A stretch of 64,000 bases of DNA from Nitrososphaeraceae archaeon (lineage in GTDB: Archaea > Thermoproteota > Nitrososphaeria > Nitrososphaerales > Nitrososphaeraceae). This document shows positions 1 through 64,000 of the stretch, in pieces. The translations under genes were made by a program, and so were the position numbers. How positions within the stretch are numbered: position 1 is the stretch's first letter; every line of letters begins with the position of its first letter. The notes beneath the pieces were generated by a model. The model saw only the letters and a program-made list of their open reading frames with translations, was not told the origin of the DNA and did not search any database. The stretch is taken from positions 17,828 to 81,827 of the forward strand of contig DATFEP010000040.1 of the NCBI GenBank assembly GCA_035250975.1, given 5' to 3'.

Positions 1-68
1 TTTTTTTCTTTTAATTCCTTAAATTTTTCATCTATTCTGTTTGATACAATTTTCGTCAATAATGCCAT
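1..68 (-). CDS. trpA: Tryptophan synthase alpha chain, N-terminus (runs off window)
   Basis: Minus-strand ATG at 68 reads MALLTKIVSNRIDEKFKELKEK, the typical TrpA start (RI..F..L), directly after trpB. Confidence 0.7.
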   Translation of the reverse strand, partial: MALLTKIVSNRIDEKFKELKEK

Positions 69-74
69 CTCCAA

Positions 75-1262
75 TTATTTCTCAATATATTTTTGAACTA
101 TTTCTACGTCTTTATCTCCTCTTCCCGACAAAGTGATGACAATCTTTTCTGTTGACCGCAACTTTTTCGCTAATTTCATTCCATAGCTGATAGCATGAGC
201 TGATTCGAGTGCAGGAATTATTCCCTCACGTTTTGATAGTGTCATGAAGGCTTGTATGGCTTGTTCGTCTGTACAGGATTTGTAAATTACTCGCCTTATC
301 TCCTTCAAAAAGGAATGTTCTGGACCTACACCTGGATAGTCAAGGCCCGCAGATACACTATGAGTTTCAGAAACCTGCCCTGTGCTGTCCTGTAGTAGAT
401 AGGTCTTCATCCCGTGAAGGATTCCTATAGATCCTGATACTAAAGTTGCAGCATGTTTTCCAGATTTTGTACCACGTCCCCCTGCCTCGATTCCATACAA
501 AGATACTTCCTTATCGTCAATAAATGGATAGAATGAACCTATTGCATTACTGCCGCCACCCACACAAGCAACTATTGCGTTGGGTAATCCACCAAATTTC
601 TCATTACATTGTTGTTTTATTTCTTTTCCAATAATACTCTGGAAATCTCTAACTATCATTGGGTAAGGATGAGGACCAACTACTGAACCAATTACATAAT
701 AGGTAGTTTTGACATTGGTTATCCAATCCCGTAGTGCTTCGTTAATTGCATCTTTTAGTGTTTGTGAACCAGACAGTACAGGATGAACCTTGGATCCTAA
801 TAATTTCATTCTAAAAACATTAAGTTTCTGTCTCTCAGTATCTTTTAAACCCATATAAACTTCACAGTCAAGTCCAAGAACAGCAGATGCTAAAGCCGTA
901 CCGACACCATGTTGTCCCGCCCCTGTTTCTGCGATTATTCTCTTCTTGCCCATTCTTTTTGCTAGAATGCACTGTCCAATGGTATTATTTGTCTTATGAG
1001 CTCCCCCGTGAAGCAAGTCTTCTCTTTTGATGTAAATCTTTGCTCCGCCAACATAATTTGTTAGATTTTTAGCAAAATACAAGGGTGTTGGTCTACCTGC
1101 ATAGTCTTTCAAATATTCGGATAGCTCTCTTTTAAAATCCGGATCCTTGCTATATTTTTGATATGAATATTCTAATTCTTCTATAGCAGGAATTAAGGTT
1201 TCCGGAATATATTTCCCACCAAATTTTCCATATCTGCCATCTTTAGGAAAATTATATTTCAT
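75..1262 (-). CDS. trpB: Tryptophan synthase beta chain
   Basis: [18 protein letters not shown]-lysine motif, [35 protein letters not shown]. Confidence 0.98.
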
Positions 1263-1948
1263 CTTGTAATGCTGTTAATCAATTTATAGACAATATGAAT
1301 TGATATATTTGGAATTGTGGATAAATATAGAATCCATAATTAATTTGCTACCAAATAACCACCTATCATCGTTATTAAAATATTGAAGAGGCTGCTACCA
1401 ACATATTAAAATTTATTTTTTTCACCTGATACTAACATTTTAAAAAAAATTTGAGCATAATAGGAATGCATGGTAGGAATTTCTGGAATGCAGTACTGTT
1501 GATACCGGTTAGATGAATATCAACTGCCTCAATCACTAAAAGTTTCTTCACAAAACAGCAATTTACTAGAATTTTCTAACTTTCGAATTTTTTCTAGAGT
1601 TATATAATATACTAAAAATACAACTAAATTTTATCAAATCCAAGTGATAGACCTCCATAACTTTTGAGGTATAAACTTCATTTAATATCCAATTTTAATT
1701 GATTGAAATCATAGAGGTTTACAGATAAACAAAAATTCATTAAATTATCGGCAGGGAACTCCTATTTTTCTAATTATGCAGACAATATTTTAAAATTAAA
1801 ATTAAAACCTTATGACTGGTGTGGCGATATGGAATGAGGCTATATACCAATTTTGTAACAACAAACAATTAACTAAGATAATCTAATATTGGCTAGAGTT
1901 GCGATATTACTCAAAGAATCCGATGATTTCTGATGGGCTCTTGGCTGG

Positions 1949-2794
1949 TTAGTAGCTACTCGTATCATTAACGAGTTCTTTTACTTTGGACGAGATATTT
2001 TCAGCTTTTTCCATTATGCTCGTCCCTATTAAAAACGCATCTGCCCCTGCCTTTTTCAGATATCTTATTTGTTCTGTGTTCTCAATGCCACTTTCGCTTA
2101 CAATCAAGTTCCTTCCTTTGTCATATTTTTTCAACAAATTTTCAGTAGTTTTCAAATCAATTTTCAGATTATCGAGATTGCGATTATTGATTCCAATTAA
2201 ATCATTTCTTCTGACTTTAAAATCAAGGATCTCTTTGAATTCATCGTCTAAATGAACCTCATACAAAATATTCAATCCTTTTCTGTATGAATACTCTGAA
2301 AATTTTTCTATGCTTGCTTCAGCTAAATTTTTATCAAATACTGTCTTTATTAACAATACATAGTCTGCTCCAATTTCTTTAGCACAATCAATTTGGTTTT
2401 CACTCACGATAATATCTTTCATCAACATTGGAACACTAGTATTTTTCCTAATAACGATAAAGTTATTTATTGACCCGTTAAAAAAATACTTTTGTGTTAA
2501 AACAGAGAGTCCTATAGCCCCACCACCTATCATTTGATTAGCTATATTTACTGGATTTACCTTTTGACTATCAACAATATTTCCCTTTGATGGAGAAGAA
2601 AATTTTACTTCAGTTATGATCGGTACTTTTCTTATATTGATCATGGAACGAATGTTGTTTGTAAGACTCATTGCATCATGTGTATGATCAAAATTTGCTA
2701 CCTCATACAATCCTTCATCTATTGATCGGAAAGAATTCTTAACTAATTTTTCTATTAGATTTGACTCACTATCAGGGGAGAAAAAACGACTCAT
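1949..2794 (-). CDS. trpC: Indole-3-glycerol phosphate synthase
   Basis: EVKFSSPSKG, LSVLT, KDII, GINNRNL, VSESGI, LIGTSIM motifs. Confidence 0.95.
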   Translation of the reverse strand: MSRFFSPDSESNLIEKLVKNSFRSIDEGLYEVANFDHTHDAMSLTNNIRSMINIRKVPIITEVKFSSPSKGNIVDSQKVNPVNIANQMIGGGAIGLSVLTQKYFFNGSINNFIVIRKNTSVPMLMKDIIVSENQIDCAKEIGADYVLLIKTVFDKNLAEASIEKFSEYSYRKGLNILYEVHLDDEFKEILDFKVRRNDLIGINNRNLDNLKIDLKTTENLLKKYDKGRNLIVSESGIENTEQIRYLKKAGADAFLIGTSIMEKAENISSKVKELVNDTSSY

Positions 2795-2932
2795 TTGTAC
2801 ATAACTTCCAGCAGATATTAATCGATTATTTTATGTTATATTTATTTATGTCAATTTATTGTTTGACAACTTATTTTTTCTCACGTTTTTAAAAAAAGGT
2901 AAAGATTTAATTAATTTTAAGCACAATTAATA

Positions 2933-4273
2933 TTGATGACTAAGGTGATAACTGAGGAAATTTCCTCGCTTATTTCTGAATTTGGGGACGTCAGAAAATT
3001 AACTGATAACCTTTTCAAGTCCCTCAAGATAGAGGATGCCGTTATCCAATCCGACCCGTTTGGAAGCCCGCCAAATTGGCATATATCTCATGTAACATGG
3101 TTCTTTCATAAGATATTGACAAAATATGGAATTAAGGTATCTTTTGAAAATATAAATTTAGATTATCTAAATTCTTATTATCAAAAATTTGAAACGATTT
3201 TACCAAAAAATGAAAGAGGAAGATTTCCACGACCGACTGTATCAGAGAGTCTTCTCTATAGAAAGCAAATTGAAAAGAATGTCATTTCCTTTTTAGAAGC
3301 ACTAGGCAATGAAAAACACCTCTTGCCAAACATCCTGTATGATATACAATTAGGGAATCAACATGAAATGCAACATCAAGAATTGATGATTTATGATTTT
3401 CAAAACTATTTTGAGAGGTTTCCTGATCCACACGATAACTACAAACCTTTTAAAGTTAACAAGGACCCAGAAAAAACTATTTCAGAAGAACAGCGTAAAG
3501 AGATGATATCTATCCCAGGTGGAATATATCAACTTGGATATTCTGGAGAAGGTTTCTCTTATGATAATGAACTACCAGAGCACAATGTGTTTTTGTATCC
3601 CTTTAAAATAGATACTACACCTGTATCCAACGAAGATTTCATGAGATTTATTGACGATGGTGGATACCAAAAATACAGGTATTGGCTGTCTGATGGATGG
3701 GATCATGTTCAGGAATTTGATTGGCAATGTCCTCTTTACTGGTTTAAAAGGAATGGTGTATGGATGAAAAAAGATTTTTTTGGAGTAAATCCAGTAGATC
3801 CTGATGAGCCTGTAATAAATATCAGTTACTATGAAGCTGATGCTTACGCAAGATGGGCAGGAAAAAGATTGCCTACTGAAACAGAATGGGAAAAGGCATC
3901 TAGTTGGAATGAAGATCTAAATAGAAAAACAATTTATCCTTGGGGGGATGATTCTCCAAAGCCCGAAAACGCCAACCTGTTAGAATCTTTTCTTTGGAAA
4001 ACATCTAAATGTGGTTGTTATGAAAAGGGAAAGAGCTTCTACGGGTGTTATCAAATGATTGGCGATATTTGGGAATGGACAAGCTCTGAATACTCACTTT
4101 ATCCAGGATTTCAACCAAAATTTCCGGAGTACACCGATAAATGGGCTATAAACCAAAAAGTTTTGCGCGGCGGATGTTTTGCAACACCACGACGTCAAAT
4201 TCGAAACAGCTATAGAAACTACTTCAAACCCCACGAACGGATCCTCTTTGCAGGATTTCGTTGTGCAAAATAA
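2933..4273 (+). CDS. egtB: Ergothioneine biosynthesis sulfoxide synthase (DinB + FGE-sulfatase domains)
   Basis: WHISH and HEMQHQE iron ligands, RLPTETEWEKA, GDIWEWT, VLRGG, YRNYF; next to egtD. Confidence 0.92.
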   Translation: MMTKVITEEISSLISEFGDVRKLTDNLFKSLKIEDAVIQSDPFGSPPNWHISHVTWFFHKILTKYGIKVSFENINLDYLNSYYQKFETILPKNERGRFPRPTVSESLLYRKQIEKNVISFLEALGNEKHLLPNILYDIQLGNQHEMQHQELMIYDFQNYFERFPDPHDNYKPFKVNKDPEKTISEEQRKEMISIPGGIYQLGYSGEGFSYDNELPEHNVFLYPFKIDTTPVSNEDFMRFIDDGGYQKYRYWLSDGWDHVQEFDWQCPLYWFKRNGVWMKKDFFGVNPVDPDEPVINISYYEADAYARWAGKRLPTETEWEKASSWNEDLNRKTIYPWGDDSPKPENANLLESFLWKTSKCGCYEKGKSFYGCYQMIGDIWEWTSSEYSLYPGFQPKFPEYTDKWAINQKVLRGGCFATPRRQIRNSYRNYFKPHERILFAGFRCAK

Positions 4274-4275
4274 TC

Positions 4276-5265
4276 TTAATTTGGAACCAAAAGAGATAAA
4301 CTAAACCAGTTGTTATCATCTAAAAAGTTTTTTTCCACCTTCATTTTACTTTTTTTAGCGATATTTTCAATATCTTCTAACCTGTACTTGTAAGAATTTT
4401 CAGTATGGATTGTCTCATTCTTTAAAAAATTAAATGATTTGTTAATTTTTCCTATCTTAACATTTTGTTTGATTTTTGAAACAAGATGCATTTCAATTCT
4501 ACTTTTTTTTTCGTTAAAGTAAGCAAAGTGCTTAAATGATTCTAAATCAAATTCTCCATCTAATTCATTATTTATTCTCCTTAAAATGTTTAAATTGAAT
4601 TGAGCTGTTATTCCATTGTCGTCGTTATAAGCTGCTTCCAAAACCTCTTTTTTCTTTACAATATCAAATCCTATCAAAAAAGAATCATCTGGGGCTAATC
4701 CTTTTCTAATGCATGTTAAAAAATTGATGGCATTTTTTGGCTCAAAGTTTCCCAAACTTGAACCAAAGAATAGTATCAATTTTTTATCTGGAATGTTACC
4801 ATTAGAACGAATATATTCATTAGCTTGTCTTATTCCATCAAAATAATCAGAGGATATTGGATAACTCGTAATTTTTGGAAAATCCTTTAGCAGTTTTTTA
4901 TTACTATTGAACAACATTTCGTAAGATACATCTATTGGAAAATAATGCAATTTGTTCTCTTGTTTTTCCAGAAAATATTTGAGGATTATTTTGGTTTTCT
5001 TAGAGCTACCACTACCTAATTCAATAATGGACACATTTTGATTGTCAAAATAATTAACTAAATCTCCTATATTTTTTAGTATTATTTTGTATTCCGTTCT
5101 AGTTAAATAATATTCAGGTTGAGTACAAATTGATTCAAAAAGTTCTGAGCCTGTCTTATCATAAAAGTATTTTGGGTCAAGTCTCTTTCTTTTTCGGCCT
5201 AATCCATATTTTACATCTCTGGCAAATTCATCAATAGTTGTGTTACTCTTATTTTGATCCGACAA
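4276..5265 (-). CDS. egtD: L-histidine N-alpha trimethyltransferase
   Basis: PKYFYD, PEYYLTRTE, ELGSGSSKKT, AYNDDNGITAQFNLN, RIEMHL, IHTENSYKY. Confidence 0.95.
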   Translation of the reverse strand: MSDQNKSNTTIDEFARDVKYGLGRKRKRLDPKYFYDKTGSELFESICTQPEYYLTRTEYKIILKNIGDLVNYFDNQNVSIIELGSGSSKKTKIILKYFLEKQENKLHYFPIDVSYEMLFNSNKKLLKDFPKITSYPISSDYFDGIRQANEYIRSNGNIPDKKLILFFGSSLGNFEPKNAINFLTCIRKGLAPDDSFLIGFDIVKKKEVLEAAYNDDNGITAQFNLNILRRINNELDGEFDLESFKHFAYFNEKKSRIEMHLVSKIKQNVKIGKINKSFNFLKNETIHTENSYKYRLEDIENIAKKSKMKVEKNFLDDNNWFSLSLLVPN

Positions 5266-5843
5266 ATGCTATATCAATTTGCACTTGATATTTATTAAAT
5301 TCTTTGAAATTAGTGGAAAAGTTGGTATAATTTTCATTTGACGGCATAAGCACAGCATAGTCTTTTTTTAAGAAAATGTGTGCAATTATATGACCCATTA
5401 AATACATTATAGTTAAATCAAAATTAACTCATGAATTTGATCCTATAGTTTTTATATTTTTTAATAATGAAAAAAGGTTCATATTTAAAAACAAATAACG
5501 TATTAATAAAAAATTATCACCAAATTAAAAGTTAATGAAAATATATTTATTCTTGCTGTCTATTGGTATTGCAAATAAAATGAAAATCTTCCGTTATATT
5601 TCATTTTGTATTTAATGATGATCAATGTTTTTGAAGAAGAAAAAAATTATTGTATATAGGTAATTTTAAATTCAAAACAGAGTACAAAAATCATCAGAAT
5701 TTTGGTATCAAAATTAGTCAGGATCAAATTTAGATTAAAAATTCCGGATCTATTGTCAGTTGATTTTGGATGATAACTCTAAATATCCAAGCTAAAATTG
5801 TATTATTGTCAGGCAAAATTGTTAAAAACTCTAATTTTGAGTT

Positions 5844-5950
5844 GGAGGAGTCGCGAAGCCTGGTCAAACGCGCAGGACTCAAGATCAAATCCTGAATAAT
5901 GGGTGATCCCGTCCTTTAGGGGTTCGTGGGTTCAAATCCCACCTCCTCCA
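5844..5950 (+). tRNA. tRNA-Leu(CAA) with 22-nt intron (5884-5905) at canonical 37/38
   Basis: GGAGGAG/CTCCTCC acceptor stem, CAA anticodon at 5880-5882, BHB motif (CTCA pairs with TGGG, AGA and TGA bulges), long variable arm, GTGGG-TTCAAAT-CCCAC T arm. Confidence 0.93.
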
Positions 5951-6190
5951 TTTAATTTTTATAATATTATATATCTATGACCATGTATTGTTAAATGATA
6001 TTAGTAATCCTTTTTTTTTCTTATTTATCATATTTTTTCAAAAAATTTCTAGAGTATATTGGTGTCCACAATAAATTAATTTCAGTATGTAATACTAAAG
6101 TAATAAAGCTAGTAGTACGTTTGTTATATATTAGAGGTTTTTGACTGCCATTTTATGGTTCAGAACTTACATAGAGATCCTCAAGGTATT

Positions 6191-6273
6191 AACAAAAACA
6201 ACAAAGAAGTTAAAAAGATAGATCTACACAAGTGTCTACAGATATAAACAAAAACAACAAAGAAGTTAAAAAG
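6191..6273 (+). repeat. 27-bp direct repeat AACAAAAACAACAAAGAAGTTAAAAAG x2 (6191 and 6247)
   Basis: Read directly from sequence. Confidence 0.85.
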
Positions 6274-6456
6274 GATAGACATAAACGTATACGTCTGACA
6301 GTGCGTATTTCAGACGAAGAATATCAATACTACTCTTTAATGCTGAGCATATTTAATGGTCTGACCGTAAATGGTAAACCGGTTTTCGGCAAGTTTCTTA
6401 GTATGCCTAGTTTCTGCAAAATAACACTGCGGTTTATCTGTAATACCTATAGATAA
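6232..6456 (+). CDS. Possible ribbon-helix-helix (CopG/MobC-like) small DNA-binding protein, may be truncated
   Basis: RIRLTVRISDEEY beta-strand/helix pattern typical of RHH proteins. Confidence 0.4.
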   Translation: MSTDINKNNKEVKKDRHKRIRLTVRISDEEYQYYSLMLSIFNGLTVNGKPVFGKFLSMPSFCKITLRFICNTYR

Positions 6457-6732
6457 CCTGTTTACTGACTGAGGTATTGTTGAGAAGATGAATGATCTGG
6501 ACACCATTGTAAAATTTATAAAATTCCGAGATAAATATATGAAAAATCCAAATAATAATCAAATATTACTCAAAGCAGCTATTATATCTTTACTAATAAT
6601 ATTAAGTATTATACAAAGTTCAACAGCTCAACGCCATGATGGTCATAGACGTTATAGATATGATGATGACGACCGCTATTGACAAAAAGATTTTTAATTA
6701 ACTGTTAGATTAATCAGCAATGAAGACGAAAG

Positions 6733-6942
6733 ATGCCAGATTTTACTTTAGGAGCTGCTGGAGAAAAACAATACATACACGATGAAGAATTTGAGGATGA
6801 TGGAAAAGCAAACGTAAAATTCTACTTGGATGACGTAGATAATATAGAGAGAGTACGCATTACCAATGAAAGACATGATTTTGATACGTGTAAGACATTT
6901 AAGACCTACCGTGAAGTTACTGTTAATTTCTATTTAGACTAA
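6733..6942 (+). CDS. Small acidic hypothetical protein, possibly a fragment continuing 6488-6682
   Basis: ORF track; no recognisable motif. Confidence 0.3.
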   Translation: MPDFTLGAAGEKQYIHDEEFEDDGKANVKFYLDDVDNIERVRITNERHDFDTCKTFKTYREVTVNFYLD

Positions 6943-7144
6943 TATACTAAAAATTTTTTTTCATAGTCTTAGTAGAATGAAAACAACAAAGTAATTTTTA
7001 AATAATAAAATTTAAAACATGCCTTCCTTTGTCAGAATTCAATCTTTGAATTTGGAATTTCTTATATTGATGTTGTGAATATATACAAAGTATGCAATCC
7101 TATATTTCCTCTATTAATGACATACATTTCTCTGGTGTGTAAAT

Positions 7145-8041
7145 GTGATTAGGTCTGATACCATAACAAATTACTTGACTCTCATAAGGCTTCCAAATAT
7201 TTTTACCACTATACCAAATATCCTTGTGGGATATTTTCTATTTACTCATATAAAGGATACAAATTATATTGATCTGTTTTTTTTGATATCTATTTCTATT
7301 TTATTGTATATTGGAGGAATAGTTTTAAATGATTATGTCGACTTAAAAAAAGACAAAAAAGAAAGACCATCACGACCTCTTCCTTCAAACAAAATTCCAA
7401 AGAAAAATGCTCTCTATATTTACATTATATCTATTTCATCTTCGTTAATTTTATCTATATTAACAAGTGTCAATGGCTTTTTGATAACTGTTATAATAAT
7501 TGTTTTAATTTTTATCTATAATTTATACTCAAAAGAAAGATCGTTGGGACCTGTAAATATGGGATTGATAAGAAGCTTGAACGTTCTATTAGGTTCAAGT
7601 ATTTCTTTTTCCTTGTTCGATCTACAATTTATTGGCCTTAAGGTTATTATTATTCTCTTTTTTGAATTCTTATATGTTTTTATAATTACATTTACAAGCA
7701 GAAACGAAGTCAAAAAAGATTCTACAGAGAGCCACTTTCTGTTATCATTTTCTATAATTTATTTAATAATATTTTCAATTTTATTTTTAATTTTTATTGA
7801 CATCTTTAACTTCGATTCAATAATAAATACCATAATATTTACAGTTGCTATAGTTTATTCACACCTATATTTCTACAAGAATAAAGTCTCCATACAAAAA
7901 TTAATATCATTGCTCATAATTTTTATGGTTATATACGATTCAATTTTTATCGCCGATAGCATAGGATATTTATACGGTTCCACCGTACTTCTTTTAATAC
8001 CTCTTATTATATTTCTTGGAAAAAAGATGTATATGACATAG
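7145..8041 (+). CDS. UbiA-family prenyltransferase (EboC-like)
   Basis: LIRLPNIFT, NDYVDLKKDKKERPSRPLPS Asp-rich motif, MGLIRSLNVLLG, many TM helices. Confidence 0.9.
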   Translation: MIRSDTITNYLTLIRLPNIFTTIPNILVGYFLFTHIKDTNYIDLFFLISISILLYIGGIVLNDYVDLKKDKKERPSRPLPSNKIPKKNALYIYIISISSSLILSILTSVNGFLITVIIIVLIFIYNLYSKERSLGPVNMGLIRSLNVLLGSSISFSLFDLQFIGLKVIIILFFEFLYVFIITFTSRNEVKKDSTESHFLLSFSIIYLIIFSILFLIFIDIFNFDSIINTIIFTVAIVYSHLYFYKNKVSIQKLISLLIIFMVIYDSIFIADSIGYLYGSTVLLLIPLIIFLGKKMYMT

Positions 8042-8144
8042 CTTTTTATTTTTAGTATCTTAAAGAGGACACCTTTTATAGAAAAAATCCATTTTTAAAC
8101 CATATTCTTTAAATCTAGTAACACCCAGATACTAATACAAATTC

Positions 8145-9476
8145 ATGAAAAGACATATTATAGTTATTGATATAGTTGGATTAGAAGAAAAACATCTTGC
8201 TTCTAACTATCTTCCTACAATAAACAATCTTGCAAACCTTGGAGAATATTGCAAACTAAAACCGGTATTTCCAGCAGTTACCAGTTCTGTACAGACTAGC
8301 TTCTTAACTGGTGAATATCCAAATAGACATGGAATCGTATCAAACGGTTTTATGGATCGCAATACATATAATGTATCATTTTGGGAACAATATTCTTCGT
8401 TAGTTCAAGCTCCTAGAGTATGGGATCTTATAAAGAGAAGAGATCCTAACTTAAATACTGCAGTACTTTTTTGGCAGAATACTCTATTTGCAAATTCAGA
8501 TGTTATAATAACTCCAAAACCCATCCATCTAGAAAATAAGATGATCATGTGGTGCTATTCAAAACCTGTTGGTTATTATGAAGAGATTGGGGGAAAAATT
8601 GGTAATTTCGACTTATCAAAATATTGGGGGCCATTCGCATCACACTTATCTAGCGAATGGATTTGTAATGCAACTCAATATACCATCGAAAAATATAAAC
8701 CTAATCTGATGTTTACGTATATTCCTCATGTTGATTATTCAGCTCAAAGATTTGGAAAAGATAGTAGTGAAGTTCATAACGATCTAGTAAAGGCTGATAG
8801 GCTTGTTGAAAGGATTATCGAATCTACAAAGACCGTTGGAATCTACGATAATACTGAATTTATAATTTTTTCAGAATATTCTTTTAATAACGTTACTGAT
8901 GCTATCCCTATCAATTTGGTTCTTAGGGATAATTCTATGCTAAATGTTAGAGAGATAAATGGAAAAGAATACGTAGATTTTGAATTCAGTAAAGCATTTG
9001 CTGTAGTTGATCATCAAGTTGCCAATATTTATGTTAAATTTAGTCAAGAATTCAACAACGTGTTAAAAATCCTTCAAAATATTCCTGATATAGAAATAAT
9101 AATAACTAATGAAGAGAAAAAATTTTTTAATATTAACCATGAACGTACAGGAGATATTATAGCAGTCTCAAAACGTAATAAATGGTTTAGTTACTACTGG
9201 TGGTACGATAAGGAACATGCACCAGATTTTGCCAACCGTGTGGATATCCATAGAAAACCAGGTTATGATCCACTTGAATTATTTATTAATCCTCAAACCA
9301 AATCTATTCCATTTGAAACTAATTTAATTAAAGGTTCACATGGACGACCGTTCAATCCACAAACCTTGGAAGGTTGTTCACTTTATGTTTCTAATGTTAA
9401 ATCTGGTATTCAAAAGGACTCTGAAAATGCCATCAACGTAGTAGATGTTGGAAAATATTTGATTGGTTCTATCTAA
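8145..9476 (+). CDS. Alkaline phosphatase / nucleotide pyrophosphatase family protein (EboF-like)
   Basis: VIDIVGL, PAVTSSVQ, HGIVSNG, YIPHVDY, DHQVA, VDIHRKPGYDPLELF, KGSHGR. Confidence 0.88.
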   Translation: MKRHIIVIDIVGLEEKHLASNYLPTINNLANLGEYCKLKPVFPAVTSSVQTSFLTGEYPNRHGIVSNGFMDRNTYNVSFWEQYSSLVQAPRVWDLIKRRDPNLNTAVLFWQNTLFANSDVIITPKPIHLENKMIMWCYSKPVGYYEEIGGKIGNFDLSKYWGPFASHLSSEWICNATQYTIEKYKPNLMFTYIPHVDYSAQRFGKDSSEVHNDLVKADRLVERIIESTKTVGIYDNTEFIIFSEYSFNNVTDAIPINLVLRDNSMLNVREINGKEYVDFEFSKAFAVVDHQVANIYVKFSQEFNNVLKILQNIPDIEIIITNEEKKFFNINHERTGDIIAVSKRNKWFSYYWWYDKEHAPDFANRVDIHRKPGYDPLELFINPQTKSIPFETNLIKGSHGRPFNPQTLEGCSLYVSNVKSGIQKDSENAINVVDVGKYLIGSI

Positions 9477-9488
9477 CCAAATTATAGG

Positions 9489-10343
9489 GTGCTATCCTTG
9501 ATAAATTATTGTATCACACTCAATTCATTTCATAATACTCAATCACTCGAGAAAATTCTGGAAAATCTAGTGAGATGTAATTATGATGGAATAGAAATTG
9601 AGGGAACCCCAAATCAATTTTCTTGGAAACAATATCTGGATAAGATAAAGTGCTATAATTTATCAGTAATCGGGGTAACCGGAGCGTGGACAAAAAGAGA
9701 TGTTGAAAACGGACATACTCCCATTCTTCTAACAAATGATTATAATAAATTATCATATTCAATAACATATATCCAAAATTGTATTAAAATGTGTAACTAT
9801 TTAGGTGGTAACTTATTTAATATCTGTTTGTTATCTGATTATTCAGAATCACAAGATTTCAATCATAGATATATTTCTCCCCGAGAAAAAAAGAAATCTT
9901 TGCAACAAATAACTTCAATTTTATCAGATCTATCAAAATTCTCCCAAGAATATGGCGTATATATCTTATTAGAACCCTTGAATAGATATTCGACACCCTA
10001 TTTTGTTCAAGCAAAAGATGCTATAGATCTTTCTTCAAAGATTAGTCATGACCACCTACTCCTCTTATTAGATACATATCACATGAATATTGAGGAAAAA
10101 AATTTTGCTGAAGTAATCAATGACAGTAAAAAATTTCTAAAACACATTCACTTATCCGATAATAATAGACTAATGCCAGGACGAGGTCATATAGATTTTG
10201 ACTTGATAATAAAATCATTAAAAAATATTAATTACAAAAATAAAATCAGTTTTGAAACTATTCTTCCCCGTAAAAACTATACAGCAGATCTTAAATACGG
10301 TCTTAATTATATAAAAAAAATATCAAAAAAATACGATTTATGA
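9489..10343 (+). CDS. Sugar-phosphate isomerase/epimerase (xylose isomerase-like TIM barrel)
   Basis: LEPLNRY, DTYHMNIEE, HIHLSDNNRLMPGRGHIDF, SFE motifs. Confidence 0.9.
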   Translation: MLSLINYCITLNSFHNTQSLEKILENLVRCNYDGIEIEGTPNQFSWKQYLDKIKCYNLSVIGVTGAWTKRDVENGHTPILLTNDYNKLSYSITYIQNCIKMCNYLGGNLFNICLLSDYSESQDFNHRYISPREKKKSLQQITSILSDLSKFSQEYGVYILLEPLNRYSTPYFVQAKDAIDLSSKISHDHLLLLLDTYHMNIEEKNFAEVINDSKKFLKHIHLSDNNRLMPGRGHIDFDLIIKSLKNINYKNKISFETILPRKNYTADLKYGLNYIKKISKKYDL

Positions 10344-10405
10344 CAAACAATCGTTTTAAACGATTCAATAAAGAATTCTATATCTTACCTCCAAATTTAT
10401 TGATC

Positions 10406-11344
10406 CTAGAAATGTTTTTTCAAATCTTCCTGCCATGCAATTAAACTGTTAATATCCGAGGTTACATAATCCGGATTGAGGTCTTTAGCGATCGACAAAA
10501 TTTCTCGTTTTACAAATATGATTATCTTGATTTCTTCAGTCAATTTATTTTTTAAAAATTTCGCAGTTGTAAATAGAAATCGAAGAGAAGTTTCTTCTGA
10601 GGAAAAGATAAAAATATTCTTTAATCCTTTTTTACGATCCCATGATTTGGTTATATACCTTTGAATGTCTATATCAAAAAAGGGATCTATATGAAGTTCT
10701 ATATTTCCTACATAATTAGTATGATATCCTATTATTTCAGATGCTATTGAAGCAATTTTAGAATTATATGTTTGATCTTCATTTCCAGCTATGAATATAT
10801 TATATACATTATAATTAGCTGTTTCCCTATGATGATGCTGCGAGAGTAAAATCATCAAGTCAAATAATTGGTTATTTAACGAAATTAATTCTGTTTCTCC
10901 TAATCTTCCTCGATTGTAAATCTCATTCAAAGTATTAAATGAAGGAATAAAAATATCTTTGATTATTCTAATAATATTCCTATCTGAATAAATAGTACTT
11001 AATAATATTTTACCTGTTTCGTTCTTATTATTACCTAATAATGCAGTAATAAAATTTTGTTGTATTTGCAAATAATTTAAAGGAAGTTCTAATTCCATGA
11101 CGCCCGGTTCCAATGTCCAAATATTTACCGAACCAATTTTCTTTCTTTTAATTAATCCTATTACTGCCAAAATGTTAAGATATTTCGTTATGGTCATTCG
11201 ATTTACATGAAGGGAATCAGCTAATTCGACACTAGACATGCCTGCATCATTCTTTTTCAAAGTTTCAATAACTTTATGTTTAATTTCATCAATTGTATAT
11301 CTTCTATACAATAATCTAAGATTATTCATAGAATACAAAAACAT
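10406..11344 (-). CDS. Winged-HTH transcriptional regulator with C-terminal B12-binding-like cap and Rossmann-like domain
   Basis: N-terminal HTH (ELADSLHVNRMTITKYL); helical segment resembling B12-binding_2; no DxHxxG. Confidence 0.6.
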   Translation of the reverse strand: MFLYSMNNLRLLYRRYTIDEIKHKVIETLKKNDAGMSSVELADSLHVNRMTITKYLNILAVIGLIKRKKIGSVNIWTLEPGVMELELPLNYLQIQQNFITALLGNNKNETGKILLSTIYSDRNIIRIIKDIFIPSFNTLNEIYNRGRLGETELISLNNQLFDLMILLSQHHHRETANYNVYNIFIAGNEDQTYNSKIASIASEIIGYHTNYVGNIELHIDPFFDIDIQRYITKSWDRKKGLKNIFIFSSEETSLRFLFTTAKFLKNKLTEEIKIIIFVKREILSIAKDLNPDYVTSDINSLIAWQEDLKKHF

Positions 11345-11464
11345 TTAGCATGTTCACTCAATTTTATCAACAGTACATCATATTCTTTAGTATTTGATTC
11401 TGGTGTTAGATTCTAGTGTCACCAAAAAGTTTAAATTTAATGTAATTATTGGCATCGCCTAACT

Positions 11465-12682
11465 ATGGTTAAAGAAAAATGTGTACTTGCCTATTCTGGT
11501 GGTCTTGATACTTCAGTATGTATAAAGTATTTACAGTTATTGCATGATCTAGATGTAGTTACTGTTACCGTAAACATTGGACAGAATGATGATTTCGAAG
11601 AGATAGCAAATAGATCTAAACAAGTAGGTGCGATAAAACATTATAATATTGATGCTTCCTCAGAATTCACCCAAAATCACATCATTCCATCTATAAAAGC
11701 AAACGGATTGTATGAAAATCGATATCCGTTAGCTACAGCCTTAGCAAGACCCTTAATAGCTAAAAAAGCTGTAGATATAGCATCAAAGGAAAATGCAAAA
11801 TATATTGCACACGGATGTACCGGCAAAGGTAACGATCAAATAAGATTCGATATTACTATTAGATGCTTAAATCCTGATCTAAAAATTATTGCTCCTATTC
11901 GTGATTTGAATCTGACAAGAGATAAAGAAATACAGTTTGCCAACGAACATAAAATACCTGTAAATACTGAGGTAAAGAAATATAGCATTGACGAAAATTT
12001 ATGGGGCAGATCTATTGAAGGTGGCGATCTAGAGGATCTATTAAATGAACCACCAGATGAGTGTTTCAAATATGTCAAGTTTGATAATCCGAAAGCCGGA
12101 TATTTAGAAATTGATTTTGAAGCTGGTATTCCTGTCTGTGTAGAAGGACAAAGAATGAATTTGACAGATTTGATAAAGTACATAAATATCAAGGCAGGGT
12201 CTTATGGGGTAGGCATAATTGACCATTTGGAAGATAGAGTAATAGGTATCAAATCTAGAGAAATTTATGAATGTCCAGCTGCTTGTGTCTTGATCGAATC
12301 ACACCAAGATCTTGAAAAAATGGTTTTAACTTCCCATGAATTACGATTTAAACATTTGGTAGACCAACAATGGAGTTGGATGACCTACTCAGGACTGTGG
12401 CAAGATCCATTGGTAAACGATTTGGATAGGTTTATAGATGCAACGCAAAACAGAGTTACAGGAACAGTAAAGATGAGAATGCAAAACGGTTCTATGAGGG
12501 TTGTAGGAAGAAGATCAGAATTCTCTTTATACAAAAACGAATTGGCAACTTATTCTTCTGGTTCTATTTTTGATCAAACATTAGCGAAGGGTTTTGTTGA
12601 ATTATGGGGATTACAATCGGTTACTGCAAATTCTATAGCAATTAATTTAAATAAAAAAGAGAATAAAGGAGAAGAACAATAG
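11465..12682 (+). CDS. argG: Argininosuccinate synthase
   Basis: LAYSGGLDTS, HGCTGKGNDQIRF, YSIDENLWGRS, KSREIYE. Confidence 0.98.
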   Translation: MVKEKCVLAYSGGLDTSVCIKYLQLLHDLDVVTVTVNIGQNDDFEEIANRSKQVGAIKHYNIDASSEFTQNHIIPSIKANGLYENRYPLATALARPLIAKKAVDIASKENAKYIAHGCTGKGNDQIRFDITIRCLNPDLKIIAPIRDLNLTRDKEIQFANEHKIPVNTEVKKYSIDENLWGRSIEGGDLEDLLNEPPDECFKYVKFDNPKAGYLEIDFEAGIPVCVEGQRMNLTDLIKYINIKAGSYGVGIIDHLEDRVIGIKSREIYECPAACVLIESHQDLEKMVLTSHELRFKHLVDQQWSWMTYSGLWQDPLVNDLDRFIDATQNRVTGTVKMRMQNGSMRVVGRRSEFSLYKNELATYSSGSIFDQTLAKGFVELWGLQSVTANSIAINLNKKENKGEEQ

Positions 12683-12683
12683 A

Positions 12684-12857
12684 ATGAAGAAAGAATGTAG
12701 TGATTGTGGAGGAGAAATAAATATTCCAGACGATGCCGTGGTTGGCGAAATTGTTTCATGTCCTGATTGCGGAGGCGACTTTGAAATATCTTCAAAGTCA
12801 AATGGTAACATTGAATTAAAAAATGCAGAATCCGTAGGAGAAGACTGGGGAGAATAA
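12684..12857 (+). CDS. lysW: Amino-group carrier protein LysW/ArgW, copy 1 (57 aa, not in ORF track)
   Basis: Translated by hand: MKKECSDCGGEINIPDDAVVGEIVSCPDCGGDFEISSKSNGNIELKNAESVGEDWGE; two CxxC and C-terminal EDWGE. Confidence 0.96.
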   Translation: MKKECSDCGGEINIPDDAVVGEIVSCPDCGGDFEISSKSNGNIELKNAESVGEDWGE

Positions 12858-12869
12858 ACTTGAAAAAAA

Positions 12870-13724
12870 ATGGAACTAGCTATTATTTATGATAAACTAC
12901 GATTTGAAGAAAAAGCTCTCTACGATGATGCAGTAAAGAAAGGAGTTAATACTAGATTACTCGATGTAAAATCTGTTTCAATAAGTACTGAATTTAATGA
13001 TAACCAATATTTTGGAGATATTTTTCTACAAAGATGTATCAGTCATTTTAGAGGACTTTATATCACTTCTTGTTTAGAGTTCTTGGGATATCCGGTAATA
13101 AACAAGTATGAAGTAAGCGAAATATGTGGAAATAAATTAAGAACATCCCTAATTTTAGCAAAATCCAATGTAGCTGCTCCAAAAACATATTTTTGCTTTA
13201 ACTCAGATTCATTTAAACTTCTGATCGATAAGCTTGGTTATCCAATCGTCTTAAAGCCAATAGTGGGATCTTGGGGACGTGGTGTTTTTCCGGTAAGAAA
13301 TGAAGAGATTGCAAATATGTTGATAGAAACACGGGAAGAAAACGATTCTCCATTTTCAAGAATATATTATGTTCAAGAAATGATAAAGAGACCGCCACGC
13401 GATATTCGATGTATCGTGGTAGGAGACCAAATCGTAACTGCAATATATCGTTATTCTGCAGATAATGAATGGAGAACAAATGTAGCCAGAGGAGGTCATA
13501 CTGTCCTAGCTCCTTTAACGAATGAGCTTGAGGAGATTGTTCTAAATGCATCTAAAGCAGTTGGCGGGGGAATTCTTGGTGTTGATATAATGGAAGATAA
13601 AACTCGAGGATTTGTAGTTCATGAAATTAATAGCACTGTCGAATTTCGTGGGGCCTCTCAGGTATCGCAATCTAATATTGCAGGTTACATGATTGATTAT
13701 GTTCTTCAGTTTTCAAAAAAATAA
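12870..13724 (+). CDS. argX: LysW-amino acid ligase, ArgX-like (ATP-grasp)
   Basis: GSWGR, RDIR, WRTNVARGG, EINSTVEFRG; ArgX rather than LysX assigned from signature residues and position next to argG. Confidence 0.8.
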   Translation: MELAIIYDKLRFEEKALYDDAVKKGVNTRLLDVKSVSISTEFNDNQYFGDIFLQRCISHFRGLYITSCLEFLGYPVINKYEVSEICGNKLRTSLILAKSNVAAPKTYFCFNSDSFKLLIDKLGYPIVLKPIVGSWGRGVFPVRNEEIANMLIETREENDSPFSRIYYVQEMIKRPPRDIRCIVVGDQIVTAIYRYSADNEWRTNVARGGHTVLAPLTNELEEIVLNASKAVGGGILGVDIMEDKTRGFVVHEINSTVEFRGASQVSQSNIAGYMIDYVLQFSKK

Positions 13725-13830
13725 TTCTTACTAGAAGATATCCTAATTTTAATAATGATAGGGATTATCCTTTTACACATATAATAAAATTCATAAGATA
13801 CAGCAATATTCTGATCTATAGTTTAACATA

Positions 13831-14883
13831 ATGAAGGTAGGAGTCATAGGAGCATCAGGATATGTTGGTGGCGAGTTAATTAGACTACTTGTAAGTCATC
13901 CAAAAGTGGAGCTTAATATGGTGACTTCTCGACAACAAGCCGGAGAATATGTACATAGAGTTCATCCAAGTCTTAAAGGATTCATTGATCTCACTTTTTC
14001 ACCAATGGATATTAAAAAAGTTTTAGACTCATGTGATTTGGTCTTTGTATCAGTTCCACATGGAAGTGCAAATCAAATAGTGAAAGATCTCTACGATAGT
14101 GATGTTAAAATTATAGACCTTTCTGCTGATTTTAGATTAAAAAATCCTAAAGATTATGTAAAGTGGTATGGATGGGAGCATCCATATCCAGAACTTCTTT
14201 CCAAGTCTGTATACGGTGTCCCAGAATTTCATCGCGAGGAGATTAAAGCCGCAAAATTGGTTTCGTGTCCAGGATGTATGGCAGTCACTTCTTTACTGGC
14301 ACTTAAACCCTTAATAGAACATGATCTTATTGACACGAATCATATCGTTGTTGATAGTAAAATTGGATCTTCTGGGGCAGGAGCTCAAGCTAACGCAGGT
14401 ACTCATCATGCCATGAGATACGGAGTGATTCGACCATATAAACCAGCAAAACATAGGCATACTGGTGAAATAATACAAGAATTAAGTCTTATAGCAAAAA
14501 AAGAGATCAAGATTAGTATGAGTCCTCATGCCGTAAATCTTGTTCGAGGAATACTAACTACAAATCATACATTTCTCAACAAGCCCATTGGTGAGTTAGA
14601 GCTTTGGAAAGTTTATCGAGAGTTCTACAGTCATGAACCATTTATACGTCTCATAAAAGATAAGAAAGGACTTTACAAGTTCCCCGATCCGAAATTTTTG
14701 ATAGGTTCAAACTTTTGTGATATCGGATTTGATATAGATGAAGATAATCAACGTGTTGTTGCACTGTCCGCTTCTGATAATTTAATGAAAGGTGCCGCAG
14801 GATCTGCAATCCAAAATATGAATGTCATGTTTGGATTTGATGAAATGGATGGTCTTAAATACACTCCTCTGACTCCAGTATGA
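13831..14883 (+). CDS. lysY: LysW-aminoadipyl/glutamyl-phosphate reductase (ArgC family)
   Basis: GASGYVGGE, DLSADFR, PGC, HRHTGEI, DNLMKGAAG. Confidence 0.95.
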   Translation: MKVGVIGASGYVGGELIRLLVSHPKVELNMVTSRQQAGEYVHRVHPSLKGFIDLTFSPMDIKKVLDSCDLVFVSVPHGSANQIVKDLYDSDVKIIDLSADFRLKNPKDYVKWYGWEHPYPELLSKSVYGVPEFHREEIKAAKLVSCPGCMAVTSLLALKPLIEHDLIDTNHIVVDSKIGSSGAGAQANAGTHHAMRYGVIRPYKPAKHRHTGEIIQELSLIAKKEIKISMSPHAVNLVRGILTTNHTFLNKPIGELELWKVYREFYSHEPFIRLIKDKKGLYKFPDPKFLIGSNFCDIGFDIDEDNQRVVALSASDNLMKGAAGSAIQNMNVMFGFDEMDGLKYTPLTPV

Positions 14884-15680
14884 TAGTTATCAAAATAGGT
14901 GGAAGTATAGTAGATGGATTACATCCTTCTACTATTTCTGACATCAAAACTCTGCTGGAAAAGGAGAAAATTGTTCTTGTACATGGCGGAGGAAAAGAAG
15001 TCACAAATATTGGAAATAAATTAGGTAAGGAACAAAAGTTTATAGTCTCTCCAGGAGGTGTGAGGAGCAGATTTACAGACAAAGAGACTGTAGAGATTTA
15101 TACGATGGTGATGTCTGGTAAAATAAACAAAGCCATTGTCCAAATGTTATTGAATAGCAATATACGTGCAGTAGGTATTTCTGGAATTGATGGTGCAACC
15201 ATAAAAGCAGAAAGAAAGAAAAAATTGGTTATTCTGAATGCAAAGGGTAGGAAGATGGCAATTGATGGAGGATATACTGGAAAAATAAAAAATGTAGATC
15301 CTGCTCTGATAATGATATTGTTGTCAAATGGTTTTGTTCCTATCATTTCTCCGATCGCTTTGAGTGAGGAAACTGAATTTCTAAATGTAGATGGTGATAG
15401 GGCTGCGGCCTATGTTGCGGGCAGTCTGAGTGCAGATAAAGTTATTTTTATTACCAATGTAAATGGTTTAATTTTAGATGATGAGTTGGTGAAAAATATG
15501 AATTATAGCGAAGCTAAGGCATCATTGCCCAAAATTGGTCATGGAATGGAAAAGAAAGTTCTTGCTTGTACCGAAGCTATAGAAATGGGTGTAAAAGAAG
15601 CGATTATTGCATCAGGCAATGTAGAAAATCCTATATCTGCAGCTCTTTCTCATGCAAATTGTACGGTGATTAGCAAATGA
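14880..15680 (+). CDS. lysZ: LysW-aminoadipate/glutamate kinase (ArgB family)
   Basis: KIGGS, VHGGG, LNVDGDRAAA; ATGA overlap with lysY. Confidence 0.95.
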   Translation: MIVIKIGGSIVDGLHPSTISDIKTLLEKEKIVLVHGGGKEVTNIGNKLGKEQKFIVSPGGVRSRFTDKETVEIYTMVMSGKINKAIVQMLLNSNIRAVGISGIDGATIKAERKKKLVILNAKGRKMAIDGGYTGKIKNVDPALIMILLSNGFVPIISPIALSEETEFLNVDGDRAAAYVAGSLSADKVIFITNVNGLILDDELVKNMNYSEAKASLPKIGHGMEKKVLACTEAIEMGVKEAIIASGNVENPISAALSHANCTVISK

Positions 15681-16858
15681 ACGGCGAGGATCTTTATGTA
15701 GGAAACATCTACCAGAGGTTTCCTGTCAATATATCAAAGGGGAAAGGCGCAACAGTCTGGGATACATCTGGCAGAGAATATATTGATTGTATGGGAGGAT
15801 ATGGAGTTGCCTTGGTTGGGCATTGTAATGACAGGGTGGTACAGGCAATTAAGGATCAAATAGAAAATTTAATAACTTGTCACATGTCCATATATAATGA
15901 TACACGATTAAAATTTCTGCAAAAAATGTCAGAAATTTCTCCGAAACAACTTTCAAAGTTTTTCTTTAGTAATAGCGGAGCAGAATCCGTAGAAGCAGCA
16001 ATTAAATTTTCGAGAAAGTATACTGGAAAAAGTGGAATAATTTCTATGAATGGTGGATATCATGGAAAAACTTTCGGGGCTTTATCTGTAACATTCAATG
16101 AGAAATATAGAAAATCGTTTCAGCCCCTACTTGAAGGAGTAAAATTTGTTCCACCTCATACTCCATCAGTGATCGAGGAGGTATTGGATGAAAGTATCGG
16201 AACGGTAATAGTTGAACCAATCCAGGGAGAAACCGGTATAATAGTCCCGGAAGATGGAATTTTACAAGAAATTAGAGAAATCTGTGACCGTAATAATCTA
16301 GTATTAATTTTTGATGAGATCCAAACTGGATTGGGTAGAACAGGAAAAATGTGGGCCGGACAAAATTGGAATACTACTCCTGATATTATGTGTCTCGCCA
16401 AAGGTATTGCTGGTGGATTGCCTATGGGCTTGACTCTTTGTAAACCTGAAATTCTTGATTCCATAAAAATCGGCGAGCATTCATCAACCTTTGCTGGTAA
16501 CCCACTTGCTTGTTCTGCAGGAATAGCTACAATTGATTCTATCGTGGAAGATAAGCTGCTAGAAAATGCTCTTCACATAGGAAGTTTATTTAAAAATGGA
16601 TTATTAGAGCTACAAAAAAAACATAAAATAATTCGGGACGTAAGAGGATTAGGATTGATGCTTGCAGTAGAATTACGCTTTGACGTAAGAGACGTCTTAA
16701 TGGATGGAATAAAAGAAGGAGTTCTTATGTTATATTCAGGCAGAAATATAATTCGGTTACTTCCTCCTTTAGTGTTAGACGAAGTAAAGGTATTAAAAAC
16801 CTTGGAAATCATGGATAAGATATTGACCAAAGAAGAGGTTAGAAGAAATGTTAAATAA
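15677..16858 (+). CDS. lysJ: LysW-semialdehyde aminotransferase (class III)
   Basis: NSGAESVE, EPIQGE, DEIQTGLGRTG, AKGIAGG, STFAGNP. Confidence 0.93.
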   Translation: MNGEDLYVGNIYQRFPVNISKGKGATVWDTSGREYIDCMGGYGVALVGHCNDRVVQAIKDQIENLITCHMSIYNDTRLKFLQKMSEISPKQLSKFFFSNSGAESVEAAIKFSRKYTGKSGIISMNGGYHGKTFGALSVTFNEKYRKSFQPLLEGVKFVPPHTPSVIEEVLDESIGTVIVEPIQGETGIIVPEDGILQEIREICDRNNLVLIFDEIQTGLGRTGKMWAGQNWNTTPDIMCLAKGIAGGLPMGLTLCKPEILDSIKIGEHSSTFAGNPLACSAGIATIDSIVEDKLLENALHIGSLFKNGLLELQKKHKIIRDVRGLGLMLAVELRFDVRDVLMDGIKEGVLMLYSGRNIIRLLPPLVLDEVKVLKTLEIMDKILTKEEVRRNVK

Positions 16859-17273
16859 TATTGATTCTTTTGATGAACAAATTATTCGGATCCTACAAAA
16901 TGATTCACGTAAATCATTTGTAGAAATAGCTACTTCTGTAGGACTTTCAGAATCTGCAGTAAGAAGAAGAGTTAAAAATTTAATAGAGAATCAAATAATA
17001 AAAAAATTTACTATTGAAGTAAATCAAAAGGAAGAGACAAGCGCAATAACTCTAATTTCAGTCGCTTCGACGTCAGATACTTCTACCGTCACCGCTAGAT
17101 TGTTAAATCTGGAGGGAGTCAAAGTAGTATATGAGATAACTGGACAATATGATATTGCGGCAATAATAAGTGCTTCTACTATATCAGAAATCAATTCCTA
17201 CATTGATGATGTAAGAAAAATTGTAGGCGTTTCTGATACCAATACAGTGATTATCCTAAAAACTCTAAAGTAA
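16848..17273 (+). CDS. lysM: Lrp/AsnC regulator LysM
   Basis: HTH LSESAVRRRV, YEITGQYD; inside lys cluster. Confidence 0.85.
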   Translation: MLNNIDSFDEQIIRILQNDSRKSFVEIATSVGLSESAVRRRVKNLIENQIIKKFTIEVNQKEETSAITLISVASTSDTSTVTARLLNLEGVKVVYEITGQYDIAAIISASTISEINSYIDDVRKIVGVSDTNTVIILKTLK

Positions 17274-17388
17274 TTTTGTTTATATACAGAATCTTGGTTT
17301 CATCAACATAGAATGATTTCGTTTTTTTTTAAATAATTTCGTCATAAACATTTATATCATATACGAAAGATGTTTAAGTTGCATTACA

Positions 17389-18597
17389 ATGACACTAAAA
17401 TCGGACGATCCTAACTATTATGCGCATTACTATAATAAAATAGATGAGGGACAAAAAAAAATAAAGGTTCTAGATTCGACTCTAAGAGAAGGAGAACAAC
17501 ATCCTGGAGTATCTTTTACTAGCAAACAGCGGATTCAAATTGCATGGATGTTAGATTCTTTTGGAGTTGACCAAATAGAAATCAGCCCTGTTGTTTCTCA
17601 AGATCATTTTGAAGCAACCAAAATCATAATTAAACAAGGATTAAAAGCAGATATTGTTGCCCATGTTAGGGCAATAAAATCTGATGTGGATACAGCAATT
17701 AAAACTAACGCTGCGTGGGTAGCGACATATATGGGAATTTCTGATATACATTTAAGTGCTAAATTAAAAATTTCTAGAGAAGAAGCAAAAATGAGAGCAA
17801 TAGAAGTAGTCGAATATATAAAATCCCATGGATTAAAATCTCGATTTACAATGGAGGATGCGAGTAGAACTGAACCCTCATTTCTATTAGAAATGTGCAA
17901 AGAAATCAATGGACTGGGCGTTGAAAGAATAAGTATCCCTGATACTGTTGGAATTATGCGACCAAATGGCATGTATAATTTGGTAAAAATGGTTTATGAT
18001 AATATTGATAAATCCAAGAGCTCCCTTGATGTTCATTGTCACAATGATGTTGGATTGGCACTAGCAAATGCATTGGCTGGATGTGAAGCTGGTGCAGATC
18101 AGATTCACACAACAATAGATGGATTTGGGGAAAGAACCGGAATACCTTCTCTCGCTGAAACTTCTATAGCTTTAAATCTCATTTACAAATCTAGCAATAA
18201 TTTTAGGTTACATATGTTGAAAGATTTATCAAAAACAATATCTCAATATACAGGTCTCGAGATTCCAGAATCTACACCGATCGTAGGTGATAGTGCTTAT
18301 AAGCACAAAGCGGGAACACATCTTGCAGCCATTCTTCGAAATCCTTCTGCTTATGAGATAATTGAACCCAAACTTGTGGGAAATAGAAGAAAAATCGTTT
18401 TTGGCGAGCTAGCAGGTAAAAACGGAGCAGCTTACCTTTTATCGTTATTGGGTCTTGAAACAAGCAAACATGAGGCTGAAACTCTTGCCCGTGGATTAAA
18501 GGAACTTAGAATGGGTGACGTTTTAGAATTGTTTCTGGATGAACGTCTAGAAAGAAAAATACTTAATGAAGGATCGCCAAATGTGATAAAGGAGTAA
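17389..18597 (+). CDS. Homocitrate synthase (LeuA family)
   Basis: DSTLREGEQ, PDTVG, HCHND, GERTG, HKAGTH; lysine-cluster context. Confidence 0.85.
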   Translation: MTLKSDDPNYYAHYYNKIDEGQKKIKVLDSTLREGEQHPGVSFTSKQRIQIAWMLDSFGVDQIEISPVVSQDHFEATKIIIKQGLKADIVAHVRAIKSDVDTAIKTNAAWVATYMGISDIHLSAKLKISREEAKMRAIEVVEYIKSHGLKSRFTMEDASRTEPSFLLEMCKEINGLGVERISIPDTVGIMRPNGMYNLVKMVYDNIDKSKSSLDVHCHNDVGLALANALAGCEAGADQIHTTIDGFGERTGIPSLAETSIALNLIYKSSNNFRLHMLKDLSKTISQYTGLEIPESTPIVGDSAYKHKAGTHLAAILRNPSAYEIIEPKLVGNRRKIVFGELAGKNGAAYLLSLLGLETSKHEAETLARGLKELRMGDVLELFLDERLERKILNEGSPNVIKE

Positions 18598-18603
18598 AAG
18601 AAT

Positions 18604-18771
18604 ATGGTCAAATGTAAAGAATGTGATGCAGAAATAAGAATCCCCGATGATTCAATTGAAGGTGAAATAGTTGCCTGTCCAGATTGTGGTTCAAGCTATG
18701 AACTAGTCAAGGGAGCAGATGGATTCAGTATTAAGCCATCTCAAGTAGTTGGCGAGGATTGGGGACAGTGA
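18604..18771 (+). CDS. lysW: Amino-group carrier protein LysW, copy 2 (55 aa, ends EDWGQ; not in ORF track)
   Basis: Translated by hand: MVKCKECDAEIRIPDDSIEGEIVACPDCGSSYELVKGADGFSIKPSQVVGEDWGQ. Confidence 0.93.
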   Translation: MVKCKECDAEIRIPDDSIEGEIVACPDCGSSYELVKGADGFSIKPSQVVGEDWGQ

Positions 18772-19628
18772 CTGAGAGAAAGAACAGAACCTCCCTCACT
18801 CTTCTTTATGATAATATACGCTGGGAAGAAAAAGCTATCTACGAGTCTGCTAGAAAAAGAGGAATTGACATAACGAATGTTGATTGTAAAGATCTAATTT
18901 TGGAACTAGACGGTCCTAGCTATTCTAATAAAATAATTATACAAAGATGTGTTAGTTATTTCAAAAGTCTTCATTCTACTGCTGCACTGGAAGGTTTGGG
19001 AGCTAGTGTTATTAATCCACTTAATACTTCTATTGTTTGTGGTAATAAATTATTTACACATATGAAATTGAAAAACGCTGGAATAAAAACTCCAAAAGTC
19101 ATAACAACTTTTTCATATGAAGCCGCACTTTCTGCTCTTGATATTTTTGGATATCCGACCATAATTAAACCCACAATTGGAAGTTGGGGAAGATTAATTG
19201 CGTTACTAAAAGACAAAGATGCAGCGAAGGCTGTAATTGAAGATAGACAACATATGTTTCCACTTTATCAAATATATTATTTTGAGGAATTTGTTGATAG
19301 ACCGCCTAGGGATATAAGAGCAATAGTAATAGGCGATACAGTAGTGGCTGCTATATATCGTTATTCGGAAAATAGCGAATGGAAAACCAATATGGCTTTA
19401 GGAGGCAGAGCAGAATCATGTCCAATTACAAAAGAGCTCGAAGATATTTGTATAAAATCTACACAAGCAGTAAATGGAAAAATAGTTGGAGTAGATCTTA
19501 TGGAAAGTTCACGAGATGGTTTATTGGTTCACGAAGTTAATAATACAACAGAGTTTAAAAATACTGTCAGAGTTACAGGAATACCAATTCAAGATATGAT
19601 AGTAGATTACTCTTTGCAATACAACTAA
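18768..19628 (+). CDS. lysX: LysW-alpha-aminoadipate ligase (likely GTG start overlapping lysW stop, GTGA)
   Basis: GSWGRL, RDIR, WKTNMALGG, EVNNTTEFKN (LysX-type EFKN). Confidence 0.88.
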   Translation: MTERKNRTSLTLLYDNIRWEEKAIYESARKRGIDITNVDCKDLILELDGPSYSNKIIIQRCVSYFKSLHSTAALEGLGASVINPLNTSIVCGNKLFTHMKLKNAGIKTPKVITTFSYEAALSALDIFGYPTIIKPTIGSWGRLIALLKDKDAAKAVIEDRQHMFPLYQIYYFEEFVDRPPRDIRAIVIGDTVVAAIYRYSENSEWKTNMALGGRAESCPITKELEDICIKSTQAVNGKIVGVDLMESSRDGLLVHEVNNTTEFKNTVRVTGIPIQDMIVDYSLQYN

Positions 19629-19642
19629 TATTATTATTAAAA

Positions 19643-20758
19643 TTGGTCTCACCTAATTATGCTGTGGAACTCTTAAAAAGATCAATAGAGCTCTATACAC
19701 CCTCAAGATCTGAATCTCAATTAGCTAATATGCTTAAGGAAAAATGTATTGATGATCTGGGATTTGAACAGGCTCAGATAGATAGTGTAGGAAATGTTAT
19801 AGCTACAAAGGGAACAGGATACCCTAGGATTCTACTTTGTGGACATATGGATACAGTTCCAAATAAAGTGCCTATCAGAATAGAAGATGGTTTATTGTAT
19901 GGTCGTGGTTCCTCAGATGCTAAAGCTCCTTTAATCGCCATGCTCTTAGCAGCTTCGGAATTTCCTAAACAAAACGGAACAATTATTTTCGCAGGCGTAG
20001 TAGATGAAGAAGGAAGCGCTACTGGTAGCAAACAACTTGTTAAAAATAACATAGAGGTTGATTATGCAATTTTTGGTGAACCGAGTGGCATCGAGAACAT
20101 AACGATATCGTATAAAGGTAGGTTAGCAATTAAACTAATATGCGACGTACTCCAAAGTGCTCATGCAAGTGCCCCTTGGCTAGCAAAAAATTCGATTGAA
20201 GAATCTTATGAGTTTTGGCAGGCCATAAAAAAGGAAATTAACAAAACAAACAATAGTGAAAAAAAAACTAGTTCAATAAGTTGCAGTCTGACGGAAATAA
20301 CTGGAGGGTCGAGTCATAATGTTACTCCTCAAAAATGCAAGCTTACCATGGACATACGAATTCCTACTACAAATACATGCCAACAAGTATTAGACATGAT
20401 CGATAAAGTAATTTCTAATATTTCTAGGCAAAAAGGAATAAAATCCAATTATATAATCGAAGATTTTACAGATCCATTTGAAGCAGATCATTCATCTCCT
20501 TTGGTAAGGTCTCTAGTTCTTGCAATACTGGATGTCTGTAAAAAACGACCGAATTTATTACGAAAAACTGGTACTGGTGACATGAATATTATTGGTAATG
20601 CGCTTAAAATACCAGTAGTTACTTATGGACCGGGAGATCCTCATTCTTCCCATAGTGTAGACGAGCATGTTGATATCCAAGAATATATTACCGGAATAGA
20701 GGTCTTTAAAAGATCGCTTTTTCATATGTCTAGGTTACACAATTATCAAAGAAAATAA
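19643..20758 (+). CDS. lysK: LysW-lysine/ornithine hydrolase (M20 peptidase)
   Basis: GHMDTVP, GRGSSDAK, VDEE, GEPS, GTGDMN, YGPGD, HSVDE. Confidence 0.92.
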   Translation: MVSPNYAVELLKRSIELYTPSRSESQLANMLKEKCIDDLGFEQAQIDSVGNVIATKGTGYPRILLCGHMDTVPNKVPIRIEDGLLYGRGSSDAKAPLIAMLLAASEFPKQNGTIIFAGVVDEEGSATGSKQLVKNNIEVDYAIFGEPSGIENITISYKGRLAIKLICDVLQSAHASAPWLAKNSIEESYEFWQAIKKEINKTNNSEKKTSSISCSLTEITGGSSHNVTPQKCKLTMDIRIPTTNTCQQVLDMIDKVISNISRQKGIKSNYIIEDFTDPFEADHSSPLVRSLVLAILDVCKKRPNLLRKTGTGDMNIIGNALKIPVVTYGPGDPHSSHSVDEHVDIQEYITGIEVFKRSLFHMSRLHNYQRK

Positions 20759-20812
20759 TCCAAACTACGATACCCCAAAGATAATAAGACAATCTTATCT
20801 ATTTTTAATAAC

Positions 20813-21910
20813 ATGTTATACTTTGTTGGAATAGGAATAGACGGTTGTAACAGTATAAGTTTAAACGCTATAGAAATTATGAAAGGTTGTCAGAAAATTT
20901 ATATTGAAAGATTCACAAGTTACATAAGTAAAAAAGAAATAGAAAAACTAGCTCAACTTATAGACCCCGAGAAGAAAAAACAAATTAATTTAGTTCAACG
21001 TTGGTTTATTGAGGATGGAAAAGAGATACTTTCCAAATCTAAAAATGCAATTGTTGCAATAGTAACTTATGGTGACCCATTTATGGCAACAACATTGAAT
21101 GAATTACTGATAAGAGCTAAAAGAAATTTAATTGAAACACGTATTATTCACGGTTCTTCTGGACTTTTTTCTTTCATCGGGGAAAGTGGCCTTCATAACT
21201 ATAAATTCGGTCGTACTACTACAATAATGTCAGATCCTCAATCTGCAATAAGTGTCTATAATATTATTTATGAGAATCTAAAAGTAGGTAATCATACCTT
21301 GATATTAACTGAATATAACAATAATGATGATAGAGATTTTTTCTTTCTAAATCCTCAATTAGCTCTTGAAATGTTAGTGGAAGTTGAAAAAGATCTAAAA
21401 TATGGAATTATATCAGAAGATACTTTTATTATAGTTGGATCAAGAATCGGAACTGATTCTCAAAAAATTCAATCAGGAAAGATTCACTCTTTTGAGAATA
21501 TGGATTTTGGTAAAGGACCTCATTCTATAATCATTCCTGGACACCTTCACTTTACTGAAATTGATTCTATAACATCACTTTATCAAAATTTTGACAATCC
21601 ATCTGATAATACAAAACTATTCCAACACCTTGCCGTATCAATGGTTAACAGATATCTCCCAAAAGCTAAAGAAGCGCTAAAAACAATGAAGTCATTTCTA
21701 GATAAAGAAAATAGTATCTCCACTAATAACAATAAACCTGATAATAAGGGTATGTACAATGTACTAGAAAACGCTGAATATTACTTGCTTGATTCAGAGA
21801 GATTTCTTAACCAAAATAAATATGAATTAGCCGTCTTAAGCATTGGTTATGCAGAAGGATTAATAGATTCATTACGATTTCAGAAAAATATCAATCCATG
21901 GTTATCTTAA
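20813..21910 (+). CDS. dph5: Diphthine synthase with C-terminal DUF357-like domain
   Basis: GDPFMATT, YKFGRTTT, HTLIL, PHSIIIPG; tail NAEYYLLDSERF..LAVLSIGYAEGLIDSLR. Confidence 0.9.
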   Translation: MLYFVGIGIDGCNSISLNAIEIMKGCQKIYIERFTSYISKKEIEKLAQLIDPEKKKQINLVQRWFIEDGKEILSKSKNAIVAIVTYGDPFMATTLNELLIRAKRNLIETRIIHGSSGLFSFIGESGLHNYKFGRTTTIMSDPQSAISVYNIIYENLKVGNHTLILTEYNNNDDRDFFFLNPQLALEMLVEVEKDLKYGIISEDTFIIVGSRIGTDSQKIQSGKIHSFENMDFGKGPHSIIIPGHLHFTEIDSITSLYQNFDNPSDNTKLFQHLAVSMVNRYLPKAKEALKTMKSFLDKENSISTNNNKPDNKGMYNVLENAEYYLLDSERFLNQNKYELAVLSIGYAEGLIDSLRFQKNINPWLS

Positions 21911-22007
21911 TTTTATACCTCATTTTTTTAAAGATTTTTTTTATATTCTGATGATAAGAACTATTATTATAATAGAAGGTGTTTATTTCTCTGGGTGAGT
22001 ATTATTA

Positions 22008-23378
22008 TTGAGCAAAAATAATCAAGCTTTTAAAATACCAGATGAACTATTACTTTTTCTTAAAAATGAAACTTATTCGTTATTAATTAAAGGTGAACCT
22101 GGTATCGGTAAAACAGCATTATGTCTTGCTATTTTAAAGGAATTGAATATTAAAAATAATTTCTTTTACATATCTACTAGAGTTTCTCCAAATAAATTAT
22201 TTTATTACTTTAAATGGGTAAATAAATACCTTAAAATCAAATCTTCCAATCTACATAATAAATTTTCTAAAACTGAAACTACGTTTGGACCATTCTTCGA
22301 AGATGCTCGACTGGATGAACCAGAATCTCTATTTGAACGAATTACAAATCAACTTATGGACGTACGTGCTCCCTTAATTATTGTCGATAGTTGGGATGGT
22401 GTGGCATCTTTTATGGATAGAGAATCCAGATTAAACAACGAACGAGTATTACAGACTTGGTTAGAAAGAGCTGGGGGTCGTCTAATATTAGTCGGAGAAG
22501 GAACAGCCACATCCACATTGGATTATTTAGTTGATGGGGTCGTGACATTAAGGAACATAAAGTATTACGGACGCGATCTCAGAGAAATATCTTTAAATAA
22601 GTTAAGAGGAGTAAATGTAATAAAAAATTCTTATTTATTCACGTTACATGAAGGTATGTTTAAGACATTTGAATCTTATAGCGATCCCTGTTCACCGTCT
22701 ATCCAAATTTCTGAATCTGATTTAGATAAATCCGCTAATTTGTCTACTGCGAAGAAATTTAGTTCTGGATATGAGATTATAGACAGAGATTTTAATGGTG
22801 GTTTTTTAGATAAGTCTGTAGTCCTGATTGAATATGATCCTAGAATTGGAATCAATGCCGCTATTATTTTTTTATCACAATTTATTAGTGAATCGATGAA
22901 AAAATTATACTCCATATTTTTAAACTATAGTTTGAAAAATTCATATAGTTTATTATTAAATCAGATAATTAAAAATCATAATGATGATTTGATCAGATAT
23001 ATTAATTTCTTTAAAAAATCTAGAAATAATTCTGAAAATGATCAATATGTTGCAAAAAATATGCAGTCATATGATTTTATTGATGAGATAGAGAAATTTA
23101 AATCGCAATCTCCTGTATTTAGTATTATAGATATAGACAGGGATCAAAAAATAGACCCTGCAGTATTAGAAAGTCTAAAGAATCATATGAATATCACATT
23201 TATGATAAAGACGCTTGATGTTTCAGATAAATATTATGGTCTAATATTTCCTGATTACCATTTTCAACTTCTCTTAATTAATGGTGTACTTTGTATTAAT
23301 ATACTTCATCCTTTATCAAAAATGTATGTCCTAGAGCTAAACAAAGAAAAAAATAATGTTAATTTAATTGAAATTTGA
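22008..23378 (+). CDS. RAD55/GvpD-like (KaiC superfamily) P-loop ATPase with degenerate second domain
   Basis: GEPGIGKT Walker A, IVDSWD, LDYLVDGVVTL, KLRG; second repeat (FSSGYEIIDRDFNGG) lacks Walker A. Confidence 0.8.
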   Translation: MSKNNQAFKIPDELLLFLKNETYSLLIKGEPGIGKTALCLAILKELNIKNNFFYISTRVSPNKLFYYFKWVNKYLKIKSSNLHNKFSKTETTFGPFFEDARLDEPESLFERITNQLMDVRAPLIIVDSWDGVASFMDRESRLNNERVLQTWLERAGGRLILVGEGTATSTLDYLVDGVVTLRNIKYYGRDLREISLNKLRGVNVIKNSYLFTLHEGMFKTFESYSDPCSPSIQISESDLDKSANLSTAKKFSSGYEIIDRDFNGGFLDKSVVLIEYDPRIGINAAIIFLSQFISESMKKLYSIFLNYSLKNSYSLLLNQIIKNHNDDLIRYINFFKKSRNNSENDQYVAKNMQSYDFIDEIEKFKSQSPVFSIIDIDRDQKIDPAVLESLKNHMNITFMIKTLDVSDKYYGLIFPDYHFQLLLINGVLCINILHPLSKMYVLELNKEKNNVNLIEI

Positions 23379-23965
23379 TCGGAGTGCTGTGATACAGATA
23401 AGTCTTTTTATTAATTTTAATATGTAGACTGATTTTAGATCTTTAATTTTTTAGTTTTTTCTAAAAATTGATGTCAAATAGTTATAGATTTTTAATAAAA
23501 CATACATATTGGTTATATATTATTGATTATTGGAATGCTTGCTCTCGATTATCAATAGATTTTGTTGATTTTATTAAATAATTTAATCATCTTCAATCTC
23601 GTAATTATTGCCAATTTTAAAAATTGTAAGATATCAATTGTCTATTAAAATAGTTTATAAGTTATTCGTTCATCATTTTTATAACTATCGATAAATCGAT
23701 AATTCTAAGAAAATCAATTCTCATCATCCTTATCAAATCATTGGATTGTTTTACTCTACAATCATTTAATCGTTAATATCAACTACAAAGATATGTCAAG
23801 ATTTGGTTCCAATAACTCCTTAGATATGACCTTGTCTAAATTTAAGAATTCAAGACTATTAATATAATTATTAATTCTTGATGTTGATGTATAAATAGAC
23901 TTTACAAAAATTCGGTAAATCTTTGACACAATGCGTCTTTATTTGTTACTTTTAAGCCATAAAAA

Positions 23966-24039
23966 TGGGCCGAAAGGGAGTTGAACCCTCGACCTTTCGA
24001 TTATCAGTCGAACGCTCCACCAAGCTGAGCTATCGGCCC
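23966..24039 (-). tRNA. tRNA-Ile(GAT)
   Basis: Reverse complement GGGCCGATAGCTCAGCTTGGTGGAGCGTTCGACTGATAATCGAAAGGTCGAGGGTTCAACTCCCTTTCGGCCCA folds as a cloverleaf. Confidence 0.96.
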
Positions 24040-24187
24040 TCTATACAGATTAGTATTTTGTTGGTGCTTTATTTCCGAGACAATTTAAATATTTATCTTA
24101 TGATTTTCTAAAATATACTCTCTCTTGCAGATAAAACTACTAAAATCTATATGAATAATAATGCATTTAAGACTATAAAATTGTAAT

Positions 24188-25018
24188 ATGATATTATTAA
24201 TGAAAGACAAGATCCATAACGTTGCTATAATAACAAAAAATCTAAATGATCTTGCCGCTGAATTCGAGAAACGAATCACAAAACTTTTGTTGGAAAAAAA
24301 TATCAAAGTATATTCATTTCCGCCCTTCGAAATATCTGGTACTCATACAGTATCTTTAAATTTTAAATCTGTTGAAGACGTTGATCTTATTATTTGTCTT
24401 GGTGGCGATGGAACTACTTTACGTGCATTTAGATTTTATCCAAGCAATATTCCTGTATTTAGTATTAATGTTGGCGGTACTAGAGGAATCTTATCAGAAA
24501 TTAAAGTTGATTTAATTAACAGTGCAATTGATGCACTTTTAAAAGGTGATTATTTCTTTGATGAAAGGTTAAGAATCCAAGTTTCTTCTGAAAACCAATT
24601 ATTCCCTCCTGCACTAAATGATGTATTATTATTCAGGTCAAATCTTACACGAACACCGACATTTACTATAAAATATCGTGGAGATAAAATTGTTCAACGT
24701 ATGGACGGAATTTTGATATCTACTCCAACAGGATCTACAGGACATTGTCTATCTTTAGGTGGTCCAATCTTGCACGAAGAACTATATTGTTTAATTATCA
24801 ATCCAATAGCTTCTATCAACAAGTTACCACAATTCATAGTCCCCCCAGATGATATAGAAATCATTTGTAATAACAATGTAGACTTGATAGTGGATGGTCA
24901 AGACAGATATTTAGTAGACGCAGAAGAACCAATTACCCTAAAAAGATATGAAATTAATGCTAAATTTATTCGATTAAGAAAAAAAGGCTTAAGGCAACTT
25001 GAAAAACTTGGATTCTGA
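24188..25018 (+). CDS. nadK: NAD kinase
   Basis: GGDGT, ALND, DGILISTPTGSTG..LSLGGP, VDGQ. Confidence 0.93.
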   Translation: MILLMKDKIHNVAIITKNLNDLAAEFEKRITKLLLEKNIKVYSFPPFEISGTHTVSLNFKSVEDVDLIICLGGDGTTLRAFRFYPSNIPVFSINVGGTRGILSEIKVDLINSAIDALLKGDYFFDERLRIQVSSENQLFPPALNDVLLFRSNLTRTPTFTIKYRGDKIVQRMDGILISTPTGSTGHCLSLGGPILHEELYCLIINPIASINKLPQFIVPPDDIEIICNNNVDLIVDGQDRYLVDAEEPITLKRYEINAKFIRLRKKGLRQLEKLGF

Positions 25019-25496
25019 AGTATTTGTATTGGATTCTAGTGCTTTTTATTCTGGATTTCATCTTTCAAATAGTAAAAAATATTACACTACTCCATTGATT
25101 CTTGATGAGGTTCGTCATTTAAAGAATTTGACTTCGAGTTACGATGCTTTAATAATTTCAGAGTCATTATTCGCACTTGAACCAAATGTTGAATCCGTTT
25201 CAAAGACGAGAACTACAGCCTTTAGCTCTGGAGACATTGATAGACTTTCTGATGCGGATATTTCAATTATTTCTCTATCTTATCAATTGGGCTATCCCCT
25301 AGTTTCAGATGATTATTGTGTTCAAAATGTATCGAAGATCATGGGTATTGAGATCATTTCTCTAGGCATATCTGAAATTTCAAAAATCCGGAAATGGATC
25401 AATTTTTGTAAAACTTGTGGTAAAGGTTATTCACCTAAAATAACTGAATGTACAATTTGTGGTAACAAAACTAGAAGAAGATATAAAAATAAGTAA
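24999..25496 (+). CDS. nob1: Nob1-like PIN endonuclease with C-terminal Zn ribbon
   Basis: VLDSSAF, LSDAD, SDDYCVQNV, CxxC...CxxCG. Confidence 0.88.
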   Translation: MKNLDSEVFVLDSSAFYSGFHLSNSKKYYTTPLILDEVRHLKNLTSSYDALIISESLFALEPNVESVSKTRTTAFSSGDIDRLSDADISIISLSYQLGYPLVSDDYCVQNVSKIMGIEIISLGISEISKIRKWINFCKTCGKGYSPKITECTICGNKTRRRYKNK

Positions 25497-25626
25497 TTTG
25501 ATATTTTAAATATTCTGCAACTTTCTTGAATTACAGTTTCTTGTTTTTAAGGCATTGTTATGACTTTCATGGGAGCGAATAAGAAGAAAATATTAGCATA
25601 CGATTTTTCTATAATATTTCTTCTAG

Positions 25627-27513
25627 TTGATTTATTTATTAGAATATAATCTTCTTATTTGTCTGCAGTTGGTAGGTTTCTCTATAATAAAAAACAATTT
25701 TTCTTTTCTTTTGATAATTATAATAATTGGTATTGGTTTTCTTTCCATAATATCCTATCAGTCGGCTTCATTTACTGCAGATGAGATAAAAAAGATTGCT
25801 CAGGAAGATATCCGTTCTAATGCAAGAATACAGACTTATGACCTTTCAAGGATTCTTGTTCATAGTTTAGACTCGATTATTTCAAATCTAGAACTCTTGA
25901 CTTCTTCCCCCTTGATTTTGCAAAACGATCTTGACCAAATTCAAAACCTTCTTTATACTGCACAGCTATCAACCTTGCAAATAACTGATGCGTATTATTG
26001 GATGGATATTAATGGTAGAATAGTAAGCTCTAGTAAAATCTATCAAGGAGAAAACCTCAATACCAATCTAAACCTTCAAAATCAACCTTTTTTTCTATAC
26101 CCAAAAAAGACACTATCTCCTTACTACAGTACTTCGATCAAGTCAGAAGATAGTCCGTCCTCTTCTTTATACATTTCATATCCTTTATTAAAACAACAAA
26201 TAATAAAACATCAAAATGATACCTTTAGCATAAGACAGACATTTGATGGGGTAATTGTTGCTGCAATAAGTGTAAAATCCTTAGGTATATTTTTACAAAA
26301 TGAAATGGTATCTTCTATTATAGGTAATGTTGGTTTAATGGATAGAAATGGTGTGATAATCTATGCTAGAAATCAGTCTCTAATAGGCAACAATTATCTT
26401 TCCACCGAATTTCAATCTTTAATTCCAGAGAATCTCAGGGGGGATTACAATAGTATTCTTAAGAAAGGTCTTGAAGGAAAATCCCTTGCCGAAGATTTAG
26501 CGTATAACGGAACTACAGTAACCTTATCATACGAGCCAATAGTAATTAGTGATAAATACCTGTGGACTTTATATGTTAGTTTTCCACATCAGCTTGCCAG
26601 TAACGTCGGTTCTCTGATAGCTCAACAAAATAACTTCAGTACTCTGATAGTTGTAATTACTGGCTCAGTCACAGTTGGAATAATATATCTAATTCTTTCC
26701 TGGAACAGACGATTAGAGGGGGAAGTTAGTACTAGAACGTCACAATTAAAAAGTATTAACCTGTCTTTGGTGGAGTCAAATAGACTTCTGGAAGAAGCTA
26801 ATGAACAGCTAAAGGTACACGATAAAATGCAAAAAGAATTCATTAACATTGCAGCTCATGAATTACGAACCCCTATAATGCCTATTCTAGGAGAGGTTGA
26901 GTTAATAGAAGAGGACCTTGATCCAGAGGACAAGACTGTAAAAGTTCAAGAAGAACAAATTAAATTAATCATTAGGAATGCAAAACGGTTAGATAGATTA
27001 GCTTCTGACATTCTCGATGTAACTAGGATCGAAAGCAATTCTTTAGTCCTTCAAAAAGATTACTTTGATCTTAATGATATTCTTTCTGATTCAATCAACG
27101 ATATCGAGAAGCGTATATCTTCCGGAGATGGTTATGCCAAAAATATTAAAGCTATCTATCAGCCAACTAATGTGAGGATTTTTGGAGATAAGGAGAGGAT
27201 AAACCAAGTAATTAGTAATTTATTGAGTAACGCATTGAAATTTACAGAAAAAGGTTTTATTAAAATGAGTGTTACAAAGAAGGATCAGGATGTACTTATT
27301 AGTGTTGAAGATACGGGCAGTGGAATAGATGCGGAGATTTATCCTCGTCTATTTTGTAAATTTGCTACAAAATCCGATAAAGGTACTGGACTGGGTCTGT
27401 ATATTTCTAAAAATATAGTTGATGCACATCACGGTAAAATATGGGCTCAGAACAATCCTAACGGGATAGGAGCTACTTTTTTCTTTAAACTTCCACTAGA
27501 TGATAAAACTTAA
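25627..27513 (+). CDS. Membrane sensor histidine kinase (Cache-type sensor, HisKA, HATPase)
   Basis: Two TM segments, AAHELRTP, NLLSNALKF, DTGSGI, GTGLGL. Confidence 0.92.
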   Translation: MIYLLEYNLLICLQLVGFSIIKNNFSFLLIIIIIGIGFLSIISYQSASFTADEIKKIAQEDIRSNARIQTYDLSRILVHSLDSIISNLELLTSSPLILQNDLDQIQNLLYTAQLSTLQITDAYYWMDINGRIVSSSKIYQGENLNTNLNLQNQPFFLYPKKTLSPYYSTSIKSEDSPSSSLYISYPLLKQQIIKHQNDTFSIRQTFDGVIVAAISVKSLGIFLQNEMVSSIIGNVGLMDRNGVIIYARNQSLIGNNYLSTEFQSLIPENLRGDYNSILKKGLEGKSLAEDLAYNGTTVTLSYEPIVISDKYLWTLYVSFPHQLASNVGSLIAQQNNFSTLIVVITGSVTVGIIYLILSWNRRLEGEVSTRTSQLKSINLSLVESNRLLEEANEQLKVHDKMQKEFINIAAHELRTPIMPILGEVELIEEDLDPEDKTVKVQEEQIKLIIRNAKRLDRLASDILDVTRIESNSLVLQKDYFDLNDILSDSINDIEKRISSGDGYAKNIKAIYQPTNVRIFGDKERINQVISNLLSNALKFTEKGFIKMSVTKKDQDVLISVEDTGSGIDAEIYPRLFCKFATKSDKGTGLGLYISKNIVDAHHGKIWAQNNPNGIGATFFFKLPLDDKT

Positions 27514-27743
27514 TAATGTTTAAGAAATTTTTAGGTTTTCATTTTTATACGTTGATTTAAAAATAATATAATATTTTTATCTTTAAAAATCTTTCAATAA
27601 CAAGATATATCAAATTCCAATTATACTCTTATCTGTATTAATCTTCTAATATTATTTTACATATTATTTTCCATTCAAATATAATCACAGATTGCTATGG
27701 ATTGAACTATCCTAAATCAAATATATTTATTTAGAACTAGATA

Positions 27744-28106
27744 TTGCAAGCAAAAATGAATTTACAGATTGTATTAATCATTGGACTTGTGTGTACATTC
27801 ATTTTTCTATCATCGTTTACAAATCTTGTGTTTGCTGAGGATTTTCCCGTAATTTTCGCATTTAAAGAACAATATCTTCCATCGAAATATACCCCGTCAT
27901 ATCTCACATTCATGATAAATAATGCATTAGGTGGTTCATCTTCATACGTTTCTAATAGTGAATCCCATGAAACATTTAAAGAACAATTCGTCTCAATTGA
28001 ATCATTGGACTATAATAATAAAATGATGTTTGAAGATCCATCCCAACAATTAACGTCTCTTAGTACTAATAATGCACCATTTATTCTGCCATTACCCTTT
28101 CCCTAA
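27744..28106 (+). CDS. Secreted hypothetical protein
   Basis: Signal-peptide-like N-terminus; C-terminal PFILPLPFP. Confidence 0.6.
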   Translation: MQAKMNLQIVLIIGLVCTFIFLSSFTNLVFAEDFPVIFAFKEQYLPSKYTPSYLTFMINNALGGSSSYVSNSESHETFKEQFVSIESLDYNNKMMFEDPSQQLTSLSTNNAPFILPLPFP

Positions 28107-28189
28107 TGTATTTTAGAGGAGTTAAAAATAGAAACAAATTGAAAATAACTATTAAGAATATATATCTGAATTGTATTTTTTTCAATATC

Positions 28190-28264
28190 GCGAGGTTAGC
28201 CTAGGCCGGTTAGGGTACGAGCTTCCCAAGCTCGGGGTCGCGGGTTCAAATCCCGCATCTCGCA
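28190..28264 (+). tRNA. tRNA-Gly(CCC)
   Basis: GCGAGGT/ATCTCGC acceptor, CGAGC-TT-CCC-AA-GCTCG anticodon arm, GCGGG-TTCAAAT-CCCGC. Confidence 0.95.
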
Positions 28265-28716
28265 TATTGCAAAATAAACAACATGTTCATAATGGTCCTA
28301 AATAATCAAAGCCGGTTTTTCTTTTAATCAAATTCGATATTTATCAAGCATTATTAACAAGTAAATTAATAAAAAATAGACGGGTTTTAAGTATCATTAA
28401 GTTCCTCTAGTTGTATTAAAATTTAAAATAATATAACTCAAATTGAAATTTGATTTTATTTTTGGCAACTGTTTAGACATATTTTAATCTATCATACCAT
28501 GAATCATATGTTAGCTGAGATGTTCTGACAGATAGTTTCTTATATCTAGATTATATTTTTTCTTCTAAGATATCTACATATTTTATTTCTGAAACCTGTA
28601 ACTAATGAATAGACTGCCAAATGATAATGAGTTTTTTGTATTTGATTTGGAATTACTTTTAAAAAGATACGAATAATTTAAATCTTTAAATATAATCGTT
28701 AATTTTCATTAAATGG

Positions 28717-29094
28717 ATGAAATTTCTTTTTTCCAAATTTGTTGTATTTACTTTTATTTCCTTCACAATAATATTATTTTCTAATATTCAGTTTTTTAAT
28801 ATTACAATATTTTCACAAGAAGATGATAAGAAAGGGTTTGGAGTACAAGAAAGAGAACGTGCTAGAATACATGCGGATAATGACTCAAAAGTTGATGATA
28901 AGAAAGGGTTTGGAGTACAAGAAAGAGAACGTGCTAGAATACATGCTGAGAACGATTCTCAAATTTTTAATAATGACTTTGCCGGTTTGATCATACTTGT
29001 AACAATAATTGTTATTGTTGCTGTAAGTTCATATGCATTATACAAAATATTGATAATCAGAAGAAAGTCCGATCATTCAAAACCAAAAAAATAA
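28717..29094 (+). CDS. Membrane-anchored protein with tandem DDKKGFGVQERERARIHA repeat
   Basis: N- and C-terminal hydrophobic helices; identical 53-bp repeat at 28822 and 28894. Confidence 0.7.
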   Translation: MKFLFSKFVVFTFISFTIILFSNIQFFNITIFSQEDDKKGFGVQERERARIHADNDSKVDDKKGFGVQERERARIHAENDSQIFNNDFAGLIILVTIIVIVAVSSYALYKILIIRRKSDHSKPKK

Positions 29095-29112
29095 TAATAA
29101 TGGTTTAGTCAA

Positions 29113-29631
29113 TTGATTAAAAAAATTTTTTTTAGAAATTACATCTTAGTACCAATATCAATTTCGTTATTGTTATTGATTCAATATGCTCATGGTGATA
29201 ATCATAATAGAAGTTTACATGACAATGCAGAATTATTAGGATGGCTTTCCATTAGTTGTGGATTAATTGCTAATATTCCATTCATTTTATACGTACGCGT
29301 AAAGAGATTATCAGTTAAAAAATTAGGTGGAGCTGACAGTCTAACGCGAAATCTTTCTCTAGAACACAGACCAATAATTAATTTCCATATTATTTTGAAT
29401 CTAATTGGATTTTTTACAGGCATTTTTCATGGAGTATTGTTAATTAGGGGAATAGATTTTATTTCTATATCGTTAGTAATTGTTATAACTACGCTTACTG
29501 TTAGTGGCATTTTGATGAGATTTGCAAAATTAAGAATTCTTAATCAGTTAAATAGAATAATACATACACATATTATTCTCACAATTTTACTTGTAATTTT
29601 GGTAGTCTTACATCTCTCGATTTCACAGTAA
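29113..29631 (+). CDS. Four-TM protein with paired His, cytochrome b / ferric reductase-like membrane domain
   Basis: FHIILNLIGFFTGIFHG and IHTHIILTILLVILVVLHL His pairs in TM helices. Confidence 0.55.
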   Translation: MIKKIFFRNYILVPISISLLLLIQYAHGDNHNRSLHDNAELLGWLSISCGLIANIPFILYVRVKRLSVKKLGGADSLTRNLSLEHRPIINFHIILNLIGFFTGIFHGVLLIRGIDFISISLVIVITTLTVSGILMRFAKLRILNQLNRIIHTHIILTILLVILVVLHLSISQ

Positions 29632-29699
29632 AAGCGCTTATTCTTGAAGTTAACATTGTCCAATTTGGAACATAAATGACAAAGTTTATAATATCACGC

Positions 29700-30230
29700 T
29701 TGATTCATGCATGAGATTAGTTCTATAAAACTCATTGGAAATGCTACAAAAGTAGGGTATATTTTGTCATGCAAGATAGAAAGGAAGAACTTGTATAAGC
29801 TGGCCTATCGATCATTATATTATTTTGAGAGTATGAGCATTATGGATGTAAATGTTGACATACAAATTTCGTGATTTCACTGGAACTTATATTGAAGAAT
29901 TTGACTATTCCCAAGGTATAATACATCATCTTGTTTACATCTTTACATAAAGTATCCCTGCATACAGAACACGATTTTACGTATATATCAATATAAAAAC
30001 AATAGAAAGAACATTAAGAATATTTACACAACCAATCATGATACTCTATTTGAAGATATGTGAAATCTAAAACTATCTTGTCAAATCGAAATTGATGAAA
30101 GTTTGTTTGGTCCTCATAAGAGAGAATTTAAATGCGGATTAGGTTCAAATGAGCACAAAAATTGGACAACATCAAGTAGTGGCCGGTTGAAGAGAGGAAT
30201 AGGTAAGAAAATAATTACATAAATAGAATT
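29700..30230 (+). pseudogene. Degraded IS1595-family (ISXO2-like) transposase
   Basis: Interrupted frames read YKFRDFTGTYIE..IPAYRTRFYV..KTIERTLRIF and KLSCQIEIDESLFG (IS1595 E.DE..FG motif); boundaries approximate. Confidence 0.6.
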
Positions 30231-30499
30231 GAAGGAGTCTGAACTTATGCCAATACATCGTTGTATCGTTATTGAGGAGTTCCTAAACAATATGTTCATC
30301 TATATTAAAATAGATAGAATTCAGATTCAATAACAGACAAAGATATATTTTATATGTTAACAAATATTCTCGTTAAAACTGTTCCTAAATCTTTACGTAT
30401 TACCTTTCTAGGAGCATATTTTTTTCTTTACTTTTATAATTTTTAACCAATCAATTTAGGAAAAAATCTATTAATTTTTTAAATTATGTATTTTTTAAA

Positions 30500-31324
30500 T
30501 TATGTATCTATCTCTTTATAGGTTTCAAATCTTTCGTGTTTTATAGCCTCTTTTATAATAGTAAATGATACCTGTTCTGCCATTTTACTAAGTACAGAAA
30601 CATCATCTTTATATTCATCAAACGAAGAATGATTTTTATTTCCAAGATAGACTTCTTTAATTTTATACCCTGAAACGGCTGCCTCAATTAGGAACCAAAC
30701 ATCTATTCCCCATCCATCAGGAGGATTACAATCCAGCATTTTCTTCCATACCGCAACGTTGGAACATACCTCTCCGCTTAATGGTTGTTCAATATGAGAT
30801 AGTTCAGGAAAGAAAATTCGTAGCATAGGTTTTGCAATAAGTTTTGTTACAGCAGCGTCACGAGGAAGTCGTTGATAGAAGCCTCTTGTCATATCAAACC
30901 CGCCTTCCAATACCGGTTTTGCCAAATCATCAACCCACTCAGCACTAATATTTTTTATATCGGAGTCTAAAAAAAGAATAGCTTTATAGGTTTTTCCTGG
31001 ATTGTTAGGATTAATATTACCATTTATTGCCTCAATCAAACCAGCCTTCATAGCTAATCCTTTACCCGGAAATTTTTGCAAGGCTTGTTGTATTATCTTA
31101 ACGCCACCAACATTATTTGCAATTTCTATTGTATTGTCTGTAGAAAAACCATCAACTATTATAATATCTGGTTTAAATGAGCTACTTTTTACATTTATCA
31201 AGACATTCTCAATTGTACTACCTGAATTTTTTGTACATAAAATAACTGCTAAATCAGGAGAACTAAGTTCAAATGAATCATATTCACTTCCTTTAATGAT
31301 ATTATTTTCTAATGATTCATTCAT
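30500..31324 (-). CDS. GT-A glycosyltransferase, glucosyl/mannosyl-3-phosphoglycerate synthase-like
   Basis: VDGFSTD, GKGLAM, FLDSDI, VTKLIAKP, QPLSGE, GWGIDV. Confidence 0.75.
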   Translation of the reverse strand: MNESLENNIIKGSEYDSFELSSPDLAVILCTKNSGSTIENVLINVKSSSFKPDIIIVDGFSTDNTIEIANNVGGVKIIQQALQKFPGKGLAMKAGLIEAINGNINPNNPGKTYKAILFLDSDIKNISAEWVDDLAKPVLEGGFDMTRGFYQRLPRDAAVTKLIAKPMLRIFFPELSHIEQPLSGEVCSNVAVWKKMLDCNPPDGWGIDVWFLIEAAVSGYKIKEVYLGNKNHSSFDEYKDDVSVLSKMAEQVSFTIIKEAIKHERFETYKEIDT

Positions 31325-32337
31325 TTTTTATTTTTAAGCTTTAATGGTATATAGGTTTTGGTTGGAAATCTTTATAAACTAATTTTTTTAGGATTTTAAT
31401 TTCTAAATTTCATATATTTTAGAGTCCATAACAAAACCCTTGAATTTTTAAATTATCTTTTGAGAATTAAATTGAAAAGAATTATTATGCTTTCAATAAG
31501 ATTGTTAGGATAAATAGAAATCTGTCCTAGCGTATTAGGCTAGATTATCTGGTTTCCAAAAAGAAGATCTGGCAAACCCATTGTAACAGATAAAACCTCT
31601 CAACTAATTAAAAAAGATCACCATTTATTTTTATAGATGATGTCATATAGGTTTATGCTGAGACACAATTCACTATTACGTAAAATGAAAAAACCGGATA
31701 CAAAATCCGATATTGCAAAAAAAACGTTGACCTGCTACTGTATTGTGTAGCCATTATACAGAAATTCTTTATTCGTCAAATGATGAATATTCTATTGTCA
31801 TTACTCTTCTTTCCACTGTTTGTGGCAAGTATTTATCCTTTTTATTTCAATATCACTTTTGTTCTTCTAGTTAAGACAAATTTCATTTTGCGAAAATTCT
31901 TTTCTATTCCTTTTACTAAAGATCGAAATAGTTTCTATATTAGATAATATAATTGGATATTCATTGTTGTAAAAAGTATAGGAATGTCGTCTTCCTTTCT
32001 TCTTGTTGTGATTTGATTTATACACTATAATAGCTTCTTTGTTGACGATCATGAAAATCATATCAAATTTTAAAAGAAAATAACATCAGTATAGCCTTAG
32101 AATTAGTATCCAAAAAATGAAAATAATTAGATAATTAAAAAAATTATTTCTAACTCACAAATCATTAAAGACTGAATACAGAAAAAATACTAGAGTTTAT
32201 AAAATGTTATTAAATTATTAAAACTTTAAAAGAATAATAGAAAAACCCCTACTCTTAAAGTGAATATTAAATAATAGGAGGGCAAAGTACCTGAAAAATT
32301 TATTAGCAAACGATGATAATCTTTCTGCATCCAACAA

Positions 32338-33147
32338 TCAAGTTAAAGATACATCAAGGATCATCATTAATACAAATCCAAATAACAGAAAAAAGGTTGC
32401 TAAATCTATATTACCACGTCTATGGGATTCTGGAATTACTTCTTCGGCAACAACGAATATCATAGCACCTGCAGCAAAACTCAAGGCATAGGGTAAAAGT
32501 GGTTGAGCCATAAAAACAAAGATTGCCCCTAAAACACCTGCAACTGGTTCAACTGAAGCTGATAACTGGCCATAAAAAAAACTTTTTCTCGTTGAATATC
32601 CTTCTTGTTTTAGTGGCATAGCAACAGCAAGACCTTCAGGAAAGTTTTGTAAACCTATACCGATGGCGAGAGAAATTGCAGCTCCTAGAGTTGCTTCGGG
32701 TAAACCTAATGATGCAGCACCAAATGCAACACCAATAGCTAATCCCTCAGGAATATTGTGTATAGTAATAGCTAGGACTAGTAGATTACTTTTCTTTAAC
32801 TTTGTTTTAGGACCTTCTAAGGCTACAGGAGGTAGATTTGGATGAAGATGCGGTAAAATTTTATCTATTATTCTAATAAATATACCTCCCAATAGAAAAC
32901 CAATTGCAACTGGTAACCATGGCATCATATCGTGTTTTGAAAGTTCTAATGCTGGAGAAAGAAGAGACCAATAGCTAGCAGCAAGCATAACTCCTGCAGC
33001 AAATCCTAGCATTCCATCAAAAATTTTTCTATTCATGTCTTTGAGCAAGAATACTAAAGAAGCTCCAACGGCTGTAACAAACCATGTAAAAAAAGTAGCG
33101 AGTAATGCCTGTGTAATAGGATTTAAATCAAAAAACCACGGTATCAA
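32338..33147 (-). CDS. ZIP family metal transporter (ZupT/GufA)
   Basis: [31 protein letters not shown] loop. Confidence 0.93.
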
Positions 33148-33488
33148 TATAAAAACTAGTGAAAACTTGATCTATTATTTTAAAATTTCTATCTGTAATT
33201 ATGTGAATTTCAATACTAAATTCGGCTCTATTAATTAAGACAATTTCTGTTTCCTGTTTCTTCTTGTCGCTAAAAATTTTACAATATCATCAATAAAATT
33301 AACTTGTGAAAAGTTTTTTTTCTTGACTAAAAATCGCAAACATCAATATAATTGTGACAAAGTGATGCTTAAGAACTAATAAGAAGAACAAAAAAGAAAA
33401 GTTAAACTGTCAGTATAATAAATCATTATATGTATATTTTCGTATATACACTATCCTAAATTTCCAAGATTATCGATATTTAATATTC

Positions 33489-33950
33489 GTGATGATCATG
33501 ATTAGTTTATCTAATATTCATTTTTCTAATTGTAGCAGTAATGATAACAATAATACTAGCTTTGAAGAAAATAAGTATTTGGAGTTATCATCAAAAGACA
33601 CTGTGACTAAAAACATCACATTTGAAGAATTATGTCCAGTATGGTCTAAAAAAATATCTTTAGGGTTGGATAGAGTAGATAGATTCATGATTGAGCGAGA
33701 TTCAAAGTATTGCATTGTAGGTGAAGCGTGGAAATTTTCAGGAAGATATACTGGATATTATTTGGCACCTTTGATTCCGTTTGTTGGATGCTGGACTTGT
33801 ATAAATTACGCACGTAAATTTGCAAAGATTTCAAAGAATAAAAATATAAAAGAAGGTGTAACAAGAACCGATTTTGAACCTTTAATTGAATATTTTATAA
33901 ACCATTGGAATGAAAAACATACTAATAAAAATATAAAAAATAAAGAATAA
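33489..33950 (+). CDS. Hypothetical Cys/His-containing protein (CP..CIVGEAW..CWTC..HWNEKH), copy 1
   Basis: Near-identical paralog at 41940-42395. Confidence 0.8.
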   Translation: MMIMISLSNIHFSNCSSNDNNNTSFEENKYLELSSKDTVTKNITFEELCPVWSKKISLGLDRVDRFMIERDSKYCIVGEAWKFSGRYTGYYLAPLIPFVGCWTCINYARKFAKISKNKNIKEGVTRTDFEPLIEYFINHWNEKHTNKNIKNKE

Positions 33951-34440
33951 TACAAAGAAAATAAAAATAATGCTGTAGTAGGTTAATACATATCATAACT
34001 ACAATGATCATACCTAAAGAATGAATAAATGAATGTTTGAATGACCTTATTCTTATAGAAGCTTAGATACTATAATGGCAAAGTTCAAGAAATGATTATT
34101 TAAAATTTTTTTCTTAGAAATATTATAAAATATTTTTATGTTGATTCTTTGAGGATTACATTAATAGTTATACTCATTCACCCCAGCCCAATATTTTACT
34201 ACTAAAGTTAAAATGCCAAGAGAGAACATATAAGATAAATTTCAATGTACCATATTACAACAGATATTCATGAATAATAATTCCAATTCAATATTATGGA
34301 TCAATATTAGAATTTTTTGTATAAAAATTTACGGTAATAAATACGGATTATTTATGGTTAAATTTCTATAATATTATAAATTGATAACATTCTAAAAAAA
34401 AATTAAAAATATCAAAAAAAGTATTTATTATTTACAAACC

Positions 34441-34533
34441 ATGAAAAATAAGAATCTGCAAGACTTGTACAACGATGACGATGAAGCAATGGATAAAGTC
34501 TTAAATAATAAAAAAGTAGATCACCCGAAATAA
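34441..34533 (+). CDS. 30-aa microprotein MKNKNLQDLYNDDDEAMDKVLNNKKVDHPK
   Basis: Conserved in duplicate at 42955 with synonymous changes and an in-frame indel. Confidence 0.65.
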   Translation: MKNKNLQDLYNDDDEAMDKVLNNKKVDHPK

Positions 34534-35320
34534 CTGGGCGACTACTACCTATCAATACTGGATTTGTATTCCAATATCTTCAAAGGCCATATTTTAACGA
34601 GTCTTTCCATTAACCTGGATCGTTTGCTCATTTAGAAAAGGCTTTGTAATCAAAATGTAAATTATTGTATACGAATTACAAATTCGCAAAGTTTTATTTT
34701 TTCAACTCAAAATACACGAACCCAAGAAAATTATTGAGCCAGTAGGGATAACATCGATATTCATAAACAGAAAGGAAATGTACTATGAATATAACGAATA
34801 GCTGTCTACTGTGGTTGCGGTGTTTGATATCATGATTATAGTGATAATTATTTCGGTGACTGATATCTATGGACAGACAAAAGAGATAACTTTTTTTAGA
34901 TTGTTATTCTGAAAACACTGCTATTCTTGAGTTCATTATTATCTACGACATCATCTCGTTTCCATGATTTTTGCAAACAAAATATAAGATAAAAAATCCG
35001 AAACTTATCTGGGTCACTGCCGGGGCTTGATCTTATGAACGAATCGAATTTCTTGAAAAAGAAAAAAGAATCAAGAAAAGATATTGAGTTTAAACATGAA
35101 TTTAATTTTACTAAATATCGTAATTAACTACAAAAGACTATCTTGATATGCTATCTTCAGTAATTATTGTGTAGATTTATTAAATTACAAAATCGTTATT
35201 ATATATAAATGATAAAATCTATCAATACTGGATATAAGTTTAAAGATGAATAATAAAATAAACCATAAATTCAGATACAAAATCTTAGGAAATATTATAT
35301 ATATTTAGATTCGATATTGT

Positions 35321-36718
35321 TTGTATGAGATATCAATGTATGATGGTGGAGCAGATCATCTAGCAGGTGAAGATCTAAACGTCATACAGGATTCTACTTT
35401 TATTTTGAAAAAATACATAGAAATTCTAAAGTCAGCCACCAGTGAAATACATTGGACCTATCACAATACTAATACAATTTCTTATCAGAGAAGCGGAATA
35501 TTCGAAATATTAAGATCTCTTAAAAAGAACATTAGAGTTCAAGTGTTAATCCAAAAAACTGAGTCTAATAAATCAATTAATCCAGAAATATACAATAAAT
35601 ATAACAAGAGTATAGAAGTTAGAGTAATAGAGGGAATTCCAACGTCTCCTGCTGCTTCATTCTTTGTGGTTGATAAAAGTTTAGTATTCATAGTCATATT
35701 AAAAAATAATATTAGTAATAACTTGTCTGAAAATATTGATTCTGCAATTCTTACTACTAGAAGCTATATCGTTTCTTCTTATCATTATATATTTGATTTA
35801 CTCTGGCATCAAACAGATTTACATCAACACATACAAGAAAAGAATTTGCAACTAGAAAGAAAAAATGAAGAATTAATTGATCTCTATTCTGACTTGCGTA
35901 CATCATTTGAGGCTCTTGCTAAAACAAATAAGAATCTCCAATCAGCCAATAAAGAGATTGAAATACAAAAGAACAAACAAATAGAGTTCTTCAACATGGC
36001 AGCTCACGAACTTAGAACCCCTACTCAGTCAATTATAGGATATATTGAAATGATAAAGAATTTTCCACATAACCTTCCAAAATATCTTGAACCATTAGAT
36101 AGAAATTTAAACAGACTTTACAGGTTGACAGAAGACCTTTTTTATATAGCAAAAATAGAAAGTGATAATCTAAATTTACATAAGATAAATTTTGATATTA
36201 TTAAATTAGTAAATGAAACACTGACAGATTTCATCAATGAGTCAGACAGTAAAAATAATAATAACGATTTTAAATTATTACTATGTTACAATAATTATGA
36301 TTATCATATCCATAATAAGGACAAAATAAATAATAACAATAAATTAGATAAAAAAGGAAAACAATTATTTGTAAATGCTGATAGAGACAGAATACAACAA
36401 GTTTTATATAATTTATTAAATAATTCAAATAGATTTACCGAAAATGGTAACATTATTATCAAAATAAGAAAACAAGAATCTGATAATGATGAAATATCAG
36501 TAAGTATACAGGATAGCGGTAAGGGAATCGACCCTGAAATATTGCCAAGACTATTTACAAAATTTACGAGTACTTCTAAATATGAGGGTGGAACTGGACT
36601 TGGGTTATACATATCAAAGAAGATTATTGAAGAACATGGTGGCAAAATATGGGGTAGAAATAACCCTAACGGTATGGGTCAAGGTGCAGAATTTGGCTTT
36701 TTATTGCCATTGGTCTAA
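35321..36718 (+). CDS. Cytoplasmic sensor histidine kinase (N-terminal TrmB/PLD-like sensor, coiled coil, HisKA, HATPase)
   Basis: AAHELRTP, NLLNNS, DSGKGI, GTGLGL; no TM. Confidence 0.9.
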   Translation: MYEISMYDGGADHLAGEDLNVIQDSTFILKKYIEILKSATSEIHWTYHNTNTISYQRSGIFEILRSLKKNIRVQVLIQKTESNKSINPEIYNKYNKSIEVRVIEGIPTSPAASFFVVDKSLVFIVILKNNISNNLSENIDSAILTTRSYIVSSYHYIFDLLWHQTDLHQHIQEKNLQLERKNEELIDLYSDLRTSFEALAKTNKNLQSANKEIEIQKNKQIEFFNMAAHELRTPTQSIIGYIEMIKNFPHNLPKYLEPLDRNLNRLYRLTEDLFYIAKIESDNLNLHKINFDIIKLVNETLTDFINESDSKNNNNDFKLLLCYNNYDYHIHNKDKINNNNKLDKKGKQLFVNADRDRIQQVLYNLLNNSNRFTENGNIIIKIRKQESDNDEISVSIQDSGKGIDPEILPRLFTKFTSTSKYEGGTGLGLYISKKIIEEHGGKIWGRNNPNGMGQGAEFGFLLPLV

Positions 36719-36800
36719 CCAATTGAGTAAAAAATAATAATTTCTCTAATTTGGACAACACTTAGTTTATATAAATAAGATAAATGTAACTGACCAAAAA

Positions 36801-37139
36801 TTATAAGTTTCTCTTTAAAAGTTTGTTATATCTCTCTCGAGCTTCATTTACACGTTCTTCGAATGAGACAATACCTGTACTTGAAAGATTGTCTGACAAT
36901 CCCATTTTTTTATAAAGAATAGTTATTATCCTTCTTTCAATGATTAATTTGCCACCATCTATTACATGGTTTAATGCTTCATCAAGTATATACGGTTTAT
37001 CAGCTGTTTTGGTAATATCAATAGAGTATTTATGTGCTAAATAATCTGTTACTATTTTTGAAACAATATCACCCAATATTTTTATCGCATTACCTACAGA
37101 TTCTGCATAAACTTCTTCAAAGGAAATATTTTTAGACAT
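36801..37139 (-). CDS. Small DUF3227-like protein downstream of kaiC
   Basis: Pattern AI..LG..V..I...L...Y.I....P..L..AL..V...G..IIER.II..LY resembles DUF3227. Confidence 0.55.
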   Translation of the reverse strand: MSKNISFEEVYAESVGNAIKILGDIVSKIVTDYLAHKYSIDITKTADKPYILDEALNHVIDGGKLIIERRIITILYKKMGLSDNLSSTGIVSFEERVNEARERYNKLLKRNL

Positions 37140-37234
37140 GAATCATAAATCACTATTATTTTTTAAGTTAGATTCATTAGCAGTCAAAGTTACTGAGAAT
37201 ATTGAAACTTTATTTCTTGTTCTTGTTAATATTA

Positions 37235-38797
37235 TCATTTGTAAATTGCTTTCCTACGTTTATTTTTCATATTTTTTTCTTTCTTGGCTATTTCTTTCAG
37301 ATCTATTGGAAGTTTTTGCTTTCTTTTTCGTCTCTCCATATTCTCCTCAAATTTTATCTTTTGTTCCCTATCAGCAGATCGTTGATAGGTTTTCTGAGCA
37401 ATACCACTCATAATACCAGTATATTTTTTCATTGGACCTACTATTTTCATTCCTCTATCACTCACAATCAAAAATTCTATGATTGACTGGTCGTGATTGG
37501 AAGCTCTCATTTTCAGTATCAATAACGAGCGCTTTATTTGTGATTCTGCCTCGAAATATCTAAGAACAATGATATTTTGAAAAATAGACGATAAACCAAG
37601 TGAAGTTACATTAATACCTGGCTGCTGGGGTTGTAGAATGGTTATTATAGAAGTCATTTCTTTACTCCGAAATAGATTACATAGCCTTTTTGCGATTAAA
37701 TAGATTTCTTGATTAGATGAATATTTGAATCCTGACAATCCATCTACCACTATACGTGACGGTTTTATAGTATCTATATTAGATGCTAATTCTGAAATAA
37801 ATGCATCCTGACTCTGATTTTCTGGGATCCAAGATAGTATATGCAGTCCTTTTTTTTCAAGGTTCTTCACATCGTAACCAATAGAGGCACCACTAGTTCT
37901 AATGTCATTAGGTGATTCTTCAAGAGAACAGAATAAGCCAATCTGACCATCAAGAACTCCTTCCGCAACAAACTGAAATCCAAAAGTAGTTTTACCTGTA
38001 CCTGACGCGCCAACCAATGCTGTTGTAGAATACTTGAAAAGTCCTCCCTGAGTTCTTTCATCTAAACCTGAAATACCAGTTCTAATTCTATCAGTTGAAA
38101 CTGGCAGAATAATCTTTAGTGGTTGTTTGGGATATACTACCATACCTTTTTCTTTAATAAAAGACACATGAGGTTCCCTAATTATCGATGTAGACCTCAT
38201 TTTAATTACCCTCAAAATAATAGGAACTGCCTCCCTAAAACCATGATCAAGTTGTATAATACCATCAGCCACAAATTCCTCCATTCCTGAACCTATGCTT
38301 TTGCTTCCAAAAGGAATCTCTACTATCAGTATATTTGTTACACCTTCAGCTCGTAACATCTTTCCTAAAACAACCTGCAAGGCAATTCTAGACTCGATAA
38401 TATTATCAAAAGCAAGTTGTATTACAGAAAAGGAATCAATTACTAATCTTTTACAATCGATACTTTTACAAGTTTCAATAATTTGTTCTAGTGCATCTGC
38501 TATACCTTCCTTTGTTACAGCAGAAAAGTCTAAGAATGCAAATTTATTATCTTTCTCAAAATCTCTAAAATTCATTCCAAATCGCTCAAGATTATCGTAG
38601 TATTGAGTTTTAGACTCACTGAATGAAACGTATACACAACTTTCCCTACGTGTTAACCCTTCATAAAGAAAGTGAGATCCAAGTATAGTTTTACCTGTAC
38701 CTGGATTACCTGCTAATAAAACCGTAAATCCTTTTGGTATTCCACCCTCAATGAGTGTATCAAGAGCACTTATACCTGTCGATAGGCGTTCAACCAA
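37235..38797 (-). CDS. kaiC: Two-domain KaiC-like ATPase with basic C-terminal extension
   Basis: GNPGTGKT and GASGTGKT Walker A, SLEES, LSSIFQNII (phospho-site region), KMRS/KMRA. Confidence 0.9.
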   Translation of the reverse strand: MVERLSTGISALDTLIEGGIPKGFTVLLAGNPGTGKTILGSHFLYEGLTRRESCVYVSFSESKTQYYDNLERFGMNFRDFEKDNKFAFLDFSAVTKEGIADALEQIIETCKSIDCKRLVIDSFSVIQLAFDNIIESRIALQVVLGKMLRAEGVTNILIVEIPFGSKSIGSGMEEFVADGIIQLDHGFREAVPIILRVIKMRSTSIIREPHVSFIKEKGMVVYPKQPLKIILPVSTDRIRTGISGLDERTQGGLFKYSTTALVGASGTGKTTFGFQFVAEGVLDGQIGLFCSLEESPNDIRTSGASIGYDVKNLEKKGLHILSWIPENQSQDAFISELASNIDTIKPSRIVVDGLSGFKYSSNQEIYLIAKRLCNLFRSKEMTSIITILQPQQPGINVTSLGLSSIFQNIIVLRYFEAESQIKRSLLILKMRASNHDQSIIEFLIVSDRGMKIVGPMKKYTGIMSGIAQKTYQRSADREQKIKFEENMERRKRKQKLPIDLKEIAKKEKNMKNKRRKAIYK

Positions 38798-39272
38798 TGT
38801 TTTTTTGATAAAATAACAAACTAATAAGAGTTATTTATCCTATATCCTAAATTGCCAAGATTATCGATATTTAATATTCGTGTATTTTAATGGATGTTGT
38901 AATAACTTCAGGATTAAGAATAAAATATCAAGATACAATTAAACTAGGTATGGGTATAACTTGAAATTGTGATACGTCTAGTTCTACAATTAATATTTTT
39001 TAAAAAATATTAAAAATGCAAACTATCTGGACCAACAATGGATAGTAATTTTAAATCCCTTTGGTGGTTCATCTAAGGGGGATATGCTTTGATAAGATGG
39101 TGGATAAAGTCCTAAACGTTAGACTCATATTTTTTGTTATTAAAAATTTATTTAAGAGAATTCCTAACTTAGAAATTCTATTAAACATATTATATAAATA
39201 TTTGAATAATCACTATTACATCAGTTGTTAATATACTTATTAACTTTATTGTAAGCTTACAATCAAAACTAA

Positions 39273-39446
39273 ATGATAAAAAAAATTGAGCAAAAAATTG
39301 GGGAAGCACTTGGTTTAAAAATTTCACACTCAAAAGTCTGAAATACTAATTCGAAAGGGTTGTCAAAAGCAGAACATGAAAGGGAATTAATAACTATGAA
39401 AGAGGAACCAAGCAAGCAACAAAAAGAAATGGAGGATTATACTTAA
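39273..39446 (+). pseudogene. Fragment of a thaumarchaeal ferritin-like helical protein
   Basis: MIKKIEQKIGEALGL then frameshifted KGLSKAEHERELITMKEE..QQKEME; family assignment from memory. Confidence 0.35.
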
Positions 39447-39559
39447 CTTTAATCTTATTATTATTGTAGCTATTTCATATAAATTATTAACCATCTTCTC
39501 ATTTAGCTAAAGCAGCTCTTTAAAGACATAAAGGGGGTGTATATTTAGATAATTGTTAT

Positions 39560-40096
39560 TTGGGTAAAAAAAATAATACAAGTAATAATAGAATTTTCAA
39601 CAGACTTCCTGCTAATTTTTACAAGAAATATAGAGAAACTATTTTAATGAATAAAGATTTACTTATTGCTGGCACAATTGGATTTTTAGCTAGTGCTGTT
39701 ATAGCAGAACTATATGCGATTTATTCTCCTAATAATGTATTAACTTCCACAGTAACGGTATTGGTGGGATTTATAATATACAAGATAATTTTTATAATTC
39801 TTTTTCATATCGACAACAAACAAAAATACACCGATAAATTTACTAGGCAGATTAATTTCAATATTCTAAAGAAAATCATAAAGAAGATGGTATTTGCTTG
39901 GTCTATATTTGATATTGTTAACAATATATCACGATGGATAATACTATTTGAATTATTATTAATAGGATTCAGACCTTTTGAAGCAGCTATAATATCTTCT
40001 ATAACTGCTTCTTCTATATCCTATTTAGCAATAAATATAATCTCAAAACGTATCAAAATCTTTTCATCATTAAAGAAGAAGAATACTCAAAAATGA
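39560..40096 (+). CDS. GtrA-like small membrane protein
   Basis: Four hydrophobic helices in a 2+2 arrangement. Confidence 0.5.
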   Translation: MGKKNNTSNNRIFNRLPANFYKKYRETILMNKDLLIAGTIGFLASAVIAELYAIYSPNNVLTSTVTVLVGFIIYKIIFIILFHIDNKQKYTDKFTRQINFNILKKIIKKMVFAWSIFDIVNNISRWIILFELLLIGFRPFEAAIISSITASSISYLAINIISKRIKIFSSLKKKNTQK

Positions 40097-40244
40097 AAAT
40101 AATGCCAAAGATATCTTAGAATTATAAATGAAACGCTACCAATTAGTGGAGAACTTAAACAATAAAAAAGTATACCTAAAGAATGTCATCATGCACTAGA
40201 TACTATTACATTAGCTCATATCTGCAGGTAACATATGTATAATT

Positions 40245-40588
40245 ATGTCAGCAAAAAAAGAAAAGATAAATGAAAAAAATTCAACTAAATTTAGTCCAGA
40301 CAGTACTAATTTCAATGAAAGAACAAATAGAGACAATCACAAGTAGACAAAAAAAGTGGTGTAAACTCCATCGGATTATGGGACTTGTATAATCCACAGA
40401 AAATTGTTGAAAATCACGCAGTATTGGTCAATAACTTTACAAGTTTTCTGTTAAACACGAGCAATCTCATAAATAACACTCTAGCATCAAATATGAGGAT
40501 TTACAATACAGCACTCGAGCAAACACGTGACAATCTAAAGACTTTGGTAAGAACAAATACTAGTTACATAAGATCAGTTGTAAAATAA
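40245..40588 (+). pseudogene. Broken member of an Asn/Thr-rich amphipathic-helix family (related to 53703-54224)
   Basis: ATG ORF stops at about 40346; C-terminal NPQKIVE..NNF..NNTLASN..EQTRDN fragment. Confidence 0.4.
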
Positions 40589-40900
40589 GTTAATACACAA
40601 TGATTTAGGAATCATACCAGTAAGTAAAAATAGACCATGTTAAATATCTAACATAGTCTAATAATCTTTGGTATTTTTTAAATCGTACCATTAGTAATAT
40701 TTATTTTATTTTATAACCAAATTAAGAAGTATGTTTTATTAGGAAGAACTATGAAAATTAGAATAATTATATATATTTTTTGATAATACTATCTTTAGCA
40801 ATGAAGTCCTATATCTAGTAGGATTTTATCAATTTATACTAGATTTTTATGAAATATCAATAAATAAATTAGTAGAAATGATATATTACAAATTTAAAGA

Positions 40901-41530
40901 ATGAAGAAAAATTATACAAAAACTATTGAATTACAGAATGAATTTGCCAAGAAGGTTATAACTCATGATTATCTGAATAATAATAACATTCGGAATGTTT
41001 GTGGTATAGATGTTTCTTACAAGGATTTAAATGCTTTTTGTTCTGCTGTAATGGTTAATAAAAATACATTGCAAATAATTGAAATTGTAAATGAAAAAAG
41101 TATTGTTAAATATTCATACATTCCAGGGCTTTTTATGCTGAGAGAAGCAAAACCTTTACTAAAAACGTTGAGATTATTAAAAAATACATTTGATTTAGTA
41201 TTAATTGACGGTCATGGAATTCTACATCCAAGAAAATGTGGATTGGCTTCCTACATAGGCATTATGATTGACAAACCAACAATAGGTGTTGCAAAGAGCC
41301 TATTATGTGGATCAATACTAAAAAATAATTACGTCGAATACAACAAAACAATTCTTGGATATAGAATTAGCAAAAATAATAAAAAAGACATCTATGTCAG
41401 TGTAGGACATAAAATTAGTTTAGAAACGGCAATTGATATTATTAAAAAACTGACCAAAAAATCTGAATTTCTTCCAGAACCTTTAAGGATTGCAGATATC
41501 AATTCAAAAAAATATTCTAATTTTATATAG
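40901..41530 (+). CDS. nfi: Endonuclease V
   Basis: GIDVSY, YIPGLFMLRE, IDGHGILHPRKCGLAS, GVAKS, YVSVGH, PEPLRIAD. Confidence 0.95.
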   Translation: MKKNYTKTIELQNEFAKKVITHDYLNNNNIRNVCGIDVSYKDLNAFCSAVMVNKNTLQIIEIVNEKSIVKYSYIPGLFMLREAKPLLKTLRLLKNTFDLVLIDGHGILHPRKCGLASYIGIMIDKPTIGVAKSLLCGSILKNNYVEYNKTILGYRISKNNKKDIYVSVGHKISLETAIDIIKKLTKKSEFLPEPLRIADINSKKYSNFI

Positions 41531-41939
41531 ATAACAATATGGTAATTCATAGTTATAATGTAAATAGCAATAATTGTTAAGTGCTATGACTTCTGAGGTT
41601 AATACGATAGCTTTACTATAATAAGGGTCTATGTTTTAGTGATTACGAAGATAAAATTTAAAAATTACTGCTATATTTAACTTGTCTATTTTAATCATTC
41701 TGACTAGTCCATTTAGGAAATTTGTTGTTATAACTTGATTTAGAGATCTTGGCTATTTTAATTTCTTTTTTATGTGGATTACTACGTCTTTCTGTTGTTG
41801 CTATGTAATAATTAATTGATCCGTAGTTTTTATTGGTTTGTTCACATCTAGCGATTCTAGCGAACTAATAATGAGAACAGGAAAGAAAAATTAAATTATC
41901 AGTTAATAAATTATTATATACAATGCTTTCATATATGGT

Positions 41940-42395
41940 ATGATGATAAGCGATAATTTATCTAATAATGTTTTTTCTCATGGTCGCAGTAATGATAACA
42001 ATAATGCTAACTTTGAAGAAAATAAGTATTTGGACTTATCATCAAAAGACACTGTGACTAAAAACATCGCATTTGAAGAATTATGTCCAGTATGGTCGAA
42101 AAAACTATCTTTAGGATTAGATAGAGTAGATAAATTCATGATTGACCGGGATTCAAAGTATTGCATTGTAGGTGAAGCGTGGAAATTTTCAGGAAGATAT
42201 ACTGGATATTATTTGGCACCTTTAATTCCGTTTGTTGGATGCTGGACTTGTATAAAGTACTCACGAAAATTTGCAAAGATTTCAAAGAATAAAAATATAA
42301 AAGAAGGTTTAACAAGAACCGATTTTGAACCTTTAATTGAATATTTTATAAACCACTGGAATGAAAAACATACAAATAAAAATATAAAAAAATAG
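41940..42395 (+). CDS. Hypothetical Cys/His-containing protein, copy 2
   Basis: Paralog of 33489-33950. Confidence 0.8.
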   Translation: MMISDNLSNNVFSHGRSNDNNNANFEENKYLDLSSKDTVTKNIAFEELCPVWSKKLSLGLDRVDKFMIDRDSKYCIVGEAWKFSGRYTGYYLAPLIPFVGCWTCIKYSRKFAKISKNKNIKEGLTRTDFEPLIEYFINHWNEKHTNKNIKK

Positions 42396-42954
42396 AAGAT
42401 AATACAAGATAAGAAAAAAAATATGATATATTGTGCTAATACACGTTATATCATATGTAACTATTATAGCCAAAGAATGAATAAATGAATGTTTGAATGA
42501 CCTTATTTTAAAGAATATTCAATTCCGGTAATGGGGAATGTACAAGAAAACATTCTTTTAATATTTTTTGTAACAAATATTCAGAACATTTTTTCACTTG
42601 ATCCATGGAGAATTGCGTTAATAGATAAACTTACCTCCTAGCCCAAGACGTTAGTACTAAAGTTAAAATGCATAGAGAGAATAGGAAATCGCTAAAAGGA
42701 GACTAGCATGAGAAAATTGTAAGCCCGTTGGGTGAAGGGCATTTTTGACCTTATCTTATGTATATCATATTATGGCAGATTTTCACGAATGATGGTTCCA
42801 AATCAAAATGATGAAAACAATATAACATTTTTCCTATGGAAATTTATGGTAACAAATATGGATTATTTCTAGCTAAGTTTCTAGAATGTTATAAAGTCAT
42901 AAGATTCTAAAAAAAATTAAAAATACTGAAAAAACTATTTATTATTTACATATC

Positions 42955-43050
42955 ATGAAAAATAACAATCTGGAAGAATTATACAATGATGACGATGAAG
43001 CAATAGATAAAGTGTTCTTAAGTAGAAAAAAAGTTGATCATCCAAAATAA
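42955..43050 (+). CDS. 31-aa microprotein MKNNNLEELYNDDDEAIDKVFLSRKKVDHPK
   Basis: Paralog of 34441-34533. Confidence 0.65.
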   Translation: MKNNNLEELYNDDDEAIDKVFLSRKKVDHPK

Positions 43051-43349
43051 TGAGCGGTTACTATCTATCAATACTAGACTGGTGATCAATATTTGCAAAG
43101 GCTATCTTATTAATGACTTTTCCATTACAATTAAACTAGTAGACATATAACTTTAGGCTCCTATAGACCTGTAATTCCATTACTAATATCTTTTAAAAAT
43201 ATTAAACACAGAAGATCATATGAACAATTCCAAAACTACTTATTATTGTTGGTTCTAAAAGCTATTATGGATTGTTGAAATAAAAGGAACGAAATTTTGG
43301 GAGTTAGATTTAAAAAATTAATTAAAAATATAGAAAGACAAGGAAGTTT

Positions 43350-44009
43350 TCAACGTTTTCCTTTACTGCGATCAAAGAGCACTTTATTCTTATTTGCTGC
43401 AACTTGATCCATTACTGGTTCTCTGTCATTAAGTGTTATTCCCGTCAATGATTCTTCACCTACGTTAGTGGTATTGGCCGTGTCAGAAAATGGACTATGA
43501 TCCTGTTTATTTCTATCTTTTAATTCATTCTTTACCAAATTTTTTATTTGATCTGCAGTAACAATAAGTTTTTTTGGTTCTTTTTTTGAAGTAATTTTCA
43601 ATTTTTGTTTAGTTGGCATCAAAGAAGATCGTTGTTGTTTTTTCTTTGTAGTACGTGTCGATCTATTTTGAACTGATTTTTTTATTTTCTTTGTTATTGA
43701 TTTTGCTACATCTCTTGCTACAGGAAAAGATACGCCTGACCTACTTACGGTTTGAGTTAACCTATCAGTATTAAATTTCTCCTCTCTTCCACTCGATCTT
43801 CTTAAAACTATATCTTTTTTAATTTTCGCAGTCGACTTACTGGTTTTTTTAAGTTTAGTCTTACTTGGTTTTTTAGATTTTAGTTTATTTGAAACATTTT
43901 TAGAATTTAGGTTAGGTTTACTTTTTTTTAATACTTTTATCTTTTCTTTTTTGGTATGATTTTTAATTTTTTTTTGTTTACCATTTTGTTTAGATATCTT
44001 TTTTATCAT
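43350..44009 (-). CDS. Lysine-rich protein with ATP-cone-like domain
   Basis: VLRRSSGREEKFNTDRL..SG...VA..VA..I, then VTADQIKNLVKNEL after a basic insert. Confidence 0.65.
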   Translation of the reverse strand: MIKKISKQNGKQKKIKNHTKKEKIKVLKKSKPNLNSKNVSNKLKSKKPSKTKLKKTSKSTAKIKKDIVLRRSSGREEKFNTDRLTQTVSRSGVSFPVARDVAKSITKKIKKSVQNRSTRTTKKKQQRSSLMPTKQKLKITSKKEPKKLIVTADQIKNLVKNELKDRNKQDHSPFSDTANTTNVGEESLTGITLNDREPVMDQVAANKNKVLFDRSKGKR

Positions 44010-44675
44010 ATTATATTATTTCTAAGATAATAAGAACAAATACTAATTTAAATATTTTCAAAACTTTAATTAAATTCACCTAATGTAATTCAAAAAAGTT
44101 GTTAATTTGGCATAAACTGATTCTTTAGATTATAGAGAAACAAGATATATAATATAAATTTCCCTATTCTTTAACGCTTCTAAGAATAAGTTGTTGGATC
44201 CTGAAATTTATTATAAAACTAATACCATGTTTTATAAAACTAATACCATCTTTTTTAGATATCAATACTGAATTTACAACGAAAGAAAAAAGGAACTGGT
44301 GATTTTTGCAAATTTTGTATATTCTAGGCTAGGGCGATAAAATCTACAATTTTCTTCTGCTCCTAAATTTCATTAGGTTTAACATAAATTAAAAATCCTT
44401 ATTTTAGTTAAATAAGCTCCTTATGATAGGTACTCTGGTCTCGATGTTCTACAAGAGGTACCATCCGCTAATTTTTAAGGTGATGAATTTTATCAAGCTA
44501 AGATTGCAAGGTATATCATATCATGATGAAATAATAAAATCAAAAAGAAAAGAAACTTGAAAAGAGAGCTAAAACCAAGTAATATTAGAGTTACATATGA
44601 CAAGAGTTATAGTATGATTGCATTTATTTATTATCATTATAATACCTTAATAAAATATGTTACATATTAAGATAT

Positions 44676-45743
44676 ATGAAACAATTGGGATATTGGGCTT
44701 CACAAGAACAATATTCAATGAATGATTTGATTAAATTTGTAAAAGAAGCTGAGAATGGTGGATTTGATCAGACTCTTACAAGTGATCACTTTCATCCATG
44801 GTCACATACTAACGGTTATGGAAACTTTACATGGGTTTGGGTAGCGGCTGCCGCTGAAAGAACGAAAAATATGAAATTTATAACCGGAGTAACTGCAGCT
44901 GTCTATAGATATAACCCAGGTGTAATAGCACAAGCATTTGCATCCTTAGATGTATTATATCCTGGAAGAATAGGTCTTGGAATCGGTACGGGAGAAGCCA
45001 TGAATGAAGTTTCTCTAGGTTTTGATTGGCCCTCTGCAGATATAAGATTAGAAAGAACGACTGAAGCTATTCAAATAATAAAAAAATTATGGAATAAAGA
45101 AAATAGTAATGGTGTTCTTAAAGGAATAAGACCGTCATCAAATAAAAATGATGATAATATGATGGATAATGATGATTTTGTAAATTTTAATGGCCAATAT
45201 TTTAGTCTAAAAAATGCCAAGCTGTATACTGCTCCTTCTACTAATATTCCTCTTTACATGGCAGGATCAGGAGAAGAAGCTGTACAAACTGCTGGTAGAT
45301 TAACTGATGGATTGATTACTACTTCAAAGCCAAATGATTGTAAGGAGACATTCCATATATTTGATAAAGCAGCAAGAGAAGAGGGAAAAGATCCCGATAA
45401 ACTAGAAAAAATAGCCAAACCTAAGATTTCTTATTCTGAAGACTATGACAAGGCTTTCAGATCATGTGAATTTTGGAGAACTTCTAAAATAGATGATGCG
45501 TTTGATAGAGATATAAATGATCCACGAGTACTAGAAAAAACAGCAAAGCGAGAAGTAACAGATGAAGAATTAAAAAAATCAATATTAATAGTTACTTCTA
45601 TAGAAGATTTAATTAAGCCAATAGAAGAATATTTCAAAGCTGGTTTTACCCAAGTATATACACATAGTACAAGTCCAAATGAAGTACAATTTATTCAAAG
45701 GTTTACAAAAAAGGTATTACCATATTTTAACAAAAACATATAA
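44676..45743 (+). CDS. F420-dependent LLM oxidoreductase (G6PDH-like family)
   Basis: SQEQY, SDHFHPW, RYNPGVIAQAFASL, GTGEAMNE, AKLY. Confidence 0.9.
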   Translation: MKQLGYWASQEQYSMNDLIKFVKEAENGGFDQTLTSDHFHPWSHTNGYGNFTWVWVAAAAERTKNMKFITGVTAAVYRYNPGVIAQAFASLDVLYPGRIGLGIGTGEAMNEVSLGFDWPSADIRLERTTEAIQIIKKLWNKENSNGVLKGIRPSSNKNDDNMMDNDDFVNFNGQYFSLKNAKLYTAPSTNIPLYMAGSGEEAVQTAGRLTDGLITTSKPNDCKETFHIFDKAAREEGKDPDKLEKIAKPKISYSEDYDKAFRSCEFWRTSKIDDAFDRDINDPRVLEKTAKREVTDEELKKSILIVTSIEDLIKPIEEYFKAGFTQVYTHSTSPNEVQFIQRFTKKVLPYFNKNI

Positions 45744-45911
45744 AGAGACATTAATTTTAGATAAAAAGTACATTGGGGGAAAATTGTTTCAAGATATCAA
45801 CTAAATTATCATAAATTGTATGTAATTGTTATATACCATATAATTACCTAGACTTTAAATATTGCATTTGTATATTATACCGATAATTTTTTTGACAATC
45901 TCTTAATAACT

Positions 45912-46133
45912 ATGTTGTTCAAAATTAATATGATGACGTTTTACCATCACGAAGATGATAGATTTAAAGAAATTATAGATGAATTTATCTTATCATCATC
46001 AGGTAATGAATCCTCAAGATATGCTCTAAAAAATATTGACGTTCTAGCATCGAAATTGGGAATCTCGTTTTATCATATGATGTTCATATTAATTAAAAAA
46101 AATATTGTTAGTAGCAAAAATATTATTAAATAA
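45912..46133 (+). CDS. Small hypothetical protein
   Basis: ORF track; protein-like helical composition. Confidence 0.5.
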   Translation: MLFKINMMTFYHHEDDRFKEIIDEFILSSSGNESSRYALKNIDVLASKLGISFYHMMFILIKKNIVSSKNIIK

Positions 46134-47204
46134 TGATTGAATTTGTAAAAATCTGCTTAGTCTAAAAAACTACTGGCCTTAGCCGACGGGAGTAATGGCT
46201 ATACAGATGCAAAAATATGGGTCTAATAATTTGGTAAAAAAGTAAATTATGTTTAAAAATTACTTATTGTATTACAAATTACCTTCATAATGAAGAAAAG
46301 GTAGAGATGATGAAATAATAAAGAAATATTTAAAACATTAGTTAGACATCTTAAATTTGTATATAATATTAAATCGTTGGTGATATAGCAGTACATAGGA
46401 AATCACAGTTGGTTTCGGTGATATAATATGAAAATTTCTAAACAATTGTATTTCTAAAGTTATACATTTTATTTAAATTGCATAGAAATTCATGTACTTA
46501 ATATATAATTATAACACAACATTGCTAGAGTAGTAGATTAATTAATTTAGGTAAAAAAAAGAAAAAGAAGTTTGCACAGCTAATAATATGTAACAAACTA
46601 AAGAATAATTATCCTAAAAGCAGGGCGTAGGGATATTAACTTTCAATTTAAATATAATGCGCGATGTACTACAAAAACTAAATGAGAAGATTTTACTAAA
46701 TAAATATAAAAATATACATAGAAAAAACCAAAATCAAAAGTTATGTTACATTCTTTATCATGGCCCTTCATTATACTGTAATGAAGGATCTATCTCTTCA
46801 CTTTACTCCTACAAAATTTAACAAGTATTTATTTTTTACATTAGTAATGATTATGGGATATCTTAGATTGATCATTATTCATAAACTGCAGTATTATTTG
46901 GTCTAATAAGTATTAATATAATTATAGTGTGATTTATCATAGACAAGTAATAAAATATATGATTTTTATTTACTGGACAAAATAATAATACTTATCCTTG
47001 TTTTAGCTTGTGAATGTATAAATCAGCATGTGCTTATTTCCAGTTTCTAATTTATTGAACAAAAAATTAGTAATTCAACAATATTGGTAAAACTACCTTT
47101 CCTATTTTGTACTTTGAATTAAAATATTCGCACACTATTCTTCCCTATACAACCACAATAGAAAAAACTTTAATGATAAAATGACACAGCAAAATCAAAA
47201 AAAA

Positions 47205-47618
47205 TTAAAATTGACTAGATTGTTGTCGTCTTGATAGATCTTTCAATCCTTCTAATAATTCTCCTTCATCAAGACCATCACTTAAATCAATTCTAGTATT
47301 TTGTTTTATACTATCCAATATAACATCTGCAAAATTGTCTAATTTGTCTATATCTTTTATACCCGTTATTTCTGATAATCGTTTTATCAAATCATAACGA
47401 TTTACATTCTGTTGTGTTGTTTTAAATTTTTGTTTATCATTGTCATCAAATTGGTCGGTAATATTTTTGGGTAATGCAGACAGAAGACCTGAAGCAGCCT
47501 TGGGAGTAGATTTTTGAAGAAATAGCTTGGTTGCACCGCCTACGGCTACAGAGGCAATTTTTGGATCTATTCCAAATGATTGTGCAAGCATTCCAATCAT
47601 ATTTTCCATAATCCACAA
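47205..47618 (-). CDS. Hypothetical helical protein
   Basis: 137-aa ORF with upstream TATA-like box. Confidence 0.65.
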   Translation of the reverse strand: MWIMENMIGMLAQSFGIDPKIASVAVGGATKLFLQKSTPKAASGLLSALPKNITDQFDDNDKQKFKTTQQNVNRYDLIKRLSEITGIKDIDKLDNFADVILDSIKQNTRIDLSDGLDEGELLEGLKDLSRRQQSSQF

Positions 47619-47902
47619 TAGTTGTACATACAGATAAACTTTTAAAACTTTATCAATGTCGCTAAGGAAATATTTTTACATAAAGCTATTTTTAAAAATT
47701 ATTGAAAAATTATATTTATAACGGTAGCATAGATAAAAACTCAAGGCTCTTTCTGCAGTAGGAATAATACTAGGAGCTAAATATACATAATAATACGAGC
47801 TATTAACAATTGCTGTATCACCTTGATCATAGTTGGTTATTGATTAGTCACCAGCCATTGAGGAGTCTTCGATTGTTACCATGCATTAGACTATAATATC
47901 AA

Positions 47903-48163
47903 TTAGTTGTTTTCTATGGTAGTTTGTAATAATTCTCCCATTTCGTTATGCATTTTAAGAAAGTTTAATCCTTTTTCAGTGGTCTTAAATGTACGGGTCC
48001 CATCGATATATTCAATTAGATTGTTTTCTATCAAAACAGAAAGATATTCTTTTAATTGTGTATAACTTAGATATGCTTTATACATAATTTTTGTCTTTGT
48101 TGTGCCTCCATTTGCAGCGTTAAGTATATTACTCACTATTTCTGTTCTACTTCTGTATTTCAT
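47903..48163 (-). CDS. Winged-HTH protein (HTH_45/DUF4364-like)
   Basis: MKYRSRTEIV..IL, TKTKIMYKAYLSYTQLKEYL, TTEKG. Confidence 0.9.
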   Translation of the reverse strand: MKYRSRTEIVSNILNAANGGTTKTKIMYKAYLSYTQLKEYLSVLIENNLIEYIDGTRTFKTTEKGLNFLKMHNEMGELLQTTIENN

Positions 48164-48469
48164 ATTTGTTATACACGTTATTTACTTATTTTAATATTCT
48201 GTTAAAAGAAAACAAAAGAAGGTTATAATAGAATTATTGTAGATATTAGTTACAATTAGAGAAAAGGAGAGAAAATTTTTTATTTTCTAATAATTTTATG
48301 CAGGAAATTGATAAAAATAATGATTTTGTTGTTGGTGTTAGTGTTTTCTATGGTGTTATTTTATACTGTAAAACCATCTTAATCCAGTATGATAATTCTA
48401 TCTGAACAATTTGCTGTTAGTCAAGAACCCAGTATAGATTATTCTCTGAATTTCTTATCTTTTTATAAC

Positions 48470-48800
48470 TATTAATTTATTAGAATATTTTGGCTTAGGA
48501 AAACCACCCAAGTTTATTGCGTAAAAACTTATTGAGTTCGGTAGGCAAGGAATATCTTTCACCTTTGAAATATTGTTGACAGAGCATGAACTCTATAGGT
48601 AGCAAATGTTTTTTTCAATGCACAACCTGATTCCCACCTCAAAAAAGGAAAATATGCAAATCTTGGTAATGTAGATAAAATTCGCTTTGTTTTTCATCCA
48701 TTATTTGTTTATAAAATACACCATTTGAATAATCTATAATTCATCTATTCAATTCAAATGATGCTGTGATAGTGATTTATTTGACTAAATGTCATATCTT
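48470..48800 (-). pseudogene. Cytochrome P450 C-terminal remnant
   Basis: LPRFAYFPF, then after a frameshift GIRLCIE (eroded FxxGxRxCxG heme motif, about 48613-48669); many stops. Confidence 0.5.
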
Positions 48801-48861
48801 TATCAATTAATCCTCGTCCTTTTCTTAGAATGTAAATGCTTATAATTAAAAAAATAGCATA

Positions 48862-49320
48862 TTATTTTGGATATATATGCCAAATAACATGCTTTCCAGA
48901 CGAGAAACAATCGATTCCAACATTTTCTCCATCCTCTGTAGTCAGAGAAGCATCACAAGATAATCCACTTGTACCGTTACTAATTATTTCACTCATCTGT
49001 TCTTCTAATTGTTGAGATGGTGCTAAACTTATTTCCTCTAATAGTTCTTCCTCAATTTTAATTAAATTATTACCTACGGTAGCAGATACAATTTTAGTAG
49101 AGTTATCTATGTTCCCGATCTTGTTTTGTTCAAATAGTAAAACATACAATTTTTCACCAGTATTTTCTTCAAGATCTTGTGCATTAACATGTTGTAATAC
49201 CGTACTGGTATTGTTCATAACATTGAATAAAGACAAAGAGAATGCTACAATCAAACATATCATTGATAGAATTTTCATTTTAATTGAAAAATAAAATAAT
49301 ACTATAAAAGTTTTTATCAT
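48862..49320 (-). CDS. Secreted hypothetical protein
   Basis: Signal peptide (probable start MKILSM, 49278), one Cys pair. Confidence 0.65.
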   Translation of the reverse strand: MIKTFIVLFYFSIKMKILSMICLIVAFSLSLFNVMNNTSTVLQHVNAQDLEENTGEKLYVLLFEQNKIGNIDNSTKIVSATVGNNLIKIEEELLEEISLAPSQQLEEQMSEIISNGTSGLSCDASLTTEDGENVGIDCFSSGKHVIWHIYPK

Positions 49321-49911
49321 GATATCGATAGATTTACCGTGAGTTTTGAGAATTTACTTGAATCATAGAGTCTTCTATACTGAAGGTTTAGACAGAATTA
49401 AATACACTACAATATTCTATTTTAATATATGATATTCTAAAATTTTGTCTATTATGATTAGTTATTGAGTTAATCATTTTCCAAATAGAACCCCATGTAG
49501 TAGGATTCTACGACCTTGTATTTACATTCATAAAAATAGTCTTTTTTACCACATCTTTGAATTTCATTAATAATTGACACAAAAAATAATTTGGTAATAA
49601 TAAAAATAAATTTTAGGCTATTTATTTGATTTTAGCTTTTGTTGATTGATAGAGACCATTTGTTTATAAAATGGTATTTTTTCTCTGAAGGATTTATATC
49701 AAAATTGTCCTTTTAATTGGATGAGTTAATACAATAAATTTCAATGGAATTAAATACGTTATACTCCCCGTAATAATTTAGCATTAAATATCTGGATTAA
49801 ATTATAATATTAATTCAATATATTACATGATTTGTATGTTGTACAAAGTAATTATCTCTATTCTCGAATGGAACAATAGATTGAAATTTATCTTACATTT
49901 TGGGATATAAA

Positions 49912-49935
49912 TATTTTTTCGGCGCCGAAAAAATA
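49912..49935. promoter_or_regulatory. Perfect 24-bp palindrome TATTTTTTCGGCGCCGAAAAAATA, probable operator
   Basis: Seen directly; TATAAAAA follows at 49946; second copy at 59246. Confidence 0.65.
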
Positions 49936-50231
49936 ATATTAAAAATATAAAAAAATATTTTCATACAATTATCAGCAGGATGGCTGGAATGGCTCAGATA
50001 TATGCCATCCTGTTGTCAGTTACCCATCTTTGGTGCAATGATATAGTTATTTGGTATTTGTATTATTTATGATATTTGATGGTAAAAAATGAAAAATATT
50101 TTTTGATCGTATTTCGTATTGATTGTCGATAATAATTCAGCCCCTATACGATCTATCTGTATATTGGTAGACGAGTTGCACTCTTTATTATGGATATATA
50201 TAATGCAATTTGTTTTTCAGCTAGTAAGAGC

Positions 50232-50336
50232 TTAACACCATCTACATGTCAGTCCAATGAAAGGCAGTGTTGCAATTAGAGATGTCCCTACAATCATTCC
50301 TATGATGCACATGTTGAATTTTGTTAACTTGAACAT
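50232..50336 (-). CDS. 34-aa hydrophobic peptide MFKLTKFNMCIIGMIVGTSLIATLPFIGLTCRWC
   Basis: High-identity block between the two copies runs exactly from ATG to stop. Confidence 0.8.
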   Translation of the reverse strand: MFKLTKFNMCIIGMIVGTSLIATLPFIGLTCRWC

Positions 50337-50854
50337 ACGACTTTATTCTCTTTAGAATAGAAAAAGATTTTCTACGTCTCAAATTGGAGTTCACAGTAAA
50401 GGAGAAACATAATTCTGAACATAACAGAATAAGGACCAATAAAGTTATAAGATACAATTTATCTTTAACTTTGAGGATTATATAAATATGTTCGCGTATA
50501 TTGTAAACTATAAATTTTCATTTAAAACATAAACTGAAAATATTATCGATAGGATTCACATTTGTTAGGTTTCATCTTTATATTCAGGTAGTAGGTTGGC
50601 AGTTGAATCGTCCATGTAGTAAGATTTACCTAAACTTGTATTTAGCTTTTATTATTAGTAACTTATTCTAAAATTATTCTCGGACTCAGAATATATAATT
50701 TTCTTCTAGTAGTATTGGTATGAATTATAAATTTGTTTACATATGAATTTGGCTTAATGTGATAATATTTTATAGTTTTATTATTGTTCTTTACATCAGA
50801 TAATAGCAATTTCTCCTTTTATGCAATCTATCAATTTCTATTTTCATTTTTCGC

Positions 50855-51625
50855 TCATCTTACATTTAAAATGTATGTAGTCGTATAGTTCCGTCCAACA
50901 GGATCATTATATTGATTTCCATTAATTTCCATTGTAGAAGTTGCATTGATATCATTTTTGTTTTTAATTCAAATATTCCGGCACTGAGAGGTTTAAGGAA
51001 TAACCAATTTCCATCTGCAACAGCCTGTGTCGTCTGAGAAGTTAAATTCAAAATATTATATTCGGGTAAAGTAAAATTGAAAACATCAGTCTGGACACGA
51101 TAATTTTCTAAATTTGGTACATGTACTTTATTAAGTGAAGCATTTACTCCAACTACAAGGTCTTGCATACGTTTAGCACATTCCCTTAGTTCTTCTTCAG
51201 TTTTTAATAATGGAAATTCTGCATAAGAGCATTCAGGATTTAATAGAGTTATAAGCAACGCGGTATTTTCAGGAATATCACATGTACGAGTAACTGGATG
51301 TTTATAAGCTAAAGTTAGAAACCAAACTGGTCCACTTTGATTTTCACTGCAATATTTTCCATTATGATCGTATGAGGGATTTCTATCCCAAGGAATAGAA
51401 TATGTCCATTGCCACCATTTCTCAGTCCAGTCTACATATGAAACATTAAAAGGCTTGGAATCTATGTCGTAAACTAAATTAGAAATATCAAGATTTGTAT
51501 TATTATTTACAAATGTAGTTAGTATTGGAATTCCTTCCACTAATTGACATTACATTGGCAGAGTATACCAGAAGTAAAATTAAAATCAAGGTAAAAAAAC
51601 TTGTTGTCAGCAAAAATTTTCTCAT
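50855..51625 (-). pseudogene. Frameshifted secreted protein (W..KWWQW..GPVWFL..VADG.W family)
   Basis: Signal peptide MRKFLLTTSFF at 51625 and C-terminal NYTTTYILNVR are each out of frame with the core ORF 50866-51540. Confidence 0.7.
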
Positions 51626-52120
51626 GTAAATGCCACATTGATTATATTTAATGAACTTTTCTCTGTCTGTCTCTCTTTCTCATATATAAATACCTTTTTT
51701 TGCTTTCTAGTATGGACCTATAGGTAAAGAAACTTCTTGTAATGGAGATTTTTTTATTCCTAGTATCATCGGTACAGAAGTCATGTAATTGAGTCCGGAG
51801 TATACCTAAACCGGTTCTAAAATAAGAATCTAATGTAAATATACTACTATCTTGTATTTGCATCTATTATTAGATACTTATTCTTTAAAATTATTCAATA
51901 TTAGATAGATATATTACGAATATGTAAATTATCATTTCTGTAATCAGACAAAAAAGGTAAAATTAGATAATTCGAACCTATATTAGATTAGATGGAAGAT
52001 AACGCGTGAATTACAATTTATGAACCCGAAAAAAGATAAAATAACCTAATTGTTATTTCTCTTTATTTTGCTAATATTATTTATCAAATATTTAAATAAA
52101 TTGATACAATCTAAAATATC

Positions 52121-52357
52121 TTAAGAGGTAGTTTTCACTTCTGTTATCCATTCACACTTGACACCGTGCTTATGATGATGATTTTCTACTGCTTCTCTAT
52201 TGGGTGCGTCAAGAAGGCAAAAGAACTTGTCTTCTTCTTTGTTATACATTATATTAAGATGGGTAATTCCGAATTCATCGACAGGAGACTGTTGCAATTT
52301 GCTTAAAGTTTCTTCCTCAAATCCTTTCAAGGAGTGAACATCAAGGAACTTGGGCAT
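52121..52357 (-). CDS. DUF4242 (SCO4226-like nickel-binding) protein
   Basis: MPKFLDVH, FCLLDAPNREAVENHH..HG, ITEV. Confidence 0.85.
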   Translation of the reverse strand: MPKFLDVHSLKGFEEETLSKLQQSPVDEFGITHLNIMYNKEEDKFFCLLDAPNREAVENHHHKHGVKCEWITEVKTTS

Positions 52358-52566
52358 AGACCTAAGTTCTTATAGTTTTGTATATATATTTGCTTTTTTG
52401 CAATTCATAGAATTGCTTGACTATAGCAGTATTACAGAATTAGAAAGCTTTGGTTTATAGAAATAAATACCTATAGGGGTGCGAAAATAAGAGTCTAATG
52501 TTATAGTACAAAGAGATACTTTTAAAATTTTCTTTAAATCTTAATAATGATTAAAGTTGAATTTTA

Positions 52567-53676
52567 CTAATTTAACAATTTTTTAACAGTACTTATCAAT
52601 AGCTTTCTATCAACGGGTTTTATCAATATTTGTTCCTTGGATAAACCTGGAACTATAGTTAATATTTCATCTGAAATACCTAAAACAGTTATAAAAAGAA
52701 TTTTAATTGTGGGATCGATTGATTTTATTTGCTGTTGTAATTGGAATCCATTCAAATCTTTCATTTTGATATCGAGGGTTACTAGTAGATCATTAAAATT
52801 TGGAAGATCTTTAATAAAATTCAATGCGTTGAAGGGATTGGTAAAAGAAGTTATTTCATAACCATTATCCTTTAAAAATGATTCATAAGTAAATAGTATA
52901 TCTGGATCATCATCGACTAAAATTATTCTTTTGTTATTGTTTCTTTGAGGAAAAAACAAATCTTTTTCACTTTCAGTTTCTATAAAGTTGTCAGTAGAGG
53001 AACCTGACATTTTCTTCCTGAGAAAGTATGTAGTACTACTATTATCAAGATACAATTCATTAATTTTTTTTATACTATATGTAGGGTATCCAATTGTTTC
53101 GGTTATCTTACATTCACCATTATTTATAAAATTATAATTGTTAACAATATTAGAAAACGATTTTAAAATTCTATAAAAATTATCCCCAATAATTATTTGA
53201 TTTGCAATAGATAGCGATGAATTTATCTTTGAACAGCGGTTTACAGTTGACCCGAATAAATCTATCTGGCTATAATCACCAACTAAAGCTAAATCTAAAA
53301 CACCAAAATCCATGCTAATTCTATAGCTGAATGGGGGAAGATGCTGCTTGGACAATTCCTGATTAACAGCATAGCGGGAATCTAAGATTTTCAAACCACA
53401 TTCAATAACTTCTCTAAAAGCTTCTTCGTTTTTATTATCAGATACCTTTGGAAAATATAATAATAAACAATCACCAATATTTTTAATAACTTTCCCTCCA
53501 TAATTTTTAACTATTTTCGATATTGAATTCATAAATTTCGAATAATAGATTCTAATATGTTCTAAATTGTCCATTGTAATGGTATTTTTAGTCGAATCTA
53601 CCAAATCAATAAAAACTACACAACTCTTTATTGAATCACCAGAAAATCTTATTTCTTTTGAAGAAAAATTTTTCAT
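52567..53676 (-). CDS. Class III adenylate/guanylate cyclase with C-terminal receiver domain
   Basis: FIDLVDST, KNIGDC, DLFGSTVN; REC: ILVDDD, LDIKM..LNG, FIT, KP. Confidence 0.88.
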   Translation of the reverse strand: MKNFSSKEIRFSGDSIKSCVVFIDLVDSTKNTITMDNLEHIRIYYSKFMNSISKIVKNYGGKVIKNIGDCLLLYFPKVSDNKNEEAFREVIECGLKILDSRYAVNQELSKQHLPPFSYRISMDFGVLDLALVGDYSQIDLFGSTVNRCSKINSSLSIANQIIIGDNFYRILKSFSNIVNNYNFINNGECKITETIGYPTYSIKKINELYLDNSSTTYFLRKKMSGSSTDNFIETESEKDLFFPQRNNNKRIILVDDDPDILFTYESFLKDNGYEITSFTNPFNALNFIKDLPNFNDLLVTLDIKMKDLNGFQLQQQIKSIDPTIKILFITVLGISDEILTIVPGLSKEQILIKPVDRKLLISTVKKLLN

Positions 53677-53702
53677 TTAGTATTGCCCACGAAACTAAAC
53701 AA

Positions 53703-54224
53703 CTAATAATTAGTAGTTGTAAGATTTTTGAATAGGTCATTATAGTATTTTTGTGCAATTTCCATAGATTTGTTAACGGTTTCTTTATATACAAATACAC
53801 AGTCATTTATTCTTCGTGTAGCACTTATTGTATTATTTGTAATATTTTGGTTGGTATTATTATAAACATATGTATATCCTTGTGGATAAATAAATTTATT
53901 CCAATAAGATTTACCTATAAATTTGGAAAATACTGATTGATAAGTAATAAGAATATTTTTTTTTAATTCTACATAGTTGTTAGAGATTGATTGGATTGTA
54001 TTAATATTTTTTTGTTGATATGTGTTTGCTGTATCTAAACTTTTTTCAAGACTGTCATTATTTGTTTTTTGATATTCATTGATAGTACTAATAATTTTAT
54101 TTGTTGCATCTGGAATAATTAATGTTATATTTTCTAACAGTTCTCTTTGTTTGTCTAAAAAATTCTCTGTATCTTCTTTTATAATGTCATTTTGTTTTTT
54201 ATTTTCGTCTTTTAAGTTTGTCAT
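53703..54224 (-). CDS. Asn/Thr/Gln-rich amphipathic helical protein of unknown function
   Basis: ORF composition; related to fragment at 40385. Confidence 0.65.
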   Translation of the reverse strand: MTNLKDENKKQNDIIKEDTENFLDKQRELLENITLIIPDATNKIISTINEYQKTNNDSLEKSLDTANTYQQKNINTIQSISNNYVELKKNILITYQSVFSKFIGKSYWNKFIYPQGYTYVYNNTNQNITNNTISATRRINDCVFVYKETVNKSMEIAQKYYNDLFKNLTTTNY

Positions 54225-54513
54225 ATTAGTAAGTAAATTTATAATAGTTTTTGCACCTTATTAAACTATAATTAAAAGTAAAAATTATGCAAAATTATTG
54301 TAAAATATATATAAAATAGATATTCTTTATTAGATCTTATATTACCAACAATTTACTTATTTATTTTATCAAAAAAATCGAAATCATCTTTTTTCTTCAT
54401 TCACGATAAGAGAGGGTTTTAGATGACAACTTACATATATCCATACTGGGGTATAAGGTAGAATTTAGTTAAATTAAATATAACATTTTATGATGTAATA
54501 TAATAATTAACAA

Positions 54514-55068
54514 ATGACTCATTTATCTTTCCCAAACTTATCAGGTAAATTAGTAAATTTAAGAGAACTTTCAATGGAAGATGCCACAATTATAGTAAGT
54601 CTTATGAGTCATGATATATCTAAATATCTTTATGAAGTTTCACATCCTTATAAAATAGATGATGCTTTAAAATTTATTAAATCTAGTTGTGATGATTTTA
54701 GGTTACATAAATCAATAATCTTTGCTATATCCTATAAAAACAAATTAGAACCAATTCAGTTACTAGCGGGAACTATAGGTATTAAAGATATTGACTATGT
54801 TAATAAAAAAGCAAATATAGGATATTGGATTGGTAAACAATACCAAGGCAAAGGCTTGGCAACAGAATGTGTTAAGCTAGTTGTTAAATATGGATTTGAC
54901 ATATTAAAATTGATAGCAATTTCGGCTTATGTCTTTCCTGAAAATAAACCATCTATAAGAGTTTTGGAAAAAAATAAGTTTGTAAAGACAGAAGTGGTAA
55001 AGGAATACCATCCTCTGTCAAATAGGTACAGAAATTCTTTAGTTTATACAATAAAAAATAAGAAATGA
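54514..55068 (+). CDS. RimJ/RimL-family GNAT acetyltransferase
   Basis: ANIGYWIGKQYQGKGLATE, NKPSIRVLEK. Confidence 0.92.
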   Translation: MTHLSFPNLSGKLVNLRELSMEDATIIVSLMSHDISKYLYEVSHPYKIDDALKFIKSSCDDFRLHKSIIFAISYKNKLEPIQLLAGTIGIKDIDYVNKKANIGYWIGKQYQGKGLATECVKLVVKYGFDILKLIAISAYVFPENKPSIRVLEKNKFVKTEVVKEYHPLSNRYRNSLVYTIKNKK

Positions 55069-55077
55069 TGAATTGAA

Positions 55078-56084
55078 TGCTGTGTTGCACGACTCACTAC
55101 TGCTAACACATTTAGCTAACCTATTATAGTCATATTATGTGATGAACTGGAGAAATTGCAACGAATCTCTTGTCAAACGTGGGGAGGTATTACTTGATTT
55201 TGATGTTATAGATAACTGGGATAATGAACTAGAGGAGATGAATAATAAGAAAGGTAGAAAATTCGTATATCCATATTCATTTATCAAGTTATTGGGATAC
55301 ATGAGAGATACTTTCACTTACCCTACAGACAAACTGAAGGAGTAGTAAGAGAACATGCTTCAAACACACTAACATCTATTCCAGATTATAGTAACATTAG
55401 CAGAAGAATAAATAGACTGGATATCAAGATTTCTGATGATATAACCAAATCTAGTGTACATGATGATAATTTTGTAATAACAATTGATCCTACCGGTATA
55501 AAGGTATCTAACAGGGGCGAATGGATTAGACATAAATGGAATGTAAAAAGAGGATATCTAAAGATACATGTAGCAGTTGACATAAAAAAGAAGAGAATTC
55601 TATCATTAGATGTTACTAGTGAAGAAGTACATAATGTAAAAGCTCTTCCAAAATTGGTTGATTATATAGCAATAAAACAGAATAAGGTAATAGATACTGC
55701 CATCATGGATGGTTCCTATGATAGTAACAAGATCTTTCAGTTTCTATCATTTAAAGGCATACACCCAGCAATAAAGGTAAGAAAGAATTCTAGATGCAGA
55801 AAGTCCAATCATTACCTTAGAAACAAGACTGTAAAGATCCAGAAGAATGATTTGCAAGAATGGAAAGATAGCGTATGCTATGGACAAAGATGGATGGTAG
55901 AGACTGTTTTTTCATGTATCAAGAGAATTTTTGGAGAATATGTTACTGCTATCAGGTTAGAGAACATGATAAGAGAGATAATGTTGAAAGCATCGTTGTA
56001 TAACTGGTTTCAAAGTATAACTTACATAATTATCAATTATATAATAATGAGAAAGATTGTTTAAACGAGTTATGCAACAAACCA
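55078..56084 (+). mobile_element. IS5-family (IS903-group) element with frameshifted transposase
   Basis: Imperfect TIRs GCTGTGTTGCACGACTC / GAGTTATGCAACAAACC; MNWRNCNESLVKRG, then frameshift near 55308 into YFHLPYRQTEG..IDPTGIK..GEW..DGSYDS..YGQRWMVETVFS; no TSD seen. Confidence 0.88.
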
Positions 56085-56773
56085 TTAATATCTTTATCCT
56101 TACAGGAATACGTCAATCTGAAAAAGTATTTGATTCTTAAAAGGCAATCATTCCAGGTTTTAATCCAACATTTATCTGGATCTTAATACTTTTTATTTTG
56201 GTGTCCAAATAAAAAAATATTTTACTTTTTTCATTAATTTGATAAAAGGAAATTGAGGACCAGGGAATTTACTATAGGCTACGATTGCTTTCAGATTATT
56301 ATTTGATATCTTTCAGAAGTTCCAATTCTTTCATAAACTCATAGAATTGTAATAATAATTGTTTATTTTCTAGATTAAAAACATCTATTTCAATATTGTT
56401 GATGTTGTGGATAGCTTAACTGTTATTTTTCCTTTAGTCTCCCTTTTTTCTATATTTTATTGTCGATACTTATATAGTAACGCTAAAGCATAACGCGCCC
56501 GTGCGGAGTTGAACAGTCGCTGCTTCCGTGTTCAGTAACAGTTCAGTTAGTAGCAGTAATGCGCTAAATTATTTAGTTCAATATATCTCTAAATATTGTC
56601 TTTTATAAATAAAAATAAACCAGTTATCCTAATTTCAACTACCGACTTCGTATTGGCAACTTGGGTCGCCTTTCAGGAACGAAGAAAGTGGACATTTATC
56701 GACCACTTTCTACTCCGGTATTACTGAAAATTCTGATTTTAGATCCCAGCATATCGCTAGAGTAATAGATTAA

Positions 56774-56977
56774 TTAATTAAAATAATCTTCTACTATATG
56801 ACCGCAATCACGACACTCTAGCCAGTCAAAAGAGTCATGTGGTAATTCACCATCAATTAATTCTTCTTTCTTGTAAAGGCGTGGACCCAATTGAACAGAA
56901 ATTCCTACTTCCAGGCAACGAGGACACCAACTCGTATTAGGGATATTTTCTGTATTGGTTTGATCTAACATGGGCAA
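56774..56977 (-). CDS. Small Zn-ribbon protein (CPRC...CRDC)
   Basis: Two CxxC motifs. Confidence 0.65.
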   Translation of the reverse strand: MPMLDQTNTENIPNTSWCPRCLEVGISVQLGPRLYKKEELIDGELPHDSFDWLECRDCGHIVEDYFN

Positions 56978-57125
56978 GGCATACCACTAGATTAATTAAG
57001 TTATATATGTGTAATGATATAATTTTCAATTTCATTATACTATAACATTAGATATATAGAAACTCAAGACTCTTAATCTTAATCTTAATCTTACTCCACA
57101 GCAATAATAAGTAATAGACCTAAGA

Positions 57126-57254
57126 TCATATAATTATAATTATGTTCATTGCACCTATTGCGGTCAATGATAATCCTGTTGCAAAAACTGCTAGAGCTAC
57201 TGAAATGTAATATTCTTCTGTATGAAAAAATAACATAAAAAAAAAGAAACTCAT
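57126..57254 (-). pseudogene. MFS transporter internal fragment
   Basis: MLFFHTEEYYISVALAVFATGLSLTAIGAMNIIIII* resembles DHA2-type MFS TM segments. Confidence 0.45.
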
Positions 57255-57523
57255 AAGGCCTTATAACTTCATTTATTTATAAAGCAACAGTAAACGATGA
57301 GTAACAATCAATGCTCTGTCTTGCATATACACACTAAATATTAATATCATCTGTTGGAATAACTAATAGACTCAAATTAACGGAGTCCTATTATATATGT
57401 ATTTTCATTATATCCCTGTTCAAATTTTATTATCTTAATTACATCAAATTTATTTTCTATAGCGATAATAGAATATTTTCTTGTTAGAAAGAAATATAAT
57501 AGAAGCAATAAGCTATTAACACG

Positions 57524-58162
57524 ATGAAATATTTTTTATTTCTTCTTTTTGTTGTTGTTATTGTTTTATCGTTAATAATATCAAATATACCATCATCATT
57601 TGCACAATCAAATTCAACAACTAATGATTATTATAACCCGTTTCTTGGAATTAAATTACAATACCCCAATCCTTGGGAGAAAGTAAGCCCATCATCATTT
57701 GATAGTAATACATGTAACTTATTTGGATGTATTATTGCATTCAACTTAAAAGAGAATAATGAAAACACAGATTCATATTTTTCAATAAGATCTCATGATT
57801 TGGCTAAAATTAAAGATGAATGTAAATGTTCTAATTCAATTGATTTTATGGTATGGAAATATGATAACTTGAACAATATTCCTGGATTCTTATTCCTTGA
57901 TGATAAAGAGATAACAATAGCTGGCAATCACTCTGCATGGGTAATGGAATACCTATCTTTATCAAATAATGGATTTAATTATAATTATGATGTATTAGTG
58001 AAGTATTTTGATAAATTCTATGATGTCAGATTTGAATCTCCTTCTAAAGAATATTACATGGAACATATTGGAGATATAAAAAATATTCTTAATTCTATTG
58101 AATTTGTACCAGTAAATCAAGATTCACAGAAACCATCATTCTTGATTCAAGAATATAAGTAA
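57524..58162 (+). CDS. Secreted PsbP-like fold protein
   Basis: Signal peptide, Y.NP.LGIKLQYP..W, ITIAGN..A, I.NILNSIEF. Confidence 0.7.
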   Translation: MKYFLFLLFVVVIVLSLIISNIPSSFAQSNSTTNDYYNPFLGIKLQYPNPWEKVSPSSFDSNTCNLFGCIIAFNLKENNENTDSYFSIRSHDLAKIKDECKCSNSIDFMVWKYDNLNNIPGFLFLDDKEITIAGNHSAWVMEYLSLSNNGFNYNYDVLVKYFDKFYDVRFESPSKEYYMEHIGDIKNILNSIEFVPVNQDSQKPSFLIQEYK

Positions 58163-58340
58163 AATAATAAATTAAGAATAAATAATTCTCATAAATCATG
58201 CTGGAACTCTTGCCATTCATGATATACATTAGAAGCTTTCATCTGGAGTGCAATCTTCCATATAGTAGGGTTCTACTGTCTTGTACTTAGATCTTAGTGT
58301 TAAAATTTTGTTTTGGGTTTACAGCTAAATTATAAATAAA

Positions 58341-58956
58341 GTGAAGAATCAAACAATACCGAATTTGTTAGCTTTCAAGGAGATTAATTACCATGACAAC
58401 AAAGTATTGAAACAAGCTTTAGATATTTATTTGACTCATTTTCCTCTTCAAGAAACAAGACCCTTGGAAAAAACTATTTCAATGATACAAAAAGATGACA
58501 ATTATCGTATTCTTGTAGCATTACAACATGAAACAGTAATAGGTATTTCTTTATTTTATATATTCCCTTATTAAAATTTGGATTATTAGATTACATGACA
58601 ATTATAAAGGAATTTCAAGGTAGAGGAATAGGAGAAAACTTTTTAATTTTACATTCAACATATTTAGTTCAAGAATTTCTGATGGGATTGGATTTTTGAT
58701 GGAGATCCAAAAAGATAATGTCCAAAACATTGAAGAAAATAAGATTCGAAAAAACAGAATTAAATTTTATATAAATTTGGGTTGCAAATTTCTTAATGGT
58801 ATCAACTATTTACCTCCATCGCAAATTGGTGGACAACCAGAAGAGATGTATTTGATAATTAAACCAATTAAAAATATAAAATCATTATCAAAATATGATG
58901 TTTTCAAAATTGTAAATGCTATTTATTCAAAAATTTACTGTTACAAATTTTCCTAA
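58341..58956 (+). pseudogene. Frameshifted GNAT acetyltransferase
   Basis: Three frames: IYLTHFP.QE; GLLDYMTIIKEFQGRGIG; RIKFY.NLG..YLPP. Confidence 0.75.
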
Positions 58957-59245
58957 ATGTAAATCAATTCATTTACTTTTCCTACCATGATGAAAACAGG
59001 TAAATTCTCTACAATAATCACAAAAACTACATGATGGACAGACAGGGTTAGATAAACTTGGTAAGTATTCAGTATAACAATTCATACATTTCATTATTAT
59101 TCTTTTTTTATACTAGAGAAAAATGATTGTGCAATATAACAGATAATGATTCAAAATTACAGAAGATGATGTTTTATGTAGATTGAAATCTTGTAGATGG
59201 ATATTAAACATAGAATTTTTTAGTTTTAAGGAAAAAACAACCATA

Positions 59246-59267
59246 ATTTTTTCGGCGCCGAAAAAAT
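59246..59267. promoter_or_regulatory. Perfect 22-bp palindrome ATTTTTTCGGCGCCGAAAAAAT, copy 2
   Basis: Seen directly; TATAAAAA begins at 59267. Confidence 0.65.
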
Positions 59268-59546
59268 ATAAAAATGGAATATTTATGGTATTATCAAATA
59301 AGATGGAAAGATATGGCTCAGATTCTACCCATCCTATTATCATTACATCATTTTTCTTTGTGTAATGATATAATTAATATGGTATTTGTGTTATTTATGA
59401 TATTTGGTAGTAAAATATTTTTATCATCTTCACTATGCATAATAATTATCTCAAGTAAAATCTATCGGGATATCGGTAGACCTATTCAGCTCTTGTTTAT
59501 TTGGGTATACATCGTATGAATTTGTCTCTTCTTAGTTAGTACGGTT

Positions 59547-59651
59547 CTAACACCATCTACATGTCAGTCCAATGAAAGGGAGTGTTGCAATTAGAGATGT
59601 CCCTACAATCATTCCTATGACGCACATGTTGAATTTTGTTAACTTAAACAT
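59547..59651 (-). CDS. 34-aa hydrophobic peptide MFKLTKFNMCVIGMIVGTSLIATLPFIGLTCRWC
   Basis: Differs from copy 1 only by TTC/TTT, CTG/CTC, I/V and TAA/TAG. Confidence 0.8.
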   Translation of the reverse strand: MFKLTKFNMCVIGMIVGTSLIATLPFIGLTCRWC

Positions 59652-60165
59652 ACTTCTTTGTTCATTTTAGAATACAAAAAGATTTTCCACGTCTGAAAAC
59701 AGAGATGGCTGTAAAGAAGAAACATAATTCTGAACTTACAAAAAAGAAGACCAATAGAGTTATAAGGTACTATTTTTTGTAACTTAAGAGTAGGGTTCAT
59801 CTGTATATTCAGCATGTTTCTCTGAAGTAAAATCTTCTACATAATACGGTTCTATTATATTTTATTAACAATATTGTTTGTATGGATATTCACTTCGTCG
59901 AGAGTAATACCGTTAGCGGTTCTAAAATAAGAGTCTAATGTGTATAGTAATGAAAGTGATGCTTAGGATTTTCATTTTTGTAATTGCTTTTTAAATATTT
60001 ATTATTACAAATTAATTGTTATTCTAAATAAATTTAATAACATCTAAAATTTAAAAGATTTTACTATTATTTATTAAGATGCTTACTAAAATTATTAATG
60101 TGATAAAACAATATGATGTTGAATTAAATGTACTATAAAAAATACGAGAAAACTTAAATAAAATA

Positions 60166-60936
60166 ATGCTAATCTTCTTCATGAGCAAAATTCTAACACA
60201 AAGAATAAGCTCTAGAATGACAAATTATAGAATTGTCTCTACAATAATTCTAACTACCGTAGTAATTACTGGTATTATAATCTTTCAGTCTTTGCAGGTA
60301 GAAGCTCAAAAGGAAACAGCCACAAACATTCCTGATGCAATAAAAGTTACTAAATGTCACGTAGTTAATCCTCCAACTGACCCTGTAGATATGAACACTA
60401 TTATTTTCAAGGATATTGCGAAAACTGTTCATGTTGAAAAAGAAATTTTCAAATGTATAACAAAGAATGGTGCTCCAGTAATAGCAATGGTAAGTCTTTT
60501 TACAGAACTGATTGAAGATTTGAGAACTCAATCTACTTTGAATAAAACTGTTGAAACTGTTACATGTGTCAAAGGTTATAATGGTACTGTGTCCTATTGT
60601 GACTCAAAGCAAATTCCTATTTCAAGACAATATCCTTTTGCAGTTAGTTGTGACCCTTCGAATTTAAGAATTTTAAATATCATGTCTCCAATAGAAATGG
60701 AGACTGTAGTAAGTTCTAATGGCATTTCAAAGACTATAGATGCTGAAAAAGAGGCATTTTTGTGTACTTATAAACAAAATAAACCTACTCAAATATTAGA
60801 CGTGATGTTATTTACAGAAATATTTGAAAAAGTTTCAAGTGGAACAGTAATTAAAAAGAATGTTGAATCGATTTCCTGCTTAAAAGATATAGATACTGCA
60901 AAGGTTTTAAAGTGCAATACCAAAAAACATATGTAG
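60166..60936 (+). CDS. Secreted Cys-containing protein with two internal repeats
   Basis: Signal/TM segment; P..M.T.....KT...EKE.F.C...LFTE..E....K.VE...C.K occurs twice. Confidence 0.8.
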   Translation: MLIFFMSKILTQRISSRMTNYRIVSTIILTTVVITGIIIFQSLQVEAQKETATNIPDAIKVTKCHVVNPPTDPVDMNTIIFKDIAKTVHVEKEIFKCITKNGAPVIAMVSLFTELIEDLRTQSTLNKTVETVTCVKGYNGTVSYCDSKQIPISRQYPFAVSCDPSNLRILNIMSPIEMETVVSSNGISKTIDAEKEAFLCTYKQNKPTQILDVMLFTEIFEKVSSGTVIKKNVESISCLKDIDTAKVLKCNTKKHM

Positions 60937-61162
60937 ATTGCAAATAATCTAATAATATTTTTCTTTTGATTAATATTAATAGCTACTAATTTTTATAATT
61001 TCATTATTTTATATTTAGAGCTATACAAATCTATATTATAAAATATTAAACCTATTTTAAAATAGTTTTAAGGTAAATCAATTTGAACGAAATTTGCGAA
61101 GGAGGGGGTAATACCGATAGCGGTGCGAAAATAAGAGTCTAATGTAGATACCACTATCTTGT

Positions 61163-61735
61163 GGATATTCTCTTGGTGCGACAGTAGCTCAACAGCTTAC
61201 AGTTAGTCATCCAGATAAGGTTAACAGACTCATACTTGTTGGTGCGTCATGTGGTGGGATAGAGGGTATACCTCCAAGTCCTCAACTTGTAGAATTTATG
61301 TCTGGTATAGTAAACAAATCCCTAAATAATATTCCCGTTACTGAGGAAGAGATAAAAGAGATCATGTCTTCCTCATTAGGTTCAGCATGGGTGAAATTGT
61401 ATCCCAATTCCCTTGAAAACATTCCAACAGCAGAAGATGTGTTTTCTGTTATCTCTCCTAATACTATGAAGCAACAATTTAGAATAGGAGAAGGTTGGAT
61501 GGCAACTAACTGCGATGGTATTTGTGATGAGCTTACAAAAAAAACTCTCCTACTTTGATCATAACTGGAACCATGATAATAATGTACCATCAGGAAATTC
61601 TTTAATTATTGCGGAAAAATTCCTGGAGCTTGGCTTGTACAGATTAAAGATGGTTGCCATGCATTATTCGCATAATATCCATCTATAGTCAATAGAGTAT
61701 TAGAAACATTTCTTGACTACAGCAAGTCCTAGTTG
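61163..61735 (+). pseudogene. 5'-truncated, frameshifted alpha/beta hydrolase
   Basis: GYSLG nucleophile elbow at 61163, HPDKVNRLILVG, later IAEKIPGAWLVQIKDGCH..*YP. Confidence 0.75.
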
Positions 61736-61963
61736 ACGAAAGTATCAGCTATTCTACATGTTATCATGAGAGATTGGATTCTACTTGCCTAGATTAGACT
61801 AGACTGACCTACTTTTTTTTATTATATTTATCTAAATTGATTAATCTAAAAAATATGGTGTTGTCTGCTTAATAGGCATTTTTATTTCTCAATTAACTTA
61901 CTGAATAAACAGGAAAGGACTTATTTTCAAAAAAATTTTGATAACAAGTTAATAAAACTAAGA

Positions 61964-62428
61964 TTAAACTTGAAAATAAGTATATTCAAAATCAAAAAAT
62001 TCTTGAAATAAATTAGTAGTTGACTCTTTAACCTTACCAAAAAATAATTTTACTTTGTTTGTAAACATATAGTAAATTATTATACCGTATATTATTACTG
62101 AAATAATATGTATTAAATCGCCGCTACTTGCAAGAGAAATAATTGCAAATATTATTGCAATTATGCTGATTATGAGTGCAGTTGTTCTTGCCCATCCTTT
62201 CCCTTTTAAAAGATCCCATGAAACAATTAAACTTGCTATTCCTAGTCCAACTAATACTGAACCACCTATCGTAATAAGAAATCCTAATGCACTAGTTGAA
62301 TAATCAGAATCTATGCTAATTAAAGGACCTATAAATAAAGGAGTAATTCCAGTAAATAAAAGTACTAATCCACCAATTATCATAAGAACAGCAATTATAG
62401 TAATTCCAGTTGGACGACGTTGAGTCAC
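61964..62428 (-). CDS. Four-TM membrane protein (RPTGITIIA family)
   Basis: RPTG.T start, L.KGKGWAR, YYMF..VK.FF tail. Confidence 0.75.
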   Translation of the reverse strand: MTQRRPTGITIIAVLMIIGGLVLLFTGITPLFIGPLISIDSDYSTSALGFLITIGGSVLVGLGIASLIVSWDLLKGKGWARTTALIISIIAIIFAIISLASSGDLIHIISVIIYGIIIYYMFTNKVKLFFGKVKESTTNLFQEFFDFEYTYFQV

Positions 62429-63269
62429 ATAACAACAAAGTTTTTGTTGAATTTAAGTATTACTTGAGTAATGTAATTAATGTCAATCAAAAGGTAAAAA
62501 ATTGTTTTTTCTATTGTTATACTCATTAAATTAGCCCTATTACAATAATGGAATACCAGAAGTAGAACCTTCCATGTGTTGGGTTCTACTAATTTCTATC
62601 ATAGAATGCTCAACCTTCTATTTATCTGCATTTAAGACTCTTGAACCTGCAAGTCTATTTTTTCCTTTGTATAATATTCTCCTAACATATTGTAGAAAAT
62701 TAAATGTTTCTCATATCTAAAAGAAAATTTAAAGTATATAATATTATGGTGTATCTTTAAAAGGGTTATATATTAGTTCCAATATTGGTCATTATGTTGT
62801 TAAATATGAATTTAATATATCTGAGGTTTGAAAAAATATTATTTGAAAATTTAGTATTTCAACATTCAGAAATAACGTTCTAAAGAAACAATAGTAACAT
62901 AATTAATTAAAATATCTTTAGGTACGATTTGAAATTGCCACAGTATCGAATATCACTAGAGTAATAAAATTATATATATAAAAATATGATTTCAAATTAT
63001 TATAATATATTACTAGATAGATAGAAACTCAAGACTCTTACTCTTACTACACAGTATAAGTAGTACTAGAACCAAAATATAGATAATTCTAAATACTAAT
63101 AAAGTTATTTTATGATAGATACAAAAAAATAAAATAAAATAAAGTTATTAAGTAATAGTAATAAGGTTAACAATCGAAAAGATCTAGAACAATTATGATC
63201 CTGAGTTTAAATAGATCTATAGGCTTCAGTGCAGTATGGAGTTTGTATGTCATGACAATGGTTGGTAAG

Positions 63270-63540
63270 ATGAACAAACACGCCAATAATCCTGGGTGAA
63301 AATTCTACTAGAGGACTAAGTAGTTTAAATCTAGCAAGGTATCTTTTAAAAGAAATAAAAGATAATAAAAATTGCTTGAATATTATTCATATTTTAAAAC
63401 AATGTGACAATGACGAAAAATTTGTACTGTCTATAATAGAATTTCTGAGAGAGATGGAATGGTTATCAGAAGATGAAAATGGAAAATATATAACTACACA
63501 AGAGGGACTAAAAAACAATCTAGATAACTTGATATTTTGA
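63270..63540 (+). pseudogene. Small winged-helix-like protein, start codon out of frame
   Basis: Open frame LNLARYLLKEIK..DNDEKFVLSIIEFLREMEWLSEDENGKYITTQEG with no in-frame ATG at its start. Confidence 0.4.
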
Positions 63541-64000
63541 AAACTAAATATGAAAATCAAAATAAAATTATATATATAAAAATAAAGTAAATTTTAAATA
63601 CTAAATTAAAAAGAGGATTTGACTATTATATTTTATCAACAATATTGTTTGTATTTATATTCACTTCGTCGGGAGCAATACCGATAGCGGTTCTAAAATA
63701 AGAGTCTACTATAGAGATACTACTACCTTGTATTTAGCTTTTATTATCAGTAACTTATTTTTGTTAAGTTCCTTTTTTATTCGAAAAGATAATGAATGAT
63801 GAAAAATTACATGTTTTATTAGAAAGGAAACAAGAAGAATAATAACTTTTCTTAGTTAAAGTCTAATATAAAGGACGGTAAGAATTATAATAGAAATTTA
63901 CATCTTTAGTTTAGCATATAATAAACTAATTATTTTAGATATTTATAATAGAATTAAGAATAACGATAATAATGTTTACAACAAGAGCATTGTCATCATC

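What the first reader, a model, noticed from the sequence alone, without database searches (positions are those of the whole stretch)
18604..18771. Second LysW carrier ends in EDWGQ, lacking the glutamate that carries the substrate
Seen: two lysW genes, each directly upstream of its own ligase. Copy 1 (EDWGE) sits with argG and an ArgX-type ligase (WRTNVA, EFRG). Copy 2 (GAG GAT TGG GGA CAG TGA = EDWGQ) sits between homocitrate synthase and a LysX-type ligase (WKTNMA, EFKN), coupled by a GTGA overlap; GAG would preserve that overlap equally well. Established: in Thermus and Sulfolobus the substrate is ligated to the gamma-carboxyl of the C-terminal Glu of LysW, and Sulfolobus uses one LysW for both pathways. 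Inference: dedicated Arg and Lys carriers, with the Lys carrier needing deamidation, transamidation or alpha-carboxyl ligation, or acting as a regulatory decoy.
Basis: partly seen in the sequence, partly recalled or inferred. Interest (0 to 1): 0.72.

Follow-up and report, generated by a model that had tools for sequence, protein, structure and literature searches.

The report
Glutamine-capped LysW carrier in ammonia-oxidising archaea
The small carrier protein on which these soil archaea build lysine is encoded with a terminal glutamine where the known chemistry needs a glutamate, and this holds across most ammonia-oxidising archaea, so an undescribed uncapping or attachment step must exist.

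Summary
Window 18604-18771 encodes a 55-aa LysW ending GAG GAT TGG GGA CAG TGA (EDWGQ*), next to a LysX-type ligase; a second LysW (EDWGE) lies beside argG and an ArgX-type ligase.

It is not an error or a private mutation. All 30 of 30 best orthologue loci in the family end in Gln. A Gln-ended LysW occurs in 78/78 genomes of the window's family, 219/223 of the sister family (records titled Nitrosopumilaceae), 6/10 and 1/4 of two further families. It occurs in 0/85 genomes of all other families of the class.

Gln and Glu swap repeatedly, in both paralogues, and no other residue was seen. Complete genomes exist whose only LysW ends in Gln and which lack ArgJ, DapB and DapF. The Gln form is therefore a working carrier, not a decoy.

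Best reading (0.55): a capped pro-carrier is deamidated to Glu and then used canonically, as with mycobacterial Pup-Gln/Dop. The deamidase is unknown. LysK and a Nit1/2-like amidase are candidates.

This scan saw Gln-ended LysW before on other DNA, tied there to an EgtC-like hydrolase. Here M20 LysK is present and no such hydrolase was found.

The parts
11465..12682 (+). argG (argininosuccinate synthase-like), first gene of the conserved cluster
Evidence: ORF. Conserved at this position in related loci.
12684..12857 (+). lysW copy 1 (arginine side), 57 aa, ends EDWGE
   Evidence: NF041070 94.0 bits, cut-off 75; sequence.
12870..13724 (+). ArgX-type ATP-grasp ligase (WRTNVARGG, VEFRGA)
   Evidence: TIGR02144 287.6 bits, rimK_fam 259.9 bits; motifs.
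13831..14883 (+). lysY/argC reductase, single copy in the genome
   Evidence: TIGR01850 432.1 bits; one tblastn hit in G000.
14880..15680 (+). lysZ, [LysW]-aminoadipate/[LysW]-glutamate kinase, single copy
   Evidence: NF010662 283.0 bits, cut-off 194; one hit in G000.
15677..16858 (+). lysJ aminotransferase
   Evidence: TIGR00707 402.8 bits (cut-off 410.05, just below); LysJ models 326-348 bits, below their cut-offs.
16848..17273 (+). LysM-type Lrp/AsnC regulator
   Evidence: NF040947 172.8 bits (cut-off 180, just below).
17389..18597 (+). homocitrate synthase-like (IPMS/HCS family)
   Evidence: TIGR02146 366.8 bits (cut-off 413.55) and NF002085 408.4 bits (cut-off 517), both below cut-off. 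The position in the lysine cluster is conserved.
18604..18771 (+). lysW copy 2 (lysine side), 55 aa, ends EDWGQ: the finding
   Evidence: NF041070 83.8 bits, cut-off 75; Cys4, Cys7, Cys25, Cys28 form the zinc-ribbon pairs.
18766..18768 (+). terminal CAG (Gln) codon at the position of the substrate-bearing Glu
   Evidence: It aligns with the terminal Glu of the three solved LysW proteins 3vpb_E, 3wwl_A, 5k2m_E.
18768..19628 (+). LysX-type ATP-grasp ligase, GTG start in a GTGA overlap with the lysW2 stop (a TTG at 18759 is the alternative start)
   Evidence: TIGR02144 319.7 bits; motif WKTNMALGG; the same overlap is seen in relatives.
19643..20758 (+). lysK, M20 [LysW]-lysine/ornithine hydrolase; candidate for also uncapping the Gln
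   Evidence: TIGR01902 273.6 bits (cut-off 163.1); NF003367 282.9 bits (below cut-off 363). Best solved relative is 5xoy_A, [LysW]-lysine hydrolase, E 2.3e-46. No paralogue in G000 at E<=1e-3.

Best explanation
LysW copy 2 is a functional amino-group carrier made as a capped pro-form. Its C-terminal Gln is the gamma-amide of the Glu that normally carries the substrate. Inferred: an amidohydrolase converts Gln to Glu once per molecule. LysX then ligates alpha-aminoadipate to the gamma-carboxyl, and the shared LysZ, LysY, LysJ and LysK process it as in Thermus and Sulfolobus. LysK releases lysine and regenerates LysW-Glu, so the cap matters only for newly made protein. This works like mycobacterial Pup, which ends in Gln, is deamidated by Dop and is then ligated through the gamma-carboxylate (recalled knowledge). 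The deamidase is not identified. My first candidate is LysK itself, because Gln is the smallest gamma-glutamyl amide it could hydrolyse (about 0.3). The second is the single Nit1/Nit2-like C-N hydrolase kept even in 0.8-Mb relatives (about 0.12). Otherwise it is an unknown enzyme. Shown here: the Gln is real, old and selected, interchanges only with Glu, and is the sole carrier terminus in many genomes. Inferred: the deamidation step and its agent.
For: (1) The Gln form must function. 53 of 79 genomes of the family have only Gln-ended termini by pattern: 30 with two copies, 23 with one (G001's second pattern hit ends TGG, a false positive) (my count from the tables). Complete one-contig genomes G001 and G032 have a single LysW (NF041070) and it ends in Gln; G014 and G079 have two, both Gln-ended. 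None of these four, nor G000, has ArgJ, DapB or DapF. (2) Only Gln or Glu occurs at the terminus. The pattern also allowed His and Asp, and none appeared in its 150 listed rows. Every intact LysW ORF read ends in Q or E. This fits a need for the gamma-carbonyl. (3) Q and E interchange often: at least 7 changes in copy 2 and 3 in copy 1 on a 36-row operon tree, plus within-genus flips in G037, G229 and G410. (4) The enzymes do not track the terminus. No LysX or LysK column separates Q from E in all three independent contrasts. ArgX in genomes where both carriers end in Gln keeps the motif of the Glu-only outgroups, WRTNV(A/S)RGG...EF(R/H)GA. (5) One lysY, lysZ and lysK, and one operon lysJ, serve the Glu-ended and the Gln-ended carrier in this genome, so both should yield the same kind of adduct. 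(6) Gln is lineage-restricted: 0/85 genomes outside four related families. That is as expected if a lineage-specific maturation capacity is needed. (7) Selection acts on the amino acid. Both CAA and CAG are used, with three different stops, with and without the overlap. In the sister family Gln is kept in 219/223 genomes while the neighbouring Gly codon varies among GGA, GGG, GGC and GGT. (8) Contigs from three RNA libraries of different studies cover lysW2.
Against: No deamidase is shown. Glu-only lineages also have LysK, and some have probable Nit orthologues (35-39% identity in f16 and f17), so either candidate would need a lineage-specific change that I could not pin down. The eight LysK columns specific to the Gln-permissive clade are uninterpreted. 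If Gln were merely tolerated, Glu/Glu genomes should be common in the two large families. They are rare: G015 in f1, G229 and G410 in f2. So Gln seems to be favoured, and simple maturation does not explain that. The LysX of the whole Gln-permissive clade has an altered active-site motif (WKTNMALGG, His98, Glu173, Ile186 against WRTNT(A/S)RG(G/A), Thr, Gln, Phe in the outgroups). That change arose on the same branch and could mean changed ligase chemistry. RNA-library contigs may contain DNA, and no protein-level data were available.
Confidence: 0.55

Rival explanations
1. Alpha-carboxyl attachment. LysX, a RimK-family ligase, activates the free alpha-carboxylate of the terminal residue and makes an ordinary peptide bond to aminoadipate. 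The side chain (Gln or Glu) is then only a recognition element, and LysK acts as a carboxypeptidase.
For: LysX and ArgX match the RimK family (277.6 and 259.9 bits), and RimK ligates at the alpha-carboxyl of a C-terminal Glu (PMC10375531, passages read). The LysX of the Gln-permissive clade lost both arginines of the R-TN-x-A-R-GG motif. M20 enzymes are N-acyl-amino-acid hydrolases, so release is chemically possible (my inference).
Against: The terminus is never anything but Q or E. ArgX with the unchanged outgroup motif works in genomes that have only Gln-ended carriers. The same altered LysX serves Glu-ended copy 2 in G004, G016, G015 and the f5 and f3 Glu/Glu genomes. One LysZ/Y/J/K set would have to process a gamma-linked and a two-atom-shorter alpha-linked adduct in this genome.
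Confidence: 0.12
2. Direct use of the amide. LysX/ArgX, or another enzyme, exchanges the Gln amide nitrogen for the amino group of aminoadipate or glutamate. This could be a phosphate-assisted transamidation through the same acyl-phosphate intermediate, as proposed for Dop (recalled). There is no free LysW-Glu intermediate at first loading.
For: It needs no extra enzyme and fits the tight lysW2-lysX coupling (GTGA overlap). It also fits the clade-wide change of the LysX active-site motif on the branch where Gln appears.
Against: Amide activation is not known for ATP-grasp ligases (my knowledge). ArgX with the canonical motif also has to use Gln-ended carriers. A transglutaminase-type enzyme is excluded as a general agent: PF01841 was found in 0/4 Gln-bearing genomes of the sister family, including complete G108.
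Confidence: 0.1
3. The Gln form is an unloadable decoy or regulator, or a tolerated defect, and the Glu-ended copy does all the carrying.
For: In this one genome a Glu-ended copy exists, and Sulfolobus manages both pathways with one LysW (cited in PMC6038301 and PMC12998189; passages read).
Against: 53/79 family genomes have no Glu-ended terminus by pattern. Four complete genomes were confirmed with the LysW profile and lack ArgJ, DapB and DapF. Gln is conserved over family-level divergence, with intact zinc-ribbon cysteines and an intact EDWG tail.
Confidence: 0.03
4. Glu is inserted at the Gln codon by mistranslation. Archaeal tRNA-Gln is first charged with Glu (recalled), so a fraction of molecules would be active without any processing.
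Against: The indirect pathway is general in archaea, yet Gln termini are confined to four related families of the class. A carrier used stoichiometrically through five steps is unlikely to be supplied by a rare error (inference).
Confidence: 0.03

Closest known systems
LysW/ArgW amino-group carrier proteins of Thermus thermophilus, Sulfurisphaera tokodaii and Thermococcus kodakarensis (PDB 3wwl, 3vpb, 5k2m)
   Same: Size near 55 aa, two CxxC pairs, an acidic body and an EDWG tail. It sits in a cluster with LysX/ArgX, LysZ, LysY, LysJ and LysK. It aligns end to end with all three solved proteins.
   Different: All three solved proteins end in Glu; this one ends in Gln, the amide of the attachment site. 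There are two carrier paralogues, each with its own ligase, instead of one shared carrier.
Pup(Gln)-Dop-PafA of mycobacteria (recalled, not searched here)
   Same: A small protein is ligated through the gamma-carboxylate of its C-terminal Glu, is encoded with Gln in some species and Glu in others, and needs deamidation before use. The enzyme that reverses the ligation also deamidates.
   Different: No homology. The ligase here is an ATP-grasp enzyme, the acceptor is a free amino acid rather than a protein lysine, and the hydrolase is an M20 metalloenzyme. Deamidation is only inferred here.
Gln-ended LysW operons with an EgtC-like Ntn cysteine hydrolase in place of LysK
   Same: The same terminal Glu-to-Gln change in a LysW carrier, with the same inferred need for uncapping.
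   Different: Those notes say the Gln form occurs only where the Ntn hydrolase replaces LysK. Here a canonical M20 LysK is in the operon. PF13230 gives only weak partial hits, 18.7-27.6 bits, inside open frames of 302-616 aa, in 5/5 genomes searched.
RimK (ribosomal protein S6 glutamate ligase)
   Same: It belongs to the same ATP-grasp family as LysX/ArgX and acts on the C-terminal residue of an acidic protein tail. The arginine that holds that residue is shared with LysX (PMC10375531).
   Different: RimK uses the alpha-carboxyl and adds glutamates processively. Whether LysX here uses alpha or gamma is untested.

Membership tests
LysW/ArgW amino-group carrier protein | Profile match over the curated cut-off | tested here: met
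   NF041070 83.8 bits against a cut-off of 75. The bacterial-type model TIGR01206 gives 32.7 bits, below its cut-off of 53.2, as it does for copy 1.
LysW/ArgW amino-group carrier protein | Protein of about 55 aa with a zinc ribbon of two CxxC pairs and an acidic body | tested here: met
   Cys4, Cys7, Cys25 and Cys28 are invariant in 13 aligned orthologues. I count 12 Asp+Glu against 5 Lys+Arg in the sequence.
LysW/ArgW amino-group carrier protein | C-terminal EDWGE with a terminal Glu whose gamma-carboxyl carries the substrate | tested here: not met
   EDWG is kept but the last residue is Gln. The solved LysW proteins all end in Glu.
LysW/ArgW amino-group carrier protein | Encoded next to a LysX/ArgX ligase within a lysZ-lysY-lysJ-lysK cluster | tested here: met
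   The gene order is conserved in the 38 related loci mapped (18, 20).
LysW/ArgW amino-group carrier protein | Covalent loading with aminoadipate or glutamate, and release by LysK | not testable with these tools
   Needs mass spectrometry or enzyme assays.
Pup/Dop-type pro-protein maturation (analogy only) | Terminal Gln and Glu alternate between related species at the ligation residue | tested here: met
   at least 7 and 3 changes on the tree.
Pup/Dop-type pro-protein maturation (analogy only) | Pup, Dop or PafA homologues | not tested
   I ran no search for them. The ligase here is an ATP-grasp enzyme, so I do not file this as a member.
Pup/Dop-type pro-protein maturation (analogy only) | Enzymatic deamidation of the terminal Gln before ligation | not testable with these tools
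   Inference only.
Gln-LysW operons with an EgtC-like Ntn hydrolase (scan notes) | A stand-alone class-II glutamine-amidotransferase-like hydrolase in the operon in place of LysK | tested here: not met
   M20 LysK is present. PF13230 gives only weak partial hits inside 302-616-aa frames in G000, G001, G032, G014 and G079.
RimK-type alpha-ligases | Family membership of the ligase | tested here: met
   TIGR00768 rimK_fam 277.6 bits for LysX and 259.9 bits for ArgX.
RimK-type alpha-ligases | Ligation at the alpha-carboxyl of the terminal residue | not testable with these tools
   Needs adduct mapping.

The most novel reading that the evidence does not exclude
The Gln is not simply trimmed back to Glu. 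In mesophilic ammonia-oxidising archaea the carrier is loaded by new chemistry: either ligase-driven exchange of the amide nitrogen for the substrate amine, or attachment at the alpha-carboxyl. The clade-wide rewiring of the LysX active site (WKTNMALGG) reflects this, and Gln is kept by selection because it sets how the lysine and arginine branches share one downstream enzyme set.
Probability: 0.2. Interest if true: 0.9.

Novelty: new variant of a known kind. Interest (0 to 1): 0.76.

Why it matters
LysW-mediated lysine and arginine synthesis is defined by a C-terminal Glu whose gamma-carboxyl holds the substrate. Ammonia-oxidising archaea are among the most abundant microbes in soils and oceans (background knowledge). 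Here most of them encode that residue as Gln, and many have no Glu-ended carrier and no alternative route found. So their lysine and arginine supply depends on a step that I found in none of the papers searched. That step is either a C-terminal protein-glutamine deamidase, a parallel to Pup/Dop in primary metabolism, or a new loading chemistry. It can be tested directly with cultured strains and recombinant proteins. It also shows that the link proposed earlier in this scan, Gln-ended LysW only with an EgtC-like hydrolase, is not general.

Tried and rejected
**Sequencing error or private mutation.** Rejected.

**Selection on the nucleotide context of the overlapping lysX start.** Rejected. Gln is written CAG or CAA, before TGA, TAA or TAG, with and without the overlap. 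Glu-state relatives keep GAGTGA.

**Stop-codon read-through.** Rejected, because the stop codon varies between relatives.

**Decoy or regulator.** Rejected for the Gln-only genomes.

**EgtC-like Ntn hydrolase, a lead from the scan notes.** Not found.

**Transglutaminase-core enzymes.** Found in 0/4 Gln-bearing genomes of the sister family.

**Co-variation of LysX, LysK or ArgX with the terminus.** No column tracks the terminus in all three contrasts. Columns separating two contrasts do not share a residue, except two conservative LysK positions.

**Neighbour comparison of a Gln locus and a Glu locus in family f3 (L064, L066).** No extra conserved gene.

**Phyletic profile of the Nit1/2-like amidase.**
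- It is present at 48-58% identity in 20/20 genomes of the four Gln-permissive families. This includes eight Glu/Glu genomes with an intact gene and G015, where the gene is frameshifted.
- Probable orthologues also occur in Glu-only orders.
- So it is a candidate but is not discriminating.

**Complex prediction of that amidase with LysW2.** No verdict (score 0.00, mark 0.32). This is evidence neither for nor against binding.

**Other points.**
- The lysA family gives sub-threshold hits in 5/5 genomes (103-249 bits, cut-off 297.9). Without DapB and DapF I do not read this as a DAP pathway.
- The papers on the LysZ-LysW and LysY-LysW structures (PMC4281745, PMC4858999) are not held, so the contacts of the terminal Glu alpha-carboxylate could not be read.
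Table S1 of PMC12998189 may list pathway contexts that bear on this.
- Earlier-findings look-ups by place, by sequence and by AOA words returned nothing.

Full report
**Observation.** Window 18604..18771 (+) is a 55-aa ORF, MVKCKECDAEIRIPDDSIEGEIVACPDCGSSYELVKGADGFSIKPSQVVGEDWGQ. Its last codons are GAG GAT TGG GGA CAG TGA. It matches the archaeal LysW/ArgW model NF041070 at 83.8 bits (cut-off 75). It aligns end to end with the three solved LysW proteins (3vpb_E, 3wwl_A, 5k2m_E); all three end EDWGE, and the Gln aligns with their terminal Glu.

**Locus.** The gene order is:
- argG (11465-12682)
- lysW1, ending EDWGE (12684-12857)
- an ArgX-type ligase (12870-13724)
- lysY, lysZ, lysJ (13831-16858)
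- a LysM-type regulator (16848-17273)
- a homocitrate-synthase-like gene (17389-18597)
- lysW2, ending EDWGQ
- a LysX-type ligase (18768-19628, with a GTGA overlap)
- M20 lysK (19643-20758)
- diphthine synthase and a KaiC-like ATPase

The genome (G000, 30.6% G+C) has one lysY, lysZ and lysK, and one operon lysJ with only distant (<=31%) aminotransferase homologues elsewhere. LysK has no M20 paralogue at E<=1e-3. One downstream enzyme set therefore has to serve both carriers.

**Conservation.** Searching 101 genomes of the window's family with LysW2 gave a match in 96. All 30 of the 30 best loci encode a protein ending EDWGQ. Among 72 homologues from the 5.8-billion-protein collection, 60 end EDWGQ and 6 end EDWGE. 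Two are odd Gln-ended forms and four are truncated or frameshifted.

A DNA pattern for E-D-W-G-(Q/E/H/D)-stop matched 380 of 401 genomes of the class, with almost no control matches. The Gln-only pattern matched 305 of 401:
- f1, the window's family: 78/78
- f2: 219/223
- f3: 6/10
- f5: 1/4
- all other families of the order: 0/21
- the other orders of the class: 0/64

Named records that carry the same proteins are titled Nitrososphaeraceae, Nitrososphaera, Nitrosocosmicus, Nitrosopolaris, Nitrosopumilus, Nitrosarchaeum, Nitrosopelagicus and Nitrosomirales. Of these 80 best W2-type loci, 61 end in Gln and 19 in Glu. The tallies include a few genomes flagged unpublished (G035, G077, G230, G309, G353, G389). 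No statement rests on them alone.

**The Gln form is a working carrier.** Across genera of the family the terminal residue takes every combination:
- copy 1 Glu, copy 2 Gln: this genus, except G037, where both are Gln
- both Gln: g3, g10, g12, g14, g18
- copy 1 Gln, copy 2 Glu: g5, g16
- both Glu: G015
- a single Gln-ended copy, after loss or decay of copy 1: g2, g9, g13, g17; the decayed copy in L051 is shown

From the tables I count 53 of 79 family genomes with only Gln-ended termini: 30 with two copies and 23 with one. The other 26 are mixed. G001's second pattern hit ends in TGG and is a false positive.

The LysW profile confirms one Gln-ended LysW in the complete genomes G001 and G032, and two, both Gln-ended, in G014 and G079. 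These four genomes and G000 have no ArgJ, DapB or DapF. They have only sub-threshold LysA-family hits. A decoy role is therefore excluded for these genomes. Gln is also not a mark of the lysine-side carrier.

**Evolution.** I built a tree from concatenated LysK, LysX, LysY, LysZ and LysJ (36 rows). It gives (f4,(f6+f10,((f3,f5),(f2,f1)))). The clade that holds every Gln-ended carrier has 100% SH-aLRT support. On this tree copy 2 needs at least 7 Q/E changes and copy 1 at least 3. Further flips occur within genera.

The carrier duplication is older than the Gln. Families f4, f6 and f10 have two Glu-ended copies, and the other orders have one Glu-ended copy shared by ArgX and LysX.

Gln is written CAG or CAA, before any of the three stops, with or without the overlap. 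The constraint is therefore on the amino acid. In f2 the arrangement of copy 1 Glu with copy 2 Gln is nearly fixed: 215 of 223 genomes have exactly one Gln match, 4 have two and 4 have none (my count). Meanwhile the adjacent Gly codon varies freely. I read this as selection for Gln, although related genomes are not independent observations.

**Do the enzymes adapt to the terminus?** They do not. No LysX or LysK alignment column separates Gln from Glu in all three independent contrasts, within f5, f3 and f1. Global associations look phylogenetic. ArgX in genomes with only Gln-ended carriers keeps the outgroup motif WRTNV(A/S)RGG.

What does change is on the branch leading to the whole Gln-permissive clade. 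There LysX becomes WKTNMALGG with His98, Glu173 and Ile186, against WRTNT(A/S)RG(G/A), Thr, Gln and Phe in the outgroups. LysK gains eight fixed differences. This is a single evolutionary event, so it is a lead and not a correlation.

**Candidates for the uncapping enzyme.**
- The EgtC-like Ntn hydrolase that earlier notes of this scan link to Gln-ended LysW is not present. PF13230 gives only weak partial hits inside 302-616-aa frames in 5/5 genomes.
- Transglutaminase-core proteins are missing from 4/4 Gln-bearing f2 genomes.
- A single C-N hydrolase is present in 5/5 genomes tested, including two of 0.8-0.9 Mb. Its catalytic Glu, Lys and Cys are invariant. It is closest to deaminated-glutathione amidase (NF033621, 230 bits, below the cut-off of 355).
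- This hydrolase has 48-58%-identical counterparts in 20/20 genomes of the four Gln-permissive families. Probable orthologues also occur in Glu-only orders.
- In G015, the one Glu/Glu genome of the family, the gene carries a frameshift. That is a single case in an 81%-complete assembly.
- LysK remains the most economical candidate. The Gln side chain is the gamma-glutamyl amide with ammonia as leaving group, and the whole acyl side of its normal substrate is unchanged (inference).

**Expression and reads.** Contigs of one independent DNA run and of three RNA libraries from different studies cover lysW2. No difference at 18766-18768 is among the 40 best-supported differences listed; 69 weaker ones were not shown. 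RNA libraries can contain DNA, so this is only a hint of transcription.

**Literature and earlier notes.**
- 'EDWGQ' occurs in 0 papers.
- LysW with 'deamidation' gave one unrelated paper.
- LysW with Thaumarchaeota gave three papers. The one I opened, a Nitrosopumilus metabolic model, only infers the LysW route from gene presence (passages).
- A 2025 paper on LysX, LysZ and LysY specificity never uses the word glutamine (term search; passages).
- This scan has noted Gln-ended LysW before on other DNA (Asgard archaea, bacteria) and proposed that it occurs only with an Ntn hydrolase replacing LysK. The present case contradicts 'only'.
- The Pup comparison was my own idea and also appears in one of those notes.

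**Verdict.** The best explanation is a Gln-capped pro-carrier deamidated to Glu before canonical use (0.55). The rivals are alpha-carboxyl ligation (0.12), direct amide exchange (0.10), decoy (0.03) and mistranslation (0.03). It is a new variant of a known system, found in an ecologically dominant group, and can be tested directly by mass spectrometry.

Noticed in passing
window 5844-5950: Rfam finds a third tRNA (45.6 bits, 107 bases long, so probably intron-bearing) that ARAGORN did not report. The other two are tRNA-Ile at 23966-24039 (-) and tRNA-Gly at 28190-28264 (+).
   Followed up: no
L051:14004-14180 (-); L050:13990-14200; L034-L038: The arginine-side lysW is decaying or lost in several genera. 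There is an unrecognisable remnant without cysteines or the EDWG tail in G017, an untranslated gap in G013, and no copy in the Nitrosocosmicus-type genomes. In g9 both this copy and argX are absent from the locus, which leaves LysX as the only ligase there.
   Followed up: partly
window 18768-19628 (LysX residues 98, 173, 186, 206-211) and related loci: The LysX of the whole clade that tolerates Gln has WKTNMALGG, His98, Glu173 and Ile186, where the outgroups have WRTNT(A/S)RG(G/A), Thr, Gln and Phe. Position 209 probably matches one of the published specificity positions (Thr203 of Thermus LysX; my inference). ArgX of the sister family has independently become FKTN(I/V)A(L/A)GA.
   Followed up: partly
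G000 contig C39:36030-36860 (outside the window); L160: A single Nit1/Nit2-like C-N hydrolase is kept in every genome of the Gln-permissive families that was searched, including 0.8-Mb genomes. It is frameshifted in G015, the one family genome whose two LysW copies both end in Glu.
   Followed up: partly
P0013, P0036 (database homologues): One homologue ends EDWGQWDWGQ, a duplicated tail, and one ends EDWDQ. Four others are truncated or run on, probably from contig ends or frameshifts.
   Followed up: no
window 18740-18780: Contigs of all four runs laid break at the conserved EDWGQ tail. Loose ends there (X16 and X17 at 18740) read into sequences I take to be related strains, because the last 30 or so bases are shared between strains.
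   Followed up: no
G000 contig C7:2998-3621 and four relatives: LysA-family decarboxylase hits fall below the curated cut-off (103-249 bits against 297.9) in genomes without DapB and DapF. This is possibly another group IV decarboxylase.
   Followed up: no
window 20813-21910: Diphthine synthase (TIGR00522, 193 bits over residues 1-257) has an extra C-terminal stretch of about 100 aa. It sits directly downstream of lysK in most mapped loci of families f1, f2 and f5, but not in the outgroup loci.
   Followed up: no

Follow-up and report, generated by a model that had tools for sequence, protein, structure and literature searches.

A candidate ParB-binding palindrome at the edge of an accessory membrane-peptide cassette of soil Nitrososphaeraceae

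How chromosomes are segregated and organised in the Nitrososphaeria (Thaumarchaeota) is, to our knowledge, largely unknown, and a literature search for ParB/parS work, parS-like sites or small RNAs in Nitrososphaeraceae or Nitrososphaeria found none. In the Firmicutes, type I toxin-antitoxin (TA) loci such as txpA/RatA and fst/RNAII pair a small hydrophobic toxin with a convergent antisense RNA. A search for a paper on an archaeal type I TA system was likewise negative, and in the available part of a preprint archaeal small-protein/antisense pairs are only likened to hok/sok, no archaeal type I TA system being named there (bioRxiv 10.1101/2025.10.28.685009). The accessible part of a 2016 review describes ParABS for bacteria and plasmids only (PMC5120986). 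The ParB-family protein KorB represses promoters from OB sites that lie 4-10 bp, or 45 to more than 1,000 bp, upstream, as stated in the part of the source available (PMC11790492), and thaumarchaeal conjugative elements are described, again in part of the source, as carrying ParB-like genes beside TFIIB homologues (PMC6563490).

The DNA analysed here (the window, 64,000 nt) comes from Nitrososphaeraceae archaeon GCA_035250975.1, an ammonia oxidiser from soil (contig DATFEP010000040.1, positions 17,828 to 81,827 of the forward strand). The genome, labelled G000, comprises 2.49 Mb with a G+C content of 30.6%. Three copies of a small cassette were found in it, two in the window (A and B) and one on contig C26 (C). 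The original prediction had read copies A and B as a palindromic operator followed by a TATA element and a structured plus-strand RNA that faces a convergent peptide gene, as in type I TA loci. All sequence features on which it was built were recovered in both copies. The perfect palindrome is real and far beyond chance, TATAAAAA starts at 49946 in copy A and occupies 59267-59274 in copy B, and the C-G to T-A compensatory pair in hairpin 1 could be read directly from the two copies. The second hairpin with its G.U pair on the plus strand, the convergent peptide ORFs on the minus strand and two plus-strand ORFs starting with MAQI (27 aa, 49989-50072; 68 aa, 59313-59519) are present as well. The features are listed below, ParB-1 being a ParB-family protein encoded in the same genome.

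49914 to 49933, no strand: palindrome TTTTTTCGGCGCCGAAAAAA of copy A, which marks the cassette's 3' edge and is a candidate parS/NBS/OB-like site for ParB-1; including the flanking TA/TA it is a perfect 24-nt palindrome (49912-49935)
59247 to 59266, no strand: palindrome of copy B, the same 20-mer, from sequence reading and a genome-wide pattern count
49946 to 49955, plus strand: A/T-rich TATAAAAAAA, either the TATA box of a plus-strand promoter or, on the minus strand, a T7 run at which transcription would end
49973 to 50015, no strand: hairpin 1 of copy A, a 12-bp inverted repeat with conserved loop TGGCTCAGAT that folds in long-spacer cassettes; arms CAGCAGGATGGC (49973-49984) and GCCATCCTGTTG (50004-50015), 12 pairs with one G.U on the plus strand
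59297 to 59338, no strand: hairpin 1 of copy B, arms AATAAGATGG (59297-59306) and CCATCCTATT (59329-59338), with one A.C mismatch on the plus strand that is U.G on the minus strand
50049 to 50081, no strand: most conserved non-coding block, containing GGTATTTGTATTATTTATGATATTTGG, promoter-like on either strand, from repeat family D12 and the alignment of 15 long-spacer cassettes
50084 to 50104, no strand: mid-cassette element A6..A5..T6, oligo-T on both strands, a probable two-way archaeal terminator
50152 to 50171, plus strand: hairpin 2, TCTATC..GGTAGA, 6 bp including one G.U on the plus strand, weak and found in close copies only (copy B, 59461-59480)
50232 to 50336, minus strand: 34-aa peptide gene of copy A, MFKLTKFNMCIIGMIVGTSLIATLPFIGLTCRWC, from codon signature and invariant residues
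59547 to 59651, minus strand: 34-aa peptide gene of copy B, 97% identical to copy A by sequence comparison
50337 to 50460, minus strand: conserved region upstream of the peptide gene with promoter and/or leader elements, including a 24-mer at 50352-50375
49663 to 50565, no strand: segment of about 900 bp (palindrome, cassette and flanks) that is missing from the orthologous locus of G019, from locus comparison

A conserved peptide gene in an accessory cassette

The 34-aa peptide is encoded by a real and conserved gene. Across 43 gene copies, variability at the three codon positions was 0.23, 0.12 and 0.40, and the ratio of synonymous to non-synonymous codon differences was 6680/9544 in frame and 1847/14395 and 1005/15146 in the other frames. 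The peptide, which ends in CRWC, has a basic N-terminus, a single hydrophobic span and the invariant residues C10, C31 and C34; from its sequence it is predicted to cross the membrane once. A comparison of 18 diverse members showed thirteen invariant positions, which include the three cysteines, G13, M14, G17, P25, F26, G28 and L29, and identity across genera ranges from 65 to 100%. Of the 24 other genomes of the genus, 16 gave matches at E < 1e-9 with the peptide as query, and so did four further genera of the family. The remaining eight genomes of the genus yielded no match of such strength, and none was found in 24 genomes from other families of the order. In a profile search of 1.84 billion representative proteins only 32 reached E <= 1e-3; the 24 of these that were examined keep the core, the longer ones carrying unrelated extensions. 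Comparison with Pfam and NCBIfam (both E up to 10) and PADLOC (E up to 0.01) gave zero matches, so that no homology to a described type I toxin family was found in these three collections, and no meaningful match was found among PDB sequences.

Upstream of the gene, a 24-mer located about 15-40 nt before the peptide ATG (minus strand, GTAGAAAATCTTTTTCTATTCTAA / GTGGAAAATCTTTTTCTATTCTAA) is nearly invariant in the genus, and there are TATA-like elements at distances of about 115 and about 185 nt. A profile of this leader region recovered only the three cassettes in the source genome, plus one weak hit (E 0.011). The weak hit lies on contig C54, 460 nt from another palindrome, and the ORF there is 32 aa long and unlike the peptide.

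The alignment of copies A and B begins at the palindrome, extends about 125 nt beyond the peptide start codon on its upstream side and has a mean column identity of 84%, and homology among the copies begins exactly at the palindrome. The cassettes measure about 0.55-0.9 kb and occur in 1-5 copies per genome. Allowing up to two mismatches, 30 of 32 cassettes of the genus have the palindrome at their 3' edge. These fall into two subgroups: it lies about 300 nt past the peptide stop in 15 long-spacer cassettes, including all three of the source genome, and about 165 nt past it in 15 short-spacer cassettes, some of which have a second palindrome about 280-290 nt upstream of the start codon. The order from palindrome to peptide described in the original prediction recurs in many species, and the palindrome keeps its side and distance throughout. 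Among 11 cassettes from four other genera, 0/11 have this palindrome or any other recurring one, and in these genera no ParB-1 was found with the ParB-1 query used.

Close relatives differ in whether they carry the cassette. In G019, the closest relative of the source genome, about 17 nt separate the left flank of copy A from the right one and about 900 bp are absent, while in G016 the cassette is present at the same locus. An imperfect 18-nt direct repeat (GATAGAGACCATTTGTT / GATAGGATTCACATTTGTT) is found at both ends of the segment, and the surroundings consist of repeat-rich, gene-poor DNA beside a transposase fragment. As homology begins exactly at the palindrome and the whole segment is absent from G019, the palindrome moves together with the cassette, and the unit is accessory. 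In its size, copy number, presence or absence between relatives, direct repeat at the ends of the indel and lack of a recombinase of its own, the cassette resembles small non-autonomous repeated elements. Unlike these, it carries a selected coding gene and a putative protein-binding palindrome, terminal inverted repeats were not seen, and homology between copies stops exactly at the palindrome.

The palindrome and its ParB-family neighbour

The palindrome had been taken for the operator of the unit. It is, however, not private to the cassette: the motif occurs throughout the genus, and what characterises it is its association with a ParB-family gene. In the source genome, T5-6CGGCGCCGA5-6 occurs at 15-16 sites on at least 9 contigs, only three of these sites being in cassettes, and 13-14 of the 15 CGGCGCCG octamers sit within T4-6CGGCGCCGA4-6. 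With up to 1 mismatch, 2-32 sites per genome were counted in 25/25 genomes of the genus, and a reversed-pattern control gave 0 hits across the 25. Three genomes of other genera were searched as well; two had 0 sites and the third a single site with 1 mismatch. Several sites occupy orthologous positions in G016 and G012. The sites are scattered without visible clustering, not only in the source genome but also in G016, where they extend over at least 0.9 Mb of one contig and occur on at least 5 contigs in all. Bacterial parS sites are usually clustered. Other sites of the source genome follow the stop codon of a thioredoxin gene by 24 nt, precede other genes by 59-135 nt or lie in gene-poor DNA, and no single positional rule, such as a constant position at promoters, emerged for that genome.

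To characterize the neighbourhood of the motif, the genes flanking the 12 non-cassette sites of the source genome were subjected to a Pfam scan, and one site was found to adjoin a parB gene. This site (C87:61448) is located about 100 nt after the stop of the gene for ParB-1, itself behind a ParA gene. ParB-1 is a canonical protein of the Spo0J/Noc type. It contains a ParB_N domain (E 1.9e-23) and an HTH_ParB domain (E 1.2e-18), and its closest solved relatives in a PDB search were Noc (2.5e-28) and Spo0J (1e-27). Of 25 genomes of the genus, 21 encode the protein at E<=1e-60. Where both positions could be read, the palindrome lies 17-125 nt past the parB stop in 8 of 10 genomes of the genus (G000, G012, G016, G017, G003, G009, G020 and G002). 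In G018, separate short contigs carry the ParB-1 gene and the sites; G015, which also belongs to the genus, encodes a ParB-1 of 69% identity without a palindrome within 400 nt and has 2 sites in its genome. A second ParB-like paralogue of about 37% identity is present once in most genomes of the family and has no link to the motif.

Among 16 ParB-1 orthologue loci from outside the genus, 5 have a palindrome of like build and different core 4-35 nt after the stop, namely ATTTTTCGACGTCGAAAAAT (G069, and G029, where it is cut by the contig end), TTTTGCCGCGCGGCAAAA (G088), TTTCGGTACCGAAA (G027) and TTTTCGATGTCGAAAA (G025). The variant cores are CGACGTCG in the genus g6, GCCGCGCGGC in G088, CGGTACCG in G027 and CGATGTCG in G025. 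The g6 variant occurs at 4 and 6 sites in the two g6 genomes and at 0 sites in the source genome, and the G088 variant is single-copy. The other 11 of the 16 loci have no such palindrome within 400 nt downstream. The palindrome is a genome-wide, genus-specific motif adjacent to parB, and its core co-varies between genera. Counted against recognition by ParB-1 are the scatter of the sites, these 11 loci, the exception of G015 and the absence of a positional rule.

Variants that change a single arm of the palindrome are not compensated in the other (TTTTAGGCGCC.., TTTGCGGCGCC.. and ..GGCGTCG..). This, together with the palindromy that is perfect through the centre, about 15 copies and the co-variation with lineage, points to a dimeric DNA-binding protein with ParB-1 as the obvious candidate. 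Very probably, the palindrome is a protein-binding site, and most likely it is a ParB site of the parS/NBS/OB type that would be recognised by ParB-1. Such a perfect palindrome of 16-24 nt in several to tens of copies, one of them directly after parB, with a site sequence that differs by lineage and a ParB_N + HTH_ParB protein encoded beside ParA, is also what ParB-parS, Noc-NBS and KorB-OB have in common. Unlike in these systems, the host is an archaeon of the Nitrososphaeraceae, the site is unrelated to bacterial parS, and the sites are scattered, a fifth to a third of them being attached to a small-peptide cassette. In contrast to the ParB-like genes of thaumarchaeal conjugative elements in the part of the source available (PMC6563490), the partner gene of ParB-1 is ParA.

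We favour, with moderate confidence, the explanation that the locus is an accessory cassette of soil Nitrososphaeraceae which encodes a 34-aa membrane peptide and carries at its 3' edge a ParB-1 site, whose binding would couple the cassette to the partition system. We infer that ParB-1 would bind the site and that binding may affect transcription. ParB-1 dimers would bind the palindrome as in ParB-parS, Noc-NBS and KorB-OB, and the bound protein might either occlude the abutting A/T-rich promoter-like element or load at the site and slide onto the cassette. Expression or inheritance of the cassette would thereby be linked to the ParAB system. Autoregulation by some other factor could also explain why a site lies next to parB, and an RNA hairpin or terminator is another role that a perfect palindrome with its T- and A-runs could have.

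It is conceivable, though we doubt it, that the peptide is an ordinary small subunit or a metal/redox membrane protein that has been duplicated, and that the palindrome is the site of a transcription factor other than ParB. The high conservation of the peptide with its invariant C..C..C and GM..G...PF.GL, which would place cysteines at both faces of the membrane, is in line with this, and so are the redox and copper genes next to other sites, which encode thioredoxin, a plastocyanin-like protein, two radical SAM/SPASM enzymes and a galactose-oxidase-like protein. However, the gene is absent, at strong E values, from 8 of 24 genomes of the genus and from 24 of 24 genomes of other families, it comes and goes between close relatives, and it is located in repeat-rich, gene-poor DNA beside a transposase fragment. 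The adjacency to parB and the co-variation across genera would also be left unexplained.

Sequence between the palindrome and the peptide gene

Past the peptide stop, the 165-300 nt that lead to the palindrome read as non-coding regulatory DNA or RNA without a second protein. From the palindrome, the order of an A/T-rich element, 27-30 nt and a conserved AGGATG/hairpin start is kept across species; the TATA-like string itself cannot be separated from the background, since the DNA is 70% A+T. Hairpin 1 folds in 14 of 15 long-spacer cassettes and is conserved in this subgroup only. At its 9 alignable pairs, 87.2% of cells are paired vs 83.4 +/- 1.5 in shuffled alignments, a value reached by 5/500 shuffles. 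Two compensatory pairs were found, a C-G to U-A change in one clade of 4 sequences and a G-C to A-U change in one sequence, and the covariation score was reached by 69/500 shuffles. Covariation is weak. In copy C, the pair that is mismatched in copy B is restored, while the ATG in the loop is deleted, which favours structure over coding for hairpin 1. RNAalifold on a MAFFT alignment of hairpin 1 gave no pairs, the arms being misaligned around a gap. Hairpin 2, with no more than 6 pairs, is retained in the closest copies only. Downstream, the block at 50049-50081 is conserved regardless of the frame or end of the MAQI ORF, and an A-run followed by a T-run in the middle of the cassette is conserved in most long-spacer cassettes.

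A search of sequencing runs for the stretch found no RNA run that contains it, and one metatranscriptome examined together with three DNA runs gave no RNA contig there, a result that is neutral as regards expression. Searches for a known RNA were negative. At the Rfam gathering score nothing but tRNAs was found in the window, and three sub-threshold hits of snoRNA type in 49850-50500 (E 0.4-0.9) are at chance level. A C/D-box small RNA was rejected, as the C box (RUGAUGA) is absent from both strands. With nhmmer, the plus-strand unit was found in the source genome only in the three cassettes, and a duplex search of both strands of the region against the peptide leader gave only long, loop-ridden duplexes and no conserved site.

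In the type I TA-like reading, a promoter to the right of the palindrome, the operator, drives a structured plus-strand RNA that pairs with the 3' part of the toxin mRNA. The peptide is small (<60 aa), hydrophobic, multicopy and accessory like type I toxins, and its coding nature was borne out by the codon signature. As in txpA/RatA and fst/RNAII, a single-span hydrophobic peptide lies in a short, intergenic, multicopy and accessory unit with conserved non-coding sequence on its 3' side and a long conserved upstream sequence. The order of elements conserved across species would also suit a plus-strand transcript, and in A-type copies of hairpin 1 the G.U pairs work on the plus strand only. B-type hairpins, however, pair better on the minus strand (-12.9 vs -8.7 kcal/mol), so that the wobble pairs point both ways with respect to the strand, and covariation is weak, with two compensatory pairs, one of them in a single clade.

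As archaeal RNA polymerase terminates at oligo-T, the layout of such runs bears on this reading as well. In short-spacer cassettes, the T5 run that first follows the peptide stop on the minus strand lies past the first T5 of the plus strand, which would allow an overlap of about 50 nt between convergent transcripts. By contrast, with oligo-T termination on both strands at 50084-50104, the two transcripts of long-spacer cassettes, including those in the window, would end with an overlap of at most about 20 nt. Unlike a type I toxin as expected, the peptide is unusually conserved across genera with invariant G, P and C residues, and it has no match to known toxin families; the cassettes of the four other genera, moreover, lack both the palindrome and an alignable plus-strand unit. 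Both the oligo-T layout in long-spacer cassettes and a peptide so unusually conserved make the reading less likely. What suggests a type I TA system here is the architecture alone, and we regard it as possible but doubtful.

Alternatively, though this is unlikely, the 165-300 nt may be the 3' UTR of the peptide mRNA or a minus-strand small RNA starting from the conserved block, with the palindrome and the T-runs as terminator and TATAAAAAAA as a T7 run. The minus strand of the cassette indeed ends in several T5-T7 runs followed by the T6 of the palindrome itself. Between hairpin 1 and the conserved block, an A5 run (T5 on the minus strand) was found in 0 of 15 long-spacer cassettes and a plus-strand T5 in 4 of 15, and the minus-strand fold of 49945-50045 has z = -2.8. 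Several other sites also lie just 3' of genes (thioredoxin, parB, radical SAM). Yet a general terminator would not be expected to be restricted to about 15 sites per genome, some sites are upstream of genes, and the mid-cassette oligo-T on the minus strand should stop the peptide mRNA short of hairpin 1. The centre-perfect palindromy and the uncompensated single-arm variants also suit a dimeric DNA-binding protein better than an RNA stem.

Unlikely, too, in our view, is a self-contained stability module in which a centromere-like, ParB-loading site is fused to a type I-like membrane toxin that would be repressed by ParB-1, bound at the palindrome or spreading from it, and/or by a convergent small RNA. 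Very improbable, finally, is the originally proposed alternative of a small hydrophobic plus-strand peptide (MAQI.ILLS...), which would be a partner of the CRWC peptide or give immunity to it: its frame does reach the same stop (..YL*) in 8 of 15 long-spacer cassettes across a 3-nt indel, with some changes synonymous, but neither start codon nor frame is kept throughout. In the 15 long-spacer cassettes the start is ATG in 10, CTG in 3, ATA in 1 and deleted in 1 (copy C, by an 8-nt deletion), frameshifts lead to products of 14-81 aa, and the short-spacer subgroup has no start codon at this position. Further, hairpin 1 has the conserved 'ILL' codons as its 3' arm, with which the non-coding 5' arm co-varies, the best-conserved block continues beyond the stop codon, and the ORF gave no family hits.

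Significance of a ParB-associated cassette

If the stability module were true, it would be the first type I-like toxin system from an archaeon, and no ParB site travelling with a toxin cassette would have been described before it. In the explanation favoured here, with the palindrome as a probable ParB-1 site, the analysis offers a concrete candidate for a ParB recognition sequence, with lineage-specific variants, for the Nitrososphaeria. That a fifth to a third of the sites are on an accessory peptide cassette points to a link between a partition or silencing protein and selfish or accessory genes.

Repeats in the surroundings of the cassettes

The indel that contains cassette A, one of the copies of the accessory unit with the CRWC membrane-peptide gene, is bordered on its right edge by a repeat of about 110 nt. 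Relatives carry it dozens of times in a single genome, with 43 matches in G005 and 33 in G016. In a rhizosphere metagenome, the summed contig depth was about 3000 at the repeat compared to about 27 in its flanks. It may represent a MITE-like element. Coding density is low across the entire 40-64 kb part of the window, and further repeats and a transposase fragment were located:

50566-50678, repeat of ~110 nt at the right edge of the cassette A indel
51802-51859, 52467-52524, 59907-59964, 61111-61168 and 63678-63735, five copies of the motif ATACCGATAGCGGTTCTAAAATAAGAGTCTAATGT (~35-58 nt; repeat families D3/D4)
33490-34515 and 41941-43029, duplication of ~1 kb (families D1, D5, D9 and D10)
55654-56064, DDE transposase fragment

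The duplicated stretches share 84-93% identity and are broken into several blocks. One copy of the D3/D4 motif lies 130 nt past the end of cassette B.

Genes in the vicinity of palindrome sites

The palindrome, a proposed ParB-1 site, was also found close to other genes of the source genome (G000):

window 52567-53676 (-), adenylate/guanylate cyclase domain and receiver domain gene
C31 (locus L077:3295-4413), its paralogue
C44:11621-12688 and C85:655-1749 (loci L079 and L082), two paralogous radical SAM/SPASM genes
C87:61552-63352 (locus L086:2605-4405), bacterial-type (Spo0J/Noc) ParA-ParB operon

For both radical SAM/SPASM paralogues, a palindrome is located 200-430 nt beyond the 3' end, and on its far side, about 40-55 nt off, the conserved end of a small acidic ORF (..EDLYNDDDEA.EKVFLH..) was identified. 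This arrangement may constitute a peptide-modification locus. Palindrome sites also lie 0.8-2.2 kb from each of the cyclase/receiver paralogues.

A weak match to the leader profile, which describes the conserved region upstream of the CRWC peptide gene, was obtained at C54:36251-36315 (locus L081, ~2960-3100; E 0.011). Another palindrome site is situated 460 nt away, and after the match comes a Cys-rich ORF of 32 aa that does not resemble the CRWC peptide. The locus may be a decayed or divergent cassette.

A candidate ParABS system

A palindrome is located about 100 nt downstream of the ParA-ParB operon of this Nitrososphaeraceae genome, and other genera harbor palindrome variants that are specific to their lineage. 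The operon together with the palindrome, as predicted centromere-like site, is a candidate archaeal ParABS system.

What the first reader, a model, noticed from the sequence alone, without database searches (positions are those of the whole stretch)
50232..59651. Unannotated 34-aa membrane peptide ending in CRWC, present twice and under purifying selection
Seen: two ~600-bp cassettes (about 49880-50600 and 59180-59810) have clearly diverged, indel-containing flanks. One 105-bp block has only 4 differences, and its edges coincide exactly with a minus-strand ATG and stop (50336-50232; 59651-59547). The differences are TTC/TTT (Phe), CTG/CTC (Leu), Ile/Val and TAA/TAG. The product MFKLTKFNMC(I/V)IGMIVGTSLIATLPFIGLTCRWC has a short basic N-terminus, one TM-length helix and a terminal CxxC. 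Both copies keep a CTTATAAC TATA-like box ~110 nt upstream, implying an ~85-nt leader. The peptide is below the ORF-track cutoff. Inference: a real microprotein, which could be a type I-like membrane toxin, a secreted signalling or antimicrobial precursor (disulfide-closed CRWC), or a metal/redox-binding membrane peptide.
Basis: partly seen in the sequence, partly recalled or inferred. Interest (0 to 1): 0.85.

Follow-up and report, generated by a model that had tools for sequence, protein, structure and literature searches.

The report
Conserved membrane microprotein of soil archaea
A real but unnamed 34-amino-acid membrane protein gene, kept in several copies and found only in one family of soil ammonia-oxidising archaea, often sits beside signalling (receiver) genes and may be a tiny membrane sensor or regulator.

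Summary
Two minus-strand 34-codon ORFs (50232-50336, 59547-59651) differ at 4 of 105 nt inside diverged cassettes. A third copy lies on another contig.

It is a genuine gene family. About 80 open copies were found across many genera of one archaeal family (relatives are named Nitrososphaeraceae). Median dN/dS is 0.15, against about 1 and 1.7 in the shifted frames. None was found convincingly outside that family, on viral contigs, or in Pfam, NCBIfam, PADLOC or PHROGs.

The product is predicted to be one N-in/C-out transmembrane helix. It has invariant C10, a GxxxG motif, P25 and an outside C-x-W-C.

- The near-identity of the copies within this genome is largely gene conversion, because ORFs cluster by genome while flanks cluster by locus.
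- The best-conserved promoter box lies at -37 to -22, implying a leaderless or short-leader mRNA, not an 85-nt leader.

New clue: 12 of 57 sampled loci have a receiver-domain (REC) gene nearby, in about 9 arrangements over 5 genera, mostly one REC subfamily.

My best guess (about 0.35) is an MgrB-like membrane accessory of a phosphorelay with a thiol or metal switch. Type I-like toxin remains a rival. Function is untested.

The parts
50232..50336 (-). Microprotein gene, copy A (34 codons plus TAA)
   Evidence: Translation; family alignment; dN/dS; contigs of related organisms begin to match at 50233.
59547..59651 (-). Microprotein gene, copy B (34 codons plus TAG; I11V)
   Evidence: Translation; 4 nt differences from copy A.
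50351..50372 (-). Copy A proximal promoter-like box GAAAATC-TTTTTCTA-TTCTAAA (-36 to -15). A purine-rich stretch followed by a T-rich TATA-like element.
   Evidence: Exact in both copies, 0 expected by chance. The TCTTTTTCTA-type box is at -31/-32 in 8 of 11 g1 loci tabulated, with one-base variants in the other 3. The genome-wide TATA-like peak is at -35 to -26. Function is inferred.
59666..59687 (-). Copy B proximal promoter-like box
50434..50451 (-). It could be an upstream regulatory site or an alternative promoter.
   Evidence: Conserved in most g1 cassettes, but at a variable distance and in an altered form in G146, G112 and G154. Absent in other genera.
59749..59766 (-). Copy B distal box
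50049..50090 (-). Copy A conserved 3' block (ACCAAATATCATAAATAAYACAAATACC...)
   Evidence: Repeat D12; alignments. Specific to genus g1. Role unknown.
59377..59418 (-). Copy B conserved 3' block
49976..50012 (-). Copy A 3' hairpin (9-bp stem, loop containing ATCTGAGCCAT)
   Evidence: Fold -14.1 kcal/mol, z -2.9. In 12 cassettes, 3 of 8 stem pairs show compensatory changes.
59299..59336 (-). Copy B 3' hairpin
   Evidence: Fold -10.4 kcal/mol, z -1.4; covariation.
49914..49933 (.). Palindrome TTTTTTCGGCGCCGAAAAAA at the 3' end of cassette A. Terminator-like (inferred).
   Evidence: There are 13 copies in the genome, all intergenic, several 15-190 nt after stop codons. Cassette homology ends here.
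59247..59266 (.). Palindrome at the 3' end of cassette B
52567..53676 (-). Adenylate/guanylate cyclase plus receiver-domain gene, 2.2 kb upstream of copy A on the same strand. A possible but weakly linked signalling partner.
   Evidence: Pfam PF00211 plus PF00072. Its orthologue lies 290 nt from the orthologous peptide copy in G078, and a paralogue lies about 500 nt from the peptide in G012. The REC part is 34% identical to the peptide-linked REC subfamily.

Best explanation
SHOWN: The two ORFs, and a third copy on another contig, are real protein-coding genes for a 34-aa microprotein. The family is confined to one archaeal family; relatives carry the source name Nitrososphaeraceae. The sequence is under strong purifying selection, and the copies within a genome are kept alike by gene conversion.

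PREDICTED FROM SEQUENCE: It is a single transmembrane helix with the basic N-terminus (K3, K6) inside the cell and the short C-x-W-C tail outside. The helix carries an invariant Cys10, a GxxxG packing motif (G13, G17) and Pro25.

INFERRED (about one chance in three): It works like the bacterial small membrane regulators of two-component systems, with MgrB as the model. The helix and N-terminus would dock onto a membrane signalling protein or a stand-alone receiver protein. The outside cysteine pair would serve as a redox or metal (possibly copper) switch. The basis is that the gene repeatedly lies next to genes of one receiver-domain subfamily, or in this genome's clade next to a cyclase-receiver fusion.

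Each gene has its own promoter directly upstream and probably gives a leaderless or short-leader mRNA. In this genus the transcript probably ends at a terminator-like palindrome about 300 nt downstream.
For: Real gene:
- 81 listed places at E<1e-10 in the 201 genomes sampled, none with an internal stop, and 1-5 matches per genome.
- Conservation starts at Met1 (GTG in two loci), while residues before it are not conserved.
- Codon-position entropy is 0.51/0.23/0.97 over 32 distinct sequences. Median dN/dS is 0.146, against 0.967 and 1.742 in the shifted frames.
- In G060, G036 and G013, paralogue homology begins 3-77 nt before the ATG and ends at +115 to +121 of a 117-nt ORF.
- Contigs of related organisms in four metagenome runs start matching at 50233, the stop codon.

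Fold and topology:
- The AlphaFold2 model has a helix over residues 6-32 with pLDDT 80.
- The 19-residue hydrophobic core has a mean Kyte-Doolittle value of 2.37. N-side net charge is +2.15 against C-side +0.9, with N greater than C in 39 of 40 sequences.
- Invariant residues are listed.

Concerted evolution:
- The flank-based tree pairs winA with G078_59 (95/95), winB with C26, G048 and G078_60 (100/100), and G078_63 with G078_61 (95/92).
- ORF differences are winA-winB 2 against winA-G078_59 10, and G078_60-G078_63 5 against G078_63-G078_61 21.

Signalling link:
- REC-domain ORFs lie within about 1.5 kb in 4 of 29 loci, 2 of 8 distant-subfamily loci and 6 of 20 further loci. That is 12 of 57 loci over 164,190 nt.
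- REC density is 12-25 per 1.8-2.5 Mb in four genomes and 95 per 3.5 Mb in one, so about 1-2 are expected, up to about 4.5.
- The arrangements differ: tandem with an 18-25 nt gap in g10, including a decayed peptide still followed by REC; convergent in g17 and g12; divergent in at least 6 g1 species; REC then peptide in g14.
- The g1, g10 and g17 neighbours belong to one conserved stand-alone REC subfamily.
- 11 of its 32 top-tier hits lie within about 0.6 kb of a peptide gene.

MgrB parallel (passages of PMC8404706 read): 47 aa, two important N-terminal lysines, a TM helix that mediates kinase binding, a conserved Cys in the TM, two essential periplasmic cysteines, and a C-terminal Trp.

Promoter.
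Against: - 45 of 57 sampled loci have no REC gene within about 1.5 kb.
- In the window's own genome only copy A has one, a cyclase-REC 2.2 kb away with another gene between. Copy B has none, and copy C26 is cut by the contig end.
- G000 and its nearest relatives (G048, G078, G012, G026) have no hit to the tight REC subfamily at E<=1e-50.
- No histidine kinase was seen next to a peptide gene.
- Counts across related genomes are not independent: 5 of the 12 REC-positive loci are one orthologous g1 locus.
- REC genes and peptide genes may both favour the same variable islands.
- The REC profile was built from peptide neighbours, which is circular for the top-tier ranking.
- The cytoplasmic part is only about 8 residues.
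- The outside tail is not conserved across the wider family (CRWC, YRPL and EEHW variants), so the CxxC cannot be the universal functional core.
- MgrB is single-copy and not homologous (no Pfam hit).
- No expression, localisation, binding or redox data exist.
Confidence: 0.35

Rival explanations
1. Type I-like membrane toxin. The hydrophobic peptide would damage or depolarise the membrane when made. Its synthesis would be held in check by an RNA (antisense or the conserved 3' hairpin RNA), and the cassettes would behave as semi-selfish multi-copy modules.
For: - Size, single TM helix and basic N-terminus.
- 1-5 stand-alone copies per genome in variable regions with transposase remnants.
- In this genus a module of about 570 nt with conserved non-coding parts, including a hairpin with compensatory changes.
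- Decayed copies: G078_61 and G078_62, G009:C110, and frameshifted database entries.
- Constrained synonymous sites at codons 2-7, which could mark an RNA pairing site.
- General features of type I modules are taken from the abstract of PMC2887945 in the search listing.
Against: - Outside genus g1 nothing downstream is conserved. The palindrome, loop and 3' block are in 0 of 21 loci, and paralogue homology stops at the stop codon.
- The putative same-strand 3' RNA shows no special complementarity to the mRNA (z -0.96, -0.94, -2.56, +0.63 in 4 cassettes).
- There are 12 invariant residues across 30 sequences from many genera, and dN/dS is 0.15 on every copy.
- The REC linkage is not expected of a toxin.
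- No PADLOC hit.
- Toxicity is untested.
Confidence: 0.2
2. Small accessory or assembly subunit of an abundant membrane complex (respiratory, ATP synthase, copper-handling or ammonia-oxidation machinery). Multiple copies would serve dosage or differential regulation.
For: - GxxxG and Pro in a strongly conserved helix fit specific helix-helix packing.
- Gene conversion keeps the copies alike, as expected if all copies feed one assembly.
- The outside CxxC could bind copper in copper-dependent ammonia oxidisers (my inference).
- There is a sub-threshold resemblance of residues 14-30 to helix 2 of ATP synthase subunit c (E 0.3).
Against: - It is never found in an operon with a known complex.
- No matching chain in the PDB.
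- The CRWC form was not found in several genera of the family that have only tail variants or nothing, which is unlike a core subunit.
- It sits in variable islands and has decayed copies.
Confidence: 0.15
3. Precursor of an exported or processed signal or antimicrobial peptide, sensed through a phosphorelay. This would resemble the peptide-pheromone genes that sit beside two-component genes in Gram-positive bacteria (recalled, not from a call).
For: The small ORF lies directly upstream of a receiver gene in g10. The C-terminal Cys pair could close a small disulfide loop.
Against: - The whole length is conserved, rather than a conserved leader with a variable core.
- The middle 19-20 residues are a full-length hydrophobic TM segment.
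- No protease, exporter, modifying enzyme, immunity gene or kinase recurs beside it.
Confidence: 0.1
4. Not a protein. The conserved 105 nt would be a non-coding RNA or DNA element that happens to be open.
For: The very 5' codons show nucleotide-level constraint beyond coding. No expression data exist.
Against: - Third codon positions vary most, and dN/dS is 0.146 only in this frame.
- The frame is open in about 80 copies.
- Conservation is bounded by the start and stop codons.
- No Rfam match.
Confidence: 0.01

Closest known systems
MgrB (47-aa inhibitor of the sensor kinase PhoQ in enterobacteria) and similar small membrane regulators of histidine kinases such as SafA
   Same: A single-pass small protein with a short basic cytoplasmic N-terminus (two lysines), a functionally specific TM helix containing a conserved Cys, two conserved cysteines and a Trp on the outside, and a tie to two-component signalling. 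MgrB facts come from passages of PMC8404706. Features of the present family come, and its REC neighbours.
   Different: - No sequence similarity (no Pfam hit).
- The outside part is 5-9 residues with CxxC, against about 22 residues with cysteines 11 apart.
- It is multi-copy with gene conversion.
- It is archaeal.
- The neighbours are receiver proteins, not a kinase.
- No interaction or regulatory effect has been shown.
Type I toxin-antitoxin toxins (Hok, Ldr, Ibs, TisB and similar)
   Same: Fewer than 60 aa, one hydrophobic helix, several dispersed copies per genome, stand-alone cassettes whose non-coding flanks are conserved (in this genus), and frequent decayed copies.
   Different: No antitoxin RNA was identified. 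Outside this genus the conserved unit is only a short promoter region plus the ORF. The sequence is conserved across a whole family with invariant Cys, Gly and Pro. REC-gene linkage is present. Toxicity is untested. I know of no established archaeal example (recalled).
Database 'hypothetical protein' entries from Nitrososphaeraceae metagenome-assembled genomes
   Same: These are the same family: 48 clusters at E<=0.01 and 30 representatives at E<=0.001 among 1.84 billion.
   Different: They are unnamed, have no Pfam or NCBIfam model, and often have over-extended N-termini or read-through ends. In the window itself the ORF is below usual gene-calling lengths.

Membership tests
Type I toxin-antitoxin module | Small (<60 aa) hydrophobic single-TM peptide | tested here: met
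   34-40 aa; helix over residues 6-32; hydrophobic core with mean KD 2.37.
Type I toxin-antitoxin module | Cognate antisense or partly complementary small RNA encoded at the locus | tested here: inconclusive
   A conserved 3' hairpin element exists in g1 only. It shows no special complementarity to the mRNA. Nothing downstream is conserved in other genera. No RNA data are available, so an unconserved cis-antisense RNA cannot be excluded.
Type I toxin-antitoxin module | Toxicity of the peptide on expression | not testable with these tools
   Needs an expression experiment.
MgrB-type small membrane regulators of sensor kinases | Sequence membership in the MgrB family | tested here: not met
   No Pfam or NCBIfam hit at E<=10. 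It works-like at most, and is not a member.
MgrB-type small membrane regulators of sensor kinases | N-in single-pass topology with conserved cysteines on the outside | tested here: met
   By prediction only: charge bias N>C in 39 of 40 sequences; C31 and C34 invariant in 30 CRWC-type sequences.
MgrB-type small membrane regulators of sensor kinases | Physical and functional interaction with a two-component protein | not testable with these tools
   Only genomic linkage to REC genes is available (12 of 57 loci). The complex prediction could not be run.
RiPP or bacteriocin precursor | Conserved leader with variable core, and adjacent modifying enzyme, exporter or immunity genes | tested here: not met
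   The whole length is conserved. No recurrent enzyme or transporter neighbour was found in clustering of all loci.
ATP synthase subunit c (helix 2) | Significant sequence match including the ion-binding carboxylate | tested here: not met
   Best PDB profile hit has E 0.3 over 17 residues. The position of the conserved Glu is S, G or A in the peptide.
Any curated protein, defence or phage family | Profile match | tested here: not met
   Pfam, NCBIfam, PADLOC and PHROGs give 0 families at E<=10. The best Atlas feature score is 0.81, to unnamed clusters.

The most novel reading that the evidence does not exclude
The microprotein and a dedicated single-domain receiver protein form a previously undescribed archaeal signalling module. 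In it, a 34-40-aa membrane peptide with an outside CxxC would be the redox- or copper-sensing input, or the membrane docking site, of a phosphorelay in soil ammonia oxidisers. Its gene copies would be kept identical by gene conversion because they co-assemble through the GxxxG helix.
Probability: 0.2. Interest if true: 0.8.

Novelty: new variant of a known kind. Interest (0 to 1): 0.6.

Why it matters
Small membrane proteins are largely invisible to annotation, and almost nothing is known about them in ammonia-oxidising archaea, which drive soil nitrification. This is a clean case. The family is unnamed, lineage-restricted and strongly selected, with several copies per genome that evolve in concert. 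It also has a repeated genomic tie to receiver-domain signalling genes, whose inputs and outputs in these archaea are essentially unknown. If the link is functional, it gives a concrete, testable entry point into archaeal two-component-type signalling and possibly into redox or copper sensing at the cell surface. If the peptide proves toxic instead, it would be a candidate for an RNA-controlled membrane toxin in Archaea. Either way, the gene should be added to annotations of this family.

Tried and rejected
- Complex prediction was never run because the queue was full every time. So there is no result on self-association or REC binding.
- Expression: no RNA holder was listed for the cassette. 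The one run labelled metatranscriptomic (X20, 'probably DNA') holds contig pieces over the ORF and the 50033-50102 block, which cannot show transcription.
- Rfam: 0 matches at E<=1 over 49500-60300.
- The sigma-70 and terminator scan is not informative for an archaeon.
It was replaced by an alignment query.
- ESM Atlas gave only unnamed clusters, best 0.81.
- PDB profile search gave nothing significant.
- Viral contigs: 148 pattern matches, none confirmed.
- Earlier scan notes: nothing.
- Literature: full-text searches found no paper on this family. These were term searches only, so absence from print is not proven.
- The idea that the downstream hairpin RNA pairs with the mRNA is not supported. 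An earlier version of that script timed out.
- The idea that the palindrome is part of a peptide-specific mobile cassette is rejected. 10 of its 13 genomic copies have no peptide and share no other homology.
- The D3 repeat as part of the system is rejected, because it lies at variable distances of 256 nt to 2.5 kb.
- The cyclase-REC as a specific partner in G000 is weak: there are 3 full-length paralogues and only one is near a peptide.
- The genus-level phylogenetic profile of the REC subfamily at E<=1e-50 is not exclusive, since g2 has it in 16 of 34 genomes without the CRWC peptide.

Full report
OBSERVATION

The window is G000:C23:17828-81827. On the minus strand, 50336-50232 and 59651-59547 each read ATG, 33 codons and a stop. 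They give MFKLTKFNMCIIGMIVGTSLIATLPFIGLTCRWC and the same peptide with I11V. The two 105-nt blocks differ at 4 positions: TTC/TTT, ATC/GTC, CTG/CTC and TAA/TAG. Around them about 570 nt are homologous but diverged and full of indels. Identities are 79.5% for -120..-1, 96.2% for the ORF, and 68.1% from the stop to a terminal palindrome. A third copy (94% aa identity) lies at G000:C26:15290-15391, 244 nt from that contig's end.

IS IT A GENE?

A six-frame search of 201 genomes of the same family found matches at E<=1 in 115 genomes and 16 of 18 genera. The weakest of these are not trustworthy. However, 81 listed places have E<1e-10, all without an internal stop, with 1-5 matches per genome.

In 32 loci the conserved sequence starts at the Met (GTG in two). 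Residues before it are unrelated. Thirty sequences share invariant M1, K6, C10, G13, G17, P25, F26, G28, L29, C31, W33 and C34.

Over 32 distinct nucleotide sequences, codon-position entropy is 0.51/0.23/0.97. Median pairwise dN/dS is 0.146 in this frame, against 0.967 and 1.742 in the two shifted frames.

In three other genera (G060, G036, G013), homology between paralogous copies begins 3-77 nt before the ATG. It ends at +115 to +121 of the 117-nt ORF. In four metagenome runs, contigs of related organisms begin to match the window at 50233, the last base of the stop codon. I regard coding status as settled short of direct detection of the peptide.

DISTRIBUTION AND NAMES

- A profile search of 5.8 billion clustered proteins gave 48 hits. 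All are 'hypothetical protein' or unnamed, except one evident misnomer, and where named they come from Nitrososphaeraceae. None has a Pfam domain.
- An exhaustive HMMER scan of 1.84 billion representatives gave only 30 hits at E<=0.001. The longer ones are read-through, frameshifted or over-extended calls, not fusions.
- In a class-wide sample, the family of the window had matches in 15 of 39 genomes. The other 14 families had matches in 2 of 261 genomes, both marginal (E 0.004 and 0.009) and inside 269-360-aa frames.
- No viral contig encodes it.
- Pfam, NCBIfam, PADLOC and PHROGs give nothing.

Outside this genus the CRWC forms carry 3-5 extra residues (TAGG, TTGS, TGAG and similar). More distant relatives keep the N-terminus and helix (K-x-T-K-x-x-x-C-x-x-G-M-x-x-G...LP) but end in YRPL/YRPF, EYSRY or EEHW.

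Rows from the unpublished genomes G077 and G035 are among the aligned and counted sequences, and G168 appears in the tallies. No claim here rests on them alone.

THE PROTEIN

AlphaFold2 with a 40-row alignment gives one helix over residues 6-32, with mean pLDDT 80. The best 19-residue window has a mean Kyte-Doolittle value of 2.37. The N-side carries +2.15 net charge on average and the C-side +0.9, with N greater than C in 39 of 40 sequences. The negatively charged EEHW tails of distant relatives point the same way.

I therefore predict N-in/C-out, which places C31-x-W-C34 outside the membrane and C10 near the inner interface. G13-x-x-x-G17 is a classical helix-packing motif (established knowledge).

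CASSETTE ANATOMY IN THIS GENUS

Twelve to fifteen cassettes from genus g1 align over their full length. The parts are:
- A distal box CTTATAAC..TATTGGTC at -115 to -98.
- A proximal box GAAAATCTTTTTCTATTCTAAA at -36 to -15.
- The ORF.
- A conserved 3' block (D12).
- A hairpin whose 8-bp consensus stem shows compensatory changes at 3 pairs in 12 sequences (folds).
- The palindrome TTTTTTCGGCGCCGAAAAAA.

The palindrome occurs 13 times in this 30.6% GC genome, and only 3 copies are with the peptide. All are intergenic, and several lie 15-190 nt after a stop codon. I read it as a general, probably bidirectional, 3'-end signal; this is an inference.

All these non-coding elements are genus-specific. 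The palindrome is in 11 of 11 g1 loci and 0 of 21 loci of other genera, one of which had no downstream sequence.

PROMOTER

Other genera have a different conserved box (TGAG-N-A-NNN-TAGTAATA). Its TAGTAATA part starts at -29 to -35 in 21 of 32 loci. In g1, TCTTTTTCTA starts at -31 or -32 in 8 of 11 loci, with one-base variants in the other 3. Both groups share AAATAA near -10.

In G000, TATA-like hexamers upstream of 854 long ORFs peak at -35 to -26. The counts are 104 and 90 per 5-nt bin, against about 55 elsewhere, and there is no strong Shine-Dalgarno signal. The simplest reading is a promoter directly upstream and a leaderless or very short-leader mRNA.

Synonymous sites of codons 2-7 are unusually fixed: K6 is AAA in 44 of 44, F7 is TTC in 39 of 40, and F2 is TTC in 36 of 41, whereas F26 is TTT 30 to TTC 14. 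That fits a nucleotide-level signal at the 5' end. Without RNA data, the transcription start is not shown.

CONCERTED EVOLUTION

A tree of cassettes, dominated by flanks, groups as follows:
- winA with G078_59 (95/95).
- winB with C26, G048 and G078_60 (100/100).
- G078_63 with G078_61 (95/92).

So the duplication predates these species. The ORFs tell another story. winA and winB differ at 2 of 96 compared positions, but winA and G078_59 differ at 10. G078_60 and G078_63 differ at 5, but G078_63 and G078_61 differ at 21.

ORFs have therefore been exchanged or homogenised between paralogous cassettes within genomes. The cross-genus statistics do.

Decayed copies also exist:
- G078_61 has lost its start codon and has C34Y.
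- G078_62 has a damaged start.
- G009:C110 is frameshifted.
- Several database entries are frameshifted.

NEIGHBOURS

The window region is a variable island. It holds a DDE transposase fragment, orphan secreted or membrane ORFs, a GNAT, a wHTH, an SCO4226-like gene and a cyclase-plus-REC gene. No gene is universally linked to the peptide.

Clustering all ORFs from all loci showed one recurrent family, receiver (REC) domain proteins. I then counted REC neighbours in loci chosen without regard to neighbours:

| Sample | Loci with REC | Bases examined |
|---|---|---|
| One best peptide hit per genome | 4 of 29 | 75,324 nt |
| Distant tail-variant relatives | 2 of 8 | 32,188 nt |
| Further peptide loci | 6 of 20 | 56,678 nt |
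| Total | 12 of 57 | 164,190 nt |

REC genes number 12, 23, 23 and 25 in four genomes of 1.8-2.5 Mb, and 95 in one of 3.5 Mb. That gives an expectation of roughly 1-2, and at most about 4.5.

The arrangements differ between lineages:
- Peptide then REC on one strand with an 18-25 nt gap, in g10. This unit was duplicated at least three times, once with a decayed peptide.
- Convergent in g17 and g12.
- Divergent, about 330-430 nt apart, in at least 6 g1 species.
- A split REC gene ending 75 nt before the distant relative in G014.
- A cyclase-REC fusion near the peptide in G078 (290 nt), in G012 (about 500 nt) and, with an inserted gene, in the window (2.2 kb).

The g1, g10 and g17 neighbours are one stand-alone REC subfamily. 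Identity across genera is 49-52%, with long invariant blocks. Of its 32 top-tier hits (205 bits or more) in 201 genomes, 11 lie within about 0.6 kb of a peptide gene.

Caveats:
- Related genomes are not independent; 5 of the 12 positives are one orthologous locus.
- Both gene types may prefer islands.
- The REC profile was built from neighbours.
- G000 itself has no member of the tight subfamily. Its cyclase-REC is only 34% identical to that subfamily.
- No kinase was seen beside the peptide.

INTERPRETATION

What is shown is a real, lineage-restricted, multi-copy gene for a single-pass membrane microprotein, under purifying selection and concerted evolution. How it works is inferred.

The REC linkage is the only functional evidence that comes from context. 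Combined with the architecture, it makes a small membrane accessory of a phosphorelay the best-supported reading. That architecture is two N-terminal lysines, a specific helix with a Cys, an outside Cys pair and a Trp. It parallels MgrB point by point (PMC8404706, passages read). I give this reading about 0.35.

The rivals are:
- Type I-like toxin, about 0.2. It fits the multi-copy stand-alone cassettes of this genus. It loses support elsewhere, because only a short promoter region and the ORF are conserved and no pairing partner was found.
- Accessory subunit of another complex, about 0.15.
- Exported signal, about 0.1.

Because the outside tail differs between subfamilies while the N-terminus and helix are constant, the common function probably resides in the helix and the cytoplasmic end. 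The CxxC would then be a subfamily-specific input.

NOVELTY

The kind, small single-pass regulatory or toxic membrane proteins, is known from bacteria. This family, its restriction to one family of soil archaea, its concerted evolution and its REC linkage are not described in any library or in any paper found by my searches.

Noticed in passing
window 49914-49933 and 59247-59266; 11 further sites in G000: A 20-nt perfect palindrome, TTTTTTCGGCGCCGAAAAAA. Its 16-nt core occurs 13 times in a 30.6% GC genome and accounts for 13 of the 15 CGGCGCCG octamers. It is always intergenic and often just past a stop codon. It is present after the peptide gene in all 11 g1 loci and in none of the other genera. 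It looks like a genus-specific bidirectional 3'-end signal or a protein-binding site.
   Followed up: partly
window 51802-51859, 52467-52524, 59907-59964, 61111-61168, 63678-63735 (+ strand): A repeated element of about 75 nt, with core ATACCGATAGCGGT-N-AAAATAAGAGTCTAATGT containing the inverted repeat ACCG-NNNN-CGGT. There are 18 copies in G000, clustered on a few contigs including both peptide-bearing ones. All 8 copies on those two contigs are on the strand opposite to the peptide genes. One copy lies beside a tRNA-like sequence. It is not part of the peptide cassette, and its nature is unknown.
   Followed up: partly
window 33445-34515 versus 41941-43029: A second dispersed duplication: repeat families D1, D5, D9 and D10, 84-93% identical, spaced about 8.45-8.51 kb apart. 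Its content was not examined.
   Followed up: no
window 28813-28956: Two tandem 72-nt units, 90% identical (D6), probably inside a coding region.
   Followed up: no
window 52567-53676 (-); G000:C20:3793-4869; G000:C31:11422-12531: The cyclase-plus-receiver gene has a 92% identical paralogue on C20 that is followed by the same D3 element arrangement. A 47% paralogue on C31 lies 0.8 kb from another copy of the palindrome.
   Followed up: partly
window 55654-56064 (+): A fragment of a DDE transposase (PF01609, profile positions 73-200 only). A full-length relative lies near a peptide copy in G078. This marks the region as a variable island.
   Followed up: partly
L069:1433-1904 (+) (G014): The receiver-domain gene just upstream of the distant peptide relative is split over two frames. 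The N-terminal half ends in a stop and the C-terminal half continues in another frame. This could be a pseudogene, a sequencing error or a frameshift site.
   Followed up: partly
L095:4587-4880 (+), L055, L084, L087: A protein of about 97 aa (MRFIIRAKIPTEAGNK...), with no Pfam match, lies within about 0.2-1.1 kb of the peptide gene in 4 genomes of 4 genera.
   Followed up: partly
peptide residues 14-30: A sub-threshold resemblance (E 0.3) to helix 2 of ATP synthase subunit c (M-x-x-G-x-x-L-x-x-x-LP-x-x-G), without the ion-binding Glu. Probably only a shared helix-packing pattern.
   Followed up: no
codons 2-7 of the ORF (window 50316-50333 and 59631-59648): Synonymous sites are nearly fixed across 44 distinct sequences from many genera, for example AAA 44 of 44 and TTC 39 of 40, against the genome's AT bias. 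This suggests an overlapping signal at the 5' end of the mRNA.
   Followed up: partly
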